DNA of 64,000 bases from a bacterium (lineage in GTDB: Bacteria > RBG-13-61-14 > DATKZS01). Numbering within the stretch: position 1 is the first letter of the stretch; every line of letters begins with the position of its first letter. The translations under genes and the position numbers were made by a program. Location: contig CAXXFL010000006.1 in assembly GCA_963674965.2 (NCBI GenBank), positions 64,001 to 128,000 of the forward strand. The letters are read 5' to 3'. This document shows, in pieces, positions 1-64,000 of this stretch. The notes beneath the pieces were generated by a model. The model had not been told where the DNA came from. It saw only the letters and a list, made by a program, of their open reading frames with translations, and did not search any database.

Positions 1-1300
1 CCTCGAAGCGCCTGGTCATGTTGTCCAGGGCGTCGGCAAAGGCCTTGAAGGTCTTGGACAGTTTCCTCCACATGTTCTCGAAGGCCTCCATTTGCGCCTG
101 GTCCCGGGCGTTGGCCTTGTCCCTGGTGCGGGGCGTTCCCATGAAGAGCATCATGACCGCGTCCACTTCCCCGCTGGACATGAGGGTGGTGAGGATGGGG
201 AGGATGGTCTGGAAGTTGTTGCCCGCCACCAGGTCGATGGGATTGCCGGGGACCCACCAGTCGGGCATCATCTTGCCTATCTTGGCCAATGTCTGATCGC
301 TGAGCTTGACCACCTCGAGGCCCAAGTCGGAGCAGGCGTCGGAGGCGATGACGCCCAGACCGCCGCCGCCCGTGACTATTCCCACCCTTTTGCCCTTGGG
401 CAGAGGCCGGTTGACGAAGGCCCCGGCGATGGTCCCCGCCTCCTGGATGGAACTTGCCCGCGTGACGCCAGACTGCCGGCAAACCGCGTCGAACAGGTCG
501 TCGCTCACGGCCATGGCGCCGGTGTGCGACCCGGCCGCGCTTATGCCCGAGTTGGTGCGGCCCCCCTTCAGCACGACCACCGGCTTCTTCAGCGCGGCCC
601 GCCTCGCGCTCTCGAGGAAACTCTGGCCGTCGGTCAGGCCCTCGAGGTAACTGAGTATCACCTCCGTCTCCGGGTCGTCGGCCAGGTATTGGAAGTAGTC
701 GCTCGACTTTATGTCCGCCTCGTTTCCGCTCGAGACCCCCTTGGAAACTCCGAGCCCGGATTTCACTATCTCCTCGATCAAAAGGCCCTGCACGTTGCCG
801 CTCTGGCTTAAAACCGCCACCGGCCCGGGACGAGGATAATAGAAATGGGGCATCCAGGCGTACAGATTGGCGGAGGGACAACACACGCCCTGGCCGTTGG
901 GACCGGCCAGGACCATCCCGCCTTGGCGGGCCCTTTTCGTGAGCTCGAGTTCGAGGTCCTCGAAATCGCCGCCCAGTTCCTTGAAGCCGGCGCTTATGAC
1001 CATGCCCGCCTTGACGCCCTTGGCCACGCAGTCGTCCACCGATTCTATCACCATGCGGGCCGGCACGGTGAAGACGGCCATGTCAACCTCGCCGGGTACG
1101 TCCCGGACCGACGGGTAGGCCTTGAGATCGAGCACCGTGTCGCGGCTGGGATTGACCGGATAGAGTTTGCCTTCATATCCGCCGGAGATGAGGTTGTTGA
1201 GCACGATAAAGCCCCACTTGGTCAGCGCCTCCGTTGCTCCCACGAAAGCTATGGATTTGGGTTTGAACAGGTAGTCCAGGTTCTTCAGTCTCGGGTCCAT
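1..1300 (-). CDS. Acyl-CoA synthetase (NDP-forming) / CoA-binding protein, 3' end runs off the window
   Basis: Manual translation from the ATG at 1300: MDPRLKNLDYLFKPKSIAFVGATEALTKWGFIVLNNLISGGYEGKLYPVNP..., later SQSGNV and VSSGNEAD motifs typical of ACD/acetate-CoA ligase alpha chains. Absent from the ORF track because it has no stop in the window. Confidence 0.88.
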   Translation of the reverse strand, partial: MDPRLKNLDYLFKPKSIAFVGATEALTKWGFIVLNNLISGGYEGKLYPVNPSRDTVLDLKAYPSVRDVPGEVDMAVFTVPARMVIESVDDCVAKGVKAGMVISAGFKELGGDFEDLELELTKRARQGGMVLAGPNGQGVCCPSANLYAWMPHFYYPRPGPVAVLSQSGNVQGLLIEEIVKSGLGVSKGVSSGNEADIKSSDYFQYLADDPETEVILSYLEGLTDGQSFLESARRAALKKPVVVLKGGRTNSGISAAGSHTGAMAVSDDLFDAVCRQSGVTRASSIQEAGTIAGAFVNRPLPKGKRVGIVTGGGGLGVIASDACSDLGLEVVKLSDQTLAKIGKMMPDWWVPGNPIDLVAGNNFQTILPILTTLMSSGEVDAVMMLFMGTPRTRDKANARDQAQMEAFENMWRKLSKTFKAFADALDNMTRRFE

Positions 1301-1450
1301 GTTTTTTCCTTTAACGCCCGGTATTCAGCTTCTTTTTATTTTGGTCCGCTTTCCCCGCGGGATAACTTTCGTTATCTGATTTGACCGACTTATAACCGGC
1401 GAAAAGGCCGGCTTTTTTTACGAGCGTTCTAAATTTAGCTCATTATCTCG

Positions 1451-1957
1451 TCATTGGCAAGCCAATTCTATCGCCAGATATGACGAAGACTCCAATTCTT
1501 CGCCCGACCCGGTCCTCCCGAAAAAGGTGACTCGCGCCAGGTATGGACGAGAGGGGTTGCTCTTGTCCAGCACGATCATCCGCTCCACCCGTCCCGGCAA
1601 TAAGACAAGACCTTTCAGATTGACGCTCTCACCTGGAGGCAGTTCCCCCTCGAGAGCGAAAATAAGGGGAGTAACCGGAACGGAACCGGGGCCATGACCG
1701 ACGAGGTCTACCCTGTATGAATCGAGACAAACCTTTTCATCCAATGGATTGTTAACGGCCAGATCGAAGCCGAGGTCGGAGTTATGCCTGCACTGCCGGA
1801 GGATGGAAACGCTTATATCCTCCGCTCGATACCGCCGGGAAGGAAGTTCCTCTCGATTTTCCATATAGAGAAGACCGCTTGAAAGGTTGACCAGCAATAA
1901 ACCCACGGCCACGGAAAACAAAGGGCGGGAGTCCGCGCCAAGCCAAGATATTTTCAT
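1451..1957 (-). CDS. Hypothetical protein with N-terminal membrane anchor
   Basis: ORF track 1451..1990; likely start MKISWLG at 1957; one hydrophobic segment followed by a beta-rich region. Confidence 0.5.
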   Translation of the reverse strand: MKISWLGADSRPLFSVAVGLLLVNLSSGLLYMENREELPSRRYRAEDISVSILRQCRHNSDLGFDLAVNNPLDEKVCLDSYRVDLVGHGPGSVPVTPLIFALEGELPPGESVNLKGLVLLPGRVERMIVLDKSNPSRPYLARVTFFGRTGSGEELESSSYLAIELACQ

Positions 1958-2101
1958 CTTCCACCTGAGCCTTCGAGCTTGGGCGACCACGCGATACCGG
2001 CATGAATTATAATGCGGTGGTTTTCAAATGTCAATACGGGCGTCAGGAAATCGGATGGGGACGGTCCGTTTCCCGCGGGTAACCGTGTATTCGATCCTCC
2101 C

Positions 2102-2755
2102 CTACCCTACTCTAAGTCCGGAGATTTTAATGGCCCCGCGATGGTATCCGTCGGGGAAGAGCTTTTCCATCTCGTCCAGCGAAAGGCGGTTGGCCTCGCA
2201 AGCGTCATACACGGTGGGAACGACTCCGGTTTCCCTGAAGCTTCGTCTCAAATAATTAATGACCTCCCAGTGCTTCTCGGTTAATCCCTGGGGGAGTTTC
2301 ATCTCGTGGGCCTTGTACCTGGCGTAATCCTCGTCCCAGTCCTGGGGATGTATAAGGAAACCCCGGACGTCGAGACGATAGACCTTTTCCACTAAAACGG
2401 GTTTTATCCGTTCCTCCGGTCTTATCCATCCCACCACTCCGTAGCCGTCCTTATAGGTCAGGCCCGCCAGCTTGCAAGCCCCTCTTAAGTATCCGGAAGG
2501 AAACAATTTTTGCAGGTCTTGAACGCGAAGGCCATTGGCCCGGCAGGTCTCGTAGACAAGGGGACATTTGCCCGATTTGGCAAAGGAATCGCGGATGAAC
2601 TTGATTATTTTCCAATGGTCGCCCGTAAGCCCTCCGTTGGAAATCATGTCCCTGGACAGAATAGTCGCGAAGTTTTCATCCCAGTCATGGAAGTCCACCA
2701 GAAAGCCCTTCTCGTCGACTTCATATTTTTTATTGCCCAGAGTTAAATCGCTCAT
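2102..2755 (-). CDS. Tandem-domain TusE/DsrC/DsvC family protein
   Basis: Two repeats of the DsrC fold (D.xGFL...W.E..A...LT..HW.II.(F/Y).R...LFP.GY.RGA.K..GL); RBS AGGAG upstream. Confidence 0.88.
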   Translation of the reverse strand: MSDLTLGNKKYEVDEKGFLVDFHDWDENFATILSRDMISNGGLTGDHWKIIKFIRDSFAKSGKCPLVYETCRANGLRVQDLQKLFPSGYLRGACKLAGLTYKDGYGVVGWIRPEERIKPVLVEKVYRLDVRGFLIHPQDWDEDYARYKAHEMKLPQGLTEKHWEVINYLRRSFRETGVVPTVYDACEANRLSLDEMEKLFPDGYHRGAIKISGLRVG

Positions 2756-2799
2756 TTTTCATCTCCTTTTGAAAATCTTTTTTCTGTTTACAATATTCT

Positions 2800-2815
2800 A
2801 GCAACGAACGTGCCC
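2800..2815 (-). promoter_or_regulatory. Putative sigma-54 (-24/-12) promoter for the DsrC-like gene
   Basis: Minus strand reads GGGCACGTTCGTTGCT, matching GGCAC-N5-TTGC; AT-rich tract upstream. Confidence 0.6.
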
Positions 2816-2949
2816 GAGGATGCGCGTTCGTAATTCATTAATTTAATTAAATATTTCCACAAGACCAAACGGCCGGTTGCTTTATCGGCTCCTTTTGGCC
2901 GTCAATTTTTTTGTCATGTTGTAAGAGGGGAAAACGTCCTGGAGGGTTT

Positions 2950-2988
2950 AAAAAGATGGAGCCGGCAATTTCTCAGGCCGGCCCCATC
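2950..2988 (-). terminator. Probable intrinsic terminator of the oxidoreductase operon
   Basis: Stem GATGGAGCCGGC/GCCGGCCCCATC followed by a T-run on the minus strand. Confidence 0.55.
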
Positions 2989-3032
2989 CTGGCGTTGGAT
3001 TGCTCGGGAGGGAGCATGAGCGATCAAGCCGT

Positions 3033-5030
3033 CTAAATCGACTTTCCCGCTTTGTGTCCCTGGTGGACCGCGTCAAAGGCCAGGCCGATTCTTCCCGCGT
3101 CTCCCACTACCTGGAAGGCGACGCCCATTTTCCCGAGTTTCTCGGCAAGTGGGTTGTAAGACGCGCTTCCAGCGGCCATGACTATGGTGTCGGCTTGAAT
3201 TTCCTCCACCCCGTCAGGCCCTTCCACCTTGACCCCGGAGTCGGTAAACTCGAGGGCCTTGGTCCCTGTAAGGACCTTCACCTTGCCTCTGTCTATGTCC
3301 TGCATCATGCCCCAGCGGGTGGACTTGCCAATGTCCTTGCCCACCTTGTCTATCATCTCGATGACGGTCACGTCCTTGGTCCCGCGCGTGGCCATCTCGT
3401 AGAGTCCCTCGTGGTCCTCGGCCTTGTTCACGAGCAGGAACTTGATGGCCTCGCCCGAGAGGGTCCCCTTCTCGGCCAGAAACAGGGCCGTCTCGATGCC
3501 CACGGCCCCGCCGCCGACGACCACCACCTTTTTTCCGGTCAGGCTCTTGCCGCTAAGGACGTCCCAGGCCTGGACCACGCTTGGCCTTTTGGCGCCGGGG
3601 ATGGGAGGAGTTAGAGGCACGGCCCCCGTGGCCAGGATGACCTTGTCCGGCTTTTCCGATTTCACGGTCTCCTCGCCGACTTCCCGATTTAATACGACCT
3701 TGACGCCCTTGACCTCCATCTGCCGGGCCAGGTCCCGGGCCAGTTCCTTGAACTCCTCCCGCCCGGGAGGCGAGCCGGCCAGGTGAAGCTGTCCTCCCAG
3801 CTTGCCGCTCTTCTCGTAAAGGGTCACCTCATGGCCCGAGTCATGGGCCGACAGGGCCGCGCTCATACCCGCCGCGCCGCCGCCGACCACCATCACCTTG
3901 CTCGCCTTTTGGGTCTTTTGTCCGGACTCCTCATGCTCGTGCCCGGCCCGAGGATTGCAAAGGCACTCGACCGACTTCATCTTGAACAAATGATCGAAGC
4001 ACCCCTGGGCACAGGCCACGCAATGAATAATGTCGTTTTCCTTTCCGTCCTTGGCCTTGCTCGGGAGGTATGGGTCCGCGATCAGGCTCCTGCCCATGGC
4101 CACCATGTCGCACATGCCGTCCGCTATCATCTCTCGGGCCAGGGACGGATCGTTTATGCGGTGGCTGGCGATGACGGGCACGTTCACCGACTCCTTGATG
4201 CCCCTGGCCAGGTAGGCGAACACTCCCCTCGGCACGGAAGCCACTATCTGCGGGACCCGAGCCTCGTGCCAGCCCACGTTGACGCAGATGGCGTCCACCC
4301 CGGCCCCATCAAGGGCCGCCGCCCACCTCCTAAGCTCGAGACGGCCCTGGCCGCCGGGCATGAAGTCGTTTCCGTTCATACGAACTATGAAAGGATAGTC
4401 CTTCCCGACCAGTTCCCGAATGGCCGCCACCACCTCGAGACCGAAGCGCATGCGGTTCTCAAGGGGACCTCCATAATCGTCCTTTCTCTGATTGGTAAGA
4501 GGAGACAAAAACTCGCTGATCAAATAACCCGTGCCCGCCAGTATCTCGACCGCGTCGTAGCCCGCCTTCTTGACTCTCGAGGCCGCCAGGGCAAAGGCGT
4601 CGATGGTCGTCTTGATCTCGTCTGTGGTCATCTCCCTGGGGGTCTCCCTTGTAAGGCGGGAAGCCACGGCGGAGGGAGCCACCGGCGTCTTGCCGTTCAG
4701 GAAAAAGGAGAAGTTATAGCGCCCGGCGTGGTTGAGCTGCACCACCGACCTGGACCCGTTCTGCTTGATGGCGTCCGAGAGCCTGGCAAGGCCGGGAATA
4801 AAGGCGTCGTCATGGGCCCCGATGTTGGTCGCGTTGCCGGACAGTTCATCCACCGTCGCGTAGCCGACGCAGATGGCGCCCGCCCCGCCTCTGGCCCTCT
4901 CGGCGTAGAACTCGGCCAGTTGGTCGGTCACCTCGAAGTTCCGGGCCATGCCCAGGTGCATGGCCGGCATGTAAATACGGTTCTTCACTTCCATGCCGTT
5001 GATTATTATCGGCTTGAATAACGGGTCCAT
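3033..5030 (-). CDS. NADH:flavin oxidoreductase / 2,4-dienoyl-CoA reductase (FadH-like)
   Basis: OYE barrel (QLNHAGR, FLSPLTNQRKDDYGG..ENRMRF), CxxCxxxC..C Fe-S motif (CVACAQGC...C), two GxGxxG dinucleotide-binding motifs. Confidence 0.9.
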   Translation of the reverse strand: MDPLFKPIIINGMEVKNRIYMPAMHLGMARNFEVTDQLAEFYAERARGGAGAICVGYATVDELSGNATNIGAHDDAFIPGLARLSDAIKQNGSRSVVQLNHAGRYNFSFFLNGKTPVAPSAVASRLTRETPREMTTDEIKTTIDAFALAASRVKKAGYDAVEILAGTGYLISEFLSPLTNQRKDDYGGPLENRMRFGLEVVAAIRELVGKDYPFIVRMNGNDFMPGGQGRLELRRWAAALDGAGVDAICVNVGWHEARVPQIVASVPRGVFAYLARGIKESVNVPVIASHRINDPSLAREMIADGMCDMVAMGRSLIADPYLPSKAKDGKENDIIHCVACAQGCFDHLFKMKSVECLCNPRAGHEHEESGQKTQKASKVMVVGGGAAGMSAALSAHDSGHEVTLYEKSGKLGGQLHLAGSPPGREEFKELARDLARQMEVKGVKVVLNREVGEETVKSEKPDKVILATGAVPLTPPIPGAKRPSVVQAWDVLSGKSLTGKKVVVVGGGAVGIETALFLAEKGTLSGEAIKFLLVNKAEDHEGLYEMATRGTKDVTVIEMIDKVGKDIGKSTRWGMMQDIDRGKVKVLTGTKALEFTDSGVKVEGPDGVEEIQADTIVMAAGSASYNPLAEKLGKMGVAFQVVGDAGRIGLAFDAVHQGHKAGKSI

Positions 5031-5048
5031 TCGATTCTCCTTTTCCTT

Positions 5049-7286
5049 TTATATTGTCTCGACCCTGCACGGCACGAACCTGTGGAGGGGCGTGCCGGCC
5101 AGCTTGTCCCGATGCGTGTTCTTGGTCAGCCGGTTCACGTTGGCTCCGTAAACCGATCCCTCGTAAACCAGCCCGAAGCCGTGGGGCATGATTACCATGC
5201 CGGGCCTCGCGTCCCCGGTGACCTCCAGCTCGATCTCGACGGAGCCGGCCGAGGTCGATACCCGGACGGTCTGGCCGTCCTCCATCCCAAGGGCCTCAGC
5301 GTCCGCCGGGCTCATGGCCAGGGTGCAGGCCCGGCGTCCCTCATTCCAGGCCGGGTCCCGCATTAAGGTGTTGGCGTTCATGTTCATGTGCCGCCCGGCC
5401 ATTAAAAGAAGAGGCATGTCCATCTCGTCGGCCAGGGCCTTTTGCTCGGAGACCGCGTCGATTCCGCCGATCCAGTCGGCCACCTCGCCGAACTCGATAT
5501 TGATCTTCCCGTCCGCCGTCCTCACCAACTCGAGGTTCTCGGAAGGATCGCATTTGCCTACCCATATGCCCTCGGGATGATCGAGCAGGGCCTGGAATAT
5601 CCGCTCGCCCATGAGCGGACCCGGCTCGAATCCGGCCCTCTCGGCGTTGGCTCGAAAAGCCGCCGGCGCGGTCTGAAGGAGTCCCCACAAAGCCGCCAGG
5701 TTGCCCGAGCACAGGGCCTGGCCAAGGGTCATGGACACGACGAAGGGCATAGCCCCGAGGGCCTTGGGATTTTCCTTCACGAACTTCAAAAGGGCCATGC
5801 CGAACTGGGGCCTGCCCTCCCCGGCCGCCTTGTATAGCTCGTCCGGAAGCTCCGGAACAAGCCCCGCCTTTTTGGCGATCATGGTAATGATCTCGCCCGT
5901 CTCGAGCCTTTCTCCCATTGGCTCGAGCACGGGACGTCTCAGTTGGAAGAAAACCTCGGGAAAGTTCCAGGGAAAGAACGTGCCGTCCCACGACTCGTAA
6001 CCCGAGCGGGCGGGCAAAACGTAATCAGACATGGCCGCGGTCTCGGTCATGGCCAACTCGATGGTCACTAAAAGATCGAGCTTATCGAATGCCTCCTCAT
6101 AAGCCGCGGTGTCGGCGTAGGACCGAAGCGGGTTCGAGCCGCTGCAAAGCACAGCTCGAAGGCGCTCGGGCTTGTCGCTCATTATTTCCTCCGGCATCAC
6201 GTTGGGCGGATAATATCCCATGATGGGGCGAAAGCCCGTCTCGACCGTCCGCCAAAGCTTCGGATCGGAGGCGTCCGAATGCGACCCCAGCGGCATTACC
6301 GTGCCGGGAATTACCTGTCCTCCCGGAACGCCGATCCGGCCGCAGACGGCCAGAAGGATTATCTCGAGGGCGGTCACGGCCGTCGAGTGCCGGTTCATGA
6401 AAACGCCTAGGTCCGGGTGCATGCAGGATTTTTTCGTGGCCACCAGCCGGCAGACATTCTTTACCTCCTCGAAGTCCAGCTCGCAAACCTCGATCGCGGC
6501 CCGGGCGTCGAAGCCTTCGAAAAGCGGCCTTATCTTGTCGAAGCCGGTGACGTGTTTTTCGATGTACTCCTTGTCGTGCCATCCCTCGGCCAGGATGATG
6601 GATATCATGGCCCGGGTCAGGAGGGCGTCGGTCCCCGGCCGGATGGCCAAGTGGATATCCGCGATACTGGCGGTCTCTGATTTCCGAGGGTCGATCACGA
6701 CAAGGGTCTTCTCCGGGTCCGCGGCGAACTCCTTTAGGAACCTCGGGGCCTGGGGCATCTGGTGGCTCATCATACCGTTCCAGCCGATGGCGAGAAACAC
6801 GTCGCATCGGTGGTGGTCCGCGAAACCGGCCATGTACTGCCTGCCCAGGGCCTGGCCCCAGGACCAGAAGAACCCCGTAAGCTCCTGGGCCATGGCGTTG
6901 TAATGGTATTGCGAGCCCAGCCCCGCCATGAGGGACCGGCCAAAGGCCGCCTCGAAGTGACACCCCTGGCCGCCTCCGCCCATGTAGGCGAAAGAGCGAG
7001 GACCATGCTCGTCAACGATGGCTCTCAGCTTCGCTCCAATCTCGGTCGCCGCCGTCTCCCAACTCACGCGCTCGAACTTATCCCCCACCCTTTTCAGCGG
7101 ATAATCAAGGCGCTGGGCGTGATGCTCATGAAAGGCAAGGTTCCGGCCCTTGCGGCAGAAATAGCCCTCGCTCCGAAGGTTCGACTTGTCCGGCCGCACC
7201 TTGACGATCCGGTTGTTCTCGATCAGGGTCTCGAGACCGCAGTTTTGCGCGCAAAGCACGCAGGAGGTTTTTTTCCATTTTTCCAT
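5049..7286 (-). CDS. Molybdopterin-dependent oxidoreductase (DMSO reductase superfamily), cytoplasmic
   Basis: N-terminal CVLCAQNC...C 4Fe-4S motif, VIDPR.SETA..AD.HL.IRPGTD, TAAMSDYVLPA, C-terminal molybdopterin dinucleotide-binding domain; no Tat signal. Confidence 0.9.
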   Translation of the reverse strand: MEKWKKTSCVLCAQNCGLETLIENNRIVKVRPDKSNLRSEGYFCRKGRNLAFHEHHAQRLDYPLKRVGDKFERVSWETAATEIGAKLRAIVDEHGPRSFAYMGGGGQGCHFEAAFGRSLMAGLGSQYHYNAMAQELTGFFWSWGQALGRQYMAGFADHHRCDVFLAIGWNGMMSHQMPQAPRFLKEFAADPEKTLVVIDPRKSETASIADIHLAIRPGTDALLTRAMISIILAEGWHDKEYIEKHVTGFDKIRPLFEGFDARAAIEVCELDFEEVKNVCRLVATKKSCMHPDLGVFMNRHSTAVTALEIILLAVCGRIGVPGGQVIPGTVMPLGSHSDASDPKLWRTVETGFRPIMGYYPPNVMPEEIMSDKPERLRAVLCSGSNPLRSYADTAAYEEAFDKLDLLVTIELAMTETAAMSDYVLPARSGYESWDGTFFPWNFPEVFFQLRRPVLEPMGERLETGEIITMIAKKAGLVPELPDELYKAAGEGRPQFGMALLKFVKENPKALGAMPFVVSMTLGQALCSGNLAALWGLLQTAPAAFRANAERAGFEPGPLMGERIFQALLDHPEGIWVGKCDPSENLELVRTADGKINIEFGEVADWIGGIDAVSEQKALADEMDMPLLLMAGRHMNMNANTLMRDPAWNEGRRACTLAMSPADAEALGMEDGQTVRVSTSAGSVEIELEVTGDARPGMVIMPHGFGLVYEGSVYGANVNRLTKNTHRDKLAGTPLHRFVPCRVETI

Positions 7287-7343
7287 TTCTCACCTCGCCT
7301 TCATCATCGAGCCGATTCCTTGTCATTACCGTCCAGCATTTTC

Positions 7344-7357
7344 GTTAGCATACTAAC
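7344..7357. promoter_or_regulatory. Putative MarR operator
   Basis: Palindrome GTTAG-CATA-CTAAC upstream of the oxidoreductase; a near copy (GTTAGCATACGAA, minus strand) lies at 7807-7819 just upstream of marR. Confidence 0.6.
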
Positions 7358-7374
7358 TTGACCTCGAAAAAAAA

Positions 7375-7797
7375 TTACATAATGTCCCGAAGCAGGCGCT
7401 TTAAAAGCACCCTCTCCTCGAGACTGAAGGGGGCAAGGATTTCGTCGTTGGCCTTTTTCCTCTCCCCGATGAGTTCGTCCTTTATCTCCTCGGCCTTTTT
7501 CGAGGTGTAAATCCTCTGCACCCTGCCGTCGTCGGGGTCGGGCATCTTCTCGATCCAGCCCCCATCCACCATCCTGTCAAGCACGCCGGACAAGGTCGCC
7601 TTGTCGAGCACCAGTATCTTACCCAGCTCCGTGGCCGTGAAACCCTGCTTAACCCACAGGGCCTCCAGCACCAGATGCTGGATGTTGGTAAGCCCGTAAG
7701 GATCGAGCCTTCCCTTGAAAATCCCATGAGCGCGCTGGTAAGCCTTGGCCAGCAAAAAGATGACGCACTCGGGCGCATGTGACGTTTGTTCGGTCAT
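7375..7797 (-). CDS. MarR family transcriptional regulator
   Basis: GLT..Q..VL..L...G.TATELG...LDKATLSGVLDRM..GWI.K.PDPDDGR winged-helix pattern. Confidence 0.93.
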   Translation of the reverse strand: MTEQTSHAPECVIFLLAKAYQRAHGIFKGRLDPYGLTNIQHLVLEALWVKQGFTATELGKILVLDKATLSGVLDRMVDGGWIEKMPDPDDGRVQRIYTSKKAEEIKDELIGERKKANDEILAPFSLEERVLLKRLLRDIM

Positions 7798-7806
7798 GCA
7801 ATATCC

Positions 7807-7846
7807 TTCGTATGCTAACCATATCCCTAAAGAACGGCCTTGTCAA
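7807..7846 (-). promoter_or_regulatory. marR sigma-70 promoter with overlapping operator
   Basis: TTGACA (7846-7841), 17 bp spacer, TATGGT (7823-7818), followed by the second operator copy. Confidence 0.55.
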
Positions 7847-7849
7847 GAA

Positions 7850-8204
7850 TAATTATTGACATACATCTTCCTCTGGGGCAAATTTTTGCCATGGTCAGGA
7901 TGGAAGAACCGTTGTTCCTCACGCGCCCCACCCGTTGCCCAGCGGGGCAACGGGAGACAGCAAACGTTATCGGTTAGACAAGGTACCCTATAAATGGGAG
8001 GACTTTTTGATTCTGCCCGTAACTGGCTCCGAGGTATCGCGAATAAAAACGCGCGAGCGCGCCGGGCGGCCCCTCGGCGAAAAGGACTTCGTCGCGGGAC
8101 TCGAGACCGCCCTCAGCCGCCGCCTCGCCCCCCAAAAGCCGGGCTCAAAGCCTGAAAAGAAGTGAGTTCAGTATGCTGTCCCCAGATTTTTGTCCCCAGA
8201 TTTT
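7850..8204 (+). mobile_element. Internally deleted RAYT/TnpA-REP (HUH Y1) element, copy 1 (left end truncated)
   Basis: Frameshifted N-terminus M.RM.RTVVPHAPH.VAQRGNGRQQT fused to a RAYT-like tail ERAGRPLGEKDFVAGLETALSRRLAPQKPG.KP; ends in AGTATGCTGTCCCCAGATTTT plus a duplicated TGTCCCCAGATTTT. Confidence 0.8.
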
Positions 8205-8659
8205 CACATTCTTGATACAAATCCTGAACAGTCAATGCCAGTTGACCACCAAACCGCTCCTCCTGGGCAAAACCTTCCACCAACTGATGCCAGCCAATCA
8301 TGAACGCAGTATGACCCCGCGCCACGTCCATTTGCTAAGTCATTAGTAACGGTTTGTGGTTCATCAAAACCGCCCCATTTATAAGGTACTCCCCTATATG
8401 TCCAAGAAGGGATAAAGTCACATCTTCTTCCAGTATTTCGTAAAGCAGGGTTCGTGTATGCGAAATGACCTAAAGGATTATTTGGCATATTTGGACCATT
8501 TACATCTATATAAGAGCCTTGGTCTGAGTTAGCTTGCCCGCATGTGAATCGATAATCAGAATATGTCAATGCGTCTGCAACGGTTTGCCCGTAAACATAT
8601 CGTGAAATTATTAGAAGTGAAATAATGAATGCCAAAGTTATAATTCTGTTCTTGGTTAT
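8204..8659 (-). pseudogene. Secreted NlpC/P60-like protein, 3'-truncated at the element end
   Basis: Signal peptide, YRGVPYKWGG and GIDCSGFVSR motifs; the stop arises at the junction with the repeat. An in-frame ATA at 8659 sits behind a GGAGGA RBS (ORF track starts at TTG 8635). Confidence 0.65.
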
Positions 8660-8663
8660 CTCT

Positions 8664-9800
8664 CTAGTCCTCCTTTTTTCTCTTCCATTCGATTAATTGG
8701 GCTTTCTTGGCATCGCCTGTTATTTCATATACATTTCCAGTGTCTTGCACAATATATAGATATTTATCAATGCCATTAGGAAATTCAATAAGCGACGCAA
8801 GATTGATGCTATGTGGTATTTTTGAGATCATTTTATTATCCGCGTTAAAAATACCAATGTAATAGTAGTTGAATCTCCATCTTCCAGGCAGCGAATTATA
8901 ATTAGAATAGGGGTTATAAAGCCAGTAGCTGTCCCCTCTTTCGTCAACAGAAAGAAAAGATAAATCAGGATAATGATTACAACTTTCCTGATTGACTATC
9001 GACTCCCCGATAAGCGCATTTATTGAATGGGTTTTATCGGAAGATCGTTTTTTATACAGTATTTCCAGTGGTGCATTATTATCGCCAATAATATTACATT
9101 GAATTGTTTTCCAAAGTTCAGCTAGCTTGGGGTCACTTTTAAGTAATTTAGTATCCTTAACCAAATTTGGGCTGTATGGGTCACATTCATAGATGCTACT
9201 ACCAGAAACGAATATTAACATTCCTTTGTCGGTTACATTACCTTTTATGGCGGTTTCGAGATTTTGTGGCAACATATAAGTCTTGATTAAATTTAATTGT
9301 CCATCATAAACTCTATCAAATAAATATACGTTACCTTCTGCATCAAATCCTATTGGACGACCTCCAGGGGCATATTTTAATAATTTCCCGTATGGGTCAT
9401 ACAGTTTAGCGCCCCAACCTTCTCCCGCCTGGTCTAAATCAAATATATAAATATCCCCGGATGAGTTCACCATCAGTCCATCTGGTCCCATAGGTGGAGG
9501 ACATTCTCCCTCAAACGTCGCTGAGTCTATAAGATCAGCATCAAAATCATCGTAGCAGCCGGAAATATGAAGGGAGTCAATTCCATTATTCCAATTAAAT
9601 TCTCTAATTAGCTTAAACTCATAATGAACTTTTTCGACGGTATCACGATTCGATTCAACCAGCACTGGTGCGGGTGGTTCAACCACGGTTGGTTTTAAGC
9701 TATTGTCCCCCGCCTTTTTTGTAAAGGCTACGGATATAATCACGGCGCTAAAAAGTACACACAAAAGAACCAATAGCGATATGTAATGCCCCTTTTTCAT
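8664..9800 (-). CDS. Hypothetical secreted/membrane-anchored protein (possible beta-propeller), AT-rich cargo
   Basis: Start MKKGHYISLLVLL.. with GGAGG RBS; repeated D..G..Y.. blade-like motifs. Confidence 0.75.
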   Translation of the reverse strand: MKKGHYISLLVLLCVLFSAVIISVAFTKKAGDNSLKPTVVEPPAPVLVESNRDTVEKVHYEFKLIREFNWNNGIDSLHISGCYDDFDADLIDSATFEGECPPPMGPDGLMVNSSGDIYIFDLDQAGEGWGAKLYDPYGKLLKYAPGGRPIGFDAEGNVYLFDRVYDGQLNLIKTYMLPQNLETAIKGNVTDKGMLIFVSGSSIYECDPYSPNLVKDTKLLKSDPKLAELWKTIQCNIIGDNNAPLEILYKKRSSDKTHSINALIGESIVNQESCNHYPDLSFLSVDERGDSYWLYNPYSNYNSLPGRWRFNYYYIGIFNADNKMISKIPHSINLASLIEFPNGIDKYLYIVQDTGNVYEITGDAKKAQLIEWKRKKED

Positions 9801-9909
9801 AGCCAAAACCTCCATATGAAAATTTTGTCAGTATAAACCATGCAAAAAGGCGCTCCCATATTAATTTCATCATCCATGTCGATAAGCGCCAAATATTTTG
9901 TAATGTGGG

Positions 9910-10268
9910 AGATCTAGGGACAGCATACTTAATTGTAGACATACATCTCCTCTGTGGCAAATTTTTGCCATGGTCAGGATGGAAGAACCGTTGTTCCTCA
10001 CGCGCCCCACCCGTTGCCCAGCGGGGCAACAGGAGACAGCAAACGTTATCGGTTAGACAAGGTACCCTATAAATTGGAGGACTTCTTGATTCTGCCCGTA
10101 ACTGGCTCCGAGGTATCGCGAATAAAAACGCGCGAGCGCGCCGAACGCCCCCTCGGGGAAAAAAACTTCGTCGCGGGACTCGAGACCGCCCTCGGCCGCC
10201 GCCTCGCCCCCCAAAAGCCGGGCCCAAAGCCTGAAAAGAAGTGAGTTCAGTATGCTGTCCCCATATCT
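9910..10268 (+). mobile_element. Internally deleted RAYT element, copy 2, with both terminal inverted repeats
   Basis: Near-identical to 7850-8190; left end AGATCTAGGGACAGCATACTTAATT and right end AGTTCAGTATGCTGTCCCCATATCT are inverted; retains QRGNRRQQT. Confidence 0.82.
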
Positions 10269-10458
10269 TACAAAATGTATGATGCCCTTCCACATGCTCG
10301 AACAATCGAGGTTGTAAAGAGCCAAAAGTCAATGATCCGAACTAACCGTAATTTCGATGAACCATCAAAGGTTAAGCGGAGACGTTGCGTTTGCCAAACC
10401 AACTATAAATAGAGGCATGCTTCCGGGAAGCAGACCCGACTAGAATCATGGGCTTGGA

Positions 10459-11712
10459 TCAGTCTCCCGCGACTTCAGTTGATGATCGATTCATCGTGAA
10501 GATCATTGCCGACAGCAGGCAGAACACTGGATATGCCGGTGCCAGGTAACGCGGCAGCCCCAGGAACAAGAGGAAATGGAACAGGCTAAGCCAGACCGGT
10601 AAGGCGAACAGCGGCAAGAGGTCCCGTGCTCTCCGTCGATGAATCATCATGGCCACCAAGGCCAGGTAAGATACTGTCCGCGACGCAAGGTAGGCCAGGA
10701 AACCAGCCCCGACCACCACCATAGACAGCCCAGCCCCGTCTTTCAATAGTGGATTGAAGAAATACTTCTTTTCGTCTCCCCCCTCCATGAAGGGAGTCCA
10801 CAAAGTAACCAGTCGTTTAAACATTGCCTTGCCCTGGTGCATTGGGTGTTCCATGAGGTAATCGATAGTGACCCTGTAAAGTAAATGGTCAGCTGAGACC
10901 TCATCCATCCCTCGTCGGCGAGCCGCAAGATAAATGTCATGACCATCGATAGGAATATAACTGCCTTGGTGGAAGGTACGCCCTCCAATGGTCGCAAGGA
11001 ACACAAACCTGTTGTGTACCATGAAGTCTCTCACGATCCAGGGACCGATAAGAACAGTTGTTGCCGCTCCGAAAAAGACAAGTGTCTTTAAAGCTTTCCC
11101 GCGCCCGAGTTTCTTTAGGTACCAGAGCGCGATAAGAGGCGCCAGGATGATGAATAGGGGACGCGTAAGAACCAGCCCACCAAAGACCAGGCCACCAATC
11201 AATGCCCGGCGCTTATTGCCCAAGTCTATGCCGCATAAAATTAACAGCAGCCAGGCAAGGAACGCGGCGGAGAGTACTTCGCTCATCACCATTCCCACCC
11301 GGTAGGCAATCAGACCATAGAGTCCAGCGGCCACTAGCGAAGGACCGTCCCTACTGAAAAGCCGCATCCCTAAAAGGTAGACCATAAAAACAGTGATGGT
11401 GTCGAGAAGGGCCTGGACCACCAGCACGGCCCTGGGAACTGGTCCAGTAACAACATATATGGCTGCGATGAAGAACGGGTATCCCGGAGAACGGCTGGAG
11501 CGGAAGCGAAGCCCCTTCCAGGCGGCCATGGGGCCTTTGTAATCGAAGTAATAGGCATGGTCGCGCACCAGTCCGGCCGCATACTGGTGGTACTCGTCCG
11601 AGTCTGCATACAGCACCGGCTCGGCTCCCAAGGCTATTAACAGCCTCAGTGCAAAGGAGAATGCGAGGATCCCTGCAAGAAAAAGGCGACTATGTTCAGT
11701 TTTGGTAGGCAT
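10459..11712 (-). CDS. ArnT/PMT-like (GT-C fold) membrane glycosyltransferase
   Basis: Start MPTKTEH; ADSDEY after TM1, R.PGYP.F, SE.L, L.LTRP, PW.VR, PRYLAP and many TM helices. The ORF-track extension to 11904 is translated repeat DNA. Confidence 0.82.
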   Translation of the reverse strand: MPTKTEHSRLFLAGILAFSFALRLLIALGAEPVLYADSDEYHQYAAGLVRDHAYYFDYKGPMAAWKGLRFRSSRSPGYPFFIAAIYVVTGPVPRAVLVVQALLDTITVFMVYLLGMRLFSRDGPSLVAAGLYGLIAYRVGMVMSEVLSAAFLAWLLLILCGIDLGNKRRALIGGLVFGGLVLTRPLFIILAPLIALWYLKKLGRGKALKTLVFFGAATTVLIGPWIVRDFMVHNRFVFLATIGGRTFHQGSYIPIDGHDIYLAARRRGMDEVSADHLLYRVTIDYLMEHPMHQGKAMFKRLVTLWTPFMEGGDEKKYFFNPLLKDGAGLSMVVVGAGFLAYLASRTVSYLALVAMMIHRRRARDLLPLFALPVWLSLFHFLLFLGLPRYLAPAYPVFCLLSAMIFTMNRSSTEVAGD

Positions 11713-11777
11713 CTGGATATATTTTAGAGCAATAGCCAGCCGATAGAAAGTACCCCGCCTTCGCTTATATCCTCGTT

Positions 11778-11912
11778 GGAAATCTGGGGACAACGGAAAT
11801 CTGGGGAAAATCTGGGGACAGCAGAAAATCTGGGGAAAATCTGAAATCTGGGGAAATCTGGGGAAATCTGGGGACAGCATACTTGGGAAATCTGGGGACA
11901 GCATACTTAATT
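11778..11912 (+). repeat. Staggered tandem array of nine 5'-coterminal copies of the element end AAATCTGGGGACAGCATACTTAATT
   Basis: Nine AAATCTG starts ending at variable 3' positions; only the last is complete. Confidence 0.9.
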
Positions 11913-11946
11913 GTTGACATACATCTTCCTCTGTGGCAAAATTTTT
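11885..11946 (+). mobile_element. Left end only of a third RAYT-derived element
   Basis: GGGGACAGCATACTTAATTGTTGACATACATCTTCCTCTGTGGCAAAATTTT matches the starts of copies 1 and 2. Confidence 0.8.
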
Positions 11947-11951
11947 CTGGT

Positions 11952-12126
11952 TCTGGGGTCATCATACTTAATTCGTTGTTTTCCCAATTATCTCCTCCGA
12001 GTGCCCGAGAAAACATTTCGTTTCCCGCTTGTATAAAGCTATTTAAAATCCGGCCTTTAAAACTATCACTGCCGATATTGACATGAGATATGGGAAACGT
12101 CAATAATTTAGTATGATGTCCTCATA
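11952..12126. mobile_element. Degenerate MITE/REPIN-like pair of the same inverted repeats
   Basis: TCTGGGGTCATCATACTTAATT (11952-11973) and AATTTAGTATGATGTCCTCATA (12105-12126) are diverged inverted copies around ~130 bp. Confidence 0.6.
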
Positions 12127-12290
12127 TCCACAGATCCGAAATTTTACTTACAAGCTTCTTGCAGGAAGAGAAGACAAACAATATTATCAGCTTAAGATAA
12201 TGGGAGCACATTTTAGGGACACGCGCGCGCCACTCATGAATTTTTTCGACTTGAGATTGTCCACCTGGCGACGCCTCCTGGAGAATTTTC

Positions 12291-12319
12291 TTGACATGTC
12301 TCCTGGAATCGGCTATAAT
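12291..12319 (+). promoter_or_regulatory. Consensus sigma-70 promoter for the RRM gene
   Basis: TTGACA-17 bp-TATAAT, a perfect match. Confidence 0.85.
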
Positions 12320-12495
12320 GTAGATATAGCACAAAGGGTTTAAGTACCTAACTTTTTCGACAAACTCGCCTATTGATCGAACTGTCTGACCAACCGGTCT
12401 CAAACCTCTCGAACATTACACGGAAACGGAATCCTTGGCGAAATTCACGAACATGTTTTTCCGCTAAGAGTGTTCGCAAATATTAGGAGAACTAA

Positions 12496-12807
12496 ATGAA
12501 TATCTATGTTGGAAACCTGTCTTATGACGTGGACGAAAATCAGTTGCGCAAATCTTTCGAGCAATACGGAGACGTCGCGTCGGTCAACATCATCAAGGAC
12601 AAGTACAGCGGACAGTCCAAGGGCTTCGGCTTCGTCGAGATCAACGACGACGACAAGGCCCTCCAGGCCATCGAGGGCCTTAACGAGAAGGAACTCGGGG
12701 GCCGCAAGATGAACGTCAACCAGGCCAAGCCCCGCACGGACAACCGCGGCGGCGGCGGCGGCGGTCGCGGCGGATTTGGCGGCGGCGGCGGCGGCCGTCG
12801 CTACTAA
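12496..12807 (+). CDS. RRM (RNP-1) RNA-binding protein with Gly/Arg-rich tail
   Basis: MNIYVGNL (RNP2) and KGFGFVE (RNP1); AGGAG RBS. Confidence 0.95.
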   Translation: MNIYVGNLSYDVDENQLRKSFEQYGDVASVNIIKDKYSGQSKGFGFVEINDDDKALQAIEGLNEKELGGRKMNVNQAKPRTDNRGGGGGGRGGFGGGGGGRRY

Positions 12808-12827
12808 AACCAAATCAGATCGGGACT

Positions 12828-12868
12828 GGCCCCGCCTGGACGCGAAGTCTCGGGCGGGGCCTTTTTTG
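12828..12868 (+). terminator. Intrinsic terminator
   Basis: GGCCCCGCCTG...CGGGCGGGGCC stem followed by TTTTTT. Confidence 0.85.
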
Positions 12869-13052
12869 CGGTTGAAGATTGGTATAAGACGTAGTGGCTG
12901 GATGGCGCAAGGTTTTTACACAAACCTTTTAAGCCGGCCAATAGTAAAACTTTCATCAACCATCGGGCGGACATACCAAAGCCCGGAGTCAGGACCGCCA
13001 AGCGGGACGCCCGCGGTTTTTACAAAACATCGCGCCGCCCAGGCGGGCACGT

Positions 13053-14168
13053 TCAGGTCGCTTCCCGGCGGGGCGTCAGCTCGGGCATGTATCTTTCGAT
13101 GATGGCCAACAGCTCGCGTCCTTTGGTCAGGTTTCCGAGGTATTCGGATATGACCGGGTGCATGAACTGGTTGAAGCGCAGATACTCGGGCCGTTTCTTG
13201 ACCTGGTCGATGAAGTGGAATCGTCCCACCACCTTGAGCATTCGGTGGATCACGCAAAGGTCGAAGGACCGCTTGAAGTCGTCGCGGTCGAGCCTCGCGC
13301 CCGCTCTTCGTTCATAGGCGTCGGCGTAGAACCATATCAGGCCCTCGATGGTCTCCTTGCCCAGCACGTACGAGGTGTCGCGGTCGTAGAGGAGACAGGC
13401 CAGGTCGTAGGGAAGCGGCCCGAGCAAGGCGTCCTGGAAGTCGATGACCCTTATTTTTCCGTCCTTGATGAGGAGGTTGTCCATGTGGTAGTCGCGATGC
13501 TGGAGCGCGTACTGTCCGGATATCATCTCCTCGATAAAGCCGTCGAAAATCTCGCCGATCCGTTTTCTTTCGACCTCGGCAAGAGCGCCCGGGGACCTTC
13601 CGTCCAGGGCGAACTCGACGAAATGATCCAGCTCCCACCTTAGAAGCTCCCTGTCGAAACTGGCCATGAACCCGATGAAGTCGTCCGATTGCCTGTCGGT
13701 GCAGTCGATCTGAATTTTGACCAGCTCCGAAATGGCCATCTCGAACCCCTCGCGTGGGGATCCGCCCTTGGCCACGAAGTCTCGAAGATGCTCGTCGCCC
13801 AGGTCCTCGAGGTAGACAAGCCCCATCCTCTCGTTCACGCCCAGGACGCGGGGAACGGCCAGGCCGCATTCATGGAAATGCCGGTGAGCGTTAATAAACG
13901 GCAGTTCCTGGACAAGGCCGCCGGCCATGACTTCCTCGATGCCCTTGGCCGGGTCGGGATCGGAAAGGACCATGACCACCATGGTCTCGGGGCCATCTCC
14001 AGCCGTCCTTACCCTGGCGTACCCTCTAACCGAGGCCCCGCCGGCAAGGGCCTCTATCTCGAGGTCTTCCAAATCCGAAAAGCCCATGTCCGCCAGGTCT
14101 TCCCTGATCGAGGCCGTGAGGACGGCCTCATCCAGTTTCATTTTTCCGCATAGTTCCGTAATGCTCAT
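13053..14168 (-). CDS. APH-family phosphotransferase, AmgK-like (MurNAc/GlcNAc 1-kinase)
   Basis: L.GGAS.R.Y.R, LEDLGD, HRDYH..NL, VIDFQDA..GP..YDL..LL.D, R.LKV.GRF motifs. Confidence 0.8.
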   Translation of the reverse strand: MSITELCGKMKLDEAVLTASIREDLADMGFSDLEDLEIEALAGGASVRGYARVRTAGDGPETMVVMVLSDPDPAKGIEEVMAGGLVQELPFINAHRHFHECGLAVPRVLGVNERMGLVYLEDLGDEHLRDFVAKGGSPREGFEMAISELVKIQIDCTDRQSDDFIGFMASFDRELLRWELDHFVEFALDGRSPGALAEVERKRIGEIFDGFIEEMISGQYALQHRDYHMDNLLIKDGKIRVIDFQDALLGPLPYDLACLLYDRDTSYVLGKETIEGLIWFYADAYERRAGARLDRDDFKRSFDLCVIHRMLKVVGRFHFIDQVKKRPEYLRFNQFMHPVISEYLGNLTKGRELLAIIERYMPELTPRREAT

Positions 14169-14220
14169 GGCAAAAAGAATTCTTCCTTATCTTGTTGATA
14201 CGCGCCCGCGGCTCGGTCGA

Positions 14221-14817
14221 TCATCGGGCCAGTTTTTCGATAATCGCCGTCACCTCGTCCGGGAAAGCCACCACGTAGTCGGCGCCTCCGCTTTTTACTC
14301 CCTCCCTCCCGTTGGTGACGAAGCAGGTATGAACGCCCGCGGCCTTGCCGCACTCGACGTCGTAGAGGAAGTCCCCCACCATCAGGGCCTCTGCCGGCGA
14401 GATTTTCCATTCCTCGAGCAGGGATAGAAGAGGAGCGGGATCGGGCTTGATGGGCATGCCCGAGTCCCGGGTTATGACCCGCTCGAACTCGATCCCGAGG
14501 AGCTCGATCACCCGGAAGGTGGACTCGTCCGAGTTGCGGGTGATGACCGCGTTATGAAGTCCGAGTTCGCGGACCTTATCAAGCATGTCCTTGACGCCCC
14601 GGTTGAGCTCGGCGTTTATCGAGGCTTCCTTCTCGTGCCTCTCGAGAACGGCCAGGGCCTTTCGCCGCTCGGCCTCGGGCATGGCCTCGATCTGGTCCAG
14701 AAGCGACTGGCGCCCAAAAGACGCCCCTACCTCCGTCCTGATCCGGGCGAAGTTTAAAAATGGCCTGGTGATAGTGCCGTCAAGATCGAATGCCACCGCT
14801 TTCAACATATCTACCAT
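14221..14817 (-). CDS. HAD-family hydrolase
   Basis: FDLDGT, ITRN, KPDPAP, MVGD...D motifs; start at ATG 14817 or 14808. Confidence 0.9.
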   Translation of the reverse strand: MVDMLKAVAFDLDGTITRPFLNFARIRTEVGASFGRQSLLDQIEAMPEAERRKALAVLERHEKEASINAELNRGVKDMLDKVRELGLHNAVITRNSDESTFRVIELLGIEFERVITRDSGMPIKPDPAPLLSLLEEWKISPAEALMVGDFLYDVECGKAAGVHTCFVTNGREGVKSGGADYVVAFPDEVTAIIEKLAR

Positions 14818-14947
14818 GTTAAATCCATCCTTTGAGTTCGGCAACTTTTTCGATTTTGCGGACTTCCCCCATTTTTCAAAACTCGGGATGTACGGCTCGC
14901 GGCGGTCTTCAAACGAAACGAAGGCCAAGCCCGAAGGACTTTAACAT

Positions 14948-15123
14948 GAGTAGCCGTAGGCGCAAGCCTACGGGAGGCGTGAAATACGAAAATTTCTTAC
15001 CCGCCCCTGGAGGGGGCGAACCTTGCCGGACGTCGGCAATCCAGGTCGCCGCGGGTCCGGCCCGTTCAGGGCCGAAGAATTTTTTTCCAAATCCTTACCT
15101 TAGGCCAAGGCCTACGGCTACTC
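14948..15123. repeat. REPIN-like element: inverted pair of GTAG-type REP hairpins
   Basis: GAGTAGCCGTAGG-cgcaag-CCTACGG and CCTTAGG-ccaagg-CCTACGGCTACTC; 13-bp perfect outer inverted repeat with internal hairpins. Confidence 0.7.
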
Positions 15124-15460
15124 GAATTTCCCCCCTTCGGGGGGAGGCGGCCGCGTCCATTTTAGCGGCGTCTCAGATAGTCCGCGCGAGGAGGCGACGA
15201 TCGATTTTCACTTCGAGCGGATGACAACTCGCCGGATGAAAAAAGGAACCAAGAGCGAAACGGTCAAAATTGGGGGAAGTTCCGTTTTCGATTTCGTATT
15301 CCGAAGTTTTTTGCTCGGGTTTCGATCTCGCCCCCCGGGGCGGGGCGGCGGGTAAGGCCCGTGAGGCAAACCCCTCCCTCCCGGCTGGTTGGCGGCGTTC
15401 CGGCTATTGTGTTAACATTTCGTTAAGCCGAACCGGGGCCTCGGGAAAGGGAACCGACCT

Positions 15461-16117
15461 GTGACTAAAAACGATAAAAAGAAAAATGACGTCGCTTCTC
15501 CCTTTCGTCTTTGCCTGGTTACGGACTCGAAAAGGACGGGCGAAGACCGCCTGGTAAGGGTGGTGACCCAGGCCGTCAAGGGCGGGGTGGACGCGGTCCA
15601 GGTCCGGGAAAAGCATCTGGGCGGAGCGCGTCTTCTCGAGATGTGCCTCTCTCTCGGGGAAGCGGTGGGAGACAAGGCCAGGATACTGGTCAACGACAGG
15701 GCCGACGTGGCCGCCTGCCTGGCCGGCGCGGGAGTGCATCTGCCGGGAAGCGGCCTTTCTCCAGCCGACGCCGAGATGGTTTTGGGCAAGGACCGACTGA
15801 AGGGCTTAAGCGCCCATTCGGTGGAAGAGGCGCTGGCCGCGGAGAAAGCGGGCGCCGATTACGTGATATTGGGCCCCATCCACGATACCGAGTCCAAACG
15901 CGCTTACGGGCCGCCGCTGGGACTGGGACCGCTGGAGAAAACCGCCGAAGCGGCGCGGGTTCCCGTCATCGCGATCGGCGGAATGGTCCCGGGCCGGGTC
16001 GCGGACGCCATAAGGGCCGGGGCCTCGGGCGTGGCGGTGATGTCCTACATCCTGGGCCATGAGGACCCGGAAAAGGCCGCCGCTGAAATTTTTGAGGAAA
16101 CGCTTGTACCGTCTTGA
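15461..16117 (+). CDS. thiE: Thiamine-phosphate synthase
   Basis: VQVREK, VNDRADVA, GVHL, SAHS..EA, DY...GP...T.SK, VIAIGG motifs; adjacent to thiC. Confidence 0.92.
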   Translation: MTKNDKKKNDVASPFRLCLVTDSKRTGEDRLVRVVTQAVKGGVDAVQVREKHLGGARLLEMCLSLGEAVGDKARILVNDRADVAACLAGAGVHLPGSGLSPADAEMVLGKDRLKGLSAHSVEEALAAEKAGADYVILGPIHDTESKRAYGPPLGLGPLEKTAEAARVPVIAIGGMVPGRVADAIRAGASGVAVMSYILGHEDPEKAAAEIFEETLVPS

Positions 16118-16171
16118 CGGCGGGCCGCATAGACGGTTGGGATGGCGTTTACGATATAAAGGAGGTACGGA

Positions 16172-17470
16172 GTGAGCGGAGACCGCACTCTTCTCGATAT
16201 GGCGCGGGCGGGCGAGACCAGCCCGGAGATGGTTGAGGCCGCGAAGGCGGAAAAGGTTGACCCCGAGTTCATTCGGGCGGGGATGGTCGAGGGGACCATA
16301 GTCGTCACCAGGAACCGGGTACGCGAGCGCGTCCGGGCTCTGGCCATCGGCTCGGGTCTTCGCGTCAAGGTCAACGCCAACATCGGTACCAGCCGCGACC
16401 ACCACGACGTGGAGGAGGAGGTCCGCAAGGCCAGGGCCAGCGAGGAGGCGGGGGCCGACACTATCATGGACCTCTCAACCGGCGGGCCCCTGCGCGAGCT
16501 CCGGAAAAGCATCATCCAGGCCACCTTGCTTCCCATCGGCACCGTGCCCATCTACCAGGCCGTGGTCGACGTGGTCGAGAAGGGCAAGATGGTCATCGAC
16601 ATGACCGCCGAGGAACTCTTCGGGGCCGTCGAGGAACACGGCAAAGACGGGGTGGATTTCGTGACCGTCCATTGCGGCGTGACCCAGGAGAACATGAAGC
16701 GCATCGAGGAAGAGGGAAGGCTCCTGGGCGTGGTCTCGCGCGGCGGGTCGCTCACCTGCGGCTGGATGCGCCGGAACGACGCGGAGAACCCTCTATACGA
16801 ACAATACGACAGACTCCTTGACCTGGCGAGGAAATACGAGATGGTCCTCAGCCTGGGCGACGGATTCAGGCCCGGCTGCCTGGCAGACGCCACGGACAGG
16901 GGCCAGGTGGCCGAGCTTGTCACCCTGGGCGAGCTGTGCAAAAAAGCCCGGGACGCCGGCGTCCAGGTCATGATCGAGGGACCCGGCCACGTTCCCCTCA
17001 ACCAGATCGAGGCCAACATCAAGCTCGAGAAAAGCCTTTGCAACGGCGCGCCCTTTTACGTGTTGGGACCGCTGGTGACCGACGTGGCCCCGGGCTACGA
17101 CCACATCACCGCGGCCATTGGGGGGGCCATCGCCGCCTCGGCCGGCGCGGACTTCATCTGCTACGTCACTCCCAGCGAGCACCTTCGCCTGCCCACGGTC
17201 GAGGACGTGAAGGACGGGGTCATCGCCGCCAGGATAGCCGGCCACGCGGCCGACGTGGCCAAGGGCCTGCCCGGCGCCATCGAGTGGGACAACGCCATGT
17301 CCAAGGCGCGCCTTGACCTTGACTGGGAAAAGCAGATCGATTTGGCCATCGACCCGGCCCGCGCCCGCGAAATCCGCTCCCAGATACCGCCCACCGACGA
17401 TGAGGTCTGCTCGATGTGCGGCGAGCTTTGCGCCATCAAGGTCGGCAAGCTGACCCGTCGAAAAGACTGA
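16172..17470 (+). CDS. thiC: Phosphomethylpyrimidine synthase
   Basis: KVNANIGTS, DTIMDLSTGG, GTVPIYQ, SRGGS, EGPGHVP, C-terminal CSMCG..C. Confidence 0.96.
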   Translation: MSGDRTLLDMARAGETSPEMVEAAKAEKVDPEFIRAGMVEGTIVVTRNRVRERVRALAIGSGLRVKVNANIGTSRDHHDVEEEVRKARASEEAGADTIMDLSTGGPLRELRKSIIQATLLPIGTVPIYQAVVDVVEKGKMVIDMTAEELFGAVEEHGKDGVDFVTVHCGVTQENMKRIEEEGRLLGVVSRGGSLTCGWMRRNDAENPLYEQYDRLLDLARKYEMVLSLGDGFRPGCLADATDRGQVAELVTLGELCKKARDAGVQVMIEGPGHVPLNQIEANIKLEKSLCNGAPFYVLGPLVTDVAPGYDHITAAIGGAIAASAGADFICYVTPSEHLRLPTVEDVKDGVIAARIAGHAADVAKGLPGAIEWDNAMSKARLDLDWEKQIDLAIDPARAREIRSQIPPTDDEVCSMCGELCAIKVGKLTRRKD

Positions 17471-17493
17471 AGCAAGCCGAGACCGAAGCCGCC

Positions 17494-19080
17494 ATGGAAG
17501 CCGACGTAATCATCAGGTCCGCCCAGGTAATAGACGGGACCGGCTCGGAGGGCCGCGTGGCCGACGTGGCGGTTTCCGGCGAGAGGATCGCCGCGGTTGA
17601 AGACCTTTGCGCCTGGCGGGCCGGGCTCGAGATCGACGGACATGGCAAGGTCCTTTGTCCGGGCTTCGTGGACATGCACGGCCACTCGGATTATTTCATC
17701 CTCGTTCTTCCCGGGGCCGACGGCAAGATACTGCAGGGCATCACCACCGAGGTGGTGGGCAACTGCGGCTACTCGGCGGCGCCCGTCCGGGGCGACCTGT
17801 TCGAGGACAGGCGCTCGAGCCACAAGGAACTGTACGGCCTGGAGGTGGACTGGACCGACTTCAGTTCCTATCTCGATCGAGTCAGGTCGGCCGGTCCCGC
17901 CATCAACCTTGTTCCCCTTTTCGGCTTTAACACGGTCCGGGCCTCGGCCGGTCTTTATTCCAGCGGGACGCCCGACTCGAGGTCCATGTCCGTGATGCTG
18001 GAGATGGCCCGGGAGTCCATGGACGCCGGGGCCTTCGGCATGAGCCTCGGTCTCATCTATCCGCCTGGGGCCTTCGCCGACGCCGGGGAGATATCCGTTC
18101 TTGCCCGCGAGGTGGCCAAGCGCGGGGGAATTGTAAGCTCCCACATGCGAAGCGAGGGCGACCGTCTTATCGAGGCCATCGAGGAGTCGGCGGCCATCTC
18201 GCGCATGTCCGGGGTCAGGTTCCAGATCAGCCACCTCAAGACCTCGGGGCCTTCCAACTGGAAAAAGCTTGACCGCGCCTTCGAGGTCGTCGAGGCCGCC
18301 CGCGCCGAGGGTCTCGATATCAGCGCCGACCGGTATCCATACCTGGCCAGCTTCACCCAGCTTTCGGCGGCTCTTCCCGAGTGGACCTACGAGGGGGGCA
18401 AGACCGCCTTCCTGGCAAGGCTTAAGGACAAGGACCAGCGGGACAGGATGCGGCTGGAACTGGACGCGGCCGACCGGCTTGGGGACAGGTGGGACCGGAT
18501 AGTCATCAGCCAGGTCTTCAAGGACGAGTTGAAAAAGTACGAGTCCAAGACCGTGGCCCAGGGCGCTCGGGAGGCGGGCATGGACCCGGTGGATTTCGTC
18601 TGCAGCGTGGTGCATGAAGCCCGGGACAGGGCGGCGGCGGTCTACCATACCATGAGCGAGGACAACCTGGGGCGCATTTACCAAAAGGACTGGGTCATGG
18701 TCGGGACCGACGGCTCGGTAAGAAACGTCTCGGGTATCCTGGCGGAAGGCAAGCCCCATCCCCGCGTTTATGGGACCATGCCCAGGATGATCTCCTGGGT
18801 GGTCGGGGAAAAAGGCTGGCTCGATCTTCCTGGGGCCATCAGAAAAATGACCTTTGATCCCTGCCGAGCGCTCGGGATCGGAGACAGGGGAATAGTAAGG
18901 GAGGGAGCCGCGGCGGACCTGGTGCTTTTCGATCCTCAAAATATCCGCGACAAGGCCACCTACGACAATCCTCAGCAATACCCCGAGGGCATCGAGATGG
19001 TGATGGTCAACGGCCGCGTGGCCGTTAGGAACGGCGAGCTTACGGGCGACAGGCCCGGCAGGGTCCTGCTTAAGGAGTAG
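17494..19080 (+). CDS. N-acyl-D-amino-acid deacylase (amidohydrolase family)
   Basis: PGFVDMHGHSD, GITTEVVGNCG, HMRSEG, ISHLK, HPR.YGT.PR. Confidence 0.9.
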   Translation: MEADVIIRSAQVIDGTGSEGRVADVAVSGERIAAVEDLCAWRAGLEIDGHGKVLCPGFVDMHGHSDYFILVLPGADGKILQGITTEVVGNCGYSAAPVRGDLFEDRRSSHKELYGLEVDWTDFSSYLDRVRSAGPAINLVPLFGFNTVRASAGLYSSGTPDSRSMSVMLEMARESMDAGAFGMSLGLIYPPGAFADAGEISVLAREVAKRGGIVSSHMRSEGDRLIEAIEESAAISRMSGVRFQISHLKTSGPSNWKKLDRAFEVVEAARAEGLDISADRYPYLASFTQLSAALPEWTYEGGKTAFLARLKDKDQRDRMRLELDAADRLGDRWDRIVISQVFKDELKKYESKTVAQGAREAGMDPVDFVCSVVHEARDRAAAVYHTMSEDNLGRIYQKDWVMVGTDGSVRNVSGILAEGKPHPRVYGTMPRMISWVVGEKGWLDLPGAIRKMTFDPCRALGIGDRGIVREGAAADLVLFDPQNIRDKATYDNPQQYPEGIEMVMVNGRVAVRNGELTGDRPGRVLLKE

Positions 19081-19086
19081 AAGAGA

Positions 19087-19842
19087 ATGGCCGTGATGAT
19101 AGGGGTCACGCCCGACACGCACGACGGGTCCAAACTAAAAACCCGGGTCCCTCCCGAGCGGATCGTGTACCTGTGGGACTCATATTTAAAGGCCCTTATC
19201 GATCACGGCGCCACGCCGGTCGTCCTGCCCGTCACCGGCGACAAGAAGGTCATACGGTCCATGCTCGACCGACTTGACGGCTTCCTCCTGGCCGGCGGCA
19301 ACTTCGACGTCCCCCCATCCTATTACGGTGAAGAAAACAAGCCCTGGCTCGGAAAGCTGAAGCCGGAGCGAAGCGAGTTCGAGAAGGCCCTTCTCATGGG
19401 GGCCCTCGACCGGAACGTGCCGGTCCTGGGCATATGCGGCGGCATGCAGATACTCAACGTGGCCATGGGGGGGACCCTCTACCAGGACATAGCAAGGGAG
19501 CGGCCAAAAGCAAGGGAGCATCAGCAGAATAAGAAAAAAGACTCTCCGTCCCATCAGGTCGTCGTCCCGCCCGGAACGAGACTGTACAAGATAATGACCG
19601 GCGGGAAAAAAGGGGACGCCCTAAAGGTAATGGTCAACAGCACTCATCATCAGGCGGTCAAGGAACTGGCCCCCGGGCTGGTGGTTTGCGCCGAGGCGGC
19701 CGACGGGATCGTCGAGGCCGTCGAGAGCCCGCGTCATCGCTTTGCCCTGGGTACCCAGTGGCACCCGGAACTTCTCTATAAGAAACAAAAGGAACAGGCG
19801 GCCATTTTCAGGGCCTTTGTCAGGGAGGCCGCGTCCAGGTAA
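19087..19842 (+). CDS. Peptidase C26 / gamma-glutamyl-GABA hydrolase family glutamine amidotransferase
   Basis: LGICGGMQ..NVA.GGTLYQD, VNSTHHQAV, QWHPE. Confidence 0.92.
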   Translation: MAVMIGVTPDTHDGSKLKTRVPPERIVYLWDSYLKALIDHGATPVVLPVTGDKKVIRSMLDRLDGFLLAGGNFDVPPSYYGEENKPWLGKLKPERSEFEKALLMGALDRNVPVLGICGGMQILNVAMGGTLYQDIARERPKAREHQQNKKKDSPSHQVVVPPGTRLYKIMTGGKKGDALKVMVNSTHHQAVKELAPGLVVCAEAADGIVEAVESPRHRFALGTQWHPELLYKKQKEQAAIFRAFVREAASR

Positions 19843-19851
19843 GGCGGGCCT

Positions 19852-20637
19852 TTATCGAGCTTTGCGTAGCGAGTATTCTTCCTCGGCCATCTTTTTGAAT
19901 TTCTTCATCGTCCTTCTCAGGACCACCACGCTGAAATAATGGACCAGACGGCCGGGAATGGGAAAGTCCATTTTCGTGTTGGCCGCGTAAGCGTAGCGGC
20001 ATTTGTCGGGACCCACCGCCGTGAAGCGGCACTGGCGGCCGCCCTCGATAAGGTCCCCCTTAATCCTCTTCCAGGTCTGGCAGAGGTTCTCGTCGTCGTA
20101 AAAACACTCGCTCACGGAACTGAAAGTCCGGATGAGGGCGTTGGCCCTGATCTCGACCAGCCTCGGCCGACCGTCCGGATATTTCTCCAGCACTTTGGTC
20201 TCCTCCACGAAACCGGCCAGCTCGGTGAGGCCCACGTGCTCGCTGAGAAGATTGAAGCAAAACTCGGGCGGGGCGTCGATGATAAGGGAATGAGAGGCGG
20301 AGTAACCGATAAACTCTTCTCCCGTCTCCGCGGCGGGAAGCTCGTCGAGCGATCCCCCGTCGAACTCGACCCCCGCCACGAACCGGCGATGGTCGGCGCT
20401 CCTTTCCCGGCTCTTTTCCGTGTACTTCACGGCCCCGGAAAGGTTGAGGCTCATGGCGCCCTCGGGCATGACTATGGTCAGGTCCAGCGGCGTTCCGATT
20501 TTCAGTTCGTCTCCAGTGTAAATTCCGATGCCGCCGGGAGAGATGTCCCGGCTTTTCGTCACGAAGGTCTTGCCGGCGTGAGTATAAAAAACTTCATACT
20601 CCACCTTCATTCGAGGACTCGTCCTTCTTTCGATCAT
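19852..20637 (-). CDS. PilZ domain fused to SRPBCC/START-like domain
   Basis: ERRTSPR (RxxxR) and DISPGG (DxSxGG); C-terminal IDAPPE.CF..L..VEETKVLE..PDGRP cyclase/START-like pattern. Confidence 0.75.
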   Translation of the reverse strand: MIERRTSPRMKVEYEVFYTHAGKTFVTKSRDISPGGIGIYTGDELKIGTPLDLTIVMPEGAMSLNLSGAVKYTEKSRERSADHRRFVAGVEFDGGSLDELPAAETGEEFIGYSASHSLIIDAPPEFCFNLLSEHVGLTELAGFVEETKVLEKYPDGRPRLVEIRANALIRTFSSVSECFYDDENLCQTWKRIKGDLIEGGRQCRFTAVGPDKCRYAYAANTKMDFPIPGRLVHYFSVVVLRRTMKKFKKMAEEEYSLRKAR

Positions 20638-20959
20638 AAAATACTCGCTCGACTGGATAGCATGAGCCGCGTTCTCCGGGACGATCGGCCTGGGCCGTTC
20701 CCCATGGACCCGGTGAGACGCCGGTTGGCTCGCGCCGGCGGGCCTCCCCACGAGACCCCGCGCGAGAGGGCATTATCTCACGAATGGACCGTTCTTACAA
20801 TATCCCTTCGCGTCTACCTTCGCGTTTACCTTTCTACCTGGATTAAAGCCAATGTATATCGAACTTCTTGCAAAAGTCCTTTTTTTGGCGGCATAGCCGT
20901 TTTGGAGATTGCCCAGGACCGATATAATAATTCGAGGTCACTTGACAAATGGGGACATA

Positions 20960-21077
20960 GGAGCGCGGTCGCTTGAGACCGCTTTCGATGGCCTTGGCTT
21001 GACAAGGCTAAACAATACAACCGCTTGCCTCGCGTCAAGCCGCTCGGAAGAAAAGCGGCGTCGAGCCGCCGCACTCC
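20960..21077. repeat. REPIN-like element: inverted pair of GGAG-type REPs
   Basis: GGAGCGCGGTCGCTTGAGACCGCTTT and AAAGCGGCGTCGAGCCGCCGCACTCC; inner GGCTTGAC/GTCAAGCC pairing. Confidence 0.75.
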
Positions 21078-21195
21078 AAAGCAACACTTTTGCACGAGGT
21101 TCTATCAACTGGTCAAAGGCCGGCGAAAATGTTAAAATGCCTCCGTCCAATGTGGATTAAGAGAAAAATTTACACGATAGGGCACGGTGGTCATA

Positions 21196-22524
21196 ATGAA
21201 AATCAAATCGTTTTCCATAGCGCTGTTATTTTTTCTGGCCTTAGCGACGATACTGGCCGGTTATGGACTGGCGTCCTCACCGGCGAAACGGTCATTGACC
21301 CGTACCGAGGATTTCGTGGTCCTAAAAGGAGACCGGGTCCCGGACCTGATCGGTTCTCCCCTCGAGGAAATAAGGTTTTATTCCTGCTCGGGCAAGTCTT
21401 GCCGTGAGGTCCCCCTTCAGATCGACAAGGTTGACGCCGAGGGCAAGTTCGTGTTCCCCAACGGGAAAGACCCCGAGAGGGACGGGCGGGACCTTGACGG
21501 CAACGACGAAATCAGCTTCATGGCCGGAGACCTTGGCGACCGCTTGCCCGGCTATACGGCCGAGGGTTCGGTTATCGGGGTCGAGATCGAGGCCAAGGAC
21601 CCGGGGAGCGGCGCCAGGGCCTGGGGCTATCTTTTCCACGTGCCGGGCTCGAGGCCAAGTCCCGACCTTCCCGACTACGTCGGTTTCGAGCAAAAGGACG
21701 GCCGTAGCCTGGTCAAGGCCGACAACTTTATTCTCGGCTACGACAGCGACAGCCTCAGTTACGACGAGATGCGCATGCGAAACGGGAAGGGCGAGTTCTC
21801 GGAGGACGTGCTGGACAAGCAGCGCATCGGCATGGAGGCGATCATGGCGGGAGGCCAGAAAATCCCCATTAACGCCCCCGAGAGTATAGTGAAAATCAAG
21901 GACATCGCCTGGATTGACGGCCCGATCCGCGTGGTCCTGGACCAGGTGGTCGTCATCAGGATCGTGGCCGTTAATTTCCAGTACGGCATGGAGTACTATT
22001 TAAGGTTCTATCGTTGCGGCCAGCACAACTCGGTCGACTTTTCCTTTCCCTCGGGACCCAACGCCATGTTCGAGTCCGTGCTCTTCTACTGGTCCCTTGA
22101 CCTTGTGCCCCAGGCCGAGGGATTCACTTATATCGATCCCAACCACATGGACCCCGTCAAGATAACGACGGCGGAGAAAAAAGGCATCGATGGAGACGAC
22201 CTCCATTACTGGTGGGGCATGTACGGACCGGATGGGGCCGTGTTGCAGGCCCTCGATATGGACGACGACATGGTCCCCTATTTCGGCTGCTATGCCCGGT
22301 GGCTGTCCGACCCCAACGCGGTCTTTAAAAAGGGAGAAGTCCCGGGCAAACTGGATATCGGATTCAACTGCAGGGAACTGGGCCAGATGCCCGATAAAAA
22401 GGACTACCACTGGTTTAACTACATCCTGTTCCCCAAGGAACCCTCCAGGGAAAAGCTTCTCCAGATGAAGGAAATTTTCGAGTCCCCCCTCGAGGTCGGC
22501 GTCGCGTCGATTCCGACCGCTTAG
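21196..22524 (+). CDS. Hypothetical secreted protein
   Basis: Long ORF with host-like codon usage and a signal peptide (MKIKSFSIALLFFLAL...). Confidence 0.8.
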   Translation: MKIKSFSIALLFFLALATILAGYGLASSPAKRSLTRTEDFVVLKGDRVPDLIGSPLEEIRFYSCSGKSCREVPLQIDKVDAEGKFVFPNGKDPERDGRDLDGNDEISFMAGDLGDRLPGYTAEGSVIGVEIEAKDPGSGARAWGYLFHVPGSRPSPDLPDYVGFEQKDGRSLVKADNFILGYDSDSLSYDEMRMRNGKGEFSEDVLDKQRIGMEAIMAGGQKIPINAPESIVKIKDIAWIDGPIRVVLDQVVVIRIVAVNFQYGMEYYLRFYRCGQHNSVDFSFPSGPNAMFESVLFYWSLDLVPQAEGFTYIDPNHMDPVKITTAEKKGIDGDDLHYWWGMYGPDGAVLQALDMDDDMVPYFGCYARWLSDPNAVFKKGEVPGKLDIGFNCRELGQMPDKKDYHWFNYILFPKEPSREKLLQMKEIFESPLEVGVASIPTA

Positions 22525-22583
22525 CCCGAGGCGGAAATTGCGGACGCTTTTAGCCGCGACTTTCCAGATTATGGGCCAAGCGT

Positions 22584-25415
22584 TCAGGAATGGAGCCTGA
22601 GGACGAGCTGGTTCAGCGAGGCCTTGGCTTTCTCCCCAATTCTCCCCTCTTCCTTGATCATGCGCCTTAAGAATTTTTCCGACGCCGGGCCGCCTATCTT
22701 GCCCAAAGCGTCAAGGGCCGCGATGATTATGACCGGGTCTTTTTCTTCCTCGAGGCTTCTTTTAATCCTTTTCAAGAGACCACCCCTGGCGTCGGCCTTT
22801 TTCTCGGCCAGGTCGATGATGGCTTTTTCCACCTGGCCGGCCAGGGGAAGATCGGACATGTTGCCGAGCTGTCGGATCAATTGTGACGCCATAAGCTCGT
22901 GGGCCTCGGATTCTTCTTTCTCCTTTGGCGGCTCCTCCCCGATCATCTCGATCAGGCGCTGGATCGCGGCCTGGCTCGGCGGCTTGAACATGGCCAGACT
23001 GGCCAGGGCACGCCTGGCGACTTTCTGGTCCTTGTCCATGATCGCCCGCAGGACCAGGGGCTCGGCCTTTTTGCCCTCCAGCCGGAGGGCCGCGTTAAGC
23101 GCCTCTTCCCTCAGCCGGGGCCGCGGGTTCCTGAAGTATCTATGGACCCGCTCGAGGTCTTGTTCTCCTCCCCCGATCTGTCCGAGCACGAGCAGGGCGT
23201 TCCGGTGCAGGAACCATTCCCGACCGTGGTCGTCAAGAATCTTTCTCACCCTGGCCAGGGCCGGGGCACCCATCTTTATCAGCGCGTCAACCGCGGACTT
23301 TCTCGTTCCTCTGTCCTTGCTCTCGGCCAGGACCTTGACTAGTATATCGACCCCTCGCTTGCCGATAAGGACCGCGATCTCGTCGATGACCGCTCGGTCC
23401 GTCTTCTCGGCCTCCTGGTAAAAACGGGCCAGGTCCTCGCGAAGTTCCCCGAAGACGAACCCGATCGGCCCACCTTGCTCGGCGGACGCGCCGATAAAGG
23501 CCCCGTTGTCCTCCGCGGCCCTGGCCAGGGCCTCCGTAATCGAAAAGAGCGCGGGCCACAGCCCCTTCTCCATGAGGGCGGGCGCGGCGCGCTTGTAACA
23601 GCGGAGAAGGACCAGGGCGTTTTCCTCCGAGGATACGGCCTTCGTTTCCGCCACGTAATCATCCACGCTCGCGGCCAGGTCATCGGCCAGGCGCATGGTA
23701 TTTACGCGGTACTGGACCTCGAGGGGAAGCTCCTCGAAGCTTAGTATCTCGTTGAAGAAAAGGTCCTCGAGGAACCTGGACTTGCCGGGGGCGTCCTCCG
23801 CCACCACCCGCTTCGATATCCACTGCAGGATGCGACGGACGCTGGAAAGACGGCTCGCCACGGCGTGCTTGTCCTTGCCACGTCCGGCCAGTTCCCTCAG
23901 TCTTTTCATCTCGTCGAAGATCAGGCGGGAGGTGGGAATAAGGATGGGCATGGGAAACGACTCGATAATGGTCCGCTCCAGTTCCTCCTCGTCCATGGCC
24001 TTCACGTGCCTGGCGATCACGTAGCAGTTGAGCACGATGTCCTTTAAAAGGGACGGGTGCCTCATGGGCCGAATGATGTCCTCGACGATCCTGATCTTCA
24101 AGGCGTGGATTTCATCCTCGGACACGTCCTTGAACATGGGCAGGACCTTGAGGTCCTTGGCCAGGCGGTGAATGGCCATCTCGACCCGCCAGGGAAGCTT
24201 CTCCTCGATCAGCACCATGTCGTCCATGAAGACCGTGGATATCTCCGTGATGCCGCGCTCGACCAGGGCCCCCGTCAGCATTCCTCCCACCTTCGAGTCC
24301 TCGCCGCGGTCGGCCCGCGGGTCGCTCATGACGTCAACGAAATCCTCGAAGTGCTCGCGAGTGATGTCCCTTTTGACGGCGAAGCTGATGAGTCCCTTCC
24401 GGTTGAAAAAATCGCGCAAGCGGGGAACGAACATCTCGGCCATGCCCGCGCCCACGACCGTTCGCACGCTGACCTGGTCCTCCAGCACGCCCGAGATTAA
24501 AACGTCCGTCTTCTCATGGGTCTCCTGGTTGGTGAAACCTATCTCGCGCTCGTCCCCTATGGCGGCCATGAGGTTTTCGTACAGCCCGGCCTTGGCGTTC
24601 TTGGCGCCGGGATGGTCGGACGCGTAATAGCCGCTGCGGAGCATGGCCTTGGCCAGGTCCATGACGAATTCTCCCACCGGCTTCAGGCGCTCTCGCTCGG
24701 CTGGGGTAAGTTCCTTTTTCTCGTCAAAGCGTACGTGCTTTTCCTCCTCCTCGACGAGTGCTTCCTCTTGTTTTTGCACCTCCATATCCGCGAGACCAAT
24801 GAGGCCCCTCACCCAATCGACTTTCTTTTTGGGAGGAGTAAACGCCTTCTTGGCCTTCTTGGGCGAAGGAGGCGCGGGAGGGGGAGGCGGCGGCAAAGGC
24901 CTGACCGCGCGGTCGGGAGCGGACGCGGTCGGCGGCGGCGGAGGAGGAGGAGGAGGAGGCGGAGGAGGAGGCGGAGGAGGCGGAGGAGGAGGCGAAGCTT
25001 TTTTCGGAGTTGGCGGCGAAGAAGGAGGAGGCTTATTTACGGCCGGCGGCTTTTGCGGAGCCTTTTTAGCCGTGATCAAAGCTTTAAACGCTTCCCCATA
25101 GGCCTCGCTTGTCTTAATATCCTTTACCAGATCGTTGAACTCTTGTTGAGATTCTTTGACAAAGACCGCCTCCATGCCCGACTTTTGCTTTACATTCGCG
25201 CCGGGGTCGGGGAGCATGGAAACGGCTATTTTGGCCGCGAGAGTATGGTCCCGCTCAAGTCCAGGCGCCTTAATGGTCAGGGTAATTACGTCGCCTTTGG
25301 GCCGAGGTTTTTTAGAGGGAATAAATATACGGCCGGAGGCGATCATGCCAAGGTCCTTGGCGAACCTTTCCGGTGAAGGATAATTGAGAACGATCGGCTT
25401 TACGTCAACGTCCAT
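22584..25415 (-). CDS. Degenerate PilZ-like domain + polyproline linker + HEAT-repeat protein
   Basis: N-terminal IASGRIFIPSKKPRPKG PilZ-like segment, long Pro run, C-terminal HEAT/PBS-like repeats (RKSAVDALIKMG, RNALLVLGQIG). Confidence 0.78.
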   Translation of the reverse strand: MDVDVKPIVLNYPSPERFAKDLGMIASGRIFIPSKKPRPKGDVITLTIKAPGLERDHTLAAKIAVSMLPDPGANVKQKSGMEAVFVKESQQEFNDLVKDIKTSEAYGEAFKALITAKKAPQKPPAVNKPPPSSPPTPKKASPPPPPPPPPPPPPPPPPPPPPTASAPDRAVRPLPPPPPPAPPSPKKAKKAFTPPKKKVDWVRGLIGLADMEVQKQEEALVEEEEKHVRFDEKKELTPAERERLKPVGEFVMDLAKAMLRSGYYASDHPGAKNAKAGLYENLMAAIGDEREIGFTNQETHEKTDVLISGVLEDQVSVRTVVGAGMAEMFVPRLRDFFNRKGLISFAVKRDITREHFEDFVDVMSDPRADRGEDSKVGGMLTGALVERGITEISTVFMDDMVLIEEKLPWRVEMAIHRLAKDLKVLPMFKDVSEDEIHALKIRIVEDIIRPMRHPSLLKDIVLNCYVIARHVKAMDEEELERTIIESFPMPILIPTSRLIFDEMKRLRELAGRGKDKHAVASRLSSVRRILQWISKRVVAEDAPGKSRFLEDLFFNEILSFEELPLEVQYRVNTMRLADDLAASVDDYVAETKAVSSEENALVLLRCYKRAAPALMEKGLWPALFSITEALARAAEDNGAFIGASAEQGGPIGFVFGELREDLARFYQEAEKTDRAVIDEIAVLIGKRGVDILVKVLAESKDRGTRKSAVDALIKMGAPALARVRKILDDHGREWFLHRNALLVLGQIGGGEQDLERVHRYFRNPRPRLREEALNAALRLEGKKAEPLVLRAIMDKDQKVARRALASLAMFKPPSQAAIQRLIEMIGEEPPKEKEESEAHELMASQLIRQLGNMSDLPLAGQVEKAIIDLAEKKADARGGLLKRIKRSLEEEKDPVIIIAALDALGKIGGPASEKFLRRMIKEEGRIGEKAKASLNQLVLRLHS
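24927..24993. repeat. GGA/GGC trinucleotide tract encoding polyproline
   Basis: Visible low-complexity run within the CDS. Confidence 0.85.
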
Positions 25416-25600
25416 GCCGACCTCCACCACCAATCAGGGACGAAGAGCATGAACGTCCGATTGCCGCTTTCAAGACGCCCATTCCATTTCCCCCTCTAAT
25501 ATTTAGAATAAACTAACCGATTGGCCAAAACAAACCAATACCACCCGCCAATGGCGCCCGGCGCCAAGATAGGCGAGCTATCGGGGCCATCCGGATTATT

Positions 25601-26785
25601 TCAGAATCTTAGTCTTCCGGTATGGCCGGGGCAGATTTTGCCGAGGACTACGCGGCGGTCGGCCCCGGTGGCGCCGGGGATGTTGGCCGGCCTTCCCTCC
25701 ACGGTCTCCATGGCCAGGATGGCGAAGGCGATGGCCTCCTTGGCCAGGGCGGGGACCCCGTACTCGTCCGAGGTGGCCACGGGTATGGGTTGGAAAAGCT
25801 CGGTCAGGAGTCGGAGAAGGGTCAGGTTTTTCGCGCCCCCGCCGCTGATGATGACCTCGTCCACCGGCTTGTCTTGACGGTAGAAGGCGTCGTAATGCCG
25901 GAAGATGGCCTGGGCCGTAAGGGCCGTGGCGGTGGCGATGTGGTCCAGGTACTTGCCCGACCTCGAGGCCGGATGCACGTCGATGAAGGCGTCGGCGAAC
26001 CGGGCGCCGAACCTCTCCCGCCCCGTGCTCTTAGGGGGAGGCTCGCTGAAAAAGCCGCTCTCGAGAAGCTCGGACACGACCTTGGCGCTGGCCTTACCCT
26101 TGGCCGCGTGACGTCCGTCCCGGTCGTAGGTCTCCTTCATGTTGGTGTGGCGAGCGGTCAGCTCGTCGATAAGCATGTTGCCCGGACCGACGTCCGAGCC
26201 GACCACCGAGGACGGATCGACCGCGCCCGCCTCGAGTACGGTGCCGTTGGCTATGCCGCCGATGTTGACCAGGAAGCGGGTCTTGCGCGGGTGACTGAAA
26301 AGCAGGTAGTCCACGTAGGGTACCAGCGGAGCCCCCGACCCGCCCGCCGCCACGTCGGCCGGTCTGAAATCCGCCACCGTTGTAACGCCGGTCTTCACGG
26401 CGATGACCGATGGCTCGGCCACCTGGAGCGTGGCCCGAATCTTGTACTTGCCCATCTGCTCGGCCATGGGCAGGTGGTGGATGGTCTGGCCGTGGGAGCC
26501 GATAAGGTCCACGTCGGATGGATATATCCTTGCCTCCTTGATGATGGACAGGGCGGCCTCGGCGAATATCTCGCCCAAATAGAAATTCAGGCGCGCCACC
26601 TTGTCCACGTAGCCCGTGGCCTCGTCTCCCGCCTCGAGTATGAACCTGACCGTCTCGCCGTCGTAGGGATAGGTTTTAAAGGACAATAGCTCGACCCTGA
26701 CCCCCGCCTCAGTTCGGGTGAGGTCCACCAGCGCGGCGTCCACCCCGTCCAGGGACGTTCCCGCCATGAGGCCTATTACTTTCAT
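25601..26785 (-). CDS. anmK: Anhydro-N-acetylmuramic acid kinase
   Basis: True start MKVIGLMAGTSLDGVD at 26785; GSHGQT, DFR.AD.AAGG.GAPLVP, NIGGIAN, D.GPGN, KEA.AFA.LA. Confidence 0.95.
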   Translation of the reverse strand: MKVIGLMAGTSLDGVDAALVDLTRTEAGVRVELLSFKTYPYDGETVRFILEAGDEATGYVDKVARLNFYLGEIFAEAALSIIKEARIYPSDVDLIGSHGQTIHHLPMAEQMGKYKIRATLQVAEPSVIAVKTGVTTVADFRPADVAAGGSGAPLVPYVDYLLFSHPRKTRFLVNIGGIANGTVLEAGAVDPSSVVGSDVGPGNMLIDELTARHTNMKETYDRDGRHAAKGKASAKVVSELLESGFFSEPPPKSTGRERFGARFADAFIDVHPASRSGKYLDHIATATALTAQAIFRHYDAFYRQDKPVDEVIISGGGAKNLTLLRLLTELFQPIPVATSDEYGVPALAKEAIAFAILAMETVEGRPANIPGATGADRRVVLGKICPGHTGRLRF

Positions 26786-27996
26786 AGCGTCTCCTTGAGA
26801 AAAGCCCGGTGCTCGGTCCTGGCGTCCTTTGCCACCCTCGGGTTGAGGAGAGTCTCCGCCCCGGCCAGGGCAAGGCAAAGGATGGCGTTGCCCAGCATGA
26901 CGCGGGCGCCTTGCGTTCCTCCCGCCCGGGCGAACTCCTTGGTATGGACCCCGTCCCTCGCGCCGGGGATGGCCATCACGGGATGGATCACGGGAGCGTG
27001 AAGCCCCACGTTGCCCACGTCGGTGCTGCCCATGCCCTCGTCCTCCGGGCCTTGCTCCTCTTTGACCCCCGCCTCGGCCAGGGCGGCCCTGAAAACCTCG
27101 CCCAGGACCCGGCTGGGAACGTAGGGCGCGTACATGAGGTCGTATTGCGCGTTGACCTTGAGGCGAGCGCCCGCGGCCCTGGCGGCCCCCTTGGCGCAAT
27201 CCACCAGCCTGGAAGTCATTTCCCTGGTTTCCTTGACCGTCGTTCCCCTGGCCATGAAGGAGGCCGTGGCCAGGTCGGGAATGATGTTGGGCGCCACGCC
27301 GCCGTGGGTGACGATCCCGTGAATCCTGGAGGCATGGGACGTCTGTTGTCTCATGACGTTTACGGCGTTGAAGGTCTGGATGAGGGCGTCGAGGGCGTTG
27401 ATCCCCCCATGGGGCTCGGCCGCGGCGTGGGCGGATTTTCCCTTGAAGGTGAGGTCCACGTTGACGACCCCGAGCGAGCGCTTGTAGACCTCGGTCTTCT
27501 GCTCGGGATGGACCAGGAAGGCCGCGTCCACCTCGTCGAAAACGCCGCGGTCCGCCATCATTACCTTGCCCCCGTACTGTTCCTCCGCCGGGCACCCTAT
27601 CACCTCTATCCGGCCGGGAGCGTCCGGCAGGGCCATGGCCAGGACCGCCGCCGCGCCCGCGCTGGCCGATCCTATCAAGTGATGGCCGCAGGCGTGACCC
27701 AGCCCCGGCAGGGCGTCCATTTCCGCCAGGAAGGCCACACGAGGCCGGGCCTTCCCTCCCCCAAGGCTCGCCCGAAAGGCCGTCTCGAGGCCGGCCACCT
27801 CGCGCTCGATCTTAAAGCCATAGCGTCCGAGAAAATCGGACAAAAGGGCCGAGGCGAATTTTTCCTGGAAGGCCAGCTCGGGGTTTTTCCATATGGCGTG
27901 GGCCGCGGCCCAGGCCTCGGGCAGTACCAGTTGGGCGTGTTTTTTTATTTCCTTTATGGTCTTGCCGGACAAAGAGAGTCTTTGCATTTGTTCCAT
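26782..27996 (-). CDS. M20 family metallopeptidase/amidohydrolase
   Basis: PELAFQE, AEMDALPG.GHACGH, PAEE, G..AHAA..P..GINALDA, GSTD.GNV. Confidence 0.9.
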   Translation of the reverse strand: MEQMQRLSLSGKTIKEIKKHAQLVLPEAWAAAHAIWKNPELAFQEKFASALLSDFLGRYGFKIEREVAGLETAFRASLGGGKARPRVAFLAEMDALPGLGHACGHHLIGSASAGAAAVLAMALPDAPGRIEVIGCPAEEQYGGKVMMADRGVFDEVDAAFLVHPEQKTEVYKRSLGVVNVDLTFKGKSAHAAAEPHGGINALDALIQTFNAVNVMRQQTSHASRIHGIVTHGGVAPNIIPDLATASFMARGTTVKETREMTSRLVDCAKGAARAAGARLKVNAQYDLMYAPYVPSRVLGEVFRAALAEAGVKEEQGPEDEGMGSTDVGNVGLHAPVIHPVMAIPGARDGVHTKEFARAGGTQGARVMLGNAILCLALAGAETLLNPRVAKDARTEHRAFLKETL

Positions 27997-28173
27997 CCTC
28001 GTGAAATATCTTATCGCGACGGGCGGATTATTTCATCTTTATAATCGGTAAAATCTTAAATTTTAATCTTTTCCTGAAATTTATATTAAAAACTGGTATT
28101 ATGTTCCTGATATATTCTGGACACTTCCAAGCGGCAAGATAACCTTTGTATACCATGCGCCGCAAGAGGGCAT

Positions 28174-29568
28174 ATGCGAAAAAAGACCACCGGATACAGG
28201 ATACTGCTGGTTGACGACGAGGAAAGCATCCGTACCACCCTGGCCGACGTTCTTCGCGACGAGGGCTATAAGGTCGAGACGGCCGCAGACGGCGAGGCCG
28301 GCCTCGTCAAGATCGAGGAAACCGGTCCCGACCTGGTCATGCTCGACATCTGGATGCCCGGGCCGGACGGCATCGAGACTCTCAAGTCCATCAAGAAAAG
28401 ATGGCCCGAGCTGCCGGTGGTGATGATATCGGGCCACGGCACGGTCGAGACGGCGGTGCAGGCGACCAAGCTCGGGGCCTTCGACTTCATCGAGAAACCC
28501 CTCAGCCTGGACAAGGTCATCCTCACCCTCGAGCACGCCCTCGAGCTGACCCATCTGTCCCGCGAGTATAAAAGGCTCTCCAGCGAGCTGGTGGGCGACC
28601 AGGACCTTATCGGCGAGACCCAGGTAATGAGGGAACTTCACGAGCAGGTCAGGAAAGCCGCGCCCACCGAGGGCTGGGTCCTGATCACGGGAGAGAACGG
28701 CACGGGCAAGGAAGTGCTGGCCCGCATGATCCACAAGCTGAGCCTCAGAAAGGAAGGCCCCTTCGTGGGCGTCAACTGCGCGGCCATACCCGAGGAACTC
28801 ATCGAGAGCGAGCTCTTCGGATACGAAAAAGGGGCCTTCACCGGGGCGGAGGGAAAAAAGCGCGGCCGTTTCGATCTGGCCGACGGGGGCACCCTTTTCC
28901 TCGACGAGATCGCGGACATGAGTCTCAAGACCCAGTCGAAGATACTGCGCATCCTTCAGGAGCGCCAGTTCGAGCGGGTGGGCGGCACGAGCCTTATCAA
29001 CGTGGACGTGCGGGTGGTGGCGGCCACCAACAAAAACCTCGAGGCGGAGATCAAGGAAGGACGCTTCAGGGAGGACCTTTATTACCGCCTTAACGTGATT
29101 CCCCTTTACGCTCCTCCCCTCCGCGAGCGCAGGGAGGACGTGCCGCTTTTCGTCGAGTCCTTTCTCAAGGAGTTCTGCGCCCGGAGCCGCATCAGGCACA
29201 AGAAGGTTACGCCCGAGGTGCTGGCCGCGCTCAAGCAGTACTCCTGGCCGGGCAACGTTCGCGAGCTTCGCAACGTGGTCGAGAGGATGGTCATCCTCTC
29301 GGAAGGCGACTCGATCACGGTGAGCGACCTTCCCCCCGCCATCGCCGCGCCCGGGCCGTCGCCCACGGCTTCTCCCTTCGACTACCCTGACCTCAAGGAC
29401 GCCCGGGCGGCCTTCGAGAAGGAATACATCGTGAGGAAACTGATCGAGAACGGCTACAACATCTCGCGCACGGCCGAGCAGATCGGCATGGAGAGGACCA
29501 CCCTGCACAGGAAGATCAAGTCCTACGGTATCGAGACGGACAAGGATAAACAGCGGCCGGAGACGTGA
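28174..29568 (+). CDS. Sigma-54-dependent response regulator (NtrC/NtrX family)
   Basis: REC domain, GENGTGKE, GAFTGA, FREDLYYRLNV, WPGNVREL, Fis HTH. Confidence 0.95.
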   Translation: MRKKTTGYRILLVDDEESIRTTLADVLRDEGYKVETAADGEAGLVKIEETGPDLVMLDIWMPGPDGIETLKSIKKRWPELPVVMISGHGTVETAVQATKLGAFDFIEKPLSLDKVILTLEHALELTHLSREYKRLSSELVGDQDLIGETQVMRELHEQVRKAAPTEGWVLITGENGTGKEVLARMIHKLSLRKEGPFVGVNCAAIPEELIESELFGYEKGAFTGAEGKKRGRFDLADGGTLFLDEIADMSLKTQSKILRILQERQFERVGGTSLINVDVRVVAATNKNLEAEIKEGRFREDLYYRLNVIPLYAPPLRERREDVPLFVESFLKEFCARSRIRHKKVTPEVLAALKQYSWPGNVRELRNVVERMVILSEGDSITVSDLPPAIAAPGPSPTASPFDYPDLKDARAAFEKEYIVRKLIENGYNISRTAEQIGMERTTLHRKIKSYGIETDKDKQRPET

Positions 29569-29592
29569 TCCGGCCGGAATTTCCGCTTTGCC

Positions 29593-31134
29593 ATGGGGGA
29601 TTGGGCAATGAAGGGCAAGGGAAACGAAATGGACAGGAGAAGGTTCATCGGCGCCGCCGCGGCCGCGTCCGTCGCGGCCTCGAGCGGATGCTCGGCGAGG
29701 GCCCCGGATGGGGTCTGTCCCGCCGCTCCGGCCAAATGGAACGTGAACTCGCGGCGTCCTTCTCTCGCGGACCTTTCGGGGGCCAAGAGGCCGAACGTAC
29801 TTTTTATCCTGACCGACCAGGAGAGGTGGCCCGGCAATCTGCCGCCCACCTTGAACCGCCCCAACTTCGAGCGGCTCCGCTCGAGCGCCGTCTCCTTCGA
29901 GAACGCCTTTTGCGCCTACCCCCTTTGCTCGCCCTCCCGCTCGGCCATCTTCACCGGGCAATTCCCCCACCAGACCGGGATCACCCAGAACTGCATCTTT
30001 CCCGTGGGCAAGAAGCCCCTCGAGCCTTCCACTCCCCATGTCGGGTCGGTCCTGGCCTCGGCCGGATACCGCGTGGCCTACAAGGGCAAGTGGGACCTTT
30101 CAAGGGGGCCGCGCTATTACATGATCGACGTGACCGACAGGGGCAGAGCGGGCGACCTGGGCTACGAGGGACATTGCGGCAAGGTGCCCGACCAGGAGTA
30201 CGGCTACCGGGCCGACGATATGGTGGTGAGGGAATCGGCCGACTGGATAAGGGCGAACGGCAAGGACGGCCCCTGGTTCCTGTGCTGCTCGATCATCAAC
30301 CCCCACGACATCTGCCATCCCCAGCTCAAGCCGGACGACTCGATCCGCCCCGACGTCGAGTTGCCCGCCAGTCTCCACGACGACCTGTCAAACAAGCCGG
30401 CGGACCAGCGCAAGATGCGCGACGGCAGGCTAAGTCACGTCAACCATCTCCTTCATCCGAGCGCCAAGCCCTTTTCCAGGTACGAGGAGAATGACTGGCG
30501 TCTTTTCCTCAGCTTTTACTATGACCTTATCGAGCGGACCGACTCCTATATCGGAGACCTGCTGGCCGCTCTCGAGGACGCGGGCGCGGCCGAGGACACG
30601 GTGGTGATATACTCTTCCGACCACGGCGAGCTTGGCGGGGCCCACGGCTTCTCGGGCAAGTACGAGGGGTATGAGGAGGACCTTCACGTTCCTCTTTATG
30701 TCCACCACCCTTCCCTGAGAAGGGCCGAGGTGGACGCGCTGGTATCGAACGTCTCGATCGCCCCGACCATCGCCTCGATAGGCGGCATCGACTGGCCGGT
30801 CCCGATCCCCGGCCGGGACCTTTCGGGCTGGGTCACGGGCGAGGGCGAGCGGCCCGCTCCGGAGGCGGTGTTCTCCGAGACCGAGGTTGACGTTGAGCTT
30901 GGCGTTTACCGACGCAGGCAGGCGACCAGGATGATAAGGACCGGGGACTGGAAATATTCCTATTCCTTCCACGACGTCCAGGACGGGCAGCTCTATGACC
31001 TTAGCGCCGACCCGGCCGAGATGAACAACCTCTTTCACGATCCCGGCCACGCTGGCATGAGGTCGGAGCTCGAGGACCGGCTGGCCGCCTGGCAGGAGGA
31101 ATGGGACGATTATTTCCGGCTGCCGGGAAAATGA
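29593..31134 (+). CDS. Tat-exported formylglycine-dependent sulfatase
   Basis: MDRRRFIG twin-arginine signal (start may be 29629), PNVLFILTDQ, CSPSR (CxPxR), SDHG. Confidence 0.9.
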   Translation: MGDWAMKGKGNEMDRRRFIGAAAAASVAASSGCSARAPDGVCPAAPAKWNVNSRRPSLADLSGAKRPNVLFILTDQERWPGNLPPTLNRPNFERLRSSAVSFENAFCAYPLCSPSRSAIFTGQFPHQTGITQNCIFPVGKKPLEPSTPHVGSVLASAGYRVAYKGKWDLSRGPRYYMIDVTDRGRAGDLGYEGHCGKVPDQEYGYRADDMVVRESADWIRANGKDGPWFLCCSIINPHDICHPQLKPDDSIRPDVELPASLHDDLSNKPADQRKMRDGRLSHVNHLLHPSAKPFSRYEENDWRLFLSFYYDLIERTDSYIGDLLAALEDAGAAEDTVVIYSSDHGELGGAHGFSGKYEGYEEDLHVPLYVHHPSLRRAEVDALVSNVSIAPTIASIGGIDWPVPIPGRDLSGWVTGEGERPAPEAVFSETEVDVELGVYRRRQATRMIRTGDWKYSYSFHDVQDGQLYDLSADPAEMNNLFHDPGHAGMRSELEDRLAAWQEEWDDYFRLPGK

Positions 31135-31155
31135 ACCTACCAGGGAGAACGAGAC

Positions 31156-31362
31156 ATGGACGATATAATTGACGTGACGCGGCTTCCTTTCAAGGACCTG
31201 GAATCGGGCCGGGAAGCGGCCATCACCATAAGTTACGGCGGAAAAAAAGTACGCGTCCGCCTGGAGATCGAGGGCAAGGAAAAGGCGGACATCTGGGTGG
31301 ACGCTGGAGGGGCGGAAAAGATTTCGGCCGTCCTCAATCACGCGATCAACAAGGTAAAGTAA
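31156..31362 (+). CDS. Small hypothetical protein
   Basis: GGAG RBS, host-like codon usage, fills the gap before glgC. Confidence 0.6.
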
Positions 31363-31410
31363 GCCGGGCGGTCCCGGCGATAAGACGGGCGCAGATAAAG
31401 GAGAGTTGAA

Positions 31411-32730
31411 ATGTCTCCCACCGTGTTGGGAATGATACTGGCCGGGGGCGAGGGTACCCGGCTCGATCCGCTGACCAGGCACCGGGCCAAGCCCTCCGTG
31501 CCTTTCGGCGGCAAGTACCGGATCATAGACTTCGTCCTGAGCAACTTCGTCAACTCGGGCATTTACAACATAGCGATCATAACGCAGTTCAAGGCCGAGT
31601 CGCTGATCGACCACGTCGAGAACGGCTGGCAGAAGAACATGGGCACCCTGGTCGGCGACATATCGATCAACCCGGCCCAGCAGCGGGTGAGCAAGAACTG
31701 GTACCTGGGCACGGCCGACGCGGTATACCAGAACTTCAACCGCATCGAGAAGGTATATCCCGAGCTGGTGGCGGTATTCGGGGGCGACCACATCTACAAG
31801 ATGGACATCCAGGACATGATCCGCTTCCATGAGGAGCGGGGCTCGAACATGACGATCTCGGCCATCAGCGTTCCGGTCGAGAAGGCCTCGGGCGCGTACG
31901 GCGTGATCGAGATCGACGAGGAATACAACATGATCGGCTTCGAGGAAAAGCCGGTCCATCCCCGGCCCCTTCCCAACGATCCGAGCAAGTGCCTGGTCTC
32001 GATGGGCAACTATATCTTCAACCGCGACCTTCTGGGCTACGCCTTCTCGGAGGACGCCAGGAAGGAATACGTGAGCAAGGACAAGCTTTTCAAGCTGCTC
32101 GAGATGGACGCCGACGCCCAGGACAAGTACTCGACCCACGACATCGGCTACGACATCATCCCCTTCCTTTTCAAGAGCGGTCTTCGCATATCGGTTTACG
32201 ACCTGGTGAACAACCGGGTCCCGGGCATGACGCTGCGGGAGGTCGGCTATTGGAGGGACGTGGGAAACATCGAGGAATTCTACGACGCCAACATGGACGT
32301 TTGCGCCGTGGACCCGACCTTTAACCTTTACAACATGGAGTGGCCCATCCGCACGAGCGACACCCTTTTGCCTCCGGCCAAGTTCACGCTCAACAGCCAG
32401 GTCTACAACTCGATAGTGAGCGAGGGAAGCATTATAACGCGGGCCCGCGTTATCAACTCGGTCCTTGGGTACGAGGTTCGGGCGGAGGACGGATCGAAGA
32501 TCGACTTCTCCGTCGTGTGTAACGGCGTGACCGTGGGGGACGGGGCCAAGATAACCCGGACCATCGTGGACAAGTACGTCAACGTTCCGCCCCGCACGGT
32601 GATCGGATACGACAAGGACGAGGACAGACAAAGGGGCTTCACCGTCTCGCCCACCGGCATTACCGTGGTCCCCAAGCGCTACGACTTCAAGCGCCGCGGC
32701 GGATTGAACTCCGAGCCAAAGCCAAAATAA
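31411..32730 (+). CDS. glgC: Glucose-1-phosphate adenylyltransferase
   Basis: [59 protein letters not shown]. Confidence 0.96.
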
Positions 32731-32760
32731 TCGGAAAAAACGGCCTGAAGGGGATGAGGC

Positions 32761-33123
32761 TCAGTCCGACTCGACGGGCTGTTCCTCCTTGAGAAGATTG
32801 AACACGAACTCCCTGATTCTTTCCTGGTCTTCCCTGCCGGTCCTCTCGAACTGGACGCCCATGCCCGGCTGGCGGTTGGACGTCTCCCGGGCGCCCCGGC
32901 TCCAGACCACGGTCCCTTCCGTCTCGATGGGCTTCGGGTCTCCGGGCAGGCTGAAGCTTATCTTCAGTTCCGTGCCCACGGGATAGGGTTCCTGGGTAAT
33001 AAGGAACATGCCGCCGGCGCTCACGTTCCCCGTCACGTAAAGGGGCACCCGCTCCAGGGTCTTGTTCTTGTCGAACACCTGGATACGGACGACCGCCCTT
33101 AAAGTTCCTCGCCGCTCGGCCAT
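32761..33123 (-). CDS. Single-domain PilZ protein
   Basis: ERRGTLR, NVSAGGMF, G.VVWSR, PGMGVQF. Confidence 0.88.
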   Translation of the reverse strand: MAERRGTLRAVVRIQVFDKNKTLERVPLYVTGNVSAGGMFLITQEPYPVGTELKISFSLPGDPKPIETEGTVVWSRGARETSNRQPGMGVQFERTGREDQERIREFVFNLLKEEQPVESD

Positions 33124-33221
33124 GGACGCCACTCCCGATGGGCATTCATCGCCCGCCCGGTCCCCCGCGGGGAGCGTCGGGCGAGCGCGTGATTACAGTC
33201 TACGAGGCCATCAGGCCATAA

Positions 33222-33308
33222 TTACTTTTTATGACGCTGTTTCTTCAGCATTTTGCGCTTTTTGTGCTTGCGCATTTTTTTTCTTCGCTTTTTAATGACG
33301 CTTCCCAT
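33222..33308 (-). CDS. Small basic AURKAIP1/COX24-domain protein (ribosomal bS22/mS38-like), 28 aa
   Basis: Manual translation MGSVIKKRRKKMRKHKKRKMLKKQRHKK*; AAGGAG RBS; below the ORF-track length cutoff. Confidence 0.9.
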   Translation of the reverse strand: MGSVIKKRRKKMRKHKKRKMLKKQRHKK

Positions 33309-33469
33309 GTCGTCTCCTTTAAAATTTCAAGAGTTTAAAGACACATAAAAAATAACTGATTGCGCCGCGGCCGTCAAACGAGGCCATGACGCAATCATGA
33401 TTATTATAGTCCAGACTCTGGAAAAGGCAAAATCTCCCGCCAAAAGAAAGAACGCCGTGATGGAAAATC

Positions 33470-35053
33470 CTAGCGCCTTCTCCTTTTCCTGCCCTTTTTG
33501 GGCGGATGCGGATAGGGCCGGCCGGGCGCGTTATCATCCGGGGCCGCGCCATGGCCCGGCGCCTCGGGCGGCGCGGACCGCGAATCGCCGCCCGGAGGCC
33601 GCGACTCTTCCCCGTTTGGCCGCGCCGGCCGCTCGTGCCTTTTTTGTCCCTGATTCGCCGTATTCGATTCTTCCGGGGAGTCGCCCGGTCCCCTTTCTCC
33701 ACGCGTCTTTCTGGTATCCCGTCCCCTTCGGTCGTGCTTTCGGGGTCTTTTCTCCTTTTTGCCCGCGGGTTTATTCCTCTCTCCCTCGTGGGGGCGGCTT
33801 TTAGCCAGCACTTCGTCCTTTTCCGATCGATTCTCCTTTTGAGGATGGGGTTTTCTTCTCGCGTCCGCGCCGCCCCTGGGCCGGGGACCGCGTCGGTCGT
33901 CATAAGCCCTTCCCGGTTTGGGCGCCTCCCTGGACCCTATTTTCTCGAGCACGCTGGGGTCGTCGCTCTCGAGCAGGCTCGAGTCGATTCCGTCCATGGT
34001 GGACTCGTCCTCCTCGGGCGCTGGCGGTTCCTTGCCGGGGGGGAAAAGCTGGTCGGCCGGCAGGAACACGGTCTTGCCCGACTCGAGCTCGACCAGGGCG
34101 GTCTCGGCCAGGATGTTAAGATCGATTATCCGGCACGGTCCCTGATGGCTCGTCATCAACTTTCCCTTCTTGGGCATGCTTTTTATTTTTTCCCGATACA
34201 GCTTGTGCTCGTAGGCCAGGCAGCACATGAGCCTTCCGCAAAGACCGGAAACCTTGGAGGGGTTCATGGCCAGGTTCTGGTCCTTGGCCATCCTGACCGA
34301 CACGGGCGAGAAGTCGGAGAGGAAGGAAGAGCAGCAAACCTCGCGGCCGCAGGGTCCCAGCCCTCCTATCATCTTGGTTTCGTCCCGCACCCCGATCTGT
34401 CTCATCTCGATCCGGGTGTGAAGCTCGCGCGCAAGGTCCTTGACCAGTTCCCTGAAGTCGACCCGCTGCTCGGCGGTGAAATAAAAGATGGCCTTGCTCG
34501 CGTCGTGGAGATACTCGACCTTGACCAGCTTCATATCCATGCCCCGCTGACGAATCTTCCCCGAGCAGAAATCCTGGGCCTCCTGCTCGCGCTGCTTGTT
34601 CTTCCGGCTCCGCTCGAGGTCGTTCCAGTTGGCCTTGCGGATCACTCTTTTCAGCTCCTGCGTGAGCTGCGACTGGTCCAGCTCGACCACGGGCGTCACC
34701 ACCCGTACCAGCCCGAGGCCCCTGTCCGTCTCGACTATAAGCTGGTCGCCAATGTTGAAATTAAGGTGGCCGGCGTTGAAAAAGTAGGTCTTGCCCGCCC
34801 GACGAAACTTAACGCCCACCACTCGCGCCACGCCCGAGGCGTCCTCCGCGGCGGCCGCCTCATCGGGAGCGGCCCCGACCTCCGGGTCTTCCACGCCGTC
34901 CTCGTCGGGCGCGTGGGGCTCGGCCAAGGCGGCTTCCATGGCCGCGTCCTCGAGAGGCCGCTCCTCATCGCTCACGGCCAGGAGAGCGGCGTCCGCCGTC
35001 TCCTCGGTTTGCTCGTCCTGTTCCTCTTGCCTGGGTTCCAATTTATCGTTCAT
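33470..35053 (-). CDS. ricT: PSP1/RicT (YaaT) family protein with disordered termini
   Basis: RVDFRELVKDLA....TRIEMRQIG.RDE, GPCGR..CC, SGLCGRLMCCL.YE; downstream of holB. Confidence 0.9.
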   Translation of the reverse strand: MNDKLEPRQEEQDEQTEETADAALLAVSDEERPLEDAAMEAALAEPHAPDEDGVEDPEVGAAPDEAAAAEDASGVARVVGVKFRRAGKTYFFNAGHLNFNIGDQLIVETDRGLGLVRVVTPVVELDQSQLTQELKRVIRKANWNDLERSRKNKQREQEAQDFCSGKIRQRGMDMKLVKVEYLHDASKAIFYFTAEQRVDFRELVKDLARELHTRIEMRQIGVRDETKMIGGLGPCGREVCCSSFLSDFSPVSVRMAKDQNLAMNPSKVSGLCGRLMCCLAYEHKLYREKIKSMPKKGKLMTSHQGPCRIIDLNILAETALVELESGKTVFLPADQLFPPGKEPPAPEEDESTMDGIDSSLLESDDPSVLEKIGSREAPKPGRAYDDRRGPRPRGGADARRKPHPQKENRSEKDEVLAKSRPHEGERNKPAGKKEKRPRKHDRRGRDTRKTRGERGPGDSPEESNTANQGQKRHERPARPNGEESRPPGGDSRSAPPEAPGHGAAPDDNAPGRPYPHPPKKGRKRRRR

Positions 35054-36036
35054 CGCGAGTTCATCTCCGCGCCGGCCACTCCCGCGAGGGTCATGGCGAG
35101 TATTTCCCAGTTGATCCTGGGATGAGCGTTTCCCAGCGCCCTTCTCCGCGCCAGGTTCACGGTTTCCATTTTTCCGATCACCTCGGCGAGACCGTTTCGT
35201 CTCGCTTCCCTTTTCACCAGCTCGAGAAGGTCCCGGCCCCTGACCTTCCCGGCGCCCGTCTTTTGATACATGACGTCGCGCAGGAACTCGCTTATGGCGT
35301 CAAGCGAGTCCTCGATCGGGTAGGGCCCCTTGGCCATGGCCTCGGCGAAGTTGAGGATGGGGGCCGCGTCGGACGGGCCGAACCCCATGAGACGTTCAAT
35401 CATCTCACGTCGGAAGGTCAGAACAAAATCGAGGTCCAACTGCATGGCCTTCCTGGCGTTGCCGTTGGCCAATGAGGCCACCAGGGCCGCGTCATCCCCG
35501 GACACGCCCCGGCCCTTGACCATCTCGGCCACGGCCTCGTCGGGCAGGGCCGAGAACTCGATCCTCTGGCACCTCGAGAGGATGGTGGGCAGGGCCCCGC
35601 TGGGGTTGGCGCTGGTAAGTATAAGCGCCGTGTCGTCGGGCGGTTCCTCGAGGGTCTTTAAAAAGGCATTCTGGGCCTCGAGGGTCATCCTCTCGGCCTC
35701 GATCACCACCGCCGCCTTGAAGCCGCCCTCGAAGCCGTGAAGCCTGAGGGACTGGCCAAGCGCCCTTATCTGGTCGATGCGTATGTTCCTGCCCTCGGCC
35801 TCGACCACGGTGAGGTCGGGGTGAGACCCGGCCCGGGCCCGTCGGCAGGGACCGCAGTCCCCGCAGGAGGGAAAGGACCTTTGGTCGCAGAGCAGGGAAT
35901 AACAGAACTCGAGGGCCATCTCCCGCTTGCCGCACCCCTCGGGCCCGCTGAAAAAGTAGGCGTGCGCCATCCTCTCGTTCGCGAGGGCCCGGGCGAGTAT
36001 CTTTCCAATCAGCGGGTGAGCCTCGATCAAATCCAC
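35050..36036 (-). CDS. holB: DNA polymerase III subunit delta'
   Basis: HAYFFSGPEG.GK, CGDCGPC, HPDL, AQNAFLKTLEEP, PTILSRCQ. Confidence 0.93.
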   Translation of the reverse strand: MDLIEAHPLIGKILARALANERMAHAYFFSGPEGCGKREMALEFCYSLLCDQRSFPSCGDCGPCRRARAGSHPDLTVVEAEGRNIRIDQIRALGQSLRLHGFEGGFKAAVVIEAERMTLEAQNAFLKTLEEPPDDTALILTSANPSGALPTILSRCQRIEFSALPDEAVAEMVKGRGVSGDDAALVASLANGNARKAMQLDLDFVLTFRREMIERLMGFGPSDAAPILNFAEAMAKGPYPIEDSLDAISEFLRDVMYQKTGAGKVRGRDLLELVKREARRNGLAEVIGKMETVNLARRRALGNAHPRINWEILAMTLAGVAGAEMNSR

Positions 36037-36070
36037 GCGTCCTTTCCGGGAGCGCCCGAGCCGCTCCTTT

Positions 36071-36631
36071 TCATTCCTTCTCCCTGACTATGTGGGCGGA
36101 GAAAACCTCGATTCTTATTCCCTTGTGCCTCCAGGCGTCCCTGGGCAGGCCGGCCTTGATGCAGACGTGGTCCAGGAAAGTCTCCCGGTCCCATTTCTGC
36201 TCGACCGCCACCTGGGGAAGAAGCACTCCCCGTCGGCCTCCCTTGGTCACGAAAATCCCGTGCCTGCCCACCTCGATCTCGCTTACGTCGCTTATTTCCC
36301 GGAGGGGTGAAAGAACGGATATCTCGAGGTCCGTTCGGGGAAGCTCGTCCTCCGCCAGATTGGGGAAACGGGGATCGCCCCAGCCCGCGGAAATGGCCAT
36401 GTTCTGGACCGTGTGGGCCAGATCGCCCTCGCCGGTGAAGGTCCCGATGCAGCCGCGAAGGCGGCCATCCTTATGGATGGTCACGAAGGCCCCCTGGTCA
36501 CCGGATAGACGTGGGGGAAGAGCGGTGGGAAGGTCGGGTTTCCGACCGTTTTTCGCGTAAGAGTCGATGGCCTCGCGGGCTATGGCGATAAGGGTTTTGC
36601 CCTCTTCCGGGTCCAGTTTGAATTCAGTCAT
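36071..36631 (-). CDS. amrA: AMMECR1-domain protein (AmmeMemoRadiSam protein A)
   Basis: GAFVT....G.LRGCIG, DPRF, EISVLSP, G.LLPQV. Confidence 0.92.
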   Translation of the reverse strand: MTEFKLDPEEGKTLIAIAREAIDSYAKNGRKPDLPTALPPRLSGDQGAFVTIHKDGRLRGCIGTFTGEGDLAHTVQNMAISAGWGDPRFPNLAEDELPRTDLEISVLSPLREISDVSEIEVGRHGIFVTKGGRRGVLLPQVAVEQKWDRETFLDHVCIKAGLPRDAWRHKGIRIEVFSAHIVREKE

Positions 36632-36723
36632 GGTCGCTCCCCGGCGTACCGCGTCAACGCCGAATGATCTAAACGGCCGGGGCTTTCAGGAAAGAGGCCG
36701 GAAAAAGCGGCGGGAACAAGGCG

Positions 36724-37053
36724 TCAGTGGAGCGCGTTCTGGTTGACCATTATGGTCTTTTCGATCATCTGGAAATAAAGATAGATGATAACGTCCTGCA
36801 CTTCCTTGGGCAGGGACTCGATGAAGTCCTTTTTATCCTCGAAGTCGGGAATGGAAAGGACCTCGTTGATGGCCTCCCGAACCTCGCGGGCCATCTCCGC
36901 CCCCAGAGCGCTGAGCTCGACGTCGGTCTTGGAAAAGGCGTCCCTTATCCTGTCGTTGTCGAAAAGAACGTGGTTGCCGCGCGAGCCAAGGTTAAAAACG
37001 TACTCCAAGGGCGAGTACTCAACCTCGAATGTATCTTCAAACTTGATCGCCAT
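36724..37053 (-). CDS. Hypothetical protein
   Basis: Clean ORF, GGAG RBS, host-like codon usage. Confidence 0.75.
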   Translation of the reverse strand: MAIKFEDTFEVEYSPLEYVFNLGSRGNHVLFDNDRIRDAFSKTDVELSALGAEMAREVREAINEVLSIPDFEDKKDFIESLPKEVQDVIIYLYFQMIEKTIMVNQNALH

Positions 37054-37259
37054 TTTTCAATGTCTCCCGATTTGGGCCGTTTTCCGCTTTTCGAGAATCA
37101 TTCCCTAGAGTGCCCCAATACTCTATGACTAAAGTATACATCCGACTTTGTCAAGCATCAAGATCGGCCGAAAAAATAACGGACCCTCACGGCCCGAGCC
37201 GGCGGCCTCTCCCCTCCTTCGCGGCCGGGAAAGGCCCCGGGCAATGGCCGCAAACAACC

Positions 37260-37760
37260 CTATTTCACCTCGAAGAACTTCGCCCTGGGCGCGCCGCAGA
37301 CGGGGCAGGTATCGGGCGGCTCGCCCACCTCGGTGTTCCCGCAGACATCGCAGACGTAAATGGGCGCGTCGGCCAAGTCCTTGCCCGACCGCACCGACTC
37401 GAGCGCCTCCGCGTAAAGGCCATGGTGGATTTCCTCGACCGCCAGGGCGTGCTTGAAGGAAAAGGTGGCCGCCTGGTTTTTCTCCTTCTCGGCTTCCTCG
37501 AGCATCTTGGGGTACATGTCCTGGAACTCGAAGCCCTCGCCCTCGATGGCCGCCTCGAGGTTGGCCGCCGTGTCCTTTATCCCCTTCATGGCGCGCAGAT
37601 GCGCGTGAGCGTGGACCGTCTCGGCCGCCGCCGCCGCCCGGAAGAGCCGGGCCACCTGGGGAAAGCCGTCCTTTTCCGCCTTCTCGGCGAAGGCCAGGTA
37701 CTTTCTATTAGCCTGACTCTCGCCCGCGAAGGCCTCCTTCAAGTTGTCCATGGTCGCCAT
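37260..37760 (-). CDS. rbr: Rubrerythrin
   Basis: NL..AFAGESQA...Y, E..HA, E..H, C-terminal CxxCG...CPxCG. Confidence 0.95.
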   Translation of the reverse strand: MATMDNLKEAFAGESQANRKYLAFAEKAEKDGFPQVARLFRAAAAAETVHAHAHLRAMKGIKDTAANLEAAIEGEGFEFQDMYPKMLEEAEKEKNQAATFSFKHALAVEEIHHGLYAEALESVRSGKDLADAPIYVCDVCGNTEVGEPPDTCPVCGAPRAKFFEVK

Positions 37761-37908
37761 CGTCGATTCCTCCTTAAATCGTTATAAAACTTTCGCGCTT
37801 TCGTTTAAAGTCCGCCGTAAGAATATAGATCGATCGGCGCCCGATTTCCACGAGGGCCGAGCCGGCCGGATATCCCTCGCCTATCTCCCCTCACCGGAAG
37901 GACCCGTC

Positions 37909-40556
37909 TTACTTCTCCTCCATGTTCTTTTCCCTTTCCTGCATTTGCTTTTCCATCTTATAGTCCAGTCCCATCTTCTCGTTCTTGCCAAAGGCCTGGG
38001 GATGAAGGTACGTGCCCTTCTCGTCCACCGACTTCTCCCGTTCAACGGGAATACGGTTGGCCTCGGCGAAGGCGTCCTTGCGGACGCCCGTCACCTGCCA
38101 TGAGACCTTCATGCCCGGGTCGCCGCCGGAGATAGCGAAGCGGTTGTCGGCTATCTCCTCGGCCACGTAGAGGCCGGGGCCGGCCGCGCCGATGGGGGTC
38201 AACTGATATCGGAAATCCTTGTTCAGGGCCTCGAACCACTCGGGCAGGACCACCTCGGCCCGGCCCGTCTCGTCCAGGACCGCGACCCCGTCGTAGATGT
38301 TCTTCATGTCCGGGCTTTCCACGAAGGAGTGATAAAGGTATTTGTTCTCCGGATCGAGGGGATGATCGATCTTGAACGATCCTGCCCCCTTGGACAGGGT
38401 ACCGGAAACCGTGACGTTGCCTGAGAAGTACCCCGCGTACCTGGTGGCCCCGCCGCCGGTACTGGCGTAAACGCCGTAGGCGGTCCCCGTGTCGGAGGTG
38501 GCGCGTCCGACCACGCCCCAGGCGTTGTCGTCGGCGTAAGCGGTGAAGTATCCTCCGTATCCGTCCGCGGTCGAGCCCGAGGACCCGTTACACAAAGCGT
38601 ATCCGTAAACGCCGTAGCCCGATACGTTCTCGGTGGTATTCATTTCCGCCCTTCCATAAACTCCATAACGGCTGAATAAGGTATGGCTGTTGGAGCCGTA
38701 GACGGCGTAGAGATTGGTATCGGTCACGACGCCCAGTTTCGCGCCGCCCACAACCTCGCTGATTCCGACATTGCCGGCATAGCCTATAACCATCGCGTCC
38801 GAGCCGCTAACGCTGAAAGAGAGGCCGTTAGTGGCGTGATCGTAACCGATATAACCGGGGGACCGGAAGTTATCCGAAAAGACGATCCCGCCGAGACTAT
38901 TGGAGCCGGAGATGATATTGATCATGTTGTCGCCGTCGTTCTCGACCGTCAACACGTCGGTGGCCGGGACTGGATTCGATCCTCCCCCCGAGCCGCCGAA
39001 CACGTGCAGCGTCGTCTCCGGAGCGCCCGTCCCGACTCCCACGTATCCGTTATCGCGGCGGATCGACATATGGGGGCCGTAAACGTTGGAGGACGATTTG
39101 CCATAGAAATAAAGATTGTTATCACCTCCGTCATATTTAAGGGAAATACCGAAAGTGCCGTCGTCGTCCTCGGCCAGGTAAAGCTCGGAGTCCGAGCCGC
39201 TCGAGGATTGAGCGGGGCCTATTATCATTCTCCCGGTGGTGGTCCCGCCGACCAACGTGGCGTTCCCTATCGAGTCGATGGTGAGGCGGGGCTGGGTTTG
39301 CGTATAAAACGACATCGAGTCCGCGGCGTGGTCGTATCTTATCATGCCGGAGTTTCTCATGTCGTCGCTGAACATTATGCCCGCGCCCGAGCTCGAGGTC
39401 GTGATGAGATTGATATATTCCCAGCCGTCGCTCTCGAGGGCCAGGGGATCGTAAGTGGGAAAAGGATTCTGACCGCCTCCCTCGCCCAGGTAAAGATGCA
39501 GCCGGGCCTCGGGAGAGGGCGTTCCCACTCCCACGTATCCGGTCTCGCTGATCCGCATGAGCTCGGCCGGAGCGCTCATCGAGTTCTTGCCGAACACGAT
39601 GCTCCTAAGGTCGGCGTCGTCGTTGTTGGAGTCCATGATGATGGACAGGTTGTCCTCGGCGGAAAGACGGAGGTCGCCGGAGTCGTCGAAAACGTCGCCG
39701 CCAGTTACCGCCACGTCCCCGCTTACGGTCACGTCGTCGGAAAAGAAGAAAAGGCCGTCGTCGTCGTCCCATTCAATATATTCGTCGTCGGCGTCGAAAA
39801 ACAGATAATCGTTATCGCCGTTGCCGCCGTATCCTATCGAAAGGTATCCGTAAAGGCGTCCCGACCACAGAGACGCCGGATCGAGGTAATAATTCCAGTT
39901 GTAAAGGTCGCGAAATTGATTGGCCAGAATCCAGTCCCCCCTGAACTCGGCGACGCCGTCGACCACCAGGTCGGAGGCGCACTGCAGGTCTCCCAGCACC
40001 GTGTCTCCATCCACCAGGACGTAAATGTCCTGAATATCGTCGGCGCCGAGGGAGTGGTCCTCGATTTGGTCCGAGTTGATGGAGCCGTTGGCGACGTTCG
40101 CGCCGGTTATCGTGAGAAGACCGATATCGTCTCCCGTTACCTCGCCGTCCCGGATCATGGCCGAGGTGATCGAGTCGTCGGCAAGACCGCCGGCCTTAAA
40201 GGCGTAGGGCACGCTGGTAAGGCGTTGCCGGGGCGTCATCGTGTCGCCGCCCACCACCAGCTCCATGAAGACGGTGGAGCCATTGAAAACGGAGGGAACC
40301 ATGGTTACCGAGTCTCCAAGAACGACCGAAAAAAGACCCGATTCCACCTCGACCAGCTTGGTTTCCGACCACAGCCTGGCGCCTCCCGCGTCCGAGTTAT
40401 ACAAGGAAAACTCCACCGGAACGCTCATGCCCGTGACGGGATTGCCCGCGGAATCCATAAGACGCCCCTGATAATTGATAGTGCCGGGAACGGACTGCGC
40501 CAAGGACGCGGTAGCCACCAACAAATTCCCCAAACATACAGCCAACCCCTTTTCAT
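37909..40556 (-). CDS. Large secreted fibre/adhesin-like repeat protein; apparent 1-bp frameshift in the signal peptide
   Basis: INYQGRL.D..G.P N-domain, G(Y/N)VG(V/I)GT..P repeats, C-terminal FKIDHPLDP..KYL.HS.VESP domain. The RBS-associated ATG at 40556 is one base out of frame with the body. Confidence 0.75.
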
Positions 40557-40824
40557 TTTTTCCCCTCCTGTTTTGAATGCCCCTAAGAGCCAAGGCCCTT
40601 CCACCCGTCTTTGCAACCCCTATGAAGGACGCTTTAACTTACCACTTAAACTTTCGGAAAACAATGGTTAATTTCCTTTTCTCATTCCCGTAAAACTATT
40701 GATTTCCTAGGAAATATCCAGGGGTCGAGGCCGGATATTTCCGCGTTTTTTCCAATTGACGCGCAAAGCATTTACATTTGCCCGGCATATCTTTGGAAAA
40801 ATCGTATTAATAACGTAATGAGGT

Positions 40825-40853
40825 TTGCATTTTTTTACCAAGTGTGGTAATTT
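40825..40853 (+). promoter_or_regulatory. Putative sigma-70 promoter for the acyl-CoA dehydrogenase
   Basis: TTGCAT-17 bp-TAATTT with TG extension. Confidence 0.5.
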
Positions 40854-40871
40854 TTGTATTCAGCCAGGTAA

Positions 40872-40891
40872 ATGAATGAGCGATCATTCAT
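40872..40891. promoter_or_regulatory. Palindromic operator, TetR/FadR(YsiA)-like box
   Basis: ATGAATGA-GCGA-TCATTCAT with perfect 8-bp arms, downstream of the promoter of a beta-oxidation gene. Confidence 0.7.
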
Positions 40892-40995
40892 CATCCCGCG
40901 CGCGGCGATAATATCTCTTCAACAAGGAGCTCAACAAGGAGCGCGTTTTCGAGTTTTAATTAAGTTCATTTATTTTATATGCCAAGGAGGTAAAC

Positions 40996-42858
40996 ATGGC
41001 GAAGGTTATTGACGAAAGGGACGTCCAGTTCGTTATCTGGGAACAACTGGAGACGGAGAAGTACCTCGACGATCCGGTCTTCAAGGGCTTTGGCAAGGAA
41101 GACATCAACATGATCATCGAGGAGGCCAGGAAGTTCTCGGAGGGAGAGCTTTACCATGCCAACTTCGAGGGCGACAAGGCCGGCGTTCACATAGTCGACG
41201 GCCAGGTCAAGGTCCCCGAGTGCTTCAAGCCCATCTACGACACGCTCTGCGAGGGCGGCTGGATAGGGCTTGGCTCCGAGGAGGAGTACGGCGGCCAGGG
41301 TCTTCCCGACATTTGCGGGTTCCCCGTCACCGAGTACTGGATCGCCGCCGCCATGGCCTTCTCCATGTATCCCGGCCTTACCCGCGCCGCCTTGCATCTG
41401 ATGGAGAACTGCTGCACCAAGGAGCAGAAAGAGAAGTACATGCCCAACATGATCTCCGGCAAGTGGCAGGGCACCATGTGCCTGACCGAGCCCTCCGCCG
41501 GCAGCGCGGTGGGAGACAGCAAGTCCACCGCCAAGAAAAGGGACGACGGCCTCTGGGAAATCCAGGGTTCCAAGATATTCATCAGCGCCGGCGACCACGA
41601 CATGTGCGAGAACCACATCCACCTGGTCCTGGCCCGGGCGGAGGGATCGCCTCCCGGCATCAAGGGCATCTCGCTTTTCATCGTGCCCAAGTACATCATC
41701 AAGGAAGACGGCTCGATCGGCGAGTACAACAACGTCAAGTGCCCCAAGGTTGAGGAAAAGATGGGCATCCACGGCTCCTCCACCTGCGAGCTGGTCTTCG
41801 GCGACGAGGGGACCTGCGTGGGCGAGCTGGTGGGCGAGCTGGACAAGGGCATCAAGTACATGTTCTTCATGATGAACGAGGCCCGCATCGGCACCGGTCT
41901 TCAGGGTCACGGCACGGCCAGCGCCGCCTACCTTCACGCCCTGGCCTACTCCAAGGAGAGGGTGCAGGGAGTGGCCATCGAGAACATGCGCGACGTCAAC
42001 GCCCCCCGCGTCGAGATCATCAAGCACCCCGACGTGAGAAGGATGCTCCTTTCCATGAAGAGCATGACCGAGGGCATGAGGGCCCTCATTTACAAGTGCG
42101 TCATGTTCTCGACCCTCTCGCGCATGGCCAAGACGCCCGAGGAGAAGGAGAAGTATGAGGACAGCCTCGCCCTCCTCACCCCCGTGGTCAAGGCCTATTG
42201 CTCGGACGAGGGCTTCAAGGTCTGCCGCGACGCGGTCCAGGTATACGGCGGATACGGCTACACCTCGGAGTACCCGGTCGAGCAGTACATGAGGGACTGC
42301 AAGATCGCGTCCATTTACGAGGGCACCAACGCCATCCAGGCCCTCGACCTGATCGGAAGAAAGGTCCTCAACATCAAAAAGCAGATGAAGCCCTATAACG
42401 ACCTCGTGGCCGAGATGAAGGCCTTCGTCGACGCCAACAAGGGACACGCCAAGTACGGGAAGACCATCGAGAAGATCGGGGACGCCATCGACGAGCTCGA
42501 CGCCACCACCAAGTTCATCGCGGGCAAGGGCATGGCCGGCGACACGTCCTATCCGGTCATGTACGCCACCCCCTACATGGAGGCATTCGGACACGCCGTG
42601 GTCGGATTCCTCATGGGCGAGCAGCTCATCGTGGCCGATAAGGCCCTCACCGCCCTGGCCGAGTCCAAGGGCGTCAAGGACGACGCGGCCCTGGCCAAGC
42701 TGGTCGAGGACAACGACGACGCCGCCTTCTACCTGGGCAAGATTTACTCGACCACCTTCTTCACCGACTTCCATCTGCCCAACGTCTTCAGCATCTGCAA
42801 GACCATCAAGAGCGAGAACCGCGACATGATAAGCATACCCGAGAGGGCTTTCTCCTGA
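40996..42858 (+). CDS. Acyl-CoA dehydrogenase (long form)
   Basis: GTMCLTEP.AGS, G.KIFIS.G, GISLF.VPK, EEKMGIHGS.TC, MMNEARI, Q..GGYGY..EYP.EQ..RD.KI..IYEGTN.IQ. Confidence 0.96.
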   Translation: MAKVIDERDVQFVIWEQLETEKYLDDPVFKGFGKEDINMIIEEARKFSEGELYHANFEGDKAGVHIVDGQVKVPECFKPIYDTLCEGGWIGLGSEEEYGGQGLPDICGFPVTEYWIAAAMAFSMYPGLTRAALHLMENCCTKEQKEKYMPNMISGKWQGTMCLTEPSAGSAVGDSKSTAKKRDDGLWEIQGSKIFISAGDHDMCENHIHLVLARAEGSPPGIKGISLFIVPKYIIKEDGSIGEYNNVKCPKVEEKMGIHGSSTCELVFGDEGTCVGELVGELDKGIKYMFFMMNEARIGTGLQGHGTASAAYLHALAYSKERVQGVAIENMRDVNAPRVEIIKHPDVRRMLLSMKSMTEGMRALIYKCVMFSTLSRMAKTPEEKEKYEDSLALLTPVVKAYCSDEGFKVCRDAVQVYGGYGYTSEYPVEQYMRDCKIASIYEGTNAIQALDLIGRKVLNIKKQMKPYNDLVAEMKAFVDANKGHAKYGKTIEKIGDAIDELDATTKFIAGKGMAGDTSYPVMYATPYMEAFGHAVVGFLMGEQLIVADKALTALAESKGVKDDAALAKLVEDNDDAAFYLGKIYSTTFFTDFHLPNVFSICKTIKSENRDMISIPERAFS

Positions 42859-42880
42859 TAGAAGCTCGCTATCGAGACCA

Positions 42881-42908
42881 AAGGGCCGGCTCGTTGCCGG
42901 CCCTTTTC
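42881..42908 (+). terminator. Intrinsic terminator
   Basis: AAGGGCCGGC-tcgtt-GCCGGCCCTTTT. Confidence 0.8.
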
Positions 42909-42922
42909 GCTTTCGGCCTCGC

Positions 42923-43043
42923 CTGGGTGGCGGTTTGATTAATAACCGCCGGCGTCCAGCCAGGGACGGGCACTTCCAAGGGATATTCAATGATCACTTC
43001 ATAACCCCGGCTTGAAAGGCTTGATTATTGACGCGCCACCCAG
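42923..43043. repeat. Inverted pair of GGGTGGC-type REP-like hairpins at the left border of the island
   Basis: CTGGGTGGCGGTTTGATTAATAACCGCC and (minus strand) CTGGGTGGCGCGTCAATAATCAAGCC. Confidence 0.6.
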
Positions 43044-43045
43044 GG

Positions 43046-43816
43046 TCAGTGACGTTTGTTTATAATGTCATGCGCCATTTTTTCCATCTCTTTAGCGTCT
43101 TCTTCTCTGCCCATCTTAATATATATGCCCGCCAGGAACTTGTATGACCTTGCCAAATCAGGGTGATCCTTGCCTAAGACGTTCCTGAAAATAGCTTGAG
43201 ACTTTATAAAGAGCTTCTCCGCTTCCTCATAATCACCCATTATTCCTTTCAGGCCTCCAAGGTTCTCCAGCGCAAGAGCATAGTCAAAGCCGTTCGAGCC
43301 AAAATGCTTTTCAAAAAGTTCCAAGGCGCGCCGAATCAATTTTTCAGCTTCGTCATACTTCTCCAGCTTTCTCAAAACCCCGGCAAGATTGTCCAGCGAC
43401 GTCGCGATCTCAGGGTGGTCCTTGCCGTGTATTTTTTCCTCTATATCAATGATCCTCCTGCAAAGAGTCTCCGCCTCGTTATATTTTTTTTGAAGCCAGT
43501 AGATATTGGCAAGGGCGCTCATGTAGCTGGCTACAACGGCGTTTTCAACTCCCAGAACCTTTGAACTGATTTGGATGGTCCTTTCGAAATATCGTTCCGC
43601 TTCGGAATACCTCCCCTGCTTTCTCAGGCAATGGCCTAAATCCTGCATCGCGTACACGACGTCAGGATGCTCCTCGCCATACTTCTCCTCTAAAAGTTCG
43701 TGTATTTCCGAATAGATTGGCTCGGCCTCATCGAACTTGCCCAGGGAGGATAACGCTGAAGCCCGTTTATGCAGTTCAGCGGCTTTTTTTAAAGATTTAT
43801 CTGATCCCATACTCAA
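43046..43816 (-). CDS. Tetratricopeptide-repeat protein (kinesin-light-chain-like TPRs)
   Basis: Repeated G..HP..A.(S/A)L.NLA..Y...G.Y.EAE motif. Confidence 0.9.
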   Translation of the reverse strand: MSMGSDKSLKKAAELHKRASALSSLGKFDEAEPIYSEIHELLEEKYGEEHPDVVYAMQDLGHCLRKQGRYSEAERYFERTIQISSKVLGVENAVVASYMSALANIYWLQKKYNEAETLCRRIIDIEEKIHGKDHPEIATSLDNLAGVLRKLEKYDEAEKLIRRALELFEKHFGSNGFDYALALENLGGLKGIMGDYEEAEKLFIKSQAIFRNVLGKDHPDLARSYKFLAGIYIKMGREEDAKEMEKMAHDIINKRH

Positions 43817-44322
43817 CCCAACGGGGCCTTTTCTTCATTTCTTGCGTCAGAGATGATTATGCCGTTCGCGCGTTCCTTTACTCTCCTCTTTCCAAAATAA
43901 TTATAGAAAAGAAGGCCAGTTTCCCCTAAAGACTCCCACTCATCACGCTCGTAGTTGTACATTAACTCCCAACGATAAGGCCCGTTGCCTGCGTACTTGG
44001 TTATCAACTTGGTTTTTCCATTGAAAAGAGTGACGATTCTCCCAATGAGGTCCGTGACTTTGCCTTGTTCATCAAATTTCAGTTCAAATTCATCATGCCA
44101 TTCATCACAGTAAATCACGTAAGTGTCTTTATAAAATATTATTTCAACTGAGAATTCAGCGTCACTTCGCGCCTCAAAGCGAAAAACAAGGCGCGTCTCG
44201 CCGCCTTCCTTCTCAACGCGAAGATGTCCCTCGTCAATGGGAAAAACATTAAATTCGGCAAGCGATAAAAATATTTCCCTTCGGCTTTGATCTAATTCAT
44301 CTATTGCCATCATTTCCTTCAC
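43813..44322 (-). CDS. Hypothetical protein (AT-rich)
   Basis: ORF overlapping the TPR gene start. Confidence 0.65.
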   Translation of the reverse strand: MKEMMAIDELDQSRREIFLSLAEFNVFPIDEGHLRVEKEGGETRLVFRFEARSDAEFSVEIIFYKDTYVIYCDEWHDEFELKFDEQGKVTDLIGRIVTLFNGKTKLITKYAGNGPYRWELMYNYERDEWESLGETGLLFYNYFGKRRVKERANGIIISDARNEEKAPLG

Positions 44323-44465
44323 TCAATCCCATCATGCTTGTCGAACATCGGGGACGTCCCCGCTGGGAAGGGAAGTCTCGGGCGAGGCCATTTTATGGTT
44401 GAAGACTGGTATAAACATAACTGGCGGTAACCGCCACCCCGCCTTTCTCTCCTTTAACCTCTCCA

Positions 44466-45188
44466 TTATGAAACTTGATTGATAAATTTAATGATACCGT
44501 CTAAGTCCTTCACCTTTTCATAGTCAATTGTCTTTTCTAAGAATTTCCCCAGGTTGACTGAAATATAACCGTAATGTCGATTGATTTCAGAATTCAAAAT
44601 CAAATAATAATCACGGTGCGCGTCAGGAGGCACTCCACAATTTAGAAAAAGACATGAAGGCGTCGTGTAGACCAGCAGTATATCCTTATTATCAATATTA
44701 TATTTACAAAACAAATCGAGATATTGCGCGTTAACCGCTTCACTTTCAGTCGTCCTGCCAATGAAAGGATTAACGACCGGTTGATTGGCCATGCACTCCG
44801 ATGCCTCTTTTGTAAAAGGCCAATTGTAACTTGGATAGGCTAGATAAAATATCCCGTTTGACTTCTTGCAAACAAATTCAAAATCATCCTCATTTAAATA
44901 CAAATAATGCTTGGCCGTGAATAAATGATAAGCCACGCCCATCTTTTTGCTACAGATTAAATACTCGGTATAATAGTCACTTAGTAGCTTATCTTTACAA
45001 TCTATCGGGCCGTATGTTTTAAATAATTTGCTATAACTGAATAATTTCAATAGGTAAGCGCAAAATAGCAAGGGGTCCCCGTTCTCGCTTCCTATAACCG
45101 CGAATGAATATGATCTTTGAAATTGCTTTTTTCTAAAAACGATCACGTTGAAACCCGGGAAAGTCAACCTGGGCCACCCATCCTGCAT
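44466..45188 (-). CDS. Hypothetical protein (very AT-rich), probably 5'-truncated
   Basis: Long AT-rich ORF whose first codons fall inside a REP-like hairpin (45154-45179). Confidence 0.55.
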   Translation of the reverse strand: MQDGWPRLTFPGFNVIVFRKKQFQRSYSFAVIGSENGDPLLFCAYLLKLFSYSKLFKTYGPIDCKDKLLSDYYTEYLICSKKMGVAYHLFTAKHYLYLNEDDFEFVCKKSNGIFYLAYPSYNWPFTKEASECMANQPVVNPFIGRTTESEAVNAQYLDLFCKYNIDNKDILLVYTTPSCLFLNCGVPPDAHRDYYLILNSEINRHYGYISVNLGKFLEKTIDYEKVKDLDGIIKFINQVS

Positions 45189-45222
45189 GGTCGGTATAAG
45201 CCACAGGATGGGCGCCTCCCGT

Positions 45223-45349
45223 GGGTGGCGCGGATAGCTCGCCTATCCGCGAGGCGTAAGCCTTTGGATTAAATGTACGCTACCGTAGGATCGCGGCCCC
45301 CTTTCCCGCGCCTTCGGCGCCCAGATAGCAAAAGCTATCCGGGCCATCC
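45223..45349. repeat. REPIN-like element, GGGTGGC-type
   Basis: GGGTGGCGCGGATAGC...CTATCCGCG and GATAGC-aaaa-GCTATCCGGGCCATCC: 14/16 inverted match plus internal hairpins. Confidence 0.7.
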
Positions 45350-45372
45350 GCCGACGCTTGGCTCCGGCTCGG

Positions 45373-46167
45373 TTATCCTCTCGATCCCAGTCTCAATCCT
45401 CCGTGGATAAAGTACACGTCGCCGGCCAGGGCCTCGTTGCGGAAAATTTCGCATACAAGGGACGCCACTTCCTCGGGCTCGATCAGTCGTCCGATGGGCA
45501 CGTCGCCGAGTATCTTGTCCAGGGCGCTCTGGTTCATGCCCTTGACCATGGGCGTGCCCACGTATCCCGGGGCCACGGCGGCGCAGCGGATTTTATCCGA
45601 CAGTCCCCTCCTGAAGAACTCGGCGGTGATGACCTTGGGCATGACCGACATGGCGGCCTTGGAGGAACTGTAATTGATCTGGCCCGCCGTGCCCAGGGAC
45701 CCGGTCGAGGAGATAAGGCAGATAAGTCCCTTACAGTCGTTGTCGATCATGCGCTGGGAACACTCCCGCACGGTCAGGAAAACCCCCGTCAGGTTGATGT
45801 CGATCACGGCCTTGAAGTTTTCCAGGCTCATTTTTTTCTTGACCTTGCCCGTCTCCTTGTCGGTGGCCACCATGAGGCCGTCCTTTATAATGCCGGCGAA
45901 GGGCGCCACCAGATCGATCCGGCCGAACTTCTCGATGGCCAGATCGGCCAGCTTGCCGTTGTCCTCCTCCTTGGTGACGTCGCAGACCATGGTCGCAACC
46001 TCGCCGCCCATGGCCTTGATCGCCTCGGCCGCCTTGTCCAGCGGCTCCTGGAAAACGTCGGCCAGGACCACCTTGCCGCCCCTCTCGACCCAGTACTTGG
46101 CCAGAGCAAGTCCGATGCCTCCACCACCTCCGGTTATTACCGCGACCGAACCCTTGATCTCAAGCAT
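45373..46167 (-). CDS. Short-chain dehydrogenase/reductase (3-oxoacyl/3-hydroxyacyl-CoA type)
   Basis: Start MLEIKGS with GGAGG RBS; TGGGGGIG, AGI..DG, NYSSSKA (YxxxK). Confidence 0.92.
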   Translation of the reverse strand: MLEIKGSVAVITGGGGGIGLALAKYWVERGGKVVLADVFQEPLDKAAEAIKAMGGEVATMVCDVTKEEDNGKLADLAIEKFGRIDLVAPFAGIIKDGLMVATDKETGKVKKKMSLENFKAVIDINLTGVFLTVRECSQRMIDNDCKGLICLISSTGSLGTAGQINYSSSKAAMSVMPKVITAEFFRRGLSDKIRCAAVAPGYVGTPMVKGMNQSALDKILGDVPIGRLIEPEEVASLVCEIFRNEALAGDVYFIHGGLRLGSRG

Positions 46168-46258
46168 GTTAAAGCCTCCCAAGCGTTTATTTGCCCGGGA
46201 CCGATTATCCGTCCCGGTAATGAACTCGTTCAAGGGCAAAGGCGGCCCTTGCCTTGTG

Positions 46259-47440
46259 TTAAATGACCCGGTCCTTTCTCAGGCGCTCGATTTCCTTTTT
46301 ATTATAACCGACCGACTGAAGTATCTCGTCCGTGTGCTCTCCCAGCTTGGGGGCGGCGCGTGGCCCGTCGGGCTCGATGTCCGAGAATTTAATGGGCATG
46401 GCCACCTGCTTGACCGGTTCTCCGTCCGGCGAGGGACCTTCCACGAACATGCCGCGGCTATTCAGATGCTCGTCGTTCATGGCCTCCTCGATGGTGAGGA
46501 CGGGGGAGGCGCAGGCCTCGGCCCCCGCCAGGAGCTGGGTCCATTCGTCGCGCGTTTTGGTCTTGAATATCTTCTTCAGTTCCTTTTCCAATCGGTCGCG
46601 GTCCTTGCCCATGCCGCTCCAGTGGATTTCCATGAGGTCCATCCTGCCCGCCTTCAGGCAGAAGTTCTGCCAGAATTTTTCCTCGAGCCCCCCGATGGAA
46701 AAATACTTGCCGTCCTTGGTCTCGTATACGCCGTAAACCGGATACCCGCCGTTCAGCTCGCCCTCACCCGGGGCGGGCGACGCGCCCTGGGCCTGAAGCT
46801 CTCCGAAGAGCGTCTGGCCCACGGCCACCAGGCCGTCGAGCATGGACACGTCGATGTATTGGCCCCTCCCGGTCTTCTCGCGATGGTACAGGGCGGCCAT
46901 GACGGCGAAGGCCGCCATCAGCGCGCCGCCGGCTATGTCCGCCGCCTGGATGCCGAGGGGAACGACCGGTCCGCCGCGAAGGCCCGTGACCGAGCCGACG
47001 CCCGAGTAGCCCACGAAGTTGATGTCGTGTCCCGCCCTTCCCGAGTAGGGCCCGTCCTGGCCGTAGCCGGTCAGGGAGCAGTAAATCAACTTGCGATTGT
47101 CGCGGCGGAGCTGGTTATAGCCGATTCCAAGCTTTTCGGTCACGCCGGGCCGGAAGTTCTCGATCACCACGTCGGCTTTTCCGGAAAGGCGCCGGAAAAC
47201 CTCGACGCCGGCCTTGTCCTTCAGGTTCAGCATCACGCTCTTCTTCGAGCGGTTGAGCATGACGAAGGTCGAGCCGAACCGGCCAATACGAGTTGGTCCC
47301 GCCCGGCTGGGATCGCCCTCCGGCGGGGCCTCGATTTTTGTGACCTCCGCGCCGAGATCGGCCAGGATTTGAGTACAAAAGGGACCGGGATAAAATCTCG
47401 TCAGATCCAGCACCCGGATACCCACCAGCAACTGGGCCAT
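46259..47440 (-). CDS. CaiB/BaiF family III CoA-transferase
   Basis: GIRVLDLT...PGP, LADLGA.V.KIE, NRSKKS, ENFRPG, GYGQDGPY, GHDIN. Confidence 0.95.
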   Translation of the reverse strand: MAQLLVGIRVLDLTRFYPGPFCTQILADLGAEVTKIEAPPEGDPSRAGPTRIGRFGSTFVMLNRSKKSVMLNLKDKAGVEVFRRLSGKADVVIENFRPGVTEKLGIGYNQLRRDNRKLIYCSLTGYGQDGPYSGRAGHDINFVGYSGVGSVTGLRGGPVVPLGIQAADIAGGALMAAFAVMAALYHREKTGRGQYIDVSMLDGLVAVGQTLFGELQAQGASPAPGEGELNGGYPVYGVYETKDGKYFSIGGLEEKFWQNFCLKAGRMDLMEIHWSGMGKDRDRLEKELKKIFKTKTRDEWTQLLAGAEACASPVLTIEEAMNDEHLNSRGMFVEGPSPDGEPVKQVAMPIKFSDIEPDGPRAAPKLGEHTDEILQSVGYNKKEIERLRKDRVI

Positions 47441-47642
47441 ATAAACACCTCCCGCGAGATTTTTATATCACAGGACAAAGCGGGGGGCAACGCCGAATTC
47501 TATACTCAGCGGAATACAAAGGAAAAAGACAAGCGAGGAAAGGCCGACGCTCTCGATTCGGCGTGATTCAAAGGACGCCTTGAGTTGTCCGGCGGCCGAT
47601 CCGCTGTTAAATTAAGATCGAAATCTATTAGTTGGAGTTGGC

Positions 47643-49214
47643 ATGGAAGAAAAACTTGGAGTGATGGCCAGGGCGGTTATGGACGCCTACGCTTCCGGTG
47701 AGGAAGACGAACAACTGCTTCCTCGGGTGCTGGTGAACGGCGATGGCAAAGCCGTAGGCAAGATAAAGGACGGCGACCCCGTGATATTTTACGATATCAG
47801 GGGCGAGCGCGAGATCGAGCTTACGCTCGCGTTTACCGATCCCGGTTTCCGCCATTTCGAGACTCGGGGCAAGACGGCCCGCTTCACGACCATGATCGAG
47901 TATCACTCGACGCTCGAGGCGGACGTGGCCTTTCCCCCCCTGGTGGCGCTCGAGGGCTCGCTTTGCGGGGCCGTCTCCGATGCGGGTATAAAGATGGTCA
48001 AGATAGTCGAAAGCGAGAAGGCCATCCACCTTTCCTACTTCCTTAACGGCAAGAGGGAGGAACCATTTCCAGGCGAGCGTCGCGTGACCATCGAGAGCGA
48101 CAAGACCGTGTCCAATTACGACGAGAAGCCCGAGATGAACGCGTCCGACGTGGCCGACGCCGTGATCGAGGAGATAGGCGGCGACTCCGACTTTATAGTG
48201 GTTAATTTCGCCAACGTGGACGTGGTGGCTCACATCGAGGACGAGAAGGCGGTAAAGGCCGCCGTCGAGGCCGCCGACCGGGAGCTTGGCCGCGTGATCG
48301 AGGCAGCTCGGCGGGCGGGAGTGACGGCGGTGGTGACGGCCGACCACGGCACGGCCGAGAAATGGTATTACCCGGACGGGACCATCGACACGGGCCATAC
48401 CGATTCTCCCGTTCCCTTCGTGATCGTGGACGAGGGGATGCGAGGCAAGAGACTTATCGGAGGCCAGTCCCTTACCGACGTGGCCCCTACCCTGCTTACC
48501 CTCATGGGCGTGAAGGTCCCGGAGCAAATGACCGGGAAGTCCATGGTGGGTCCGGACGACTTCGGAAGACGCGGCCGCCTCGTCTTCATCATCATGGACG
48601 GCTGGGGACACAATGAGGACGACTTCGGCAACGTCATCAAGAAAGCGAACACTCCGGTCATGGACGGTCTCGTGGCCGCGTACCCCTTCACCACCCTCGC
48701 CGCCAGCGGGGAGGCCGTGGGCATGCCCCAGGGCAAGGTGGGAAACTCCGAGAGCGGGCACCTTCACATCGGCGCCGGCCGCGTGATCCAGTCGGACCGG
48801 ATCATGATCGACGAGGCCATCTCGAGCGGGTCTTTCGCTAAAAACGAGGCCTTCCTGCGGGCCATGAAAACGGCGCGGGACGAGGGAAGGCCCCTTCATC
48901 TTCTGGGCATTGTCAGCTTCTACTCCAGCCACGGCTCGGTCAAGCATCTTTACGAGCTCCTCAAGATGGCCAAGGACGCGGGAGTAAAGGAGGTATACCA
49001 TCACGCTCTTCTGGGCCGGAGAGGAGAGAGGCCCGAGGCCGGGGCCAGGTACATTGACGACGTGGAAAAGTTTTGCGAGGAGTTGGGGCTCGGCCGCGTG
49101 GTAACGGTAATGGGCCGCTTCTGGGCGCTCGACCGTGAGGAAAACTGGGACCGGGTCGAGAAAGCCTATCGAGCCATGGTCGACGGCGTGGGCGTCGAGG
49201 TGGCGGACCGATGA
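47643..49214 (+). CDS. gpmI: 2,3-BPG-independent phosphoglycerate mutase homolog, circularly permuted
   Basis: Canonical C-half motifs (DGD.VIF, E.EK..H, PEMNA, N.ANVD..AH, TADHG, DVAPT.L, MTGKS) precede canonical N-half motifs (IMDGWG, ASG.AVG.P.G..GNSE.GH..IGAGR, GRF.A.DR...WDRV..AY). Confidence 0.85.
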   Translation: MEEKLGVMARAVMDAYASGEEDEQLLPRVLVNGDGKAVGKIKDGDPVIFYDIRGEREIELTLAFTDPGFRHFETRGKTARFTTMIEYHSTLEADVAFPPLVALEGSLCGAVSDAGIKMVKIVESEKAIHLSYFLNGKREEPFPGERRVTIESDKTVSNYDEKPEMNASDVADAVIEEIGGDSDFIVVNFANVDVVAHIEDEKAVKAAVEAADRELGRVIEAARRAGVTAVVTADHGTAEKWYYPDGTIDTGHTDSPVPFVIVDEGMRGKRLIGGQSLTDVAPTLLTLMGVKVPEQMTGKSMVGPDDFGRRGRLVFIIMDGWGHNEDDFGNVIKKANTPVMDGLVAAYPFTTLAASGEAVGMPQGKVGNSESGHLHIGAGRVIQSDRIMIDEAISSGSFAKNEAFLRAMKTARDEGRPLHLLGIVSFYSSHGSVKHLYELLKMAKDAGVKEVYHHALLGRRGERPEAGARYIDDVEKFCEELGLGRVVTVMGRFWALDREENWDRVEKAYRAMVDGVGVEVADR

Positions 49215-49231
49215 GACCGGCGCGAGGATAA

Positions 49232-50272
49232 ATGACCGAGGCAACGATAAGCGGAAAGGACCGGCTCTGGCCCACTCTCAAGCGGATACTTTTTCCCCAG
49301 TGGGTGAGGAACAGGCGGGTCAAGCACACGAAGGCGGGCTACGTTTTCGTTCTTCTCATGGTGGCGGTGGCGGGCGCTTCCTTCAACACGGGCAACAATC
49401 TTCTTTACATACTGCTCTCCGTCATGCTCTCGGGACTTTTCGCCTCCTTCTTGATATCGGAGTATATAATAATCTCGCTCGAAATCGAGAGGGACGCCCC
49501 CGAGGTCGTGACCGAGCGGACCCCTTTTCGCGTGACCTACTCGGTGAAAAACAAGAAAAAGGTCATGCCCACCATGGCCCTGGCCATCGAGGAAAAGCTG
49601 GGCACGCTGGATATTATGTCGCTCGTGTCCTTCGCCGGTCCCGGGACGGTGGTTAAGGCCAAGGCCCCGGCCATGACCGGCAAGAGGGGCCGGGTGAAGT
49701 TCGAGGACACCATAATAAGGACCACCGCCCCCTTCGGCTTTTTCGACAAGGCCAAGCGTGTGCCCCTTGGCGGCGAGGTGATATCTCTTCCCCGCACCGA
49801 CGAGGTGGCCGTGGACCTCGATGAAATCCAGGCCTCGGGGGAGGAAAGGCCGCGCTCGAAGCCGGGACAGGGCGACGAGCTTTTCGGGTTCCGTAGCTAC
49901 GTCAGGGGCGACCCGGTCAAGGACGTCCATTGGAAGACCTCGGCCCGCTCCGGAAAAATGATGGTCCGCCAGAGGGAGGCGGAGGAGGAAAGGAGACTTC
50001 GCCTGGTCCTGGCCGTGTCGGACTCGGGCCTGGACCCGTCCAGGGAGGAGGCGGTCAGGAAAGCGGCCTCATTGGCCTCCTCGGCCCTCGACCAGGGATG
50101 GCTGGTGAGGATTGAGCTTCCCGGAGGCAGAGGAGTGGACTTCGGAAGGGGGGGCGGACACCTCTACTCGATTTTAATGTTCCTGGCCCTGTTCGACGAC
50201 CCAAAGTCCCGAGAGGGGACCCAGCTTGCCCCCACTGACGTCGAAAGCGTGGCCATTGGAAACGCCGGATGA
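49232..50272 (+). CDS. DUF58 domain membrane protein
   Basis: A..NTGNNLLY, T.APFG.F, FR.Y..GDP.K..HWK.SAR. Confidence 0.88.
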   Translation: MTEATISGKDRLWPTLKRILFPQWVRNRRVKHTKAGYVFVLLMVAVAGASFNTGNNLLYILLSVMLSGLFASFLISEYIIISLEIERDAPEVVTERTPFRVTYSVKNKKKVMPTMALAIEEKLGTLDIMSLVSFAGPGTVVKAKAPAMTGKRGRVKFEDTIIRTTAPFGFFDKAKRVPLGGEVISLPRTDEVAVDLDEIQASGEERPRSKPGQGDELFGFRSYVRGDPVKDVHWKTSARSGKMMVRQREAEEERRLRLVLAVSDSGLDPSREEAVRKAASLASSALDQGWLVRIELPGGRGVDFGRGGGHLYSILMFLALFDDPKSREGTQLAPTDVESVAIGNAG

Positions 50273-50281
50273 AATGAGGTT

Positions 50282-50452
50282 TTACTTGCCCTCGATCTTG
50301 AGTTTGAACTCGGGATGTTCCTTTAAGTAATGGTCCCGGCAGTCGGGGCAGCAAAAATGATGGACGTAATCCGAGCCTTCCTCCGTTATGGCCACGGTCT
50401 GAGGAATCTCCTTTTTGCAAAGCTCGCATGAAATCTTCACTATGTCCGACAT
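50282..50452 (-). CDS. Small Cys-rich metal-binding protein (DUF3330/YHS-TRASH-like)
   Basis: MSDIVKISCELCKKEIP...EGSDYVHHFCCPDC; GAGG RBS. Confidence 0.75.
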   Translation of the reverse strand: MSDIVKISCELCKKEIPQTVAITEEGSDYVHHFCCPDCRDHYLKEHPEFKLKIEGK

Positions 50453-50726
50453 GATTTGTTTCCTCTCTGAAATGATAAGACGGCCGCAAAAGGTTTCGCT
50501 TAATGAAAAGAAGCCGTAAAAACCAGCGCCGTGTTTCAAGATAACAAATAGCGTAGTTTATGTCAAGATTATCGAGCATTTACCTTCTTATGCTTACGCG
50601 ATCGAGCCGATGATTCCATAATTGGCAAGGCCCGTCTCGAGCTTGGCGCCCATGACGAAAATTTCTATGCTATGATGGTTTGTAAGCCGCTTTCGCGGCG
50701 AATGTTCGAGGTCGGGGGCTGGCGAC

Positions 50727-51137
50727 ATGAAGAAGCGAAAAGACAAGAGAACCTCGCGTGATGGTTTTTCCATGCGCGTCAAGGTCTGGATCGAGGATCG
50801 AAACGGCGACATGGTCATGAGCATGGGACGGGTGGCCATGCTCGAGGCCATCGAGAGGACCGGCAGTCTCAACCGGGCGGCCCAGGAGATGAACATGAGT
50901 TATCGGGCCATCTGGCTCCGGCTGCGGAGCACCGAGGACCGCCTGGGTAAGAAGCTCATGGTTAGCACCACCGGCGGCAGCGAGGGTGGAGGCACCGAGT
51001 TGACCCCCCTTGCCCGGGCCATGATAATAAAGTTTCGAGAACTGAACTCGGATATCGCCGAAGCGGCCGACTCGCGCTTCATTGCCTATAGCGAAGAGTT
51101 TCTTGAAGACGACGACACGGAACCACCCCTGGAATAG
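50727..51137 (+). CDS. modE: ModE-like winged-helix regulator (N-terminal domain only)
   Basis: GR..MLEAI..TGSL..AA..M.MSYR.IW, GG..GGG..LT; upstream of modABC. Confidence 0.85.
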   Translation: MKKRKDKRTSRDGFSMRVKVWIEDRNGDMVMSMGRVAMLEAIERTGSLNRAAQEMNMSYRAIWLRLRSTEDRLGKKLMVSTTGGSEGGGTELTPLARAMIIKFRELNSDIAEAADSRFIAYSEEFLEDDDTEPPLE

Positions 51138-51260
51138 TCCCATCCCATAGTTCTCTTGATCCATTTCATCCTATGCGGCCTTTTGCGGTGATTCTGAACG
51201 CCTATCTGTCCGGATACTTAAAAGTGATGTATTTCATTAATAAAATTGACATTTCCGCTC

Positions 51261-51284
51261 CGTTATGTTAAACATGATACAACG
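51261..51284. promoter_or_regulatory. ModE box
   Basis: CGTTATGTT-AAACAT-GATACAACG fits CGTTATATA-N6-TATATAACG, upstream of modA. Confidence 0.7.
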
Positions 51285-51389
51285 GGCGCAAGATTGATGG
51301 ATTTACCCCATCCGCTCGCGACGCGCCGGAAAATAAAGCGTTTTCTAAATTTATGCTCATTTCTCGAATGGATACGGAGGTCTTCAGTT

Positions 51390-52184
51390 TTGCTTGGCCA
51401 TAAAGGGAAACATCGCTATTCTTTACCGCTTCTTACTTTCTTCGCGGCCATTTTGTTTTCAAGCCCGGCTTCATGGGCGGATGGCCCGGAGAAGCTGACG
51501 GTTTACGCCGCGGCTTCCACCACCAACGCCATGACCGAGGTGGCGAAGCTTTACGAGAAGAAAACCGGGACCCAGGTGGCCTTGTCCTTTGCCTCCTCCT
51601 CGACCCTGGCCAAGCAGATCGAGATGGGAGCGCCGGCCCAGGTTTATCTTTCGGCCAATCCCGAGTGGATGGATTATCTCGAACAAAAGGGACTGATCGA
51701 GCCCGGTGGCCGCGCCGACGTGCTGGGAAACCGCATCGCCCTCATCGCTCCCGCGGATAGCGCGATCGAGGAAGTCAAGATCGAAAAGGGATTCGACCTG
51801 GCCAAAATCCTCGGGGACGGCTACCTGGCCATGGGCGATCCCGACCACGTGCCCGCGGGCATGTACGGCAAGGCGGCCCTCCAGGGCCTTGGCGCCTGGG
51901 AGGCGGTCGAGAAGAAAGTCGCCCGGGCCAAGGACGTGCGGGCGGCCCTGGCTTTGGTGGAAAGGGGCGAGTCCCCTCTCGGCCTCGTTTATACCACCGA
52001 CGCGGCCATCTCGGAAAAGGTCAAGGTGGTGGGATTGTTTCCCGAGGACTCCCATCCACCCATCGTCTACCCCGTCGCCATCGTGAAGGGCGCCGACCTC
52101 AAGGCCTCCATGCCCTTTATTGATTTCCTCAAGACGCCCGAGGCTTCGGCCTTGTTCACGAAATACGGCTTTATCGTCCGTTAA
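51390..52184 (+). CDS. modA: Molybdate ABC transporter substrate-binding protein
   Basis: AAAS, SFASSS.LA.QI..GAPA, P..VPAG.Y, VY.TDA; TTG start after GGAGG. Confidence 0.93.
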   Translation: MLGHKGKHRYSLPLLTFFAAILFSSPASWADGPEKLTVYAAASTTNAMTEVAKLYEKKTGTQVALSFASSSTLAKQIEMGAPAQVYLSANPEWMDYLEQKGLIEPGGRADVLGNRIALIAPADSAIEEVKIEKGFDLAKILGDGYLAMGDPDHVPAGMYGKAALQGLGAWEAVEKKVARAKDVRAALALVERGESPLGLVYTTDAAISEKVKVVGLFPEDSHPPIVYPVAIVKGADLKASMPFIDFLKTPEASALFTKYGFIVR

Positions 52185-52882
52185 TGGATTACCTTCGTTT
52201 CAGTCCCGCCGAGCTGGAGGCGCTGAGGCTCAGCTTCAAGGTCGCGAGCGTGGCCGTGATCTCCAGCCTCCCTTTCGGCGTCCTCTCGGCCTGGATAATT
52301 TCCCGGATGACCTTTCCCGGCAAGGCCGTGCTGAACGGGATCATCCACCTTCCCCTGGTCCTGCCGCCCGTGGTCACGGGATACGTTCTTCTGGTCCTCC
52401 TTGGCAGGAAGGGCGCCATCGGGGCGTTCCTGTACGATAAGCTCGGCCTGAGCTTCGCCTTCGACTGGAAAGGGGCAGCCCTGGCCGCGGCGGTCATGTC
52501 TTTTCCCCTCATGGTCCGATCGATACGGCTTTCCTTCGAGGCCCAGGACCGGGGACTTGAAAAGGCCGCCCGCACCCTGGGCGCGGGCCCGGTCAGGGTC
52601 TTCTTTACCGTCACCCTCCCCCTTATCACGCCGGGTATCATAACCGGCCTTATCCTTGCCTTCGCCCGGGGCCTGGGGGAGTTCGGGGCCACCATTACCC
52701 TGGTGTCCAACGTCGAGGGCGAAACCCGCACCCTGCCGCTGGCCCTGTATACTCTTATCCAGACCCCGGGAGGCGAGGACGGCGCCATGCGGCTGTGCCT
52801 GCTGGCGGTCATTCTTTCCATGGCCGCCCTGGCCGCGTCCGAGATCATCACCCATCGCTTCCTTTCCCGGATGGAGGGCTGA
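52184..52882 (+). CDS. modB: Molybdate ABC transporter permease
   Basis: LPLVLPPVVTGY, AARTLGA, FAR.LGEFGAT. Confidence 0.95.
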   Translation: MDYLRFSPAELEALRLSFKVASVAVISSLPFGVLSAWIISRMTFPGKAVLNGIIHLPLVLPPVVTGYVLLVLLGRKGAIGAFLYDKLGLSFAFDWKGAALAAAVMSFPLMVRSIRLSFEAQDRGLEKAARTLGAGPVRVFFTVTLPLITPGIITGLILAFARGLGEFGATITLVSNVEGETRTLPLALYTLIQTPGGEDGAMRLCLLAVILSMAALAASEIITHRFLSRMEG

Positions 52883-52885
52883 GCC

Positions 52886-53608
52886 GTGATCGAGGCCAGG
52901 TTAAAAAAGCGGCTCGGAAGCCTCGAGATCGACGCGTCCTTCTCGAGGCCCGGCCCGGGCGTCACGGCGCTCTTCGGCCGGTCGGGCGCGGGAAAAACCT
53001 CGATCGTCAACATGATCGCGGGCGTCCTCCGTCCCGACGCCGGCCGCGTTATCGTGAACGACAAGACCTTGTTCGACTCGGAGCGAAGGATCGACGTTCC
53101 TCCCGAGAAACGGAGAATAGGGTACGTGTTCCAGGACGGCCGCCTCTTCCCCCACGCGTCGGTCGAGAAAAACCTCACTTACGGCATGAAGCTGACGCCG
53201 GCCGGACTAAGGTACGTCGATCTTGGACAGATCGTCGCCCTCCTGGACCTGGGGCATCTCCTCGCCAGGAGGCCGGGCAAGCTCTCGGGCGGAGAGAAGC
53301 AAAGGGTCGCCATCGGCAGGGCCCTCCTCACCAGCCCCCGCCTGCTCCTGATGGACGAGCCACTCGCCTCGCTCGACGCGGCCCGCAAGGAGGAAGTCCT
53401 CCCCTTCATCGCCAGGATTTGCCGAGAGTTCGAAATTCCCATCATCTACGTCAGCCACATGATCGACGAGGTATCAAGACTCGCCGACAAGACCGTCGTC
53501 ATCCATAACGGCAAAGTGGATATTGAAGCCTCGCGCCGAATAGCCGGGAAAGACGGCCCGACGTCCGACTCCGATAAAACGGACGGGTCGCGTGAGAGGG
53601 TATGCTGA
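52886..53608 (+). CDS. modC: Molybdate ABC transporter ATP-binding protein (no TOBE domain)
   Basis: GRSGAGKT, GYVFQD.RLFPH, LSGGEKQRVAIGRALL, MDEPLA.LD. Confidence 0.93.
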   Translation: MIEARLKKRLGSLEIDASFSRPGPGVTALFGRSGAGKTSIVNMIAGVLRPDAGRVIVNDKTLFDSERRIDVPPEKRRIGYVFQDGRLFPHASVEKNLTYGMKLTPAGLRYVDLGQIVALLDLGHLLARRPGKLSGGEKQRVAIGRALLTSPRLLLMDEPLASLDAARKEEVLPFIARICREFEIPIIYVSHMIDEVSRLADKTVVIHNGKVDIEASRRIAGKDGPTSDSDKTDGSRERVC

Positions 53609-53725
53609 TAACCGACGTCGTCCAGCGTCACGAAACGGGCTTGATTGCGGCAAGGTGGGTCCCTCGCCCCAAAGCTCCACGGCGCCATTACCGGCATCCA
53701 TAAACGTGATAACCGCTTAAAGTAC

Positions 53726-54415
53726 TTATTGGAGGTTTTCCAGGTTCAACAGGTTTGGCTTGATGGCGGAACGGGACCAATGTTCCCCTACCGACTGAAT
53801 AAACGCGGGACGAACCAGTTTAGCCCTTTGTTCGAGCCACTTGTCCTTGTCGAATCGAAGATATATCCCCTCCGCGGGCTGATCTGACAGCTTTGATTGT
53901 TGTAAGAGATTTTTAAGCTCAGGGATATTAAAACGACCGCGCGCGATAGTGGGTACTCGAGAGATTCCCATTTTAATTAATAGGCCGTCGCGACGATCGG
54001 ATGAAAAGAACCTTCCAGATTGCTTGTCATAGATATCGAAACCAAGGAACCAGTCCGGCAGCCGATTGTAAAACACCGAGTGCCGGGCGTAACACCATTC
54101 TCCAAAGAGAATGAATCGGTCGGAAAGATGCTCGAAAAGCGCGTCCGTCCGGAGTTCGAGCCATTCCCCAAGCTTCTTCCATTGGCCCGAACCCGGCAGG
54201 CGCAAATACTCGCCTCTATTATACGCCAGAAGACTGGCTTCCGAATCGAAGGATATCCCCAAATTTGCGCCGTCAACCTTCTCCTCGACAATAAGATCGC
54301 GTCGGAGGAAATCATCGCGCTCGGACTCGGACAGTACCTTATCGCCCCTGATATCGACTCCAGCCAACGTGGCCAGATGAGGCGTTGACGGGTATTTTAC
54401 GAAATCCTCGTTCAT
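53726..54415 (-). CDS. ATP-dependent RNA ligase family protein (stand-alone nucleotidyltransferase domain)
   Basis: KYP.TPHL, EEKVDGAN (motif I), LFGEW, FDIYD, EGIYLR, RAKLVR. Confidence 0.88.
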   Translation of the reverse strand: MNEDFVKYPSTPHLATLAGVDIRGDKVLSESERDDFLRRDLIVEEKVDGANLGISFDSEASLLAYNRGEYLRLPGSGQWKKLGEWLELRTDALFEHLSDRFILFGEWCYARHSVFYNRLPDWFLGFDIYDKQSGRFFSSDRRDGLLIKMGISRVPTIARGRFNIPELKNLLQQSKLSDQPAEGIYLRFDKDKWLEQRAKLVRPAFIQSVGEHWSRSAIKPNLLNLENLQ

Positions 54416-54942
54416 GTCCCAATCTTCTTCTTAAATTTCTCTTCTGCATATTTAGGGCAGAGAAAATTAACGGTGATCCCTACTTGCTCTAAAGCGTCTT
54501 TCCATCCACACCATTTACTGTCCGTTGCCTGCAAGATGGGAGGTTTTTCATCGTGGGCGTTGGCAACGGCGACAAACTTCCGATCCGATATATCGAAATT
54601 AGCCAGTCCTTTATGGATTGGAAATTCCACGTATGAGTTTCCCCTTTTCGTGATGGTGACGCGATCGCAAACGCGAGAATCATAGCGATTGTCGTGCACC
54701 CATTTCAGGAAGCTGTCACCCACGCCGGGCTGTACACTCATGGAAAGCTGCCCTCGATATTCATCGAAAATTTCATCGCCGGCGTCAATTATCAATCCAC
54801 GCGTTTCAATGACGTGCTCGACGGCTTCAATACAGGAAAGGACGCAAGAGTAGGGAACGTCTGAGTCCGGGTCCGGTTGAGTGGCAAGGTTGGCCGTTTT
54901 TGGAACGTTCGTGTCCACGATACATTTCTTAGGCAATCTCAT
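54412..54942 (-). CDS. PIN-like domain protein (putative ribonuclease)
   Basis: N-terminal IVDTNV, central EIFDEY, C-terminal SDRKFVAVA and ATDSK: acidic spacing typical of PIN folds. Confidence 0.6.
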   Translation of the reverse strand: MRLPKKCIVDTNVPKTANLATQPDPDSDVPYSCVLSCIEAVEHVIETRGLIIDAGDEIFDEYRGQLSMSVQPGVGDSFLKWVHDNRYDSRVCDRVTITKRGNSYVEFPIHKGLANFDISDRKFVAVANAHDEKPPILQATDSKWCGWKDALEQVGITVNFLCPKYAEEKFKKKIGT

Positions 54943-56348
54943 TCGGATGCCTCCGCATTTTCCGAACTCGTCCGCATCCTCTTTTTCGTCGCCGCTTTAG
55001 CGTGTTCGATGACGTCGTTCATTTCATCACCGAAAAAGTTCTCCGGCCAGTTCAGGACGTTGCCGAACATGTCAATTTCAAGCGGTTCCAACGTGGCAGG
55101 GTATCTGGAAATATTGGCAAAATAAGCGGATACGTTTTCTTTTGAGACAGCCTCCTCGGCAATGCGCCTTTGCAAGCGCCTCAGAAAATGTTCCGAATGG
55201 GTCTCGATGATTAACTGTATGTTTCTATCCGCTCCTTTTACTCTTGAGTTAATAACGTCGATCATCACGTCGGCCAGCGCGGACTGCGCGCTTGGGTGTA
55301 GATGTATCTCGGGTTGTTCCATGAGAATGATCGACCCGGGCGGCGCGTAGAAGCACTGCACTAAAACCGGCAGCACCTGAGATATACCGAAACCGACGTC
55401 CGGCAGGTCAACCAAGTCTTCTGAACCCTTGGTGCGAACCTTGACCTCGTATTCCTGCCTTTGCTCGGAAATCGATTTTACTTCAAAGTCATCGATCAGA
55501 CCCATTTCTTTTAACTTGATAGCAATAATTTCTCCGAAAAGTTTTGCATGTTTTCCGAAACTATGGGTGAGTTTTCGACCACGCGCCGCGAGGATTGTGG
55601 CAACGGTATTCTCTCCCGCATAGCCGACGCTTTCGGGAGCGATGCCCGTCCATGAATACAAACGCTCGGCTTTTGTGCGAAGAGGCCCAAGATAGCAAAG
55701 GGACCCGAATAATTTTTCATGCCTCAAATTCAGTTCCTGAACAAAATCCGCGTTTTGATGGTAAGCAACAACTTCGTCAGGGAAACCATAAAACCGAACG
55801 GGAGCTTCCGGCATTAATGCTCGTCCTACCTTGCGTTTGAGCTTGTATTTGTCAGCGAAAACTTCGTACCCAGACTTTCTGTCCGATTTAAGTTTCATGC
55901 CAATGGAAAGTATGCGTTTATCTTTATTCATCAAATCATATTTGAGATTATCTAGCGCGAGAGTGTGCTGATCTTTAGCACTGGATCCTACTTCCGCATG
56001 AAAGATTAAATTGTCACCGGAATAGTTGCGATTATTATTGATACGGTCTTTGAATTCCAATGATTCCGGCAGTTCCCATTTATATTCGAAGATAATTTTT
56101 CTTTTCGGGTTCCGGTGAAAGACCATTTCCTGGTAGGATCCGAGCTGAACGGCGGAGTTTCTTCCGCCTGGATAGAAAACCGCTTTCCTGTCGGGGGACT
56201 CGACGGTCTGTTTCAGCATCATCAGGAACTGGCCGATACTCGATTTTCCCGAACTGTTGGCGCCGAAGAACAGGGTAATCGGAGCCATGCGGATTTCTCC
56301 GGTGTCCTCCCAGCCCTTGAAGTTTTGTATTCGCAATTTCTTAAGCAT
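54939..56348 (-). CDS. ABC/AAA_15-21-type ATPase with DUF3696-like C-terminus
   Basis: L.IQNFK, GANSSGKS, DVGFGISQVLP, EQPEIHLHP.AQ, IETHSEH, NWP.NFF. Confidence 0.9.
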   Translation of the reverse strand: MLKKLRIQNFKGWEDTGEIRMAPITLFFGANSSGKSSIGQFLMMLKQTVESPDRKAVFYPGGRNSAVQLGSYQEMVFHRNPKRKIIFEYKWELPESLEFKDRINNNRNYSGDNLIFHAEVGSSAKDQHTLALDNLKYDLMNKDKRILSIGMKLKSDRKSGYEVFADKYKLKRKVGRALMPEAPVRFYGFPDEVVAYHQNADFVQELNLRHEKLFGSLCYLGPLRTKAERLYSWTGIAPESVGYAGENTVATILAARGRKLTHSFGKHAKLFGEIIAIKLKEMGLIDDFEVKSISEQRQEYEVKVRTKGSEDLVDLPDVGFGISQVLPVLVQCFYAPPGSIILMEQPEIHLHPSAQSALADVMIDVINSRVKGADRNIQLIIETHSEHFLRRLQRRIAEEAVSKENVSAYFANISRYPATLEPLEIDMFGNVLNWPENFFGDEMNDVIEHAKAATKKRMRTSSENAEASE

Positions 56349-56770
56349 TTTCTTCTTCTCCCGTTATTATCAAGGCTGAACTGGTCCGCTCTTTCGAACA
56401 CCGAGCGCTTTCCCTTTCAAGAGCCGTGAAATTCCAAACGCCGCTTCATGTACCGTCCTCGCGACTCACGGATGATTACGGACTCCACTTTCTCCAGCTA
56501 AATAATATCACCTTGAAGTAACCTAATAAAGCGTACTCTTGTGATCAAGCTTTTCGTGAAATGATTGAGGCATTCGCATATGCAACTTCAAGTCGAGGCA
56601 TTCAATCGTCCCCAGACTTGGTAGTAAGAAGAGTCGCTCACATGATATTAAAGGCAATCTCTGAGGGGCGCCCTTGGGACGGGCCGACCCACCACATTGC
56701 CGTTCATCGGTACAGGCAAGGAGCATGGAAATGATTCATGATGGTCGCGCCGGGTATACGTGGCACGTGG

Positions 56771-56810
56771 AAAGGGACGCCCGCGGTTCCGAAAAAAACC
56801 GCGGGCGCCC
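56771..56810 (-). terminator. Probable terminator of the alcohol dehydrogenase operon
   Basis: GGG(A)CGCCCGCGGTT/AACCGCGGGCGCCC stem. Confidence 0.6.
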
Positions 56811-56844
56811 GGGGTTGTACGCGTTTTAGTCCCGGTCTCTTTGA

Positions 56845-58026
56845 TCAATAGGCCTTCTTCAAAAGCTCGAGGGCGTCCTCGTAGGTGACCTCCTCGGGGT
56901 TCATGATGATGGTGCCGTCGTTGATGGCGGTCTTGGCGATCTTCTCGAGGAGACCCTTGTCCACGCCCGCGTCCTTGAGGGTGATGGGCATGCCGGTCAT
57001 GGAGTTGAGCTTCCTGTTAAGGTCCCTTACGGCGTCGGCCACCGCCTTGGCGTCCTGCTCGGCCACTCCCGAGGAGTCCGTCACCCCCATCAGCGGCGCC
57101 AGCTCGGCGATTATGTCTCCCACTTTGCCGATATTGTACTCGATGCCATAGGGCAGGAAGATGGCGTTGGCTATGCCGTGGGGCACGTGGGCCACGCCGC
57201 CCGCGGCGTGGGCCAGGCCGTGGACAACTCCCACCAGGGAATTGGAGAAGCTGACGCCGGCCAAAAGCGCCGCGTTGGCCATGTAGAGCCGGGCCGCGGC
57301 GTCCTTGCCGTTCTCGACGCACTTTATCAGGTTGTCCATGATCAGCTTGATGGCCGTGATCGAGAAGGAGTCAGACACCGGGTTCTTCTGCAGGCAGTAA
57401 TATGCCTCGATGGAGTGGGTCAGGGCGTCCATGCCGGTGGCGGCCGTGATCTTGGGCGGCATGGTCAGGGTCATCTTGGGATCGAGCAGGGCCACGTCGG
57501 GAAGAATCTTATAGGAGGTAAAGGACATCTTGACGCCCTTCTCGACATTGGCGATGACGGCGGCGGAGGTGACCTCGGACCCGGTGCCGGCGGTGGTGGG
57601 AATGACGATAAAGGGCTCCATGTCCTTTTTCACCCGCTCGGCCCCCTGGAACTGGAGAAGGTCGTCCGTGTCCTCCGTGATCACGATGTTGACGCCCTTG
57701 GCCGTGTCGATGCTCGAGCCTCCGCCCACGGCCAGGAGGCAGTCGCAGCCCAGGTCGCGGTACATCCTGGCCACCTCGTTGCATATCTTGTCGCTCGAGT
57801 CGGGAGGCGTCTTGTCGTAGATGCCGCCTATCTCGCGGTCGGTCCCCTCAAAGACCGCCTTGACTTTCTCGATCAGGCCCGCGCCCACCACGCCCTGGTC
57901 CGTGACGATAAGGGGCTTTTTGGCCCCGAGCTGGTCAAGCTCGTGGATCAGGCAGGGCAGAGCGTCAATGCCGCTGACTATCTTGACGGGACAGAAGAAC
58001 TCGTAATAGTCGGGTACGTAAGACAT
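56845..58026 (-). CDS. Iron-containing alcohol dehydrogenase
   Basis: GGGSSID.AK, PTTAGTGSEVT, DALTH..E, H..AH, H G.AN. Confidence 0.95.
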   Translation of the reverse strand: MSYVPDYYEFFCPVKIVSGIDALPCLIHELDQLGAKKPLIVTDQGVVGAGLIEKVKAVFEGTDREIGGIYDKTPPDSSDKICNEVARMYRDLGCDCLLAVGGGSSIDTAKGVNIVITEDTDDLLQFQGAERVKKDMEPFIVIPTTAGTGSEVTSAAVIANVEKGVKMSFTSYKILPDVALLDPKMTLTMPPKITAATGMDALTHSIEAYYCLQKNPVSDSFSITAIKLIMDNLIKCVENGKDAAARLYMANAALLAGVSFSNSLVGVVHGLAHAAGGVAHVPHGIANAIFLPYGIEYNIGKVGDIIAELAPLMGVTDSSGVAEQDAKAVADAVRDLNRKLNSMTGMPITLKDAGVDKGLLEKIAKTAINDGTIIMNPEEVTYEDALELLKKAY

Positions 58027-58053
58027 TGTTTTTCTCCTTTATCTTTGCGGGGC

Positions 58054-58587
58054 CTACTTCATGGCGTTAATGGCTAAAAAGGGCGTCAGGGTCGCGTATA
58101 TCATGGCCTTGATCATAAGTTCCCGGCCCGTGAATTTGGCGGGCCTCTTGAAAAGGTAGTTGAGCATGAGGGAGGGGAAAAGATATTTCTGCACCACCGC
58201 CATGGCCCGGTTGGCCTGCATGGCGTCGTAAAGGCTGCCGTGCACGATGGCGCGGTGCTGGGCGAAGGCCGTATGGGCCGGCATGAGACCGATAAGCAGC
58301 TTGACCGCGGCGTCCATGTTCTTGAACAGGATTTTCAGGTCGGCCGCCCTCTCCTTCTTGCCCAGGTACTTTAGTCTTCCGCCTTCTTTCAACACGTAAA
58401 TCTCCGGCCCCGCGGGCAACACACCAAGGCATAAAACGAAGCCATCCTTGAAGTCGGAGACCTCCTCCATGATTTTCGGGTCGCTCTTGCTTATCAACTC
58501 GAAGGCGACGCCCAGGGCTAAAAGGGCCGTCGAGACCAGCGCCCTCTTCCCCTGGTAGACGGCCTTGGCCGCGGCTTTTGCTTCCAT
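58054..58587 (-). CDS. Hypothetical protein (possible SCP2-like fold) co-transcribed with the alcohol dehydrogenase
   Basis: AGGAG RBS, host-like codon usage. Confidence 0.75.
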   Translation of the reverse strand: MEAKAAAKAVYQGKRALVSTALLALGVAFELISKSDPKIMEEVSDFKDGFVLCLGVLPAGPEIYVLKEGGRLKYLGKKERAADLKILFKNMDAAVKLLIGLMPAHTAFAQHRAIVHGSLYDAMQANRAMAVVQKYLFPSLMLNYLFKRPAKFTGRELMIKAMIYATLTPFLAINAMK

Positions 58588-58780
58588 ATCGTTTTCTCCT
58601 TTGCGAGTTTGAAAAATTCAAGAATACCGGCAATCTATCACATTAACGTGCAAGGCTCAAAGGGAAAAGAACCTTCAGGGCAATATTAACGATCGCCGCC
58701 GTCCAAAACGGGGCCGGCCTTTTCCCCATTATAAAACGGGGAGTATGTTCATGCCATATCCTGGTCGAGGTTATTCCACT

Positions 58781-59050
58781 TGGTCCCGCCGGGGCCGTCC
58801 AAGACCCTGGTTGCAGGGGCTTTGGGTACGGCCTCGGGGAGGTTTGGTCATTGCCTCGGCCATCAAAGCCACGCCTGTACGCTCGATTGAGATCATCCGG
58901 CCGATGTAGCCGACCGGAACGGCAGCGGGCTACAGGCTGGGTAAGCGCCTTCTCCGGAATTGGCTCCCGGACACCACGCTGATGGGTGGCGGACCGGCTA
59001 GGTGGGCCTCATTTGTTGCCCGGTCGAGATGGTAAACGCGGTGGGGATCA
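58781..59050 (+). ncRNA. Putative large structured non-coding RNA (family not recognised)
   Basis: Closing helix TGGTCCCGCCG/CGGTGGGGATCA encloses several nested stems; G-U pairs favour the + strand; followed by a GGCGCC hairpin and a T7 tract. Confidence 0.6.
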
Positions 59051-59195
59051 CGATAAAAGATGGCGCCCGCGGACCAGCACCCGGCGCCGGGGATTTTTTT
59101 ACCCTTTGATTTTTCCGCAAATTGCAACGGCCAATAACCTGGCCCGCCAAATCGTGATATCATGGCCCGCGATCATAAATGGGAGGACTCGAGTC

Positions 59196-60593
59196 GTGAT
59201 GCTTACGATCAACAACGCGAGACGGCCGGCCGCGGACCTTGGCTTTCTGCTTCACAAACGGCCGGGAAAGGCCCAGTCCTTTTCCCTTCCCTTCGGCGGG
59301 GCCCACGTGTTTTATCCGGAGGCGGGGGAGGACTCCTGCACGGCCGCCCTTCTTTTGGAGGTGGACCCGATCGGGCTTGTCCGTAAAACGCGGGGGACCA
59401 GGGGGGACTCTCACGCCCTGGCCCAGTACGTGAACGACCGTCCTTACGCGGCCTCGTCTTTCATGTCCGTGGCCATCTCCCGCGTGTTCGGGTCGGCGCT
59501 GAACGGCAAATGCAAGGACCGTCCCGACCTCGTTGATACTCCCCTGCCCCTTACGGCCAGGATATCGGTGCTTCCCTGCAGGGGCGGCGAGCCATTTTTG
59601 CAAAGACTCTTCGAGCCGCTGGGCTACAAGGTCGAGGCGGAGCGCCATCGCCTCGACGAGAAGTTCCCCGAATGGGGCGAGAGTCCCTATTTCACGGTCA
59701 CCCTGAGCCAGGAGGTCAGGCTCATGGACCTTCTGACCCATATCTATGTCCTCGTGCCCGTGCTCGATAATGACAAGCACTATTGGGTGACTGAGGACGA
59801 GATCGATAAACTCCTGAGGCGCGGCGAGGGTTGGCTCGATTCGCATCCGGACAAGGAGGTCATCGCCCGCAGGTATTTCAAACACCAGCGCCGCCTGGTA
59901 CGTGACTTCCTCGCCCGCTTGGTCGACGAGACGGACGACCCCGACCGGGCCCTGGAGGAGCAGGCCGGAGAGGAAAACGATATCGAGAAGAAGATCGGCC
60001 TGAAGGACCTGCGCCTGGCCGAGGTCGTCTCGGCGGTCCAGGAAAGCGGGGCCTCGAGCGTTCTTGACCTTGGCTGCGGCGAGGGCATGCTCTTGCGGGA
60101 ACTTGTCAAGATCAGGCGACTGGAGCGGATAGTGGGCATGGACGTGTCCCACCTCGCCCTCGAGAGGGCCTCGAGCCGTCTTAAGATGGACCGTATGTCG
60201 GATAAGAGTCTGCAAAGAATAAACCTCATCCAGGGGTCCCTCATGTACAGGGACAAGCGCCTGTCGGGGTTTGACGCGGCATGCGTTATCGAGGTCATCG
60301 AGCACCTGGACCCGCCCAGGCTCCGGGCCTTCGAGCGCGTGCTCTTCGAGTTCGCCCGGCCCGAAACTATAGTGATAACCACTCCCAACGTGGAGTATAA
60401 CTCGAGGTTCGAGGACCTGCCGGCGGGCAGGCTTCGCCACCGCGACCACCGTTTCGAGTGGACCAGGAAGGAATTCGAGGACTGGGCGAATGAAGTGGCC
60501 GGCCGCCATGGATACTCCGCCGGCTTCAGGCCCATAGGAGAAATCGACCCCGACCTGGGCCCGCCCACGCAAATGGGAGTTTTCCAAAAATGA
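59196..60593 (+). CDS. hen1: 3'-terminal RNA ribose 2'-O-methyltransferase Hen1
   Basis: MLTI....PA.DLGFLLHK, YVNDRPYAASS, LDN.KHYWV, LDLGCGEG, EVIEH, TPN.EYN, RH.DH.FEWTR.EF. Confidence 0.95.
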   Translation: MMLTINNARRPAADLGFLLHKRPGKAQSFSLPFGGAHVFYPEAGEDSCTAALLLEVDPIGLVRKTRGTRGDSHALAQYVNDRPYAASSFMSVAISRVFGSALNGKCKDRPDLVDTPLPLTARISVLPCRGGEPFLQRLFEPLGYKVEAERHRLDEKFPEWGESPYFTVTLSQEVRLMDLLTHIYVLVPVLDNDKHYWVTEDEIDKLLRRGEGWLDSHPDKEVIARRYFKHQRRLVRDFLARLVDETDDPDRALEEQAGEENDIEKKIGLKDLRLAEVVSAVQESGASSVLDLGCGEGMLLRELVKIRRLERIVGMDVSHLALERASSRLKMDRMSDKSLQRINLIQGSLMYRDKRLSGFDAACVIEVIEHLDPPRLRAFERVLFEFARPETIVITTPNVEYNSRFEDLPAGRLRHRDHRFEWTRKEFEDWANEVAGRHGYSAGFRPIGEIDPDLGPPTQMGVFQK

Positions 60594-63145
60594 AGCTGAC
60601 CGTTCCCGAGCTTTCCCTGGTGGTGATGATAGGGGTTTCCGGGTCGGGCAAGTCCTCTTTCGCCAGGAGGCACTTTCTGCCCACGGAGATACTTTCGTCC
60701 GACTTCTGCCGGGGCCTGGTCTCGGACGACGAGACCGACCAGACGGCGACCGACGACGCCTTCGAGCTTCTCCACTACGTCGCCTCCAAGCGACTCGCCA
60801 GGGGAAAGCTCACGGTGATCGACGCGACCAACGTGCAGACGGAGGCCAGAAAGCCGCTTGTCCAACTGGCCAGGCAATACCACTGCCTGCCCGTGGCCAT
60901 CGTCCTCGACCTTCCTGAAAAGCTGTGCCGGGAGAGGAACAGGGCAAGGCCCGACCGCGACTTCGGCTCCCACGTGACGCGCGGGCAGGCGAGGAACCTG
61001 AAGCGCTCGATCAAGGGGCTCAAGCGCGAGGGGTTCAGGCGTATCCATATCCTGGACTCCCCCGACAAGATCGAGGCGGCCGAGATAGTACGGGAGCCTC
61101 TCTGGAACGACAAGAAAGAGGAGAAGGGTCCTTTCGATATTATCGGCGACGTCCACGGCTGTCTTGACGAGCTTATCGTCCTTCTCCGCAAACTGGGATA
61201 CAAGGTCGGCGGGCGCGATGGCGAAGAGGGATGGGAGGTTTCGCATCCGGAGGGCAGGAAAGCCGTGTTCCTGGGCGACCTGGCCGATCGGGGACCGGAC
61301 GTTCCCGGCGCGTTCCGGCTGGCCATGGACATGGTGGAGTCGGGAAAGGCCTACGCCGTGCCCGGCAACCACGACGTCAAGCTCCTTAAATATCTGGACG
61401 GAAAGAACGTCCAGGTCAGGCACGGCCTTCTCGAGTCCATCGAGGGACTCGAGAAGGAAAGCGAGGAATTCAGGCGGAGGGTCGGAGAATTTATCAGGGG
61501 CCTTATCAGCCATTACGTGTTCGACGGCGGCGGGCTGGTCGTGGCCCACGCGGGCATGAAGGAGGAGCTGCAGGGACGCGGTTCCGGCCAGGTCCGGGAG
61601 TTCGCCCTGTTCGGGGAGACCACGGGCGAGACCGACGAGTTCGGCCTGCCCGTCCGCTACGACTGGGCCTCGGAGTACCGGGGCAAGGCCATGGTCGCCT
61701 ATGGGCACACGCCCGTTCCGGAGCCGGAATGGCTGAACGGGACCATCAACCTGGACACGGGTTGCGTTTTCGGCGGCAGGCTCACGGCCCTTCGCTATCC
61801 GGAGCGGGAACTGGTCTGGGTGGAAGCGGCCAGGCAATACCACGAGCCGGTGAAACCCCTCGAGCGCGGGGCTCCCGATTTTACGGCGCAGCAGGAACAC
61901 GACGACGCGCTCGATATCGATGACGTTCTAGGCAAGCGCCTGATCGAGACCCGCCTTCGTCGCGGCGTGACCGTCAAGGAGGAGAACTCCATCGCGGCCC
62001 TCGAGGCCATGACGCGGTTCGCGATCGATCCCAAGTGGCTCATTTACCTTCCCCCCACCATGTCGCCCACGGAGACCTCGACCGAGCCCGGTCTCCTCGA
62101 GCACCCCGCCCAGGCCCTGGATTACTTTCGAAAGCATAATGTAAGCCGAGTGGTCTGCGAGGAGAAGCACATGGGGTCGCGGTGCGTGGCGATCGCGTGC
62201 CGGAACGAGAAGGCCGCTCGCGAACGCTTCGGCGTCAGGGATGACGAGACAGGGGCCTTATATACCCGCACGGGCCGGAGGTTCTTCGATAATGACGAGG
62301 TCGAGCGTGAGTTCCTCGCCAGGGTGAGAAACGCGGCCGGGGCGGCGGGCGTCTGGGAGAAGCTCGAGACGGACTGGATATGCCTGGACTGCGAGCTTAT
62401 GCCCTGGTCGGCCAAGGCCCAGGAGCTTTTGCGAAGCCAGTACGCGGCGGTGGGATCGGCCTCCCGGGCGGCCCTGGCCCAGGCGATTAATGCCCTGGGC
62501 CAGGCGAAAAAAAGCGGAACCGACGTTCATGATCTTCTATCGAAATATACGAACAAGTCCCACATGGCGGACGGCTTCGTCGAGGCCTATCGCCATTATT
62601 GCTGGAACGTGGAATCCATATCCGACCTGAAGCTGGCGCCCTTTCACGTCATGGCCTCGGAGGGGGCCGTCCACGCGGACAAGGACCACCTCTGGCACAT
62701 GGAGACCATCGCCGGGATTTGCGACAAGGACGAGGAAATACTGCTTGCCACTGACTTCAAGACGGTCGAGCCGGGAGACGAGAAAAGCGAGGCTGAAGGG
62801 ACCCGCTGGTGGGAGGAACTGACGGGAAAAGGCGGCGAAGGCATGGTGATAAAGCCCCTCGACTTCGTGGCCAGGGGCGAGAGGGGCCTCATCCAGCCCG
62901 CGATCAAATGCCGGGGCCGGGAATACCTCCGCATTATTTACGGCCAGGAATATACCTTGCCCGAAAACCTCGAGCGGCTAAAGAAAAGGGGCCTCTCCAC
63001 CAAGCGTTCCCTCGCGCTCCGGGAGTTCGCCCTCGGCCTCGAGGCCCTCGAGCGCTTCGTAAGGAAAGAGCCCCTGCGCCGCGTGCACGAGTGCGCTTTC
63101 GGAGTGCTGGCCCTGGAAAGCGAGCCCGTGGACCCGAGGCTGTAA
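60590..63145 (+). CDS. pnkp: Polynucleotide kinase-phosphatase-ligase Pnkp
   Basis: Kinase G.SGSGKS, metallophosphoesterase GDVHG/GDL.DRG/GNHD, ligase EEKHMGSR, C-terminal ESEPVDPRL; ATGA overlap with hen1. Confidence 0.96.
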   Translation: MKLTVPELSLVVMIGVSGSGKSSFARRHFLPTEILSSDFCRGLVSDDETDQTATDDAFELLHYVASKRLARGKLTVIDATNVQTEARKPLVQLARQYHCLPVAIVLDLPEKLCRERNRARPDRDFGSHVTRGQARNLKRSIKGLKREGFRRIHILDSPDKIEAAEIVREPLWNDKKEEKGPFDIIGDVHGCLDELIVLLRKLGYKVGGRDGEEGWEVSHPEGRKAVFLGDLADRGPDVPGAFRLAMDMVESGKAYAVPGNHDVKLLKYLDGKNVQVRHGLLESIEGLEKESEEFRRRVGEFIRGLISHYVFDGGGLVVAHAGMKEELQGRGSGQVREFALFGETTGETDEFGLPVRYDWASEYRGKAMVAYGHTPVPEPEWLNGTINLDTGCVFGGRLTALRYPERELVWVEAARQYHEPVKPLERGAPDFTAQQEHDDALDIDDVLGKRLIETRLRRGVTVKEENSIAALEAMTRFAIDPKWLIYLPPTMSPTETSTEPGLLEHPAQALDYFRKHNVSRVVCEEKHMGSRCVAIACRNEKAARERFGVRDDETGALYTRTGRRFFDNDEVEREFLARVRNAAGAAGVWEKLETDWICLDCELMPWSAKAQELLRSQYAAVGSASRAALAQAINALGQAKKSGTDVHDLLSKYTNKSHMADGFVEAYRHYCWNVESISDLKLAPFHVMASEGAVHADKDHLWHMETIAGICDKDEEILLATDFKTVEPGDEKSEAEGTRWWEELTGKGGEGMVIKPLDFVARGERGLIQPAIKCRGREYLRIIYGQEYTLPENLERLKKRGLSTKRSLALREFALGLEALERFVRKEPLRRVHECAFGVLALESEPVDPRL

Positions 63146-63476
63146 AAACGGTCACGACTTTTATCAAGCGTCCCGTACTGAACCGCCGTGGAATGACGCG
63201 CTACCTGGATATCTTCGGACTCGGATGGCTCGCCGCATCCTACGGACATTTTGACCATTGGGGAACATTTGAGAAAGCGTCGACTTGATATTTTAACGAT
63301 CCATATCTCCTCGTCGAACTGGTATGGCCGATGGCAATTTCGAAAAGCCTCTTCCGATCCCGCATGATTGATTTATTATCGTTTGCGCGCGGATCATCTC
63401 AATGATAAGTTAGCTCACACAACGGGGAAAAAAAGGCAAACCGGATAGCAAAGCCAATATTATGGAGCATAACAAT

Positions 63477-64000
63477 ATGCAGGAAATACGTTTACCTTCC
63501 GAGGAAAGATACAAGGAAGAACTGGCTGCTCTGACCGCGAATGATGACGGGCCCCGTCCGGCCCGGTGGCAGCTTTCCCCCCGCGCGGTCGAGACTTTCA
63601 TCATGGGCGCGGACAAGCCCGTCATGCACGATAAAAAGAAAGTCGAAATCACCCCCAAGTATTACGGTGACAAAAGCCTGGTCCAGGTGGCGATCGCCAC
63701 CCTGGCCTCGGATCGCGCCCTGCTCCTGGCGGGCGAGCCGGGCACGGCCAAGTCCTGGCTTTCGGAACATCTGGCCGCGGCCATATCGGGAGCCAGCCAG
63801 CCGGTGATACAAGGCACCGCCGGGACCACCGAGGACCAGATCAAGTACGGCTGGAACTACGCCATGCTCCTGGCGGAGGGACCCAGCGAGAAGTCCCTTG
63901 TCAAAAGCCCCATCTACCTGGCCATGGAACAAGGCCGGGTCGCGCGGTTCGAGGAAATCACCCGCTCGGCCTCCGAGGTGCAGGACGCGCTTATCTCGAT
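63477..64000 (+). CDS. MoxR/YehL-like AAA+ ATPase, runs off the window
   Basis: Manual translation MQEIRLPSEERYKEELAAL...W.LSPRAV..FI.G...ATLASDRALLLAGEPGTAKSWLSEHLAAAISG...QGTAGTTED..KYGWNYA.LLAEGP...RFEEITR. Confidence 0.9.
   Translation, partial: MQEIRLPSEERYKEELAALTANDDGPRPARWQLSPRAVETFIMGADKPVMHDKKKVEITPKYYGDKSLVQVAIATLASDRALLLAGEPGTAKSWLSEHLAAAISGASQPVIQGTAGTTEDQIKYGWNYAMLLAEGPSEKSLVKSPIYLAMEQGRVARFEEITRSASEVQDALIS

Follow-up and report, generated by a model that had tools for sequence, protein, structure and literature searches.

Alternation of mini-TIRtron elements and low-GC envelope genes in a bacterial genome, a probable product of local insertion and erosion

Genes and repeated elements at the locus

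The window considered here is a stretch of 64,000 nucleotides of bacterial DNA (assembly GCA_963674965.2, contig CAXXFL010000006.1, positions 64,001 to 128,000), in which short repeated elements alternate with two gene segments, cargo A and cargo B. The first open reading frame of cargo A (8204–8635, minus strand) encodes a 143-aa secreted protein in which an NlpC/P60-like domain begins (GVPYKWGG ... GIDCSGFVSRM); the protein ends three codons past the Cys motif, flush against the tip copies of the neighboring element 1. Its paralogue in another genome, G007, is about 75 codons longer, in keeping with the truncation that had been predicted for this gene; the domain assignment is less secure, as the match to Pfam NlpC/P60 is weak and lies below the cut-off (E 1.1, profile positions 1–21 of 105). 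At six of nine metagenome loci its homologues come after a homologue of the second open reading frame of cargo A, a low-GC gene for a 383-aa protein (8664–9815, minus strand). No Pfam family was found for the latter, and a search of 1.84 billion representative sequences returned 18 relatives (E <= 0.001). Its structural model (pLDDT 75.7) has an N-terminal helix/anchor and a beta-propeller (NHL-like) body, the best PDB matches being NHL propellers with TM scores of only 0.27–0.35.

Cargo B carries a GT-C type membrane glycosyltransferase of 417 aa counted from the ATG at 11712 (10459–11712, minus strand), and this earlier identification is upheld by Pfam PMT_2 (31.2 bits, cut-off 26.1). Its open frame continues through an array of element tips to 11904, and its best relatives, in two genomes of the same order, are 36–38% identical over the full length. 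Cargo A is strongly AT-rich, as had been noted, with a GC content of 33–42% compared with 50–57% in cargo B and about 60% in the flanks.

Among these genes lie three elements, all on the plus strand and in one common orientation with a fourth, of a second family, that is described below. Element 1 (7850–8190) is an internally deleted copy, or ‘mini’, of the TIRtron type, recognized from its identity to element 2, from BLAST matches to an intact copy elsewhere in the genome (intact positions 25–145 and 539–753) and from alignment. Its right inverted repeat (about 8164–8189) is intact, while on the other side ~25 nt have been lost along with the left inverted repeat that they contain, so that it begins at TAATTATTGACA, ~25 nt inside the element. 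At 8191–8204 (plus strand) the right tip (TGTCCCCAGATTTT) is repeated once more in tandem, a ‘stutter’ apparent as repeat family D10 and in the sequence itself. Element 2 (9910–10268) is a complete mini-TIRtron of 359 bp that matches positions 4–145 and 539–755 of the intact copy by BLAST. It has both inverted repeats (9910–9932 and 10246–10268, 23 nt, 87% complementary), with AGGG in place of GGGG at the left tip. The terminal inverted repeats of the original prediction can be kept for element 2 in full, and for element 1 on the right side alone. Element 3 (11888–11946) is a TIRtron reduced to its initial ~59 nt, with the left inverted repeat and a promoter-like TTGACA region; BLAST and alignment place it at positions 4–62 of the intact copy with 98% identity, and it is cut off at the exact start of the next element’s tip. 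The elements had been described as direct repeats, and 7869–8168 and 9948–10247 are indeed 96% identical across 300 nt.

Repeats of this kind can be collapsed or misjoined to give a false array, a concern that is sharpened by a genome assembled in only seven contigs. Contigs from short reads bridge every junction (7700–7882, 8155–9985, 10234–11916, and 11916–12300), crossing each boundary between repeat and unique sequence, and depth over cargo and flanks is even at 12–21x. Since all junctions are spanned, the array is not an assembly chimera, and such an artefact is extremely improbable. The reads come from two runs on one sample, probably the source of the assembly, so they test the assembly and not the biology.

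An intact parent element in the same genome

A search for an intact RAYT gene elsewhere, as had been suggested, located one at C7:626054–626719, within a full-length element of 749 bp (C7:625,995–626,743) that is the single intact copy in the genome. The gene is an open frame of 221 aa with HVH and ARY motifs read in translation and with the same ends as the window elements, and the protein matches Pfam Y1_Tnp at 45.7 bits (cut-off 23). Both the intact copy and element 2 carry the word GGGGACAG at each end. The recommended genome search for end copies was equally productive: the end word GGGGACAGCATACT, a 14-mer, with at most one mismatch, gave 34 genome matches (21 + 13), compared with one for a reversed control. 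The end sequence first proposed is thus a real repeat, and it needs extending, as the tip has six further bases, A[G/A][A/T]TCT, outside GGGG. The TIRtron inverted repeats start A(G/A)(A/T)TCT-GGGGACAG-CATACTTAATT, and the terminal repeat is 20–25 nt in length.

The minis are 351–359 bp long and 90–93% identical to the resident intact copy. They lack ~390 bp of the parent, including the HUH and Tyr motifs, with intact-copy positions 145/147 joined to 539/544. Identical breakpoints are found at four loci, namely element 1, element 2, C4:240321–240673, and C6:486560–486921, and this single deletion junction shows that the mini form was copied as a unit. On alignment, elements 1, 2, and 3 prove to be derivatives of the 749-bp element, and since all three lack the catalytic core they are non-autonomous. 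The earlier view of the copies as non-autonomous remnants of a RAYT-type (Y1/HUH) element, with the core deleted and the ends and termini kept, is in agreement with these results. The mini form is presumably mobilised in trans by the transposase.

A different origin would be the arrival of the whole 4.3-kb mosaic, elements included, as one ready-made island from another organism. The GC content of cargo A and the intermediate values of cargo B are consistent with this, as is the presence of the 383-aa gene family in only 2 of the 13 genomes of the phylum. The related transposase loci (489) are spread over many phyla, so a donor could have carried copies. Nevertheless, the closeness of the minis and of element 3 to the resident intact copy argues against import, and the same deletion variant at two further loci means that the resident element population can account for the copies. 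Furthermore, elements 1 and 2 are each other’s closest relatives (96%, compared with 87–91% to other minis), fitting a recent local copy. Import of the finished mosaic is thus quite improbable.

Partial tips and a second gene-less family

The region 11778–11946 was originally read as stacked ends and the start of an element, followed by a degenerate inverted repeat pair at 11952–12126. Both descriptions require revision. Rather than whole ends, 11780–11887 (plus strand; repeat family D2, sequence, and fragment table) holds a left-tip stutter of seven tandem partial copies detected by script and one shorter AAATCTG piece seen by eye. Each copy begins AAATCT, and the seven end 5, 7, 10, or 15 nt beyond the first G of GGGG. 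The inverted repeat pair (I6) belongs to S170, a separate family of gene-less elements of ~180 bp, here at 11947–12130 (plus strand) with related inverted ends GGTTCTGGGGTCATCATACTTAATT ... AATTTAGTATGATGTCCTCATATCC. BLAST identifies eight further full or partial genome copies of S170, seven of which also appear in a second listing of element hits, and the gene-less families M115 and S170 have ends in common with the TIRtron.

Stutter is not confined to the window. Genome-wide, 45 partial tip copies adjoin ends, and in other genomes an extra tip copy lies within 70 nt at 57 of 204 ends. Tips also mark the limits of missing DNA. Two sequences, L136 and L138, represent one locus in near-identical strains of a relative (96–99.5% identity), and they differ by 405 nt ending exactly at a tip (L138 5029–5433). 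The truncated neighbors of the elements fit deletions that begin exactly at an element tip.

A palindrome split by element 2

Element 2 interrupts an imperfect palindrome (inverted repeat I5), of which the left arm lies at 9875–9903 and the right arm at 10268–10296, with the loop TGTGGG at 9904–9909 after the left arm. The arms are complementary at 21 of 29 positions, which random adjacent 29-mer pairs reach at a frequency of 1.5e-5, and the genome has no second copy of the sequence. The symmetry of the palindrome is one of sequence, without a strong fold: the joined flanks reach −5.4 kcal/mol, a value equaled or bettered by 71% of random 60-mers from the genome. In the same flank-fold test none of 15 other insertions stood out. 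The splitting of one older palindrome by element 2 shows that cargo A and cargo B already adjoined each other before the insertion. No close relative displays the empty sites; the genome stands alone in its genus, and family-level relatives have no synteny at the locus.

These observations bear directly on the original prediction of cargo capture or shuffling by an integron-like platform, for which a contiguous island entered later by elements had been named as the contrary outcome. Such an island is what the split palindrome points to, neither cargo is duplicated, and there is no integrase nearby. Integrons have an adjacent intI tyrosine recombinase with attI, and cassettes that are bounded by attC and independently mobile. 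A PF00589 search of the genome placed the nearest tyrosine-recombinase match on the contig at 247 kb, ~171 kb from the array at 71.8–76.1 kb. The likeness is outward only, with short repeats alternating with single genes in one orientation, whereas the boundaries of the array are 350-bp transposon remnants and not attC sites, and the cargo genes of the window have their own upstream regions, one gene being truncated. The integron-like reading is accordingly not supported; the loss of the outer end of element 1 and the paralogous genes that flank an element in a second cluster also count against it.

Clusters elsewhere and the question of composite units

Clustering of elements is the norm in this genome, as 26 of 39 elements (three families) have another within 5 kb, whereas in 2000 trials of random placement this number averaged 2.3 and never exceeded 11. 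A second cluster (C7:509.5–520.5 kb) has an S170-like element with a small gene on each side, the two genes being paralogues (36% identity, E 2e-18). Low GC is also seen in several inter-element segments of other clusters.

Arrays of this form could also arise if an element and its cargo moved together as a composite or translocatable unit, through two non-adjacent ends or one-ended read-through, and inserted beside a resident element to give direct repeats. The directly repeated, similarly oriented copies in the window, with elements 1 and 2 as sisters, are compatible with this. So is the lack of target duplications, none having been seen around the element copies compared, as originally reported. 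Elsewhere in the genome, a second pair of deleted copies, 99% identical and 4.2 kb apart, brackets low-GC genes; against its movement as a unit, both copies of this C7 pair lack the left inverted repeat and in the second the right tip is cut as well, just as element 1 has no outer end. The split palindrome shows that element 2 entered contiguous DNA, and BLAST of the genome found no second copy of cargo A or B, or of any element-cargo unit.

The low-GC two-gene module of cargo A offers further points in favor of composite movement. It lies beside TIR ends (within about 0.7 kb) at three of five loci in two genera, comprising the one locus in this genome and two of four paralogues in G007. With 40 element cores in 4.7 Mb, a rough calculation by hand gives each such module locus a chance of about 1%, and pure coincidence of module and TIR ends therefore looks unlikely. 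At G007:C46 and in L138 a homologous module has a full TIRtron on one side and a TIR dimer on the other, with the outer ends inverted, and the paralogy of the C46 and C7 loci of G007 starts within about 14 nt of a TIRtron tip. However, insertion and a subsequent tip-flush deletion would place a homology boundary at a tip just as readily, and L130, L132, and L136 repeat the DNA of G007 and are hence not independent cases. Overall, we regard capture in composite units as unlikely; the module and the TIR ends may nevertheless be linked, by targeting or co-transfer.

Comparison with known mobile elements

The parent element is of a known kind. TIRtron, or TIRYT (TIR-associated tyrosine transposase), is the name given to a RAYT-like Y1 gene between inverted repeats of consensus GGGGWSAS, corresponding roughly to TnpA-Y1 subclass 2.1 (Di Nocera, De Gregorio & Rocco 2013, PMC3733652; Quentin 2018, PMC6006769). 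As in the accounts of TIRtrons given there, a RAYT-like Y1/HUH gene lies at a conserved distance from inverted repeats, here GGGGACAG, which fits the consensus, and ends are dispersed singly, as dimers, and in clusters, as with the 39 element hits of this genome. The window differs in having deletion derivatives only. Passages of these two papers that describe such elements do not mention spreading internally deleted copies, tandem tip stutter, or tip-flush deletions. In related loci from other genomes, a flank inverted repeat of the GGGGACA..ATAC..TTAATT type, whole or in part, was the best in 56 of 77 loci when the list was read by hand (80 of the 489 related loci were kept, 77 of them with enough flank).

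REPIN-RAYT systems share the Y1 superfamily, short gene-less repeats presumed to move in trans, and the absence of target duplication (Bertels & Rainey 2011, PMC3116915; Bertels 2017, PMC5581495). They differ in that the 20–25-nt ends here (AGATCTGGGGACAGCATACTTAATT) are not self-complementary and have no GTAG tag, as judged by eye, and in that the 221-aa protein falls under the cut-off of the NCBIfam REP-transposase family REP_Tyr_transpos (NF047646; 74 compared with 80 bits). Furthermore, the transposase element itself looks mobile here, with decayed copies in the genome. The IS200/IS605 family is likewise named in PMC6006769.

The window elements carry 20–25-nt terminal inverted repeats, and no fixed flanking word was found among the element copies compared. 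IS200/IS605 elements have in common with those of the window an HUH Y1 enzyme, the absence of target duplication, and short non-autonomous derivatives, but they insert 3′ of a fixed 4–5-nt target and, in place of terminal inverted repeats, have asymmetric subterminal hairpins. The minis also resemble MITEs in being short, with terminal inverted repeats, no transposase, and several copies whose ends match those of an autonomous element, although the usual target duplications of classical MITEs are absent. In IS26 pseudo-compound transposons and ISCR (IS91-like) read-through arrays, directly oriented copies alternate with cargo, deletions next to the copies cut neighboring genes short, and single units have no target duplication. 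All three traits are seen here; unlike IS26, which has a DDE enzyme, the enzyme is of the Y1/HUH class, and in contrast to both, no element-cargo unit is present twice and element 2 simply inserted into DNA that was contiguous. Cargo A does have a direct copy on each side, but with element 1 lacking its outer end and the unit unique in the genome this segment differs from a composite unit, in which cargo lies between two intact copies and the unit is found again in other contexts.

A proposed history of the locus

A low-GC envelope gene set, acquired horizontally, may originally have lain between marR and an RRM gene, in the order glycosyltransferase, beta-propeller protein, and NlpC/P60-like protein, all on the minus strand. 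Minis and an S170 element would have inserted into this set without target duplication, as in single-strand HUH transposition, with the one intact transposase acting on them in trans. Continued action of the transposase on the ends could then have produced tandem partial tip copies and tip-flush deletions, one of which would have left element 3 without its body. At its left junction, element 1 is flush with no tip, and therefore a separate deletion is needed, which would have removed this end of the element and also the 3′ part of the NlpC/P60-like gene. The explanation that we favor, and consider reasonably probable, is that the window holds a cluster of non-autonomous TIRtron derivatives, in which the alternation of elements and cargo would be a by-product of local insertion and erosion rather than of capture.

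Repeat elements of the array and their parent transposon

Between the marR gene (left) and the RRM-protein gene (right) lies a real array of repeats and cargo genes, as the original prediction had it. A repeat comparison of the window aligns positions 7869-8168 with 9948-10247 over 300 nt at 96% identity. The ends of element 2 (9910-10268) are inverted repeats of 23 nt with 87% complementarity, and the end word GGGGACAGCATACT occurs 34 times in the genome with at most one mismatch, against once for the reversed control. Every repeat-to-unique junction is bridged at even depth by short-read contigs from two runs of a single sample, which is probably the one behind the assembly, with no other joints among the contigs; because these contigs cross every junction, the array is not an assembly error or chimera. 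Neither alternative joints nor circles were seen in the assembled contigs of the two runs, which drop rare variants and are uninformative on mobility.

The elements and ends first described were confirmed, with corrections: element 1 (7850-8190) lacks the left inverted repeat and starts about 25 nt inside the element, and the sequence and flanks of all copies place the real tip (the outermost end bases) at GGGG plus six further outer bases, A(G/A)(A/T)TCT. A region taken for stacked ends and an element start does hold such a start, element 3 (11888-11946), a third copy comprising the first ~59 nt only; the part before it (11780-11887) consists of tandem partial tip copies, seven found by script and one shorter AAATCTG piece by eye, all starting with AAATCT. 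The supposed degenerate inverted-repeat pair is a separate gene-less element of ~180 bp with related ends, S170 (11947-12130), with eight further full or partial copies in the genome by BLAST (seven in a second BLAST listing).

A genome search with the Pfam Y1_Tnp model gave five places. The match at C7:626102-626419 falls in an open frame within a 749-bp stretch bearing the same two ends, and belongs to an intact transposase gene (C7:626054-626719; 221 aa; Y1_Tnp 45.7 bits). HVH and ARY motifs are seen in its translation, and its score against the NCBI REP-associated tyrosine transposase model is 74 bits, below the cut-off of 80. An intact RAYT-type gene with matching ends therefore exists elsewhere in the genome, and the elements are non-autonomous, both as anticipated: they are deletion derivatives of the C7 element without its catalytic core. 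One junction, from intact-copy position 145/147 to 539/544, was found by BLAST in element 1, element 2, C4:240321-240673 and C6:486560-486921, and on alignment its sequence is identical in all four. Since the four copies have one junction, a core-less derivative has reached at least three distinct places, mobilisation in trans by the single intact gene being the presumed route. On C7 another deletion form, which joins position 314 to 491, is present twice. S170 and M115, a 129-bp family, have only their ends in common with the intact element.

The two ends of M115 are consistently unlike (for example ..ACAGCATACTT versus ..ACAGTGTACTT at C4:379353-379481); drawn as a hairpin they give G-T pairs on one strand and C-A mismatches on the other, which hints that one particular strand is the folding strand. 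An M115-like pair at C2:268302-270406 (locus L128), 1986 nt apart, lies where secreted FGE-sulfatase-like genes are tandemly duplicated, with three related N-termini in a row; it belongs to this duplication, so that a reading as two insertions was rejected. The genome also carries, at ~30 places, near-identical copies of a two-ORF insertion sequence with frames of 179 aa and 338 aa, the latter containing MIARRESAELARRLIGDSIRKQ. Examples are C7:515400-517000 (L026) and C4:375000-376700 (L129), and two copies sit inside M115 elements. It looks IS3-like.

This type of element has already been described. TIRtrons consist of a RAYT-like gene, the TIRYT, between terminal inverted repeats (TIRs) with the consensus GGGGWSAS, and the repeats occur singly, as dimers and in clusters (Di Nocera et al. 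2013, PMC3733652); the parent of the array has exactly the design given in that paper's description of the element. Most TIRYTs fall in TnpA-Y1 subclass 2.1 according to Quentin et al. (2018, PMC6006769). A word-based search returned at least 8000 relatives (8000 of 8000 scored candidates), and 489 related loci come from species genomes of many phyla. Ends were surveyed in the best 80 of the 489 loci, 77 of which had enough flank. In 56 of the 77, the best flank-to-flank inverted repeat in a list read by eye corresponded to all or part of the GGGGACA..ATAC..TTAATT type; two loci had another inverted repeat and 19 had none by a crude exact-seed script.

Cargo genes

Cargo A comprises, on the minus strand, a gene for a 383-aa protein (8664-9815) and an NlpC/P60-like gene for a 143-aa protein (8204-8635). 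It is AT-rich, as first noticed: GC content is 33-42% in cargo A, 50-57% in cargo B and about 60% in the flanks. For the 383-aa protein no Pfam family matched, 1.84 billion representatives yielded only 18 relatives (E ≤ 0.001), and a word-based homologue search returned nothing but the protein itself. It is modelled (pLDDT 75.7) as a beta-propeller with an anchor, and the best matches of the model are NHL domains at a TM of only 0.27-0.35. The 143-aa protein contains the motifs GVPYKWGG and GIDCSGFVSRM, and its frame halts three codons past the Cys motif, where it directly meets element 1's tip copies. The earlier label of truncated NlpC/P60 stands in that the protein stops early relative to a paralogue about 75 codons longer in G007, a genome of the same order; the domain match covers positions 1-21 of 105 of the Pfam NlpC/P60 model and is below threshold. 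A PDB sequence search with the homologue from locus L131 gave nothing meaningful (E 0.41).

The NlpC/P60-like gene has its end at nearly one point in three lineages, to within about 13 codons, just after DCSGFVS(R/K)M (window 8204-8215, minus strand; L138:5380-5490; L131:5520-5560), and a TIR tip abuts in two. The native continuation of the gene, ATG-TGGGG..., resembles the element tip ..CTGGGG, a likeness that may be target mimicry or coincidence.

Cargo B was correctly recognized as a GT-C glycosyltransferase gene, with a Pfam PMT_2 match; full-length relatives at 36-38% identity occur in two same-order genomes. No second copy or donor of either cargo segment was found in the genome by blastn or tblastn, and Rfam gave no match at E ≤ 0.1 for 7000-13200. 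The RRM-protein gene is preceded by about 140 nt of conserved DNA: the match to the family-level relative G004 (82% identity) starts at 12353, and the ATG is at 12496; positions 12353-12495 may represent a leader or regulatory RNA.

Stutter and deletions at element tips

Beside ends in the source genome there are 45 partial tip copies, each with the same outer hexamer start as its neighbour. They extend past the first G of GGGG by 2-8 nt in 33 cases, 10 nt in four, 15 nt in three (...TACTT) and 25 nt in one; element 1 starts just past the same TACTT point. In other genomes, at least one extra tip copy lies within 70 nt of 57 of 204 ends (best 80 of the 489 loci). We read this stutter as the putative trace of the transposase acting repeatedly on the end, by re-cutting, abortive copying or abortive joining.

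Tips also appear to mark the limits of deletions. Loci L136 and L138 are one locus in near-identical strains (96-99.5% identity), and a 405-nt difference between them (L138 5029-5433) ends precisely where a TIR dimer has its tip, with most of the 143-aa homologue gone. This is a tip-flush deletion found in the state of a polymorphism. Element 3 stops exactly where the S170 tip starts, and a partial C7 copy adjoins an S170-like tip; tip-flush deletion would account for both. At the left edge of element 1 there is no tip. A single deletion that began within the left repeat and ran in the marR direction would have removed both the repeat and the missing 3' part of the 143-aa gene, which lay on the marR side.

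At the G007:C46 locus (L138:2540-2560 and 5485-5500), TIR ends adjoin the stop codons of both convergent, housekeeping-like flank genes (radical SAM, then Gfo/Idh/MocA-like), the TAA of the first being inside GGAATTAA-AGGGACACC. Tip-flush deletions trimmed by selection would explain this placement.

Capture versus insertion into contiguous DNA

The original prediction proposed an integron-like platform that captures or shuffles DNA fragments. The source genome is alone in its genus, with 13 species genomes of the phylum in the collection. In a DNA search, 41 genomes gave matches to the RRM gene and the next gene only; the left-hand oxidoreductase has only paralogues of at most 30% identity in four family members, G004 and G001 have different genes next to the RRM gene, and no synteny with family-level kin was found at the locus.

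The flanks of element 2 are more informative. Positions 9875-9903 (followed by TGTGGG) and 10268-10296 form a palindrome around the element, 21/29 complementary with the inner 8-9 perfect; joined without the element, the flanks would read ...TGTGGG then TTACAAAAT.... This level is reached by 1.5e-5 of random adjacent 29-mers from the source genome, and the palindrome, although picked from a list of inverted repeats, is still improbable after some hundred offset choices. As it is so unlikely by chance, element 2 must have entered a pre-existing palindrome spanning the present edges of cargo A and cargo B. With no other copy in the genome at ≤6 mismatches, a reading of the palindrome as the termini of some repeat family was rejected. 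Folding of the joined flanks yields -5.4 kcal/mol, a value at least equalled by 71% of random 60-mers, and the flanks of 15 other insertions are unremarkable against random genome 60-mers. Targeting of hairpin apices as a general rule was rejected, the 16 insertion flanks being no more stable than random 60-mers in DNA folding; because the palindrome is a weak fold, we claim contiguity and not hairpin targeting.

In a second cluster (C7:509.5-520.5 kb), paralogous small genes flank an S170-like element (36% identity, E 2e-18), which fits insertion into an existing gene array. There is no tyrosine-recombinase gene within about 171 kb of the array. Element clusters are the rule in the source genome: 26 of 39 elements have a neighbour within 5 kb, compared with a mean of 2.3 and a maximum of 11 under random placement (2000 trials). 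The split palindrome, the paralogues flanking the C7 element, the missing recombinase gene and the common clustering together speak against integron-like capture or shuffling. What the window shows is probably a set of deletion derivatives that cluster in a foreign envelope-gene island and erode it.

Association with low-GC gene modules

In six of nine metagenome loci the 383-aa gene is followed by a homologue of the 143-aa gene, and cargo A is thus a conserved two-gene module. Its GC content is 0.31-0.45, with flanks at 0.65-0.7. TIR ends are found at three of the metagenome loci, two of which have a full TIRtron on the upstream side and a TIR dimer on the downstream side. Fewer independent cases should be counted, since three of the four paralogous loci in G007 recur with 100% identity as L130, L132 and L136; L138 is from a close strain and is likewise not independent. 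Among genomic loci, the module lies within about 0.7 kb of TIR ends in 3/5 (1/1 in the source genome, 2/4 in G007), with a chance of about 1% per locus by a rough hand estimate (40 exact cores in the 4.7 Mb of G007). Several inter-element segments elsewhere in the source genome are also low in GC, and one element cluster sits among RHS-type orphan cassettes. From the module loci near TIR ends and these segments it follows that the elements are linked somehow to variable low-GC DNA, and the link could be insertion preference, insertion tolerance or co-transfer. To that extent the module loci weigh against a wholly passive role of the elements.

The four G007 paralogues of the 383-aa gene (L139/L141/L143/L144, on C53, C110, C46 and C7) have a GC-rich 5' part with 80-88% DNA identity and a low-GC, diverged propeller part, a constant-head, variable-body layout like that of polymorphic surface or toxin genes. 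At C4:373500-383500 (L129), M115 and S170 lie amid C-terminal fragments of RHS type with ..DKWRGE.. cores. Small genes (ankyrin-repeat, possibly immunity-like) come after each fragment, and the open frame of one RHS fragment crosses an S170 copy.

Elements and cargo could also be read as a composite unit. Paralogy between the G007:C46 and G007:C7 loci starts no more than about 14 nt from a TIRtron tip; this boundary would equally be given by insertion followed by a tip-flush deletion, and we regard the composite unit as improbable. A related proposal, to which we likewise give little credence, is that the HUH transposase re-cuts TIRtron ends, giving stutter and flush deletions, and that one-ended or outer-end events move or duplicate neighbouring low-GC modules. 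If this were true, TIRtron elements would be a single-strand-transposase counterpart of the IS26 and ISCR gene-mobilising arrays, and it would explain both the presence of a rare beta-propeller and NlpC/P60-like module against the ends in two genera and the recurrent element and cargo arrays in the source genome.

Clustering followed by erosion is the reading that we prefer, and annotators should read remnant arrays around foreign genes in this way unless an element-cargo unit is seen moving. TIRYT elements are widespread, and the names TIRtron and TIRYT are rare in the literature searched; no published test of the TIRYT mechanism was found in the consulted portions of the TIRtron and TIRYT papers. 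This locus and its relatives offer concrete, testable clues on the mechanism of a widespread, untested transposase family: a defined deletion derivative evidently mobilised in trans, partial tips that share a fixed outer start and stop at a few preferred inner points, and a tip-flush deletion that is polymorphic between near-identical strains.

Follow-up and report, generated by a model that had tools for sequence, protein, structure and literature searches.

A probable HEC-03-family defence cassette carrying its own ATP-dependent RNA ligase

We identified a cassette of three overlapping genes within a 64,000-nucleotide stretch of bacterial DNA (the window) which very probably represents a defence system of the HEC-03 family furnished with a dedicated RNA ligase. 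Its products are a sensor-type ABC ATPase, a VapC-like PIN-domain protein and a ligase consisting of the nucleotidyltransferase domain only. As an explanation of the whole locus, we lean towards a HEC-03-family cassette in which the ligase serves as a reset mechanism. The features of the locus are as follows.

52886-53608: ABC_tran protein (modC; ABC_tran 1.5e-29), downstream of modA/modB-like ORFs
53609..53725, no strand: 117-base spacer from the ligase stop to the convergent modC stop (from ORF coordinates)
53726..54415, minus strand: stand-alone ATP-dependent RNA ligase nucleotidyltransferase domain, conserved accessory gene (229 aa)
54412..54942, minus strand: VapC-like PIN-domain nuclease, presumed effector (176 aa)
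54939..56348, minus strand: ABC-type ATPase ending in a DUF3696 tail, presumed sensor or gate (469 aa)
56349..56844, minus strand: intergenic region 5′ of the ATPase gene, AT-rich portion roughly 56349-56650
56845-58026: iron alcohol dehydrogenase (Fe-ADH) gene (2.1e-45 and 6.9e-52)
58986-63145: Hen1-Pnkp RNA repair operon, 2.6 kb from the trio

The three ORFs were described in a sequence-only reading of the same DNA, and re-reading the sequence returned their coordinates and both ATGA overlaps exactly, at 54942-54939 between the ATPase and PIN genes and at 54415-54412 between the PIN and ligase genes on the minus strand. The trio is also more AT-rich than its surroundings, as that reading had noted, with a GC content of 0.44-0.54 (500-base windows starting at 53500 to 56500); the flanks (52000-53249 and 56750-57749) have 0.60-0.66, and the upstream region has values of 0.48-0.49 (windows starting at 56000 and 56250). 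A promoter scan of 56349-56844 returned no promoter-like sites above chance and a terminator scan of the spacer at 53609-53725 no terminator-like site, with the scans at chance level. No Rfam match or tRNA was found at the locus and no flanking direct repeats of note around the cassette, while a hairpin at 56775-56810 is part of the end of the ADH gene. The neighbours of the trio in the window are housekeeping genes, with no defence genes among them. We considered whether the trio works together with the Pnkp/Hen1 genes close by and rejected this, 0 of 116 neighbour proteins of related loci matching Hen1_L or PNKP_ligase.

The cassette is single-copy in its genome, where the PIN model PDLC04147 finds one place, and is absent from 40/40 relatives and from 12/12 further genomes of the phylum. 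Where other loci resemble it at the DNA level, the similarity ends with the three genes, at 56372 and at 53735, and goes no further than 24 bases upstream of the ATPase ATG. Based on composition, copy number, absence in relatives and these similarity edges, we read the cassette as a putative horizontally acquired island. It had previously been proposed to be inserted between modC and an alcohol dehydrogenase gene; the flanking genes bear out the position and the four indirect points speak for the insertion, but synteny does not support it because no empty site was found in three family-level relatives, which keep the orf177-ADH pair with no modC within 1.5 kb.

The product of the first gene has Pfam matches to AAA_15 (7.6e-26), AAA_21 (3.8e-20) and DUF3696 (6.3e-9, at residues 402-446). 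Against PADLOC models it matches PDLC04148 ‘HEC-03B’ over nearly the entire profile (1.1e-126, 421.6 bits, residues 1-461 on positions 1-456 of 458), NsnB (7.8e-59), PDC-M55A (3.2e-56) and, more weakly, AriA, GajA and PtuA. These AAA_15/AAA_21 and PADLOC matches support its proposed identity as a sensor-type ABC ATPase. The sequence-only reading did not recognise the three-gene architecture as a named system; in the PADLOC check that it suggested, the ATPase-PIN pair does have a name, HEC-03. Residues G29, N31, S32, G34, K35 and S37, which we read as Walker A, are invariant in 22/22 aligned relatives, as are E344, Q345, P346, E347, H349 and H351. In our own reading the Walker B position is occupied by E-Q. 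ABC ATPases carry D-E at Walker B, and in this protein the word ‘ATPase’ may therefore denote an ATP-binding switch.

The middle protein belongs to no Pfam family, PIN_3 appearing at E 0.045 in one of 19 relatives, and a phmmer search of PDB sequences found no match. It does match PADLOC model PDLC04147 ‘HEC-03A’ (1.6e-29, with residues 7-167 covering positions 3-156 of a profile of 159). When its AlphaFold model (pLDDT 92.8, pTM 0.88) was compared with 48,161 chains using VIA-align, nine chains had a Z of at least 8 and eight of the nine are VapC or TA-toxin chains. The closest is 4chg_A (Z 9.1, rmsd 3.5, 125 aligned), and the VapC toxin matches (Z 9.1-8.1) cover model residues 4-165; Foldseek rows for the model were mostly PIN proteins, none at E 1e-3. 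Across 19 PIN sequences D53, E61, D120 and D141 are invariant and D10 is nearly so. PIN domains follow a rule of four conserved acidic residues, one behind each of strands 1, 2 and 4 and one opening helix 4. In the model D10 follows the strand at 7-9, D53 ends the strand at 50-53, D120 starts the helix at 118-129 and D141 follows the strand at 136-138, so that by our own placement, assigned by this rule and not by residue-level superposition, the acidic residues would occupy the four canonical places. The fold check advised in the sequence-only reading thus upholds its PIN-like assignment: as modelled, the middle protein is a VapC-like PIN fold with its acidic residues kept. In PIN-like nucleases metal ions assist the 3′-O leaving group, yielding 3′-OH and 5′-phosphate ends.

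The third gene had been assigned to an ATP-dependent RNA ligase, and this is substantiated by profile, residues and fold. The protein matches PF09414 (RNA_ligase) at 2.3e-31 (109.6 bits, the cut-off being 27, with residues 40-200 covering positions 2-170 of a profile of 171), and its model (pLDDT 83.4) gave 62 PDB matches at 1e-3 or better in Foldseek, the top one being 2vug_A (3.5e-8). VIA-align placed it with NgrRnl 6vt9 (Z 15.6, rmsd 3.0, 183 aligned) and T4 Rnl2 2hvr_A (Z 15.1) within a group of RNA ligases that includes MthRnl, REL1 and T4 Rnl1 (Z 15.6-13.3), against values of at most 11.5 for DNA ligases. All 17 sequences compared share K46, D48, G49, N51, R67, E106, D127, E182, G183 and K199, and the stretch K46-V-D48-G49-A-N51 (KxDGxN) lines up with EEKVDGYN in the Palaeococcus ligase. 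By our own motif numbering K46 would be the motif I lysine and the nucleotidyltransferase motifs appear intact. The third protein is accordingly described here as an intact-looking ATP-dependent RNA ligase with predicted activity.

Among solved structures the closest sequence matches to the ligase belong to the Pab1020-type family, whose solved members are 370-402 aa in length against 229 aa here and to which the alignment extends in their central part only. Classification as Rnl3/TIGR01209 (Pab1020-type), a family with N-terminal, dimerisation and C-terminal domains, was tried and discarded: the model scored 19.3 bits where 136.9 is the cut-off. The ligase comprises the nucleotidyltransferase domain with no extra nick-recognition domain. 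One step of nick sealing by T4 Rnl2 requires its C-terminal domain, and the stand-alone ligase, having no such domain, may therefore need a partner or have another role. More distant ligase relatives, at loci L076 and L078, adjoin an HD + AAA_33 protein, which we read as a likely end-healing-type partner; that the trio has none fits ends which would be directly ligatable. Ligases from phage records are distant, with at most 30.9% identity among the best 15 of 197 records.

In the mechanism we propose, the ATPase would keep the PIN protein silent through its DUF3696 tail until a phage cue frees or activates it, leading to RNA cutting and a stall in translation. The ligase, needing no end-healing partner, would seal 3′-OH/5′-P nicks in host RNAs whose structure keeps the ends together, tRNA or rRNA for example, which would limit the damage of leaky activity and let the cell recover. 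It would act as an accessory ‘reset’ and not as an obligate antitoxin. For the ligase taken by itself, a role in resealing PIN-made breaks is plausible while falling a little short of probable.

The name ‘ATP-dependent RNA circularization protein’, given by one source to the Pab1020-type relatives that are its nearest solved sequence matches, and the missing nick-recognition domain would suit a ligase that is instead a co-effector, one that circularises, mis-joins or 5′-adenylylates PIN-cut ends, or has phage nucleic acid as its substrate, causing irreversible damage or blocking phage-encoded repair. The identity of all three proteins across phyla, 62-79%, would likewise fit a fixed, conserved target. 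We consider this unlikely, however, as the top structural matches are the nick-sealing NgrRnl and T4 Rnl2, no sequence feature suggests a substrate besides RNA 3′-OH/5′-P ends, and in the tested HEC-03 relative the pair alone suffices for defence according to the available text of the preprint (10.1101/2024.01.29.577857).

Conservation of the ligase beside the ATPase-PIN pair, for which a synteny survey had been suggested as a check, was found widely. The 31 PIN-seeded loci comprise 22 with a ligase, one with a 32-aa remnant (L003), six without and two ended by a contig edge, placing the ligase after the PIN gene in 22 of the 29 assessable loci. In a first 401-genome sample (the phylum of G041) the PIN model matched in 13 genomes and one further trio was reached via the ligase; seven of these 14 loci have the ligase, six do not and one is not assessable, and all seven strong ligase matches sit in trios. 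A second 401-genome sample (the phylum of G042) gave ten ligase matches that are 41-69% identical along almost their full length, 10/10 of which lie behind PIN and ATPase profile matches. All 17 close ligase homologues in the two samples therefore belong to trios, and in the genomes sampled the subfamily is confined to ATPase-PIN pairs. In the ATPase tree, a branch with 99% support sets apart the loci that carry a ligase (on their side 23 have it, two do not and one has a remnant), and one six-row clade has two genes only. The PIN stop codon and ligase start codon share a 4-base overlap in 19 of the 23 loci with a ligase match, and because the genes overlap the two proteins are probably translated together. 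The window copy is an ordinary member of this trio family.

This gene order and conserved overlap, which couple expression of PIN and ligase, and the restriction of the ligase subfamily to ATPase-PIN pairs in the genomes sampled would also be consistent with a true enzymatic antitoxin, in which case the PIN protein would be constitutively toxic, survival would depend on continual rejoining and the cassette would be an addiction or abortive module. Further points in its favour are the toxicity of two-gene HEC-03 on induction, reported in the available part of the preprint (10.1101/2024.01.29.577857), and a 2016 proposal, known here from its citation in PMC5499597, that the nucleases of PIN-ligase-ATPase-HNH operons are neutralised by an RNA ligase. 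Antitoxin activity in the strict sense, one of two roles offered in the sequence-only reading, is nevertheless disfavoured and we regard it as improbable. ATPase and PIN genes are intact without a ligase at L003 (the remnant), L015 and L025, the ligase is also absent after the PIN gene at the contig-cut loci L014 and L042, and the sister clade of two-gene loci has none. At L015 and L025 the PIN acidic residues are unchanged, and a search of the rest of the genome with L025, whose completeness is not given, brought up no PF09414 gene. Given such intact pairs, the ligase is, as judged by comparison of loci, a conserved but dispensable accessory and not an obligate antitoxin, with repair predicted not to be needed for viability.

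Restriction or defence-type domains were found in the neighbourhood of 14 of the 22 related loci and none in the other eight. These include type I R-M, methylase/SNF2 helicase/PglZ, AEP-TOTE, AIPR and DUF4276, and several of the loci lie inside methylase-helicase-PglZ operons. The trio is also present on plasmids, adjoining AbiEii and Hok genes, and one copy was found in an archaeon. The suggested enrichment in defence islands therefore holds for 14/22 related loci but not for the window copy, between its housekeeping genes. There is little probability that the cassette is no immune system here and instead cuts and repairs RNA as a selfish element or in a stress response, or that its ligase is a hitch-hiking repair enzyme against foreign ribotoxins in the manner of Pnkp/Hen1: the lack of defence neighbours in the window and at 8/22 related loci, the separate Hen1-Pnkp repair operon in the genome (58986-63145) and decaying loci (split ATPase matches in L010, L016, L029 and L043, a truncated PIN in L031) would agree with this, but 14/22 loci lie amid restriction or defence genes, several of them within methylase-helicase-PglZ operons, the pair family is validated against phages (10.1101/2024.01.29.577857, available text) and proximity to Pnkp/Hen1 is not recurrent (0/116 neighbour proteins).

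Returning to the HEC-03-family cassette with a ligase reset, a further and rather doubtful possibility is that the ligase makes a normally suicidal RNase defence reversible. The activated PIN protein would nick structured host tRNA or rRNA and so halt translation; these splinted nicks would be resealed once the ATPase re-gates the PIN protein, phage transcripts cut in unstructured stretches would not, and the infected cell would survive. Most nuclease-based anti-phage systems are thought to act by irreversible damage or cell suicide. If true, a built-in ‘undo’ of this type would amount to distinguishing self from non-self by RNA structure. A widespread cassette with its own RNA ligase (in 7 and 10 of two 401-genome samples, on plasmids and in one archaeon) makes it possible to ask directly if an immune response of bacteria can be turned off again and the harm it does reversed.

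Among known systems the closest comparison is with HEC-03 (Hma-embedded candidate 03), a two-gene system of an ABC ATPase and a VapC-like PIN protein described by Payne, Hughes, Fineran and Jackson (bioRxiv 10.1101/2024.01.29.577857). According to the available text of the preprint it protects E. coli against phage with both genes required, and it is toxic when induced, for which reason no IPTG was used in the tests. The window shares with it an adjacent, co-oriented ATPase and small PIN gene (4-base overlap at 54939-54942), both matching the PADLOC models over their full length, and the habit, seen in the related loci here and in that text, of often being embedded in other defence operons. 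It differs in that HEC-03 was described with two genes, the words ‘ligase’ and ‘repair’ having 0 occurrences in the available preprint text, whereas the window trio lies on a separate, well-supported branch carrying an RNA ligase and its ATPase and PIN protein have about 40% identity to those of two-gene relatives. As far as identity shows, the tested HEC-03 falls on the distant two-gene branch, and the defence function of the trio is therefore an extrapolation. The component names are swapped between sources, A being the PIN model in PADLOC-DB and the ATPase in the preprint text.

The window ATPase also resembles NsnB of Menshen (NsnABC; Nucleic Acids Res 2025, PMC12065111) in its AAA_15 domain, DUF3696 tail and deviant Walker B (PADLOC NsnB 7.8e-59). 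In the part of that paper available, AlphaFold 3 models have the NsnB DUF3696 tail binding a PIN-like domain, and in both systems the partner of the ATPase bears a PIN-type domain, the modelled docking being that of Menshen. Menshen has no ligase, and the window locus, flanked by modC and Fe-ADH, has no NsnA (ParB/DUF262) gene. The window PIN protein is stand-alone with its acidic residues kept, whereas the PIN-like domains of NsnC, as described in that part, are without them and accompanied by a separate nuclease domain.

A ‘conflict system’ of PIN_3, an ATP-grasp ligase, an ATPase as well as HNH, in which the ligase was proposed to neutralise the nuclease (Burroughs and Aravind 2016, NAR 44:8525), is known here from a citing sentence in PMC5499597 and, as compared there, similarly joins PIN nuclease, ATPase and RNA ligase in an operon. 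An HNH_2 gene adjoins window-type trios at L052 and L013. The PIN protein here falls below Pfam PIN_3 (1/19 members, E 0.045), and sameness of the two systems is not established on the cited sentence. No description of the ATPase-PIN-ligase trio was found in the full-text literature covered, which does not extend to Burroughs and Aravind 2016, Krishnan et al. 2020 or the supplements of Payne et al., and we therefore make no claim that the trio is undescribed.

By fold, the PIN protein comes nearest to the VapC toxins. In VapBC, however, a small DNA-binding VapB gene lies upstream where the window has the gene for a 469-aa ABC ATPase, and the window PIN protein has about 45 extra residues. Bacterial RNA repair systems such as Pnkp/Hen1, Pnkp1-Rnl-Hen1 (PMC4411300) and RtcAB share an ATP-dependent RNA ligase for ribonuclease damage, but add an end-healing kinase/phosphatase and a methylase and have no nuclease of their own, whereas the ligase of the trio comes with a nuclease of its own and without an end-healing partner. 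PARIS (AriA/AriB), Septu (PtuA/PtuB), Gabija (GajA), OLD and PrrC/RloC likewise combine a sensor-type ABC ATPase with a nuclease effector, although their effectors are Toprim, HNH or HEPN and that of the window is PIN. The tRNA cuts made by PrrC are reversed by T4 Pnkp and Rnl1. In the window trio the ligase gene belongs to the defence operon itself and not to the phage.

The cassette comprises three minus-strand ORFs at window positions 53726-56348, lying exactly where the sequence-only reading had placed them, with ATGA at both gene junctions when read on the minus strand. The features of the examined stretch are as follows.

49232-50272 and 63462-63998: DUF58 protein and start of a MoxR-type AAA_5 ATPase, at the ends of the examined stretch and unrelated to the cassette
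52886-53608: ABC_tran protein, last of a modA/modB-like row, flanking the cassette
53726-54415, minus strand: ligase gene, ORF of 229 amino acids
54412-54942, minus strand: PIN gene, ORF of 176 amino acids
54939-56348, minus strand: ATPase gene, ORF of 469 amino acids
56845-58026: iron alcohol dehydrogenase, flanking the cassette
58986-63145, plus strand: Hen1-Pnkp RNA repair operon, Hen1 overlapping Pnkp

The island is richer in AT than its flanks, as had been noted: its GC content is 0.44-0.54, that of the flanks 0.60-0.66. The Hen1-Pnkp operon, 2.6 kb from the cassette and host-like in GC, is a complete bacterial set for RNA repair, encoding Hen1 (Hen1_L, 5.3e-113, plus a methyltransferase) and Pnkp (AAA_33 kinase, Metallophos and PNKP_ligase, 1e-182); this neighbour did not recur at the 22 related loci scanned.

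The three-gene architecture had not been recognised as a named system; the ATPase and PIN proteins are matched by the PADLOC models of the two-gene anti-phage system HEC-03, and on these sequence matches the pair is assigned to the HEC-03 family. The ATPase contains AAA_15, AAA_21 and a C-terminal DUF3696 domain (Pfam), and PDLC04148 ('HEC-03B') matches it over its whole length (1.1e-126), followed by NsnB, the ATPase of the Menshen defence system (7.8e-59), and then PDC-M55A. The Walker B place reads M-E-Q-P-E (residues 344-347, window 55307-55318, minus strand), and all 22 aligned relatives, two-gene forms among them, have E344, Q345, P346 and E347 (alignment A3). By our reading of the alignment the protein appears to carry E-Q where ABC ATPases have D-E. 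Such an 'E-Q'-like state, natural here, slows hydrolysis in other ABC ATPases. The Menshen paper (PMC12065111) describes a similar deviation in NsnB, with 'EN' at the same place. Because E-Q replaces the Walker B D-E, and NsnB deviates similarly, the ATPase may act as an ATP-bound switch.

The middle protein is matched by PDLC04147 ('HEC-03A', 1.6e-29) and by no Pfam family. In PADLOC-DB v2.0.0 HEC-03A is the PIN model PDLC04147 and HEC-03B the ATPase model PDLC04148, the opposite of the labels in the HEC-03 preprint, where HEC-03A is the ATPase and HEC-03B the PIN protein. A structure model built on 19 relatives (pLDDT 92.8) gave weak rows only in Foldseek (best E 0.012), the majority being PIN proteins. 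VIA-align of the model in a full pass against 48,161 chains returned nine with Z ≥ 8, eight of them chains of VapC or of toxin-antitoxin toxins, with 4chg_A ranking first (Z 9.1, rmsd 3.5, 125 aligned residues). Residues D53, E61, D120 and D141 show no variation and D10 almost none, and placed on the strands and helices of the model the conserved acidic residues fall at the four positions where the PIN superfamily review locates the active site. The proposed PIN fold is upheld by these data, and sequence and model suggest an intact protein.

The third protein, proposed to be an RNA ligase, belongs with these enzymes by family assignment (PF09414, 2.3e-31), fold and residue conservation. VIA-align of its structure model (pLDDT 83.4) best matched nick-sealing RNA ligases in their nucleotidyltransferase domains (NgrRnl, Z 15.6; T4 Rnl2, Z 15.1), followed by MthRnl, REL1 and T4 Rnl1, with DNA ligases at Z ≤ 11.5. 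The nearest solved relatives by sequence are Pab1020-type ligases, which share the EEKVDG motif and are 370-402 amino acids long, against 229 for the cassette protein, which consists of the catalytic domain only. No variation is seen among 17 relatives at K46, D48, G49, N51, R67, E106, D127, E182, G183 and K199, and the ligase likewise appears intact.

The ligase travels with the pair in other genomes. Scanning one genome per species with the PIN as seed gave 31 loci, in which tblastn with the three window proteins matched the ATPase in 30 and the ligase directly after the PIN gene in 22, including one split ligase (L010) and two cut by contig ends (L011, L018). L003 retains a ligase remnant of 32 amino acids, L016 and L029 end too early to judge, and tblastn found no ligase in L014, L015, L025, L027, L028 or L031, where the downstream DNA is present. 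The PIN stop overlaps a ligase start codon by four bases in 19 of 23 loci with a ligase match. Of 401 genomes sampled evenly from the phylum of genome G041 the PIN model matched 13, with a ligase in six, none in six and one locus ending too early. Searching the other way, from the ligase, gave eight genomes, six of the seven strong matches being the same trios and the seventh (genome G265) being preceded by a divergent PIN (2e-7) and an ATPase (2.1e-71). Ligase matches occurred in 17 of 401 genomes from a second phylum; ten were 41-69% identical, nearly full length and all behind PIN and ATPase profile matches, while the other seven were a longer subfamily (5), a fragment and a distant ligase, two of these seven (L076, L078) adjoining an HD + AAA_33 protein. 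Over both samples 17 of 17 close ligase relatives lay within trios. In the genomes sampled this ligase subfamily is linked exclusively to the pair and probably coupled to it in translation, and the ligase is dispensable. More distant PF09414 ligases (28-41% identity) are partnered by an HD + AAA_33 protein or an 'AAA family ATPase' (L076:2129-3436, L078:205-1467 and L061, a P. aeruginosa plasmid), which make up a different ligase cassette, by our reading of the end-healing kind.

The nearest ORFs of 22 loci (116 proteins) included restriction or defence-type neighbours at 14, among them type I R-M (L001, L030), methylase/SNF2 helicase/PglZ rows (L002, L019, L020, L021, also L014, L024), AEP-TOTE (L004, L025), AIPR and AAA_21 + DUF4276; neighbours at the other eight, as for the window copy, were housekeeping or uninformative. 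In the BREX-like rows the cassette sits between a large DNA methylase and the SNF2 helicase, followed by PglZ; L019 belongs to the archaeon Methanolobus psychrotolerans and also has an AAA_21 + DUF4276 pair immediately upstream. In three loci (L003:4311-4610, L017:4299-4598, L021:4305-4604) a conserved 99-amino-acid ORF, with mutual identity of 63-81%, ends where the ATPase gene begins; it matched no Pfam family, was absent from the window and the other loci searched, and may represent an additional, fourth gene in a sub-branch.

The cassette is a small mobile unit. It is single-copy in its genome and was not found in 40 relatives nor in the 12 other genomes of its phylum, and the edges of the three genes are the limits of DNA similarity to other loci. 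Plasmids carry the trio as well: an Aeromonas salmonicida conjugative plasmid has one adjoining AbiEii and Hok, and a Tistrella plasmid has another. Annotation there goes no further than DUF3696/AAA ATPase, hypothetical protein and RNA ligase family protein. A tree of 32 ATPases, built by quick maximum likelihood and leaving out split or partial matches and two duplicates (L010, L014, L016, L026, L027, L029, L031, L037, L042, L043, L046, L040, L044), contained a two-gene clade of six rows (support 99) and a 26-row clade (support 99) of 23 ligase-bearing loci, L015 and L025 without ligase, and the L003 remnant. The tree does not follow taxonomy: a Methanolobus copy stands beside Syntrophobacteraceae. 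Some copies look decayed: ATPase matches are split in L016, L029 and L043, L010 has lost the ATPase N-terminus next to transposase genes and has a split ligase, L020 has an internal stop, the PIN of L031 is cut at residue 48 and L026 is without an ATPase match.

We propose that the ATPase would gate the PIN protein, that a phage cue would release it, and that the ligase would reseal nicks in structured host RNA, curbing leak and allowing recovery. In models from the Menshen paper (PMC12065111) the DUF3696 tail serves as docking site for a PIN-like domain. PIN metal-ion chemistry has the 3'-O as leaving group (PIN superfamily review), which yields 3'-OH/5'-P ends joinable by an ATP-dependent ligase without end healing; the trio, unlike the distant ligases, has no HD + AAA_33 partner, which fits direct resealing. 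That the ligase is instead a co-effector which circularises, mis-joins or adenylylates ends seems to us improbable. A strict antitoxin role, raised by the sequence-only reading, is weakened by intact ATPase-PIN pairs without ligase.

The pair itself is already known and tested. According to the preprint of Payne et al. (bioRxiv 10.1101/2024.01.29.577857), HEC-03 pairs an ABC ATPase with a VapC-like PIN protein and occurs within other defence operons. In E. coli its protection reached orders of magnitude for at least two phages; both genes are needed, and the strain was grown without IPTG because of toxicity. The words 'ligase' and 'repair' do not occur in that preprint. Neither a description of the ATPase-PIN-ligase trio nor an experimental test of its ligase's role was found in the literature searched. 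A review (PMC5499597), however, credits Burroughs and Aravind (2016) with operons of a PIN nuclease, an RNA ligase, an ATPase and HNH, in which the ligase was proposed to neutralise the nuclease; since an HNH_2 gene adjoins the trio in L052 and L013, the trio should not be called new. HEC-03 as described comprises two genes, whereas the cassette of the window adds an RNA ligase gene.
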